Shown here: positions 1 through 4,071 of the stretch, in pieces | Position numbering within the stretch: position 1 is the stretch's first letter | How the letters are laid out: every line of letters begins with the position of its first letter | Source: a virus | Taxonomy: Duplodnaviria > Heunggongvirae > Uroviricota > Caudoviricetes | Length of the DNA: 4,071 nt | Direction: 5' to 3' (one strand) | IMG/VR virus record: IMGVR_UViG_2778261176_000005 | Notes under the pieces: generated by a model | Told to the model about the DNA's origin: nothing | The model's database searches: none | Seen by the model: the letters and a program-made list of their open reading frames with translations, nothing else | Program-made: the position numbers and the translations under genes

Positions 1-103
1 GCATATCGGTAATAGTGTCAATGACTGGTGTCTGGTTGTCCTTTTTTATCGACAGTGCACCAGCTCCGACGATTGTCGTCTTATTCGCGGTTGTGTTCAT
101 CAT
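1..103 (-). CDS. hypothetical protein, N-terminal part only (gene starts in window and runs past position 1)
   Basis: Tandem ATG ATG at 103..98 with GGTGA five nt upstream; frame is open to the window edge, with an in-frame stop upstream at 178..176. Translation MMNTTANKTTIVGAGALSIKKDNQTPVIDTITDM... is not recognised. The opposite strand is also open here (see findings), so strand assignment is uncertain. Confidence 0.3.
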   Translation of the reverse strand, partial: MMNTTANKTTIVGAGALSIKKDNQTPVIDTITDM

Positions 104-316
104 GACGTTCACCGTTACCAGCATCAACGCACGCACAAAGGGAAACACCCATACACAGGATTTGTCATCACCCAATTAGCACAACATCCGAGGGCAGCAT
201 CGTCCGCTGGCCCACAGAAGTCCGGAAAGTCATGGAAGGTCGTTGTTGGGAGGAGGTACAAATTCTCTCATGCAAAAAATACGTAAAATCGATAATAGCT
301 GGAAATAATTCAATAC

Positions 317-377
317 ATGCACTCTCGAAAGTGCATCAGCCAACCGCAGAACGTTATTGCATACAACGTTTCTGCGG
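317..377. terminator. two adjacent stem-loops downstream of the tfa remnant; possible terminator between transcription units
   Basis: Hairpin A 317..336: ATGCAC/GTGCAT 6-bp stem, 8-nt loop. Hairpin B 344..377: CCGCAGA-ACGTT paired with AACGTTTCTGCGG, with a 1-nt bulge. On the minus strand hairpin A is followed by a moderately T-rich tract (GTATTGAATTATTTCC), not a clean U-run. Confidence 0.3.
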
Positions 378-391
378 CATAATCCCAATGA

Positions 392-520
392 TTACTCCCT
401 GACAGGGTTCGTAGGCCACTCAATATCAGGTGCAGTTGATGTATCAACACGGTTCAGCAGCATCCGATACTTTTTCCAAGCTTCCAGCAACGGGGTTTCT
501 TCCTCCGTTGCATATACAGC
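392..520 (-). pseudogene. tfa: tail fibre assembly protein (Tfa) 3' remnant; conserved C-terminal segment only, no start codon or N-terminal domain
   Basis: Minus-strand frame 520..392 translates [42 protein letters not shown]. This matches the C-terminus of phage lambda Tfa as I recall it (...[39 protein letters not shown]). An in-frame TGA at 523..521 sits directly upstream, and the same frame further upstream is Cys/Trp-rich nonsense. Only an internal ATG (463..461) and a TTG (490..488) are available as starts, neither with a good SD. Confidence 0.75.
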
Positions 521-530
521 TCACCTTTTT

Positions 531-671
531 TCACCCACGATTAACCAACAGCCAGACCAGCAGACACGCCACCACCGGCACAGCAAAATCCATAAGGCTT
601 GCCACATCCCACACGCGCGGATCAAAACCGCCCCACCACGGCATATTCATACGCTTGCCATGCCCGAACAT
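531..671 (-). CDS. speculative small ORF (46 aa) with a predicted single transmembrane helix
   Basis: ATG 671..669 to TGA 533..531. Translation MFGHGKRMNMPWWGGFDPRVWDVASLMDFAVPVVACLLVWLLVNRG has an uncharged C-terminal stretch (FAVPVVACLLVWLLV) of roughly 15-20 residues, plausible for one TM segment. Weak SD (TGGAT). An in-frame TAG precedes the ATG, so there is no longer version. Confidence 0.2.
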   Translation of the reverse strand: MFGHGKRMNMPWWGGFDPRVWDVASLMDFAVPVVACLLVWLLVNRG

Positions 672-1179
672 TTCAATCCAGCGATATTCTGCCTAGGTGT
701 GTTCACGCGCAATGAAGAACGTACAACCGGCTATAGCTCTGTAAGCCCAGTTTCCGATAAGAAAGTGAGCGAATTAGATGATTAATCCTTTATATTCAAT
801 GCAATAGAATCAATTTTGAGGGGTTTTAAGGATTAGTGTAACAATACAGGTAATTCCATTGATATCAGTCTATTGCAATCTTGTTTTGGAGAATAGTTTC
901 GAGCACTTTTAATCTCTGCTATCACTTTTTCACCAAGGCTCTTTTATAGCTCTCCACTTAAAAACCCCGTCTGCTAAAATAGCCGGGATTATCATTTGTT
1001 AAAGAAAAATTCCTAAAATCCCCGCCAGCACAAACAATCACTTGCTCATTCATGCTTTATCAAGAAAATATCCCTGCAAGTTGTGTTGTTTCTTTCTGCG
1101 TCCCGACAGGGTGTTATGGTTCCCCACTTCTCTCGGGACGGACACTTAACGGACGGAAAATTTTCAGGTGTCATTCAGA

Positions 1180-1215
1180 CGTGCTTCGCCCCGGATTGGC
1201 AAAGCACGCTTTTTT
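1180..1215 (+). terminator. rho-independent terminator-like hairpin oriented on the plus strand, abutting the stop codon of the minus-strand fibre gene
   Basis: Stem 1180..1186 (CGTGCTT) pairs with 1202..1208 (AAGCACG); inner GCC/GGC pairs around a CCGGATT loop; then C and TTTTTT at 1210..1215. On the minus strand the same hairpin is preceded by an A-run and not followed by a U-run, so it is a plus-strand terminator or a 3' UTR stabiliser for stf. Confidence 0.5.
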
Positions 1216-1220
1216 CTGTC

Positions 1221-3962
1221 TCAGCTCATCCCGTTTTGTGACAGTGTTGTTCCGACAATCAATTTAACCAGCAGTTTGCAGGGTAATACTCCCCCTTCAG
1301 CATTCGCTTCTTCATCCAGTGTTTTCATATTCAGCGCATACCAGGGCGCGCCCTGCATAACCGCGCATACATCCACCGTCACAGTGCTGTTTGTCGCCGA
1401 AACTGCATTCACAAAATACTGTGCTGGTACATAGCGTCGCTCCTGATCCATATAGAGATAGCCTGGTTCAATCAGCGCCGACATAAATACCCCGATACCA
1501 CCAACGACGCCTTTCTTCAGTGGATTGGTAATTTCCAGCGTGAGTGCATAAACCCGTGAACCGTCGGGCAGACTCCTGAAAGTATCCAGGTTTGAATTCA
1601 GGCTTTTTGTTGCCACCTTGGGTATAACCGGATGCGCACCATCAACAAACAATGCGTCTGACTGCTTTTTCAACAGATTTGTTTTCGATGAAAGGATTTG
1701 TGGCACCGCCTCCCTGTACCACATTTTCGTTGTCGCGTTGTAGACAAAATTGACTGAACTGCCTGAACTGAGCTGTGCGGGAACATCAGGAATTTGTACA
1801 CCACGGGAGATAAATGATACCCGTGCAATATCATTTTTCGCAGCAATCGAAAGGCGTCCGCCATCCGCTGCACCTGAAACCAGATTAAACTGGATATATG
1901 ACAGCGACGAATCATTATCCACAAATAATACCGTATTATCATTCAGGTCATTCACAACAATCTGCGCATTGTCGACCGGGGTAACGTGTCTGATGTCATG
2001 CGTGAAAAATTCAATATCGCCTCCACCAATGACTGAGCGCCCGTTGATGCGCATAAAATCGCCCACCTGTAATTCAGGTGTTCGCCCCCAGCTGGCAACC
2101 GATATTGCCGACACGACATCAGATATTGTCACCCGGGCTGTTCTTCTCATCTGAACGCGCTTTATTGCCACGTTCACAGCCCCTTCTGAGCCTGTCACCT
2201 TACCTGCCCAGGCAAAAAAATCGCTCAGCGCAAACTCATCAATGCCCGCATAATTCTGATACAGATCCGGGTATGATTTGTTCAGTGCATCAAGAACCGC
2301 CCGGCCATATGTTTCAATTTCATCATGTGTACTGAGAACCCCAAAACGCCACGGTGCTACCGAAAAACGATCTTTCTGAACAAAACGTTGCCAGGATGCC
2401 TGTTCAGGATAGTCTGCTTCTCCCCAGTATGTTCTGAAACGACAGGCTGACGGTTCGAACAGAGATAATATTCCGTTCCTGATTTTATTCAGCGCCGCTG
2501 TATATCGTTCCTTCGCCTCTGCATCATCAAGCAGCTGGCAGAGCGATACCAGGCCCCGTAACCCGGCATACACTTCGGCATTATCCTGACAAAAATACAG
2601 CTCATACTGATTTCCCCCTGGTGCCCTGTTATTCTGGAACACCCGGGTCAGATTATACGGCCCTGTCTGACTGACCAGATTATTGTCTGCAACGCGACAA
2701 ATAACATCCCAGCGACTGTAACCGGCCACACCGGACGGCTCCAGTAACCAGGCTTTATCCGCAAAAGTGGCAATACAGGCGAGCCACAATGCTGCGTAGC
2801 TGTCCGTTGAGTCCGGTGCAACCGGATACCGGAGTGATGAATCAATATCCACAAAAAACCACTGCCATGATTCCGGAATTTCTTTAACCGTATTTCCCAG
2901 GCATTCCAGAACCAGTGTTCCTGTTCGCACAAAATCGCCACGTGATACAGTGCTGACATCGGGAACCGAATCCCCCGACACACCGGAAATATTGACATAA
3001 AAAAGTTTATTCCCGACCACAATTCGCTGACCGGAAATATATGAACTGTTGGTCTGAAAGGGTACAAATATTCCCAGCGTTATCGCCTTTTCACAGACAG
3101 TCTTCCTGTCCGCAAGCGTAAAAACCTTTCCTTCACTCTCATACATTGCGAGGAAGAGAAAATACCAGTTAATACCGCCTGATGCGGTCAGATAGCGATA
3201 CAGCCCATGACAGGCACCACCGGATATTTTAAGACTGGCAAGATAACCATTCAGATCCGTTACAGAGTACCGGGTTGATACTGCCTGGTGCGCATCAATA
3301 AATCCCCGAACGCTTTCTGCCGCCTCTTCAGCATCCCGGGCATCCTGTTTCGTTGCCTCCCTGTCTGATGCCGTGGCTTCCGCGTTCTTTCTGGCCTCAC
3401 TCGCAAAACGTTCCGCATCATTGCGGGCTGATGCTGCTGCCGCTGCATCCTGTCCTGTCTGAGCCGCTTTCTTTTCCGCATTTTGTGCATGACGTTGTGC
3501 GTTTCGCTCACTTTCTGCAGAATCTCCGGCTGCCTTTTTGGCATCATCTGCCGCCACTACAGCATCATGTGCCGCCTGTTGTATTTGTTCGCTGTCGCCC
3601 CGGACACCTTCGGCTATACGGTTAATTTCCGCTGCAATATCTTCAAAGCGTTTGAGAATATCCGGACGAAGATCATCTTCACTCACGGCCCCCAGGAAAT
3701 AATTCAGCGTGCCCGGCGGCGAATCCGCATACACAGTAATGTCACCGGCATATGACGGTGGATACCCCTCAATAAAAAGCGAAACGGCATACCGCCCCGG
3801 CTCAACATTCATGCTGTAACGCCCGGCTTCATCCGGATTTTCTGAGGCAAGGGTATTCACTATCACGGTATCGGTCGTTCTTTTTGCCTTCAGAACGATC
3901 GTACACCCCTGAACAGGTTTTCCTGTGCCATCCTTCAGCACACCGGAAATCAGAACAGACAT
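1221..3962 (-). CDS. stf: phage side tail fibre protein (lambdoid Stf-like), 913 aa: conserved N-terminal domain, Ala/Asp/Glu-rich linker, divergent C-terminal domain
   Basis: Single long minus-strand ORF (track ORF 1221..4004). I take the start as the second ATG at 3962..3960: it has GGAGG four nt upstream and gives MSVLISGVLKDGTGKPVQGCTIVLKAKR..., which parallels the lambda Stf N-terminus as recalled (MAVKISGVLKDGTGKPVQNCTIQLKARR...). Stop TGA at 1223..1221. Gene order lom - stf - tfa matches lambda. Confidence 0.9.
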   Translation of the reverse strand: MSVLISGVLKDGTGKPVQGCTIVLKAKRTTDTVIVNTLASENPDEAGRYSMNVEPGRYAVSLFIEGYPPSYAGDITVYADSPPGTLNYFLGAVSEDDLRPDILKRFEDIAAEINRIAEGVRGDSEQIQQAAHDAVVAADDAKKAAGDSAESERNAQRHAQNAEKKAAQTGQDAAAAASARNDAERFASEARKNAEATASDREATKQDARDAEEAAESVRGFIDAHQAVSTRYSVTDLNGYLASLKISGGACHGLYRYLTASGGINWYFLFLAMYESEGKVFTLADRKTVCEKAITLGIFVPFQTNSSYISGQRIVVGNKLFYVNISGVSGDSVPDVSTVSRGDFVRTGTLVLECLGNTVKEIPESWQWFFVDIDSSLRYPVAPDSTDSYAALWLACIATFADKAWLLEPSGVAGYSRWDVICRVADNNLVSQTGPYNLTRVFQNNRAPGGNQYELYFCQDNAEVYAGLRGLVSLCQLLDDAEAKERYTAALNKIRNGILSLFEPSACRFRTYWGEADYPEQASWQRFVQKDRFSVAPWRFGVLSTHDEIETYGRAVLDALNKSYPDLYQNYAGIDEFALSDFFAWAGKVTGSEGAVNVAIKRVQMRRTARVTISDVVSAISVASWGRTPELQVGDFMRINGRSVIGGGDIEFFTHDIRHVTPVDNAQIVVNDLNDNTVLFVDNDSSLSYIQFNLVSGAADGGRLSIAAKNDIARVSFISRGVQIPDVPAQLSSGSSVNFVYNATTKMWYREAVPQILSSKTNLLKKQSDALFVDGAHPVIPKVATKSLNSNLDTFRSLPDGSRVYALTLEITNPLKKGVVGGIGVFMSALIEPGYLYMDQERRYVPAQYFVNAVSATNSTVTVDVCAVMQGAPWYALNMKTLDEEANAEGGVLPCKLLVKLIVGTTLSQNGMS

Positions 3963-3966
3963 ATGT

Positions 3967-3971
3967 CCTCC
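3967..3971 (-). promoter_or_regulatory. Shine-Dalgarno sequence (GGAGG) for stf
   Basis: Minus-strand sequence reads TGGTGGAGGACAT then ATG; GGAGG lies four nt before the ATG at 3962..3960. Confidence 0.6.
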
Positions 3972-3972
3972 A

Positions 3973-3998
3973 CCAAAAGGCCCGCACGAACTGCGGGC
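3973..3998 (-). terminator. intergenic GC-rich hairpin with short T-tract between lom and stf; candidate terminator or attenuator
   Basis: Minus strand reads GCCCGCA-GTTCG-TGCGGGC followed by CTTTTGG (plus-strand arms 3980..3986 and 3992..3998, A-tract 3975..3978). 7-bp stem, 5-nt loop, only four U, so probably a partial terminator; it sits immediately upstream of the stf SD. Confidence 0.4.
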
Positions 3999-4025
3999 TG
4001 TCACAACGCGATATTCCCTGGCTAA

Positions 4026-4071
4026 TCAGAATTTATAACCGACACCCACGATGAAACCGTCAGTGCGCCAG
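4026..4071 (-). CDS. lom: Lom-family (Ail/OmpX-like) outer-membrane beta-barrel protein, C-terminal 14 codons plus stop; gene continues past the right edge
   Basis: Minus-strand translation of 4070..4026 is WRTDGFIVGVGYKF*, identical to the C-terminus of lambda Lom as I recall it (...GDWRTDGFIVGVGYKF). It also carries the aromatic C-terminal Phe signature of outer-membrane barrels and sits immediately upstream of stf as in lambda. Confidence 0.8.
   Translation of the reverse strand, partial: WRTDGFIVGVGYKF

Follow-up and report, generated by a model that had tools for sequence, protein, structure and literature searches.

Tfa is built from a variable N-terminal domain, which binds the fibre, and a conserved C-terminal helical domain, as described in PMC9608196, which cites North et al. 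2019. This layout explains why the 3′ end of tfa survives and recombines, and it fits with the conserved C-terminal part being the portion most likely to serve as homology common to phages. Stranded pieces of the gene are not new. In the b region of lambdoid prophages, incomplete copies of tfa often lie beside a SAM methyltransferase gene or other cargo (the 2G7b and 504239 contexts), and tfaD and tfaX of DLP12, a cryptic prophage of K-12, are presumably of the same kind. The fragment described here is itself already known, as a commonplace mosaic scar and a routinely annotated pseudogene with thousands of records; PGAP labels the same stretch in strains A41 and 042 'tail fiber assembly protein, incomplete, missing N-terminus'. 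What marks it off from tfaD, tfaX and the partial tfa genes of PGAP annotation is a fixed junction with hyp97, a gene for a 97-aa predicted membrane protein, and a usual linkage to sitABCD.

The window, by which we mean the whole stretch of 4,071 nt that was analysed (IMG/VR record IMGVR_UViG_2778261176_000005, Caudoviricetes), contains the right end of a lambdoid prophage in the order sitD, spacer, tfa fragment, hyp97, AT-rich stretch, fibre and lom (Table 1). The sitD gene is part of the sitABCD cargo cluster, found in the b region of lambdoid phages and prophages; in phage Lambda_2E9 the cluster is situated between the fibre genes and int. Positions 1-763 are 98.2% identical to E. coli 042, in which sitD ends at the equivalent of position 179, and positions 413-4071 are 99.8% identical to strain A41, an independent assembly with the same structure, whose prophage is a single Rac-type element with intR at ttcA. 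No tRNAs were found in the window, and a simple promoter/terminator scan of it returned nothing, the hairpins having either loops outside the limits of the scan or no T-run after them.

Table 1. Features of the 4,071-nt window, with coordinates counted from its first nucleotide
Feature	Position	Strand	Basis
3′ end of sitD (iron/manganese ABC transporter permease)	1..179	+	alignment with E. coli 042
Spacer, 212 nt, holding hairpin 340-378	between sitD end and tfa fragment		
Stable hairpin just 3′ of the tfa stop	340..378	-	folding
tfa pseudogene fragment, 42 codons plus stop at 392-394	392..520	-	Pfam, PHROGs, tblastn, PGAP annotation in A41 and 042
In-frame TGA closing the tfa frame	521..523	-	translation; alignment with lambda, 042, 2G7b and Lambda_2E9
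hyp97 pseudogene (97-aa predicted membrane protein, phrog_1443), residues 21-97	531..764	-	tblastn, PHROG, PGAP
Remnant of the att core of potB-integrating lambdoid phages, ATAAGAAAGTG vs core TGAATAAGAAGGTG	757..767		
Fibre-side arm of potB-type attP, AT-rich, 31-39% GC	757..1002		SC516 alignment, composition
Conserved non-coding 3′ flank of the fibre gene, hairpins 1099-1140 and 1180-1208	1002..1220		
Side tail fibre, intact, 913 aa	1221..3962	-	Pfam, PDB match, PHROG, AF2
3′ end of lom (Ail/Lom outer-membrane protein gene)	4026..4071	-	transferred from A41 annotation

Translation of the minus strand over 392-700 yields 42 sense codons at 395-520, followed by the stop at 392-394 and preceded by the TGA at 521-523, which sits ten codons ahead of LLEAW, just as the earlier note had described the truncation of a conserved Tfa C-terminus. 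The frame contains the conserved Tfa C-terminal pattern (...W..YR..L.RVD...APDI.WP) and matches Pfam Caudo_TAP (PF02413) over positions 95-130 of 131 (hmmscan, E = 1.8e-16), as well as PHROG tail-fibre-assembly families at E = 1e-11 to 1e-17. Residues 156-194 of lambda Tfa (orf-194) align to window positions 511..395 with 84.6% identity (tblastn, E = 1.4e-17) and about 90% identity at the DNA level; the LLEAWKKYR match, whose significance had been left to a real search, is thus far beyond chance. The figure of 42 surviving codons holds for the open frame, whereas the homology to tfa spans 39: the DNA homology to lambda begins at about 512 and runs down to 342, covering these 39 codons and 51 nt of the 3′ flank of lambda tfa, a flank of roughly 50 nt that the two sequences have in common. 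The alignment against lambda that the earlier note had called for therefore locates the breakpoint at about 512/513. Upstream of 512 the relationship to tfa is gone, so the TGA belongs to foreign DNA rather than being a mutated tfa codon.

Lambda Tfa residues 1-155, which make up the fibre-binding N-terminal domain, are unmatched in any frame of the window, and the fragment has no start codon. Searches of the window with seven different Tfa proteins, lambda Tfa and six others, returned no N-terminal domain in any frame (tblastn, all E > 1), and this part of the earlier reading stands. Nor is the fragment adjacent to the fibre; the stop codon of the fibre is at 1221 and the fragment begins at 520, with a pseudogene and an att arm in between. 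Since the C-terminal domain is the only attribute of a Tfa chaperone that is present, the N-terminal domain, an intact reading frame and adjacency to the fibre all being absent, the fragment is a dead piece of a tfa pseudogene, without chaperone function.

The neighbour of the fragment is also a pseudogene. The intact hyp97 protein of 042 matches phrog_1443 (E = 5.8e-59), and its residues 21-97 align to window positions 764..534 with 92% identity (tblastn, E = 4e-47). In the window copy a substitution at 695 has turned a Gln codon into TAG (693-695), and the first 20 codons are lost at a junction at 756/757, so that no full-length 97-aa reading frame is left. A41 carries the same pseudogene, with the PGAP note 'internal stop; incomplete'. 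The stretch from 521 to 1220, treated as empty in the earlier note, accordingly holds the hyp97 pseudogene (531-764) and an att arm (757-1220).

E. coli 042, phage 2G7b and phage Lambda_2E9 carry fibres other than this one and have, base for base, the breakpoint in tfa that the window has. Of 5426 complete E. coli genomes, 1737 (32%) match a 91-nt probe spanning the junction (470-560) at a coverage of at least 80%, with up to four copies in a genome, and the junction occurs as well in the inducible lambdoid phages 2G7b, PhiR49, HannyBb, phage 21 and the Lambda_ev series. In these elements delta-tfa is always preceded by hyp97, the phage 21 copy of which is named 'putative membrane protein'. 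The module of 042, 2G7b, PhiR49, HannyBb, 21 and Lambda_ev is 94-98% identical to window positions 392-763 and shares the tfa breakpoint; hyp97 is intact (97 aa) in those elements, whereas the window copy lacks 20 codons and has gained a nonsense codon. What lies upstream of hyp97 varies. In 042 and 2G7b it is a fibre with a Peptidase_S74 intramolecular chaperone; in Lambda_2E9 and T309.Ta3 a 93-aa ORF precedes it directly; and the hyp97-delta-tfa block, preceded by different fibres, turns up at the sit/ttcA, potB and ompW loci. A breakpoint shared by many genomes and phages at several loci argues that the truncation of tfa was a single old event that was inherited and spread as a module. We suggest that a cassette ending in hyp97 would once, long ago, have replaced the 5′ 155 codons of a lambda-like tfa, and that hyp97-delta-tfa would from then on have travelled as one unit within the b region of lambdoid phages and prophages, in many cases beside sitABCD.

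The fibre has a very different distribution. It is present in 2 of the 5426 complete E. coli genomes, A41 and AH19B041, and the junction that joins its flank to hyp97 (probed as 640-900) occurs among them in A41 only. With the gain of the fibre recent and rare, and the truncation of tfa old and common, the two must be different events, and the fragment is very probably a pseudogene remnant inherited from long ago that has nothing to do with how this fibre was acquired. The lesson is that a scar beside a gene need not record the history of that gene; here the fragment is older than the fibre, and two further breakpoints lie between the fragment and the fibre.

The sequence between hyp97 and the fibre has a recognizable source. 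Window positions 757-1254 are 93.8% identical to the SC516 stretch between the att core in potB and the 3′ end of the final prophage gene, which shows that 757-1220 derives from the fibre-side att arm of a potB-integrating lambdoid phage. The potB gene is a published integration locus of lambdoid prophages (PMC9997748). Comparison of the K-12 potB-potC attB with attL and attR of SC516 yields a 14-bp core, TGAATAAGAAGGTG; the window retains 11 of the 14 core positions with one mismatch (10/14 bases), the first three bases being replaced by hyp97 sequence. Positions 757-785 correspond to the phage-borne replacement codons for the 3′ end of potB. In attR of SC516 this arm adjoins potB itself, whereas in the window it is fused to a phage gene within a prophage at ttcA. 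The portion nearest the fibre, 1002-1237, belongs to a non-coding block (mean identity about 93%) found at the ends of lambdoid prophages at potB, ompW, tRNA-Ser and ttcA/sit loci. On the plus strand the hairpin at 1180-1208 is followed by T6 and looks like a terminator, putatively for outside transcription converging on the fibre gene; the RM11911 copy of the 1002-1220 block shows one compensatory change, from U-A to C-G. We considered a coding gene or a decayed chaperone in 766-1220 and rejected both, as none of the ten ORFs on both strands of 357-1434, eight of which cover 766-1220, has a Pfam or PHROG match; Rfam over 766-1220 also gave nothing. Positions 1002-1005 are a recurrent boundary among the scraps found at prophage ends, a breakpoint other than att.

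On its right-hand side the fibre swap joins at 756/757, a position within hyp97 some 245 nt away from the breakpoint in tfa. The window, ...CCCAGTTTCCG|ATAAGAAAGTGAGCGAATTAG..., tracks 042 (...CCCAGTTCCCGGTAAAAAGACCAATCAG...) as far as 756 and the potB-type arm (SC516, ...TTTGCTGAATAAGAAGGTGAGCGAATTAG...) from 757 onward; it reads CCG|ATAAGAAAGTG where hyp97 of 042 has CCGGTAAAAAGACC, which puts the join three bases inside the 14-bp att core. This position bears on how the fibre was gained. The fibre would have come later than the truncation and separately, in a segment comprising lom, the fibre, its 3′ flank and the potB att arm that became joined to a resident hyp97-delta-tfa-sit block. Lambdoid phages package DNA with ends at cos rather than att; a block bounded by att therefore suggests site-specific recombination. 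On the simplest and most likely route, the integrase of a potB-type phage would have recombined its attP with a similar site within the hyp97 gene of a resident, sit-carrying prophage. The candidate site is GGTAAAAAGACC, where the hyp97 target reads GTAAAAA against the central core bases ATAAGAA, a match at 5 of 7. The resulting tandem would have collapsed through homologous recombination between the duplicated tail genes, leaving a single chimeric Rac-type prophage with intR at ttcA, such as that of A41, in which hyp97 would then have decayed. On this integrase-plus-collapse route, to which we tentatively assign a chance approaching even, 756/757 would be the fossil attR of a potB-type phage that had inserted in hyp97 of the resident prophage. 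Persistence of the tandem in A41 can be set aside, given that this strain lacks a potB-type int and shows a single Rac-type prophage, whose intR lies at ttcA. If the route is correct and general, integrase-mediated insertion of one prophage into another would be a means of exchanging receptor-binding modules, one that in this instance would have delivered a rare side tail fibre with a predicted (alpha/alpha)6 glycosidase-like domain. A fibre-module junction right on an att core may in any case be of some side interest to phage biologists.

It is also quite possible, if somewhat short of an even chance, that random illegitimate or microhomology-mediated joining produced 756/757 and that the coincidence with the att core is due to chance, with the remainder of our explanation unchanged. 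A short TAA/AAG microhomology exists at the join, and prophage ends are full of scraps with non-att breakpoints, the recurrent boundary at 1002-1005 among them. Moreover, the reciprocal product expected of the integrase route, an int-side arm (...GTATCCCGCCTTATGAATAAGAAG) and core joined to the 5′ end of hyp97, is absent from the 5426 complete E. coli genomes. Three further points weigh against our own account: among complete E. coli genomes we found no potB lysogen with this exact 913-aa fibre, the hyp97 target agrees with the central 7 core bases at only 5-6 positions, and at least one additional recombination, between 520 and 594, has to be assumed. Against random joining, the break lies no more than 3 nt from the edge of a 14-bp core, when a random one could have fallen anywhere across kilobases of flanking DNA, and an end at att is not what packaged lambdoid DNA would supply.

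The wide retention of the delta-tfa block raises a second question, namely, whether it is kept for use: (i) as the 3′ end or terminator of the late operon, (ii) as a homology 'linker' for the exchange of fibre cassettes, or (iii) as a small RNA locus of the IS009 type. We think this unlikely. The block is indeed retained in inducible phages and in 32% of the genomes with 95-99% identity, although such identity is expected of phage DNA that has spread recently. Folding of 325-400 on the minus strand reveals a stable hairpin in the co-retained 3′ flank of tfa (-29.2 kcal/mol, z = -3.9), but phages of the Lambda_2E9 type have an even shorter fragment, cut at 455, and lack the hairpin with no apparent ill effect. 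The Rfam model IS009 matches 435-533 on the minus strand below threshold, with 62 bits against a gathering score of 117; we reject a small RNA here, as the model has no base pairs and the match reflects merely shared tfa sequence. Use as a linker draws on a mosaic boundary next to the fragment. Some 4% of positions in the hyp97 remnant carry a substitution specific to the window, while 1-530 and 042 scarcely differ, from which we infer at least one further crossover between 520 and 594, in or beside the tfa fragment; a boundary there suggests recombination in or next to the block.

The earlier note had proposed that one recombination swapped the C-terminus of the fibre together with the 5′ part of tfa and that the 42 codons are what it left behind as a scar. 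In these phages it is an established pattern that fibre cassettes are exchanged at the conserved 3′ sequence of tfa, and the fibre downstream of which the fragment sits does have a C-terminal module that lambda lacks. A genuine tfa fragment that is the scar of a recombination is what remains of the proposal; the event recorded is an older one, and a single swap is very improbable. The same breakpoint in tfa is found in 1737 genomes and in phages with other fibres, the hyp97 pseudogene and the potB att arm, 701 nt in all, part the fragment from the fibre, and the junction specific to this fibre lies outside tfa altogether. The occurrence of the fibre in two genomes further argues against descent of all 1737 copies from a carrier of it. 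That an intact tfa is masked by a sequencing error or frameshift, the possibility raised as a refutation, has practically no chance of being correct, because tblastn with seven types of Tfa gives the C-terminal fragment alone, the homology to lambda tfa ends abruptly at about 512, and A41, at 99.8% identity, has the same structure.

The fragment had also been taken to imply that the new C-terminal module of the fibre folds without a Tfa-type chaperone. The fragment was never the partner of this fibre and says nothing about its folding, so the implication fails, yet the conclusion is plausible on other grounds, namely, the contexts in which relatives of the fibre occur without tfa. In SC516 the prophage gene adjoining potB encodes a short fibre of 399 aa, and its tip shares 43% identity with the last 160 aa of the window fibre; the lambdoid prophage beside tRNA-Ser in AH19B041 has the fibre as its terminal gene; and Mu-like prophages end in full-length relatives. 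No tfa follows in any of these three settings, at potB (SC516), at tRNA-Ser (AH19B041) or in the Mu-like prophages, and no intact tfa is annotated in the prophage of A41 or in that of SC516. It would therefore seem that the fibre may fold independently of Tfa. As to a chaperone of its own, the 913-aa fibre has no Peptidase_S74 (PF13884) match at E <= 0.1 in Pfam, compared with E = 4.8e-14 for the 042 fibre in the same search. The last 260 aa consist of two predicted beta domains with weak PDB matches to beta-sandwich parts of phage proteins and produced no convincing structural match to a C-terminal intramolecular chaperone, a soft negative given that this region was modelled with moderate confidence (pLDDT 67).

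The remainder of the fibre identifies it as a lambda Stf-type protein by both domain and position. Its N-terminus (residues 1-134) matches phage_tail_N (PF08400, E = 1.5e-53) and the protein matches the N-terminus of the lambda tail fibre (PDB 9e7m, E = 3.7e-37), and in A41 lom and J lie upstream of the gene. The C-terminal 700 aa match phrog_33169 (E = 3.5e-279), and the fibre shares 99% identity with a cluster of 127 protein sequences. Its relatives are known only from prophages and metagenomes, a tblastn search with the C-terminal 659 aa having found none in deposited phage genomes. In layout, the Stf-type N-terminal domain is followed by an Ala-rich coiled region, a predicted (alpha/alpha)6 glycosidase-like domain and the two beta domains. 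The AlphaFold (AF2) model, built from 20 homologues, has a mean pLDDT of 75, with residues 30-410 of the modelled segment mostly at 80-98. Among solved structures, Foldseek ranks GH94 phosphorylases, MmpH and GH116 as closest in fold (probability 1.00, E of about 4e-4 to 1e-3, 10-14% identity), and relatives of the fibre carry precomputed matches to PF22422 (MGH1-like). From this model the fibre carries an (alpha/alpha)6 barrel that is glycosidase-like. A lambdoid side tail fibre predicted to contain such a domain, with no recognizable chaperone of its own and no Tfa partner, may be of side interest. Like the tailspike depolymerases, which are enzymatic phage receptor-binding proteins, the fibre joins a phage attachment N-terminus to a glycosidase-like, putatively catalytic domain; the usual fold in tailspikes is a beta-helix, whereas the window fibre is modelled with an (alpha/alpha)6 barrel. 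The family alignment of the fibre contains invariant Asp and Glu columns.

The junction between hyp97 (a gene for a 97-aa predicted membrane protein, here truncated) and the fibre block sits three bases into TGAATAAGAAGGTG, the 14-bp att core of potB-integrating phages, and looks like the fossil of an integrase-mediated insertion into another prophage. In strain T309.Ta3 (L022 4029-4690), a prophage integrated at potB carries, immediately next to its potB att core, the module formed by hyp97 and the tfa fragment (Δtfa, a piece of a tail-fibre-chaperone pseudogene), which indicates that this module and potB-type phages co-occur in nature.

Features of the window, with the matching positions in comparison sequences L005 and L018
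Feature	Position	Strand	Remark
Side tail fibre	window 1221-3962	(-)	carries (α/α)6-barrel glycosidase-like domain
Non-coding block 3′ of fibre, ~235 nt	window 1002-1237		~93% conserved
hyp97/fibre-block junction on potB-type att core	window 756-767; L005 5001-5029; L018 about 15616-15640

Of the 13 substitutions (5.6%) that separate the hyp97 remnant (window 531-763) from E. coli 042, about ten are window-specific; the sequence to the left of the remnant (1-530) shows a single difference from the same strain. This contrast in substitutions implies an additional recombination boundary, which on sequence comparison would fall between 520 and 594.

In place of the β-helix that is the usual depolymerase fold, the side tail fibre has the glycosidase-like domain listed in the table. 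Among 5426 complete E. coli genomes, just 2 contain the fibre, and its relatives, at 56-58% identity, are borne on fibre N-termini of the lambda, Mu and P2 types. In the ompW prophage of strain C012 (L007 4220-4342), the final 40 codons of a fibre of this type persist at 96% identity, unannotated, downstream of a different fibre; they are a leftover of the same kind as the tfa fragment.

The non-coding block that follows the fibre forms the end of lambdoid prophages at four distinct integration loci and contains two hairpins. On the plus strand the second hairpin is followed by T6, and its stem carries one compensatory change, U-A to C-G, in strain RM11911. The block may be a read-in terminator or else an unrecognised small RNA.

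In inducible lambdoid phages, the b region holds the iron/manganese transporter sitABCD as cargo, in phage Lambda_2E9 between the fibre genes and int (L004 2536-5985), and the sit genes beside the window's prophage (window 1-179) are thus phage-borne. In strain A41, sitD is separated from the tfa fragment by an inserted cluster of yciG/yciF/yciE-like genes and a manganese catalase gene (L001 2650-4863). Since the window lacks this cluster, its source is a relative of A41, not A41 itself; window 1-1400 is contiguous in none of the complete genomes of the collection.

The Rfam family IS009 matches window 435-533 (-) below threshold (62 bits vs a gathering score of 117). Its model lacks base pairs, and what aligns to the window is tfa 3′ coding sequence, so that the family itself appears to have been built on a tfa fragment.

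Follow-up and report, generated by a model that had tools for sequence, protein, structure and literature searches.

In bacteriophage lambda, tI is an intrinsic terminator on the int-sense strand that lies just past the P arm of attP; after integration it points into the prophage from its far (tail, b-region) end. Both tI and the sib retroregulator are described in earlier work (Schindler and Echols 1981; PMC319814). Bacterial terminators can also be shared by convergent genes or follow tRNA or rRNA genes in tandem, separated by short RNAs (PMC8144298), and lambdoid prophages carry intergenic, Hfq-binding small RNAs, including AgvB and AsxR (PMC4104026), PasA-D (PMC8550237; bioRxiv 10.64898/2026.05.13.724894) and HnrS (PMC13502914). 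Here we describe a real, conserved and unannotated feature that shares traits with each of these systems: a predicted plus-strand Rho-independent terminator that forms the 3' end of what, on sequence comparison, is a small conserved non-coding cassette. The reading that we favour, and to which we give about an even chance of being correct, is that it serves as a boundary terminator where the prophage ends in its tail-fibre genes, in a position like that of lambda tI.

The window, a stretch of phage DNA of 4,071 nucleotides, is an exact match to the chromosome of E. coli A41 (NZ_CP028735.1). Its minus strand carries the end of lom (4021–4071) and a 913-amino acid tail-fibre gene resembling lambda Stf (1221–3962, stop codon 1221–1223) with a PF08400 N-domain (E 1.5e-53). 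The longest ORF of this stf gene begins at a GTG at 4004, and RefSeq takes the ATG at 3962, in agreement with the N-terminus of lambda Stf (MSVLISG…). The plus strand carries the 3' end of a manganese-catalase gene (1–275), the last in a run of genes similar to yciG, yciF and yciE. The first-pass annotation had described a terminator facing opposite to every gene that it could support; the catalase gene makes that description too broad, while the plus-strand orientation of the terminator and its convergence on the fibre gene both stand.

The terminator hairpin is formed on the plus strand by the arms CGTGCTTCGCC (1180–1190) and GGCAAAGCACG (1198–1208), which enclose a 7-nt loop (1191–1197) and are 91% complementary, with 10 pairs and one C·A mismatch (1187/1201). 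Alone, the hairpin has a dG of -13.4 to -14.5 kcal/mol. It is separated by a one-base spacer, C1209, from a T6 tract (1210–1215), where transcripts would end; the sequence thus contains both a G+C-rich stem-loop with a short loop and a U-rich tract 3' of the stem, as expected of an intrinsic terminator. On the minus strand an A-run precedes the hairpin and UCUGAAUGA follows it, and the terminator is therefore unidirectional, with a T-run after the hairpin on the plus strand only. A simple terminator scan missed the site because of the single C·A mismatch. In our own scan, which sought a run of T6 or longer with a hairpin of dG <= -12 kcal/mol within 2 nt before it, 1180–1215 was the sole site to pass on either strand, confirming its earlier description as the cleanest intrinsic terminator of the window; such a hairpin-T6 site is present in 2.3% of 300 dinucleotide shuffles. 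A score in the style of d'Aubenton-Carafa was left unused, as it gave no discrimination and was negative for lambda tI itself.

The hairpin is kept across 56 copies of the terminator region, which comprise 13 sequence variants. In the pairing register of the window, 84.5% of cells are paired, against 31–51% in slid controls, and one pair has changed from U-A to C-G. For the nine copies most like the window, which we refer to as window-type copies, these values are 93% and 34–47%, respectively; two pairs of the terminator helix have changed on both sides in this set (U-A to C-G and C-G to U-A), and the covariation score was reached by 8 of 500 shuffles. The T-run consists of 6–8 T in all 56 copies, including those recovered with an anchor that fixes no length beyond T5. 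The compensatory stem changes and the strict T-run together argue for selection on the hairpin-plus-T structure. One-sided changes, in which G·U on one strand corresponds to C·A on the other, gave no net strand signal, with approximately 5–6 events favouring the plus strand and 4 the minus strand. The hairpin alleles span a dG of -9 to -20.5, and the commonest is weak (dG about -9; one mismatch, one bulge), whereas the L044 allele is perfect. When the pattern was loosened to reach more divergent alleles, the scan yielded known copies and chance matches only.

Upstream of the terminator, the cassette exists in two types. The window type extends over 1003–1226 and contains two further hairpins, A and B, whereas the common type shares only the core at 1161–1226 (plus strand), which consists of the 3' arm of hairpin B, the linker GTCATTCAGA, the terminator, its T-run and the sequence TCTCAGC, within which lies the stf stop codon. 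The linker is variable at none of its 10 positions, compared with 10 of 29 in the hairpin (56 copies); the corresponding p of about 0.04 is a rough, informal estimate. Hairpin B pairs GACACTT (1141–1147) with AGGTGTC (1166–1172) around an 18-nt loop, and all seven pairs are invariant in 9 copies. The common type rebuilds this hairpin with another 5' arm, CACCTG, that pairs with an overlapping CAGGTG. Hairpin A corresponds to the 8-bp inverted repeat noted in the first-pass annotation (CGTCCCGA/TCGGGACG), which we confirm as part of a longer, 11-nt repeat with one mismatch (1099–1109 with 1130–1140, plus strand). As about 1.7 chance 8-bp repeats within about 30 nt are expected per 4 kb by our own arithmetic, the repeat is not significant alone and matters for being conserved: all 9 aligned window-type copies retain it, with 89.9% of cells paired, and of the cells changed on one side only, 6 hold a G·U or U·G pair on the plus strand and 1 is mismatched. 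Hairpin A is missing from the common type. The window type also includes a conserved 5' block (1003–1098) with a G/U-rich run at 1080–1098, and the left edge of homology is sharp, lying at approximately 1003 in potB-, ompW- and serT-site prophages and at approximately 1064 in the ssrA-site prophage. In 13 of the 52 copies from our first scan, among them IMG/VR contigs L016, L019, L024, L028, L034 and L039, an IS1 end lies at one fixed point, 35 nt upstream of the core (…TTCCA followed by AGCCTTCTTG), which reflects either one expanded lineage or an insertion hot spot.

A blastn query with 1000–1240 matched 944 of 5426 complete E. coli genomes; the match covers at least 80% of the query in 78 of these and 1161–1238 only in the remainder. 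An invariant 23-mer was confined to E. coli and Shigella among the species-representative genomes scanned. The same query against 50,697 phage records returned four records (two of ev099, together with mEp332 and PhiR70_1), about 48 IMG/VR contigs carry the core, and our plasmid collection gave one partial match. The element is absent from the right end of K-12 Rac, the ends of Sakai Sp10 and Sp5, and the end of E2348/69 PP6.

Without exception, the cassette is found close to the attachment junction of a lambdoid prophage, at the end that carries the tail-fibre genes. At all annotated loci the host junction lies on one side of it and the last tail-fibre, tfa or cargo gene on the other, and its T-run faces inward; in all 34 loci with a tblastn match the gene for the Stf N-domain is downstream of the T-run on the opposite strand, and never upstream. 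The cassette is within 2.3 kb of the contig end and points inward in 13 of 14 complete IMG/VR contigs. Since the layout of lambdoid genomes fixes orientation relative to int, that orientation is not independent evidence. The arms that the cassette abuts belong to attachment sites at potB, ompW, serT, ssrA and serU, and a passenger copy is found in a ttcA-site prophage. Its host-side neighbours are potB, an ompW fragment after yciE, the tRNA-Ser gene serT, ssrA, and a serU fragment after zinT; at the ttcA-site copy the neighbour is uspF, and NleG effector genes form the cargo. Where the prophage occupies serT or ssrA, the host RNA gene and the cassette are separated by a further plus-strand terminator. 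Many copies have only a short stf remnant, with no intact gene ending beside the cassette.

The copy in A41 is a boundary element carried over beside a dead half of an attachment site. Positions 757–1002 form an AT-rich relic arm of the potB type, in which 762–785 encode KKVSELDD*, the last eight codons of the phage-rebuilt potB of potB-site lysogens, where a 14-bp potB core lies directly upstream of these codons. Strain SC516 has potB joined straight to the cassette by sequence that matches this arm. As the A41 prophage is integrated at ttcA, with intR at its opposite end, the presence of a potB-type arm indicates that 757–1226, arm and cassette together, was carried over by recombination. 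Further out, on the minus strand, are a truncated remnant of a tail-fibre-assembly (tfa) gene (395–511) and a small ORF remnant (531–755) that is 95% identical to an ORF at the end of the JJ1886 prophage; these are the tail end of an earlier prophage and lie outside the present cassette, and successive prophage ends are thus stacked as relics at this locus. The O157 copy MB41-1 and phage ev099 likewise have a dead serU relic beside the cassette.

The prophage of JJ1886, an ST131 strain with the element at NC_022648 2141936–2142010, allows a comparison with lambda. Its int reads toward the tRNA-Ser gene serU, and a 62-nt core is present at both prophage ends (L054 742–803 and 42057–42118). An 11-nt motif, AATATTCCAAG, occurs in tandem next to int (L054 905–915) and once in the opposite att arm (42000–42050), approximately 25 nt upstream of the cassette; these repeats are probably the arm-type Int-binding sites of the serU-integrating phage. 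Because int is frameshifted in JJ1886, joining the two ends reconstructs the circle of the ancestral phage, in which the int stop codon is followed by 27 nt, the 62-nt core and 188 nt to the end of the T-run, a total of about 277 nt. In lambda, the T-run of tI/sib ends at 27538, 274 nt after the end of the int CDS at 27812 (sequence checked), and the cassette therefore occupies the position of tI. This placement is seen in JJ1886-type prophages; the copy in the window adjoins the potB-type relic, with the live int and att at ttcA.

The position of the cassette at the attachment-site boundary points to a terminator of the lambda tI type. From its sequence and setting we infer both that it terminates transcription and which transcripts it would stop. 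Polymerase on the int-sense strand would be released at the hairpin and U-run, before antisense entry into stf. In the circular phage, polymerase would arrive from int across attP, making the site the positional equivalent of tI, whereas in a lysogen it would arrive from the host flank or from relic genes. The copy in the window would stop plus-strand transcription leaving the yciGFE/manganese-catalase-type genes, which end at 275, and the relic region; in other lysogens, incoming transcription would come from potB, tRNA-Ser, ssrA or yciE. The likeness to tI thus lies in the int-sense strand, in the location across attP approximately 275 nt past the int stop codon in the JJ1886-type prophage, and in the inward-facing position at the tail end of the prophage after integration. 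It does not extend to sequence: there is no sequence similarity to lambda, which was not among the blastn matches of 1000–1240 to the 50,697 phage records. Nor did we find an RNase III stem of the sib type; the lambda stem runs through its U-run, whereas the U-run and flanks of the cassette make no long RNase III substrate, and folding with downstream sequence adds only about 2 pairs. Homology to sib and a stem extended in the manner of an RNase III substrate were both rejected on these grounds. Unlike tI, the cassette often has kilobases of cargo between it and int, or sits beside a dead att relic, as in the window; in ev099 and SC516 the cargo amounts to 2–3 kb, and the cassette is consequently not always the first element after attP. 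As with shared terminators of convergent genes (PMC8144298), the cassette lies between convergent units, and in the serT and ssrA contexts it forms the second terminator after the RNA gene's own, as in tandem arrangements (PMC8144298). It differs from the shared convergent terminators (PMC8144298) in that its U-run is one-sided and the minus-strand terminator is separate, approximately 200 nt away.

Further features sit less comfortably with a boundary role. The weakness of the commonest allele counts against a boundary terminator. In the serT and ssrA contexts the preceding terminator makes the cassette redundant as an insulator, and an independent transcript, produced from what would resemble a separate gene, fits better. 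Moreover, the approximately 100–210 nt of conserved sequence upstream of the terminator and the invariant single-stranded linker exceed the needs of a bare terminator. The first-pass annotation had suggested a discrete small RNA ending at 1215, which is not supported as stated, there being no Rfam match, no promoter above background and no published RNA that corresponds to it. A broader version, in which the cassette specifies an unannotated prophage sRNA, either of the Hfq type or a 3'-end product of a longer transcript, strikes us as somewhat unlikely. Hairpin B, the linker and the terminator would form a shared 3' scaffold, joined to an upstream part that could be exchanged; in the window type, with its G/U-rich 1080–1098, the RNA would be approximately 140 nt if it started near 1076. 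Folding, which had been put forward as a check, is partly favourable: the plus strand forms three hairpins ending in U6, resembling an sRNA, and 1141–1215 has a z of -2.7, but the full 140-nt fold is unremarkable (z -0.8). The linker, GUCAUUCAGA, lies 5' of the terminator and is invariant in 56 copies while the stem varies, and Zhu et al. 2026 proposed the PasB seed by the same criterion. Among prophage sRNAs, AgvB and AsxR combine a conserved 3' region with a variable 5' end (PMC4104026); the cassette shares with prophage Hfq sRNAs its convergence with late genes, a 3' stem-loop with poly-U, a 3' module that is conserved next to a 5' part that varies, restriction to Escherichia/Shigella and, as for AgvB/AsxR, PasA-D and HnrS, an intergenic location in a lambdoid prophage. 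However, AgvB, AsxR, Esr41 and STnc100 are all in Rfam, whereas a covariance search (Rfam 15) returned no family at E <= 10 for either 1000–1240 of the window or a common-type copy. Neither a consensus scan nor a PWM revealed a sigma-70-like promoter above window background, within which the PWM scores of 6.5–8.75 fall; TTGCTC-16-GAAAAT scores 6.5, 50 sites score at least 6, and the homology of the ssrA-type copy does not take in the TTGCTC -35. A promoter would have little room in the common type, where the att arm and its arm-type site reach to approximately 15 nt from hairpin B. The G·U versus C·A asymmetry lends the plus strand no net signal, and no published RNA corresponds to the element, whose sequence strings had no match in a full-text literature search. 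More specifically, GTTGTGTTGTT at 1080–1090 (plus strand) is identical over 11 nt to GcvB nt 72–82, in the R1 seed region, a post hoc comparison in which 0.7% of shuffles match GcvB as well as the window does. Because the window-type module holds this copy of the R1 seed (GUUGUGUUGUU), a plus-strand RNA could mimic GcvB. The complement of 1080–1090 on the stf strand is a CA-rich site like those of GcvB targets, and by analogy with AgvB the stf 3' UTR could sponge GcvB. The plus-strand and stf transcripts would overlap by approximately 250 nt (962–1215), and their duplex could couple read-in from int or the host to the fate of the late-gene mRNA. We consider it unlikely that the cassette represents a new prophage sRNA family that combines a fixed 3' scaffold (hairpin B, GUCAUUCAGA and the terminator) with swappable 5' modules, a GcvB-like seed and an stf duplex.

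The two remaining explanations place function on the other strand or dispense with it. The suggestion that the hairpin stabilises the 3' end of the stf mRNA proved incomplete, as a better candidate for that end is a minus-strand hairpin with T5 at 989–962 (dG -11.7 and z -2.4 in the window), which bounds the cassette on the left; the SC516 variant has pair-preserving changes (dG -17.5, z -3.6). By its sequence, this is likely the transcript end of stf and the late operon. The cassette may be transcribed from both sides, as approximately 250 nt bracketed by two terminators, which leaves the invariant plus-strand T-run unexplained. Were the minus strand the functional one, the cassette would be a structured 3' UTR of the tail-fibre (late operon) mRNA, its hairpin, 12 nt past the stf stop codon, would shield the message from 3' exonucleases, and the T-run would have no role of its own. 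The fold of 1060–1220 compared with shuffles agrees with this (minus strand z -3.3, 0 of 200; plus strand z -0.6), as do the 12-pair stem of the window allele, where the C·A mismatch becomes G·U on the minus strand, the 989–962 hairpin that would end the stf transcript past the cassette, and the fact that the cassette travels with the last stf codons, QNG[I/M]S*. We nevertheless judge this improbable: the invariant run of 6–8 T right after the hairpin is meaningful on the plus strand only, the U·G pairs of other alleles turn into C·A mismatches when read on the minus strand, only the potB-type arm has the minus-strand terminator, which ompW-type copies lack, and many copies have a short stf remnant in place of an intact gene ending at the cassette. 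It is very unlikely, in our estimation, that the cassette has no RNA-level function and is a relic carried along by hitch-hiking, made up of the 3' flank of a single stf allele and its adjoining att arm, that persists as a homology boundary where recombination swaps tail-fibre and int-att modules. Sharp mosaic junctions at approximately 1003, 1064, 1161 and 1240, passenger copies beside dead att relics (A41, O157 MB41-1 and ev099), the frequency of copies with IS1 35 nt upstream, low sequence diversity and a narrow taxonomic range would all be consistent with such a history. Against it stand the compensatory changes in the terminator stem and the strict T-run, and the rebuilding of hairpin B with a different 5' arm in the two cassette types also indicates selection.

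If the boundary-terminator reading is true, the cassette would define a type of boundary element that recurs, without annotation, in about one in six of the complete E. coli genomes. It would help to mark the true tail-fibre ends of prophages, to spot dead att relics and mosaic junctions, and to correct small ORF calls that are spurious. The lambda design, in which a terminator past attP is moved to the other end by integration, would moreover be shown to be general among coliphages, holding for those with unrelated integration sites. If the cassette instead yields a stable RNA, it would be a widespread prophage sRNA beyond the EHEC and EPEC strains studied, including ST131.

Several described RNAs were considered as possible counterparts and set aside. 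PasB was a promising candidate, since IS009 is enriched in its flanks and is also matched in the window. Its coordinates in E2348/69 (NC_011601 1466261–1466343), taken from the EPEC RIL-seq supplement, place it between a tail-assembly gene and gpJ, and it has no similarity to the cassette and another position. HnrS (EcOnc10-12), AgvB and AsxR are located near Q/pR' or elsewhere. No Sakai Hfq peak listed in the EcOnc table is located at the tail-fibre end of Sp10, and the cassette has no homology to those Sakai peaks whose loci were checked.

We rejected a protein-coding reading of the cassette. As the first-pass annotation had held, no credible plus-strand protein gene ends at the terminator, and ORF 1052–1267 has no Pfam match; the same is true of the minus-strand ORF at 1046–1174. 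A 1-nt indel in copies L009 and L053 would frameshift any ORF across 1122, and the minus-strand ORF (MTPEN...) is wholly different between the two cassette types. Database annotations nonetheless place 55-amino acid ORFs over the cassette, a "capsid protein" in O157 (WP_069198002.1; L007 4063–4230, minus strand) and a "hypothetical protein" in phage ev099 (L004 3945–4112, plus strand). Both look spurious, and the former is the leftover C-terminus of stf, ending in QNGIS*.

Elsewhere in the window, a partial Rfam match to IS009 at 435–533 (minus strand; 62.4 bits compared with a gathering score of 117, E 6e-13) overlaps the tfa remnant at 395–511 and looks like 3'-end sequence of tfa here, not an independent RNA; IS009 is common near PasB (Zhu et al. 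2026). A 12-pair hairpin at 344–377 (plus strand; dG about -15.8, z -2.6) lies approximately 70 nt past the manganese-catalase stop codon, has no T-run, and is possibly a 3' structure of the catalase operon. Finally, a terminator-like hairpin, GCCCGCAGTTCGTGCGGGC, followed by CTTTTGG, is located at 3980–3998 on the late-gene (minus) strand, in the intergenic gap between lom and stf.

Follow-up and report, generated by a model that had tools for sequence, protein, structure and literature searches.

A lambdoid side tail fibre with an exchanged C-terminal module predicted to form a glycoside-hydrolase-like barrel

The side tail fibre (Stf) of phage lambda is a non-enzymatic adhesin and, to our knowledge, the enzymatic phage fibres characterised so far are almost all beta-helices or beta-propellers. 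Side tail fibres determine which hosts lambdoid phages can infect, and also which bacteria are reached by the lambda-based particles engineered for delivery in the gut (e.g. PMC11338833). Alpha/alpha-toroid domains are a recognised but rare fold, accounting for about 1% of predicted phage depolymerases (PMC11326577, PMC12491483). In the papers that our searches retrieved, none of these predicted enzymes is credited with an experimentally determined activity, and no tail fibre or lambdoid Stf is linked to a GH15-like or six-hairpin domain; matches to "GH15" were discarded, as they referred to a Staphylococcus phage of that name.

The stf gene described here lies in a 4,071-nucleotide stretch of DNA, the window, which corresponds to contig NLOS01000059.1. 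Its features are as follows (amino acids are those of the Stf protein):

1221..3962, minus strand: stf, complete (ORF list; identical gene in RefSeq, A41 and AH19B041)
3561..3962, minus strand: aa 1-134, lambda-type Stf anchor, PF08400 (Pfam, PDB, BLASTP, DNA comparison)
3279..3560, minus strand: aa 135-228, Ala/Asp/Glu-rich linker or shaft (PHROG tail-fibre cover to about aa 219; composition)
2013..3278, minus strand: aa 229-650, predicted (alpha/alpha)6-barrel, glycoside-hydrolase-like core, the conserved family unit
2892..3071, minus strand: aa 298-357, beta mini-domain, an insertion between helices of the barrel (strands of the model, module residues 76-135)
2796..2813, minus strand: aa 384-389, DSTDSY, acidic pair D384/D387 at the N-terminal end of a barrel helix (conservation counts)
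2562..2594, minus strand: aa 457-467, FCQDNAEVYAG, acidic pair D460/E463 in the first turn of a barrel helix (conservation counts)
1713..2012, minus strand: aa 651-750, predicted first beta-sandwich domain, a portable unit of ~100 aa
1224..1712, minus strand: aa 751-913, predicted distal beta-sandwich tip, the rarest part
764..1220, no strand: AT-rich non-coding spacer (GC 35-44%)
395..511, minus strand: remnant of tfa (tail-fibre assembly chaperone), last 38 codons (translation; partial tfa annotation in A41)

The gene, its anchor and the exchanged cassette

The stf reading frame is intact and encodes 913 aa from an ATG, with its stop codon at 1221-1223; an alternative GTG at 4004 would give a product of 927 aa, and RefSeq uses the 913-aa start in strains A41 and AH19B041. 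Exactly this protein was found on three NCBI contigs. The gene occupies the usual place of an stf, right after J and lom in the tail module of a lambdoid prophage, whose order in A41 and AH19B041 is tape measure, M, L, K, I, J, lom, stf, and contig AATFTS010000032 has the same J/lom/stf neighbours. Purifying selection acts on stf: measured against the AH19B041 allele, pN/pS amounts to 0.18 for the whole gene and to 0.11 for the barrel. A neighbouring ORF is a pseudogene, and the prophage end is eroded (tfa remnant, pseudogene), so that virions made by this strain may have ceased to carry the fibre. Scanning the window for Rfam families, tRNAs, tandem repeats, promoters and terminators returned nothing relevant.

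The protein's N-terminal part is that of a lambda-type Stf. Pfam places PF08400 on aa 1-134 (E 1.5e-53), the tail fibre chain 9e7m_Ta of the PDB matches aa 1-93, and BLASTP gives 66% identity to lambda orf-401 across aa 1-117, with no similarity to orf-401 at the protein level beyond that point. At the DNA level, the likeness to lambda spans 3661-4071 and ends abruptly at 3661. PHROG tail-fibre families reach from aa 1 to about aa 219 and thus include the Ala/Asp/Glu-rich linker. This linker (aa 135-228) is probably a coiled-coil segment or shaft which would form a trimeric coiled coil, and Stf as a whole is probably a trimer. The first-pass annotation had restricted the lambdoid portion to the first ~100 aa and the linker, with a boundary at 3660; the lambda-like N-terminus agrees with this description, and the edge of DNA similarity with this boundary.

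Downstream, lambda similarity restarts only at 342-512, within the truncated tfa gene, where the DNA and the 3' end of lambda tfa share 89.6% identity. The two mosaic junctions therefore fall at 3660/3661 and 512/513, the latter inside tfa. Between them (513-3660), there is no DNA match to the lambda stf-tfa region, orf-314 included, and the fibre has no lambda-like distal shaft or tip. Since lambda similarity is lost at 3661 and regained inside tfa, the cassette was exchanged, as had been proposed when the C-terminal module was first described as a replacement. The tfa remnant is preceded by a stop, so no intact tfa follows stf. Apparently the module needs no lambda Tfa in order to fold, the gene of this chaperone having been destroyed in the exchange; a homologue with the same distal domain (P0006) is the last gene of its prophage, with no chaperone after it. 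The spacer at 764-1220 contains no convincing ORF and has no Rfam or tRNA match. Of the window, AH19B041 has 1005-4071 in common, whereas F344 has only 1-763; the AT-rich spacer moves together with the cassette.

Sequence relatives and predicted fold of the C-terminal module

The C-terminal 691 aa (window 1224-3296) contain no tandem repeats and matched nothing in Pfam or NCBIfam, even at E<=10. Against the PDB, a phmmer search and two profile searches with family alignments (A2 and A3) found no glycosidase; their only matches were the N-terminal anchor and a short stretch of fibre motif in 7eea. The module is covered over its full length by phrog_33169 of PHROGs v4, annotated "unknown function" (aa 212-912 against positions 139-841 of 842, E 3.5e-279). 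It had been called unrecognised; this holds for function, and not for the sequence itself, which had already been clustered. We found no match by tblastn among 50,697 INPHARED-derived phage genomes, so that no isolated, sequenced phage is known to carry it. Two of 5,426 complete E. coli genomes do, and the 90% cluster has 127 member sequences. A motif-pattern scan of one genome per species gave no confirmed locus, and searching with just the distal 163 aa recovered a single fragment.

None of the more distant relatives has an informative annotation. Those whose context was examined are all part of phage tail or fibre clusters (siphovirus, myovirus or podovirus-like). The barrel core is joined to three different anchors, namely PF08400, PF12571 and an N-terminus weakly of T7 type. 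It is found, too, as a second fibre of Mu-like and P2/HP1-like prophages, and within a T4-like fibre cluster. Conservation of the family extends over many phage lineages, and the same architecture recurs in prophages of independent types and at independent integration sites, together with intact tail modules. Across these relatives, the barrel stays constant while the beta tips are swapped.

The AF2 model, built from 21 sequences, reaches a pLDDT of 80-95 in the core; it falls below 50 in two barrel segments (module residues 287-311 and 403-432), where some of the conserved DRFSVAPWRFG motif is located. In the predicted secondary structure helices dominate over aa 230-636 and strands over aa 656-905, and the model resolves these two halves into an (alpha/alpha)6 barrel, the architecture of GH15 and clan GH-L, followed by two beta-sandwich domains. 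The first-pass annotation had anticipated just this layout from composition, a helix-rich half and then a beta-rich half, as in an alpha/alpha-toroid plus beta-sandwich enzyme. The other shapes that a fibre end might take were rejected: a collagen-like or Gly-rich lambda distal region is absent, in keeping with the initial description, the predicted fold is globular and not a plain fibre shaft, and there is no beta-helix as in tailspikes. Nor was any characterised fibre-tip family matched. A plain shaft and a characterised family were the two results that the first-pass annotation had named as speaking against its reading; neither was obtained.

In structure comparisons, the closest structures to the barrel are all enzymes, the top matches being inverting hydrolases of clan GH-L, with the endo-alpha-mannosidase MmpH in fourth place. 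(Alpha/alpha)6 barrels are not confined to hydrolases: epimerases, cyclases and phosphorylases, for example, have them as well. The two beta-sandwich domains (aa 651-750 and 751-913) resemble modules of tailspikes, lectins and pyocin fibres. When Foldseek was run against viral predicted structures, the beta domains alone found matches (C1q-like domains and fibre heads), and the barrel matched no viral protein. The beta mini-domain carries the motif Y..G..V...gK.F.vNi.G.tG...P......G.F..dG...lE.lG, which is also present in the receptor-binding domain of the cyanophage Pam1 tailspike (7eea; profile match, E 0.0016).

Across 144 distant relatives, four acidic residues hardly vary: D384, D387, D460 and E463. 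Among about 138 representatives less than 50% identical to each other, D384 is present in 135/138 and D387 in 138/138; for the second motif the counts are 134/137 (D460), 121/137 (N461) and 130/137 (E463). D384 and D387 are also invariant, or nearly so, in both family alignments A2 and A3, and window 2548-2595 shows 96% DNA identity to homologues that are otherwise 64% identical. In the numbering of the AF2 model, the polar residues conserved throughout the family are all located at the N-terminal ends of odd-numbered helices; these ends would face one side of the alpha/alpha barrel, corresponding to the canonical active-site face.

Possible roles of the module

The explanation we favour, with somewhat better than even confidence, is that of a functional lambdoid prophage side fibre bearing an exchanged, chaperone-independent, glycan-targeting and probably glycan-hydrolysing receptor-binding module. 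The lambda-type anchor (aa 1-134) and the coiled-coil shaft (to about aa 228) would carry a cassette made of a six-hairpin-glycosidase-type barrel with its beta mini-domain, a portable beta-sandwich and a lectin-like beta-sandwich tip. The beta-sandwich domains and the insertion would bind a polysaccharide on the surface of the E. coli host (O-antigen, capsule or another exopolysaccharide), while the glycan chain would lie in a pocket of the barrel, with D384, D387, D460 and E463 as its lining, and would most likely be cleaved there, probably by acid/base hydrolysis as in clan GH-L. Cleavage would let the virion pass the glycan layer, so that J could reach its outer-membrane receptor. We infer glycan binding, the nature of the substrate and trimer formation as well as catalysis, hydrolysis being suggested by the fold together with the conserved acids.

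The main competing possibility is that the barrel serves as a non-catalytic head, either glycan-binding or architectural, and that the fibre binds its receptor reversibly, with no cleavage, as most lambda-type side fibres do. The non-enzymatic nature of lambda Stf is in line with this, the two lectin-like beta-sandwich domains could by themselves bind a receptor, and no catalytic pair has been mapped onto a known family. We nevertheless consider it unlikely, because four carboxylates stay nearly invariant in a very divergent family, because acids at helix N-termini form the pattern of an active site and not that of a scaffold, and because the closest structures are all enzymes; a constant barrel with swapped tips also fits shared chemistry with variable targeting. 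An enzyme of another chemistry or target, such as a polysaccharide lyase, a phosphorylase or epimerase-like protein, or a peptidoglycan glycanase, seems less probable still: the best structural matches are inverting clan GH-L hydrolases and no polysaccharide-lyase toroid ranks high, phosphorolysis or epimerisation would have no obvious use on a virion, and the tip of a side fibre is badly placed for reaching peptidoglycan.

Alternatively, stf might be a functionless leftover of a decaying prophage, its C-terminus resulting from an accidental fusion, as the truncated tfa next to it, the neighbouring pseudogene and the presence of the module in just 2/5,426 complete E. coli genomes might suggest. 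We hold this to be very improbable, given that the 913-codon ORF is intact with a pN/pS of 0.18, that its cluster contains 127 sequences, that the architecture recurs with intact tail modules in independent prophage types and integration sites, and that the family is conserved in so many phage lineages.

If the favoured hydrolysing fibre is active, it would represent a new glycanase type with which E. coli surface polysaccharides could be typed or stripped, and a handy building block where host range is to be engineered: an apparently chaperone-free, defined family with clear domain boundaries, four residues to mutate and natural fusions to several anchors. Should the barrel not be catalytic, it would still constitute an unusual receptor-binding scaffold. 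More tentatively, and with rather less than even confidence, the module may found a phage-specific GH family, absent from Pfam and CAZy-type profiles as far as tested, with DSxD...FQ...DNxE as the catalytic centre of a GH-L-like (alpha/alpha)6 barrel. It would then be a self-folding plug-in head, independent of a chaperone and moved between siphovirus Stf, Mu-, P2- and T4-like and podovirus fibres, whose swappable beta-sandwich tips set which enterobacterial surface glycan is cut.

Comparison with known systems

The fibre shares with lambda Stf (orf-401/orf-314) the position of its gene after J and lom, the PF08400 anchor and an acidic, Ala-rich shaft. It differs in that everything after about aa 117-228 is unrelated, with neither the Gly-rich distal shaft nor the lambda-type tip, and in that tfa is reduced to its last 38 codons.

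Among enzymes, the candidates for likeness belong to clan GH-L: GH15 glucoamylase, glucodextranase, dextran dextrinase, GH125 and the endo-alpha-mannosidase MmpH (9ju0, 1ulv, 1lf6, 7qsj). The structural identity to them is 10-12%, with no sequence or profile match; moreover, the module has a beta mini-domain inside its barrel and sits in a virion fibre. No sequence match to any CAZy-type family was significant, and hhalign of profile A3 against Aspergillus niger glucoamylase (3eqa) and E. coli YgjK (GH63) gave probabilities of 0.3-0.4% (0.3% for the glucoamylase), too low for mapping residues. MmpH relies on DxxD (D47, D50) and ExxE (E262, E265) pairs (PMC9883506), which the DSxD and DNxE of the module parallel. 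Weak matches to PF22422 (MGH1-like GH, GH63-like) were obtained for 6/8 core homologues, in the same profile region (~176-267) and starting at the FCQDNAE helix, with a best E of 2.8e-6 for a trimmed core; they cover about a quarter of the profile and all stay below its gathering score of 27 bits (25.4 for P0018 and 23.9 for P0023, for example), and the 913-aa protein of the window has no PF22422 match in Pfam at E<=10.

Within phages, the module belongs to the phrog_33169 cluster, whose N-terminal part differs from the lambda-type anchor of this fibre; literature searches turned up no experimental work on the module's family. Like the alpha/alpha-toroid depolymerases predicted by DepoScope and in Klebsiella prophage surveys, it combines an N-terminal anchor with a predicted fold of polysaccharide-degrading type, the two features of the alpha/alpha-toroid class (PMC11326577). 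Those proteins came to light by way of known profiles related to CAZy, or among INPHARED phages, whereas the module matches neither; judging from its predicted structure, it would be a variant within this rare depolymerase-type fibre class, which has so far been recognised only computationally.

The stf gene and its surroundings

The window corresponds to contig NLOS01000059.1 of assembly GCA_002230055.1, and its main feature is an intact side tail fibre gene (stf), flanked by the following elements:

1-179, plus strand: 3' end of sitD
395-511, minus strand: remnant of tfa, a tail-fibre assembly chaperone gene of lambda type, reduced to its last 38 codons with a stop codon ahead of them
531-755: annotated pseudogene
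764-1220: some 450 bp of AT-rich sequence (GC 35-44%) on the downstream side of stf
1221-3962, minus strand: stf, 913 aa from ATG
4026-4071: 3' end of lom

Two complete E. coli genomes, A41 (99.8% DNA identity) and AH19B041 (98.9%), have the identical start annotated, and in both of them stf is the next gene after J and lom in a lambdoid tail module. The gene is under purifying selection, with an overall pN/pS of 0.18 that falls to 0.11 for the barrel described below (28 substitutions against the AH19B041 allele). The AT-rich stretch gave neither a convincing ORF nor a match to Rfam or to a tRNA.

The sitD end adjoins the fibre end of the prophage, and in several strains this same end borders on the sitABCD operon for iron/manganese transport (5550-8999 in locus L001, 5002-8427 in L009). 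Many sequenced genomes of lambda-like phages likewise contain a fragment annotated as SitD, 95% identical to window 1-765, which suggests that the sitD region travels with the phage.

A lambda-type anchor carrying an exchanged cassette

The lambda-like character of the fibre is limited to its N-terminal part and linker, as the first-pass annotation had proposed: PF08400 matches aa 1-134 (E 1.5e-53), aa 1-93 match 9e7m, a solved N-terminus of a lambda-type fibre, BLASTP aligns aa 1-117 with lambda orf-401 at 66% identity and finds no similarity further on, and the PHROG fibre families span aa 1 to about 219. Judged by sequence, this Stf is a lambda-type member for its anchor only. The distal part had also been claimed to be a replacement, and the DNA bears this out: the lambda-like sequence at 3661-4071 is followed by no further similarity until the 3' end of tfa (342-512), so that the replaced segment is 513-3660 with lambda as the reference and 764-3660 with the prophage of E. 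coli F344. Since only the last 38 codons of tfa survive, preceded by a stop, the right-hand junction lies inside this gene. The AH19B041 prophage, at another integration site adjoining a tRNA-Ser, has 1005-4071 in common with the window; part of the AT-rich stretch (1005-1220) moved there along with the stf cassette.

The C-terminal 691 residues had been called unrecognised. They gave no Pfam or NCBIfam match even at E<=10 and no tandem repeats, in agreement with that description, but they are already clustered: by profile match the module is a member of phrog_33169, a separate cluster of 'unknown function' spanning aa 212-912 (E 3.5e-279).

The module is rare. The 90% cluster of the whole protein has 127 member sequences, and among 5,426 complete genomes of E. 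coli only 2 contain the module, 11 others showing partial or distant matches to pieces of it, mostly at 65-70% identity. A tblastn search of 50,697 phage genomes found no match, IMG/VR contributed five loci at 56-58% identity, and a core profile HMM, run exhaustively against 1.84 billion representatives, returned only 158 proteins at E<=1e-3.

Architecture and probable function of the barrel

Comparison with 33 close homologues divided the module as follows:

aa 229-650: barrel region, common to all homologues compared
aa 298-357 (window 2892-3071, minus strand): beta mini-domain inserted between barrel helices
aa 651-750 (window 1713-2012): 100-aa beta-sandwich domain, single copy, in a subset of homologues
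aa 751-913: distal domain, only in homologues P0001-6 and P0013

The toroid followed by a beta-sandwich, suspected earlier from composition, is supported by the structure that AlphaFold2 predicts for aa 223-913 from an alignment of 21 sequences (mean pLDDT 70; 80-95 in most of the barrel), helical to about aa 636 and all-beta beyond, with a fold similar to that of clan GH-L hydrolases. A weak sequence signal independent of the model agrees with it: six of eight core homologues match the same region of PF22422 (MGH1-like GH; best E 2.8e-6). Those full-length matches for which a score was reported fall short of the gathering score, and the window protein gave no match. The mini-domain motif (Y..G..V...gK.F.vNi.G.tG...P....G.F..dG...lE.lG) recurs in the receptor-binding domain of the cyanophage Pam1 tailspike (7eea), and this insertion may be a carbohydrate-binding mini-module. 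In P0007 and P0008 the 100-aa domain directly after the barrel occurs in three tandem copies, which suggests that it serves as a spacer of adjustable length or as a unit for multivalent binding.

Across 144 representatives, each <50% identical to the others, four carboxylates are near-invariant (D384 in 135/138, D387 in 138/138, D460 in 134/137, E463 in 130/137), and S385, Y389, W405, F442, Q443, N461 and G467 are strongly conserved. In the model, the family-wide conserved polar residues all lie at the N-terminal ends of alternate helices, which in an alpha/alpha barrel would all open onto the same face, where the active-site funnel usually lies. With moderate confidence, we consider the most likely function of the module to be that of a glycan-targeting receptor-binding head, probably hydrolysing glycan and folding without Tfa. 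Because searches of the PDB with family profiles gave no significant match for the barrel, and hhalign against glucoamylase and YgjK was not significant, we infer catalysis rather than report it as a result; the main rival, a barrel that binds glycan as a non-catalytic head, seems to us rather unlikely. Separately, a 48-nt stretch (2548-2595, encoding FCQDNAEVYAG) is 96% identical in DNA to the homologue loci L006 and L007, against only ~64% elsewhere; either extreme constraint or a hot spot of recombination at this place could account for it.

Phage contexts and comparison with known folds

Among relatives, the barrel is joined to differing tail anchors:

PF08400 anchor: lambdoid prophages (this window)
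PF08400 anchor: Mu-like prophages L015-L020 (genes at 5001-7979 and 5001-7598), second fibre gene
PF12571 anchor: P2/HP1-like prophage, again a second fibre
No anchor: T4-like fibre cluster
Distant barrel forms: P2-like baseplate cluster; podovirus-like contig

These different anchors and phage-type contexts mark the barrel out as a mobile head of the receptor-binding or depolymerase type. In the Mu-like prophages, the barrel gene comes directly after the regular fibre gene and the Caudo_TAP chaperone that goes with it; a siphovirus-type PF08400 anchor on a Mu-type (myovirus) baseplate is a surprising combination. Where a barrel fibre has a different C-terminus, the next gene encodes DUF4376, as for P0018 and in L018-L020 (7606-8172, 188 aa), and this protein may be a chaperone for the alternative tips. 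DUF4376 genes are present in the T4-like fibre cluster too (L021, 4835-5389). P0006, which has the window-type distal domain, is encoded at the very end of its prophage and no chaperone gene follows, which fits the truncated tfa of the window.

The module is of use for engineering host range and may represent a new family of glycanases, but given the modularity of phage fibres it is no conceptual surprise. Our literature search turned up neither a paper describing a GH15-like barrel in a lambdoid Stf or any other fibre nor an experimental study of the family. The alpha/alpha-toroid is already among the predicted phage depolymerase folds, but rare, with 11 of 984 proteins in DepoScope (PMC11326577) and 29 of ~3,900 domains in a Klebsiella prophage survey (PMC12491483). 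By sequence the module falls outside both GH15 and PF22422, and its likeness to clan GH-L is one of fold only.
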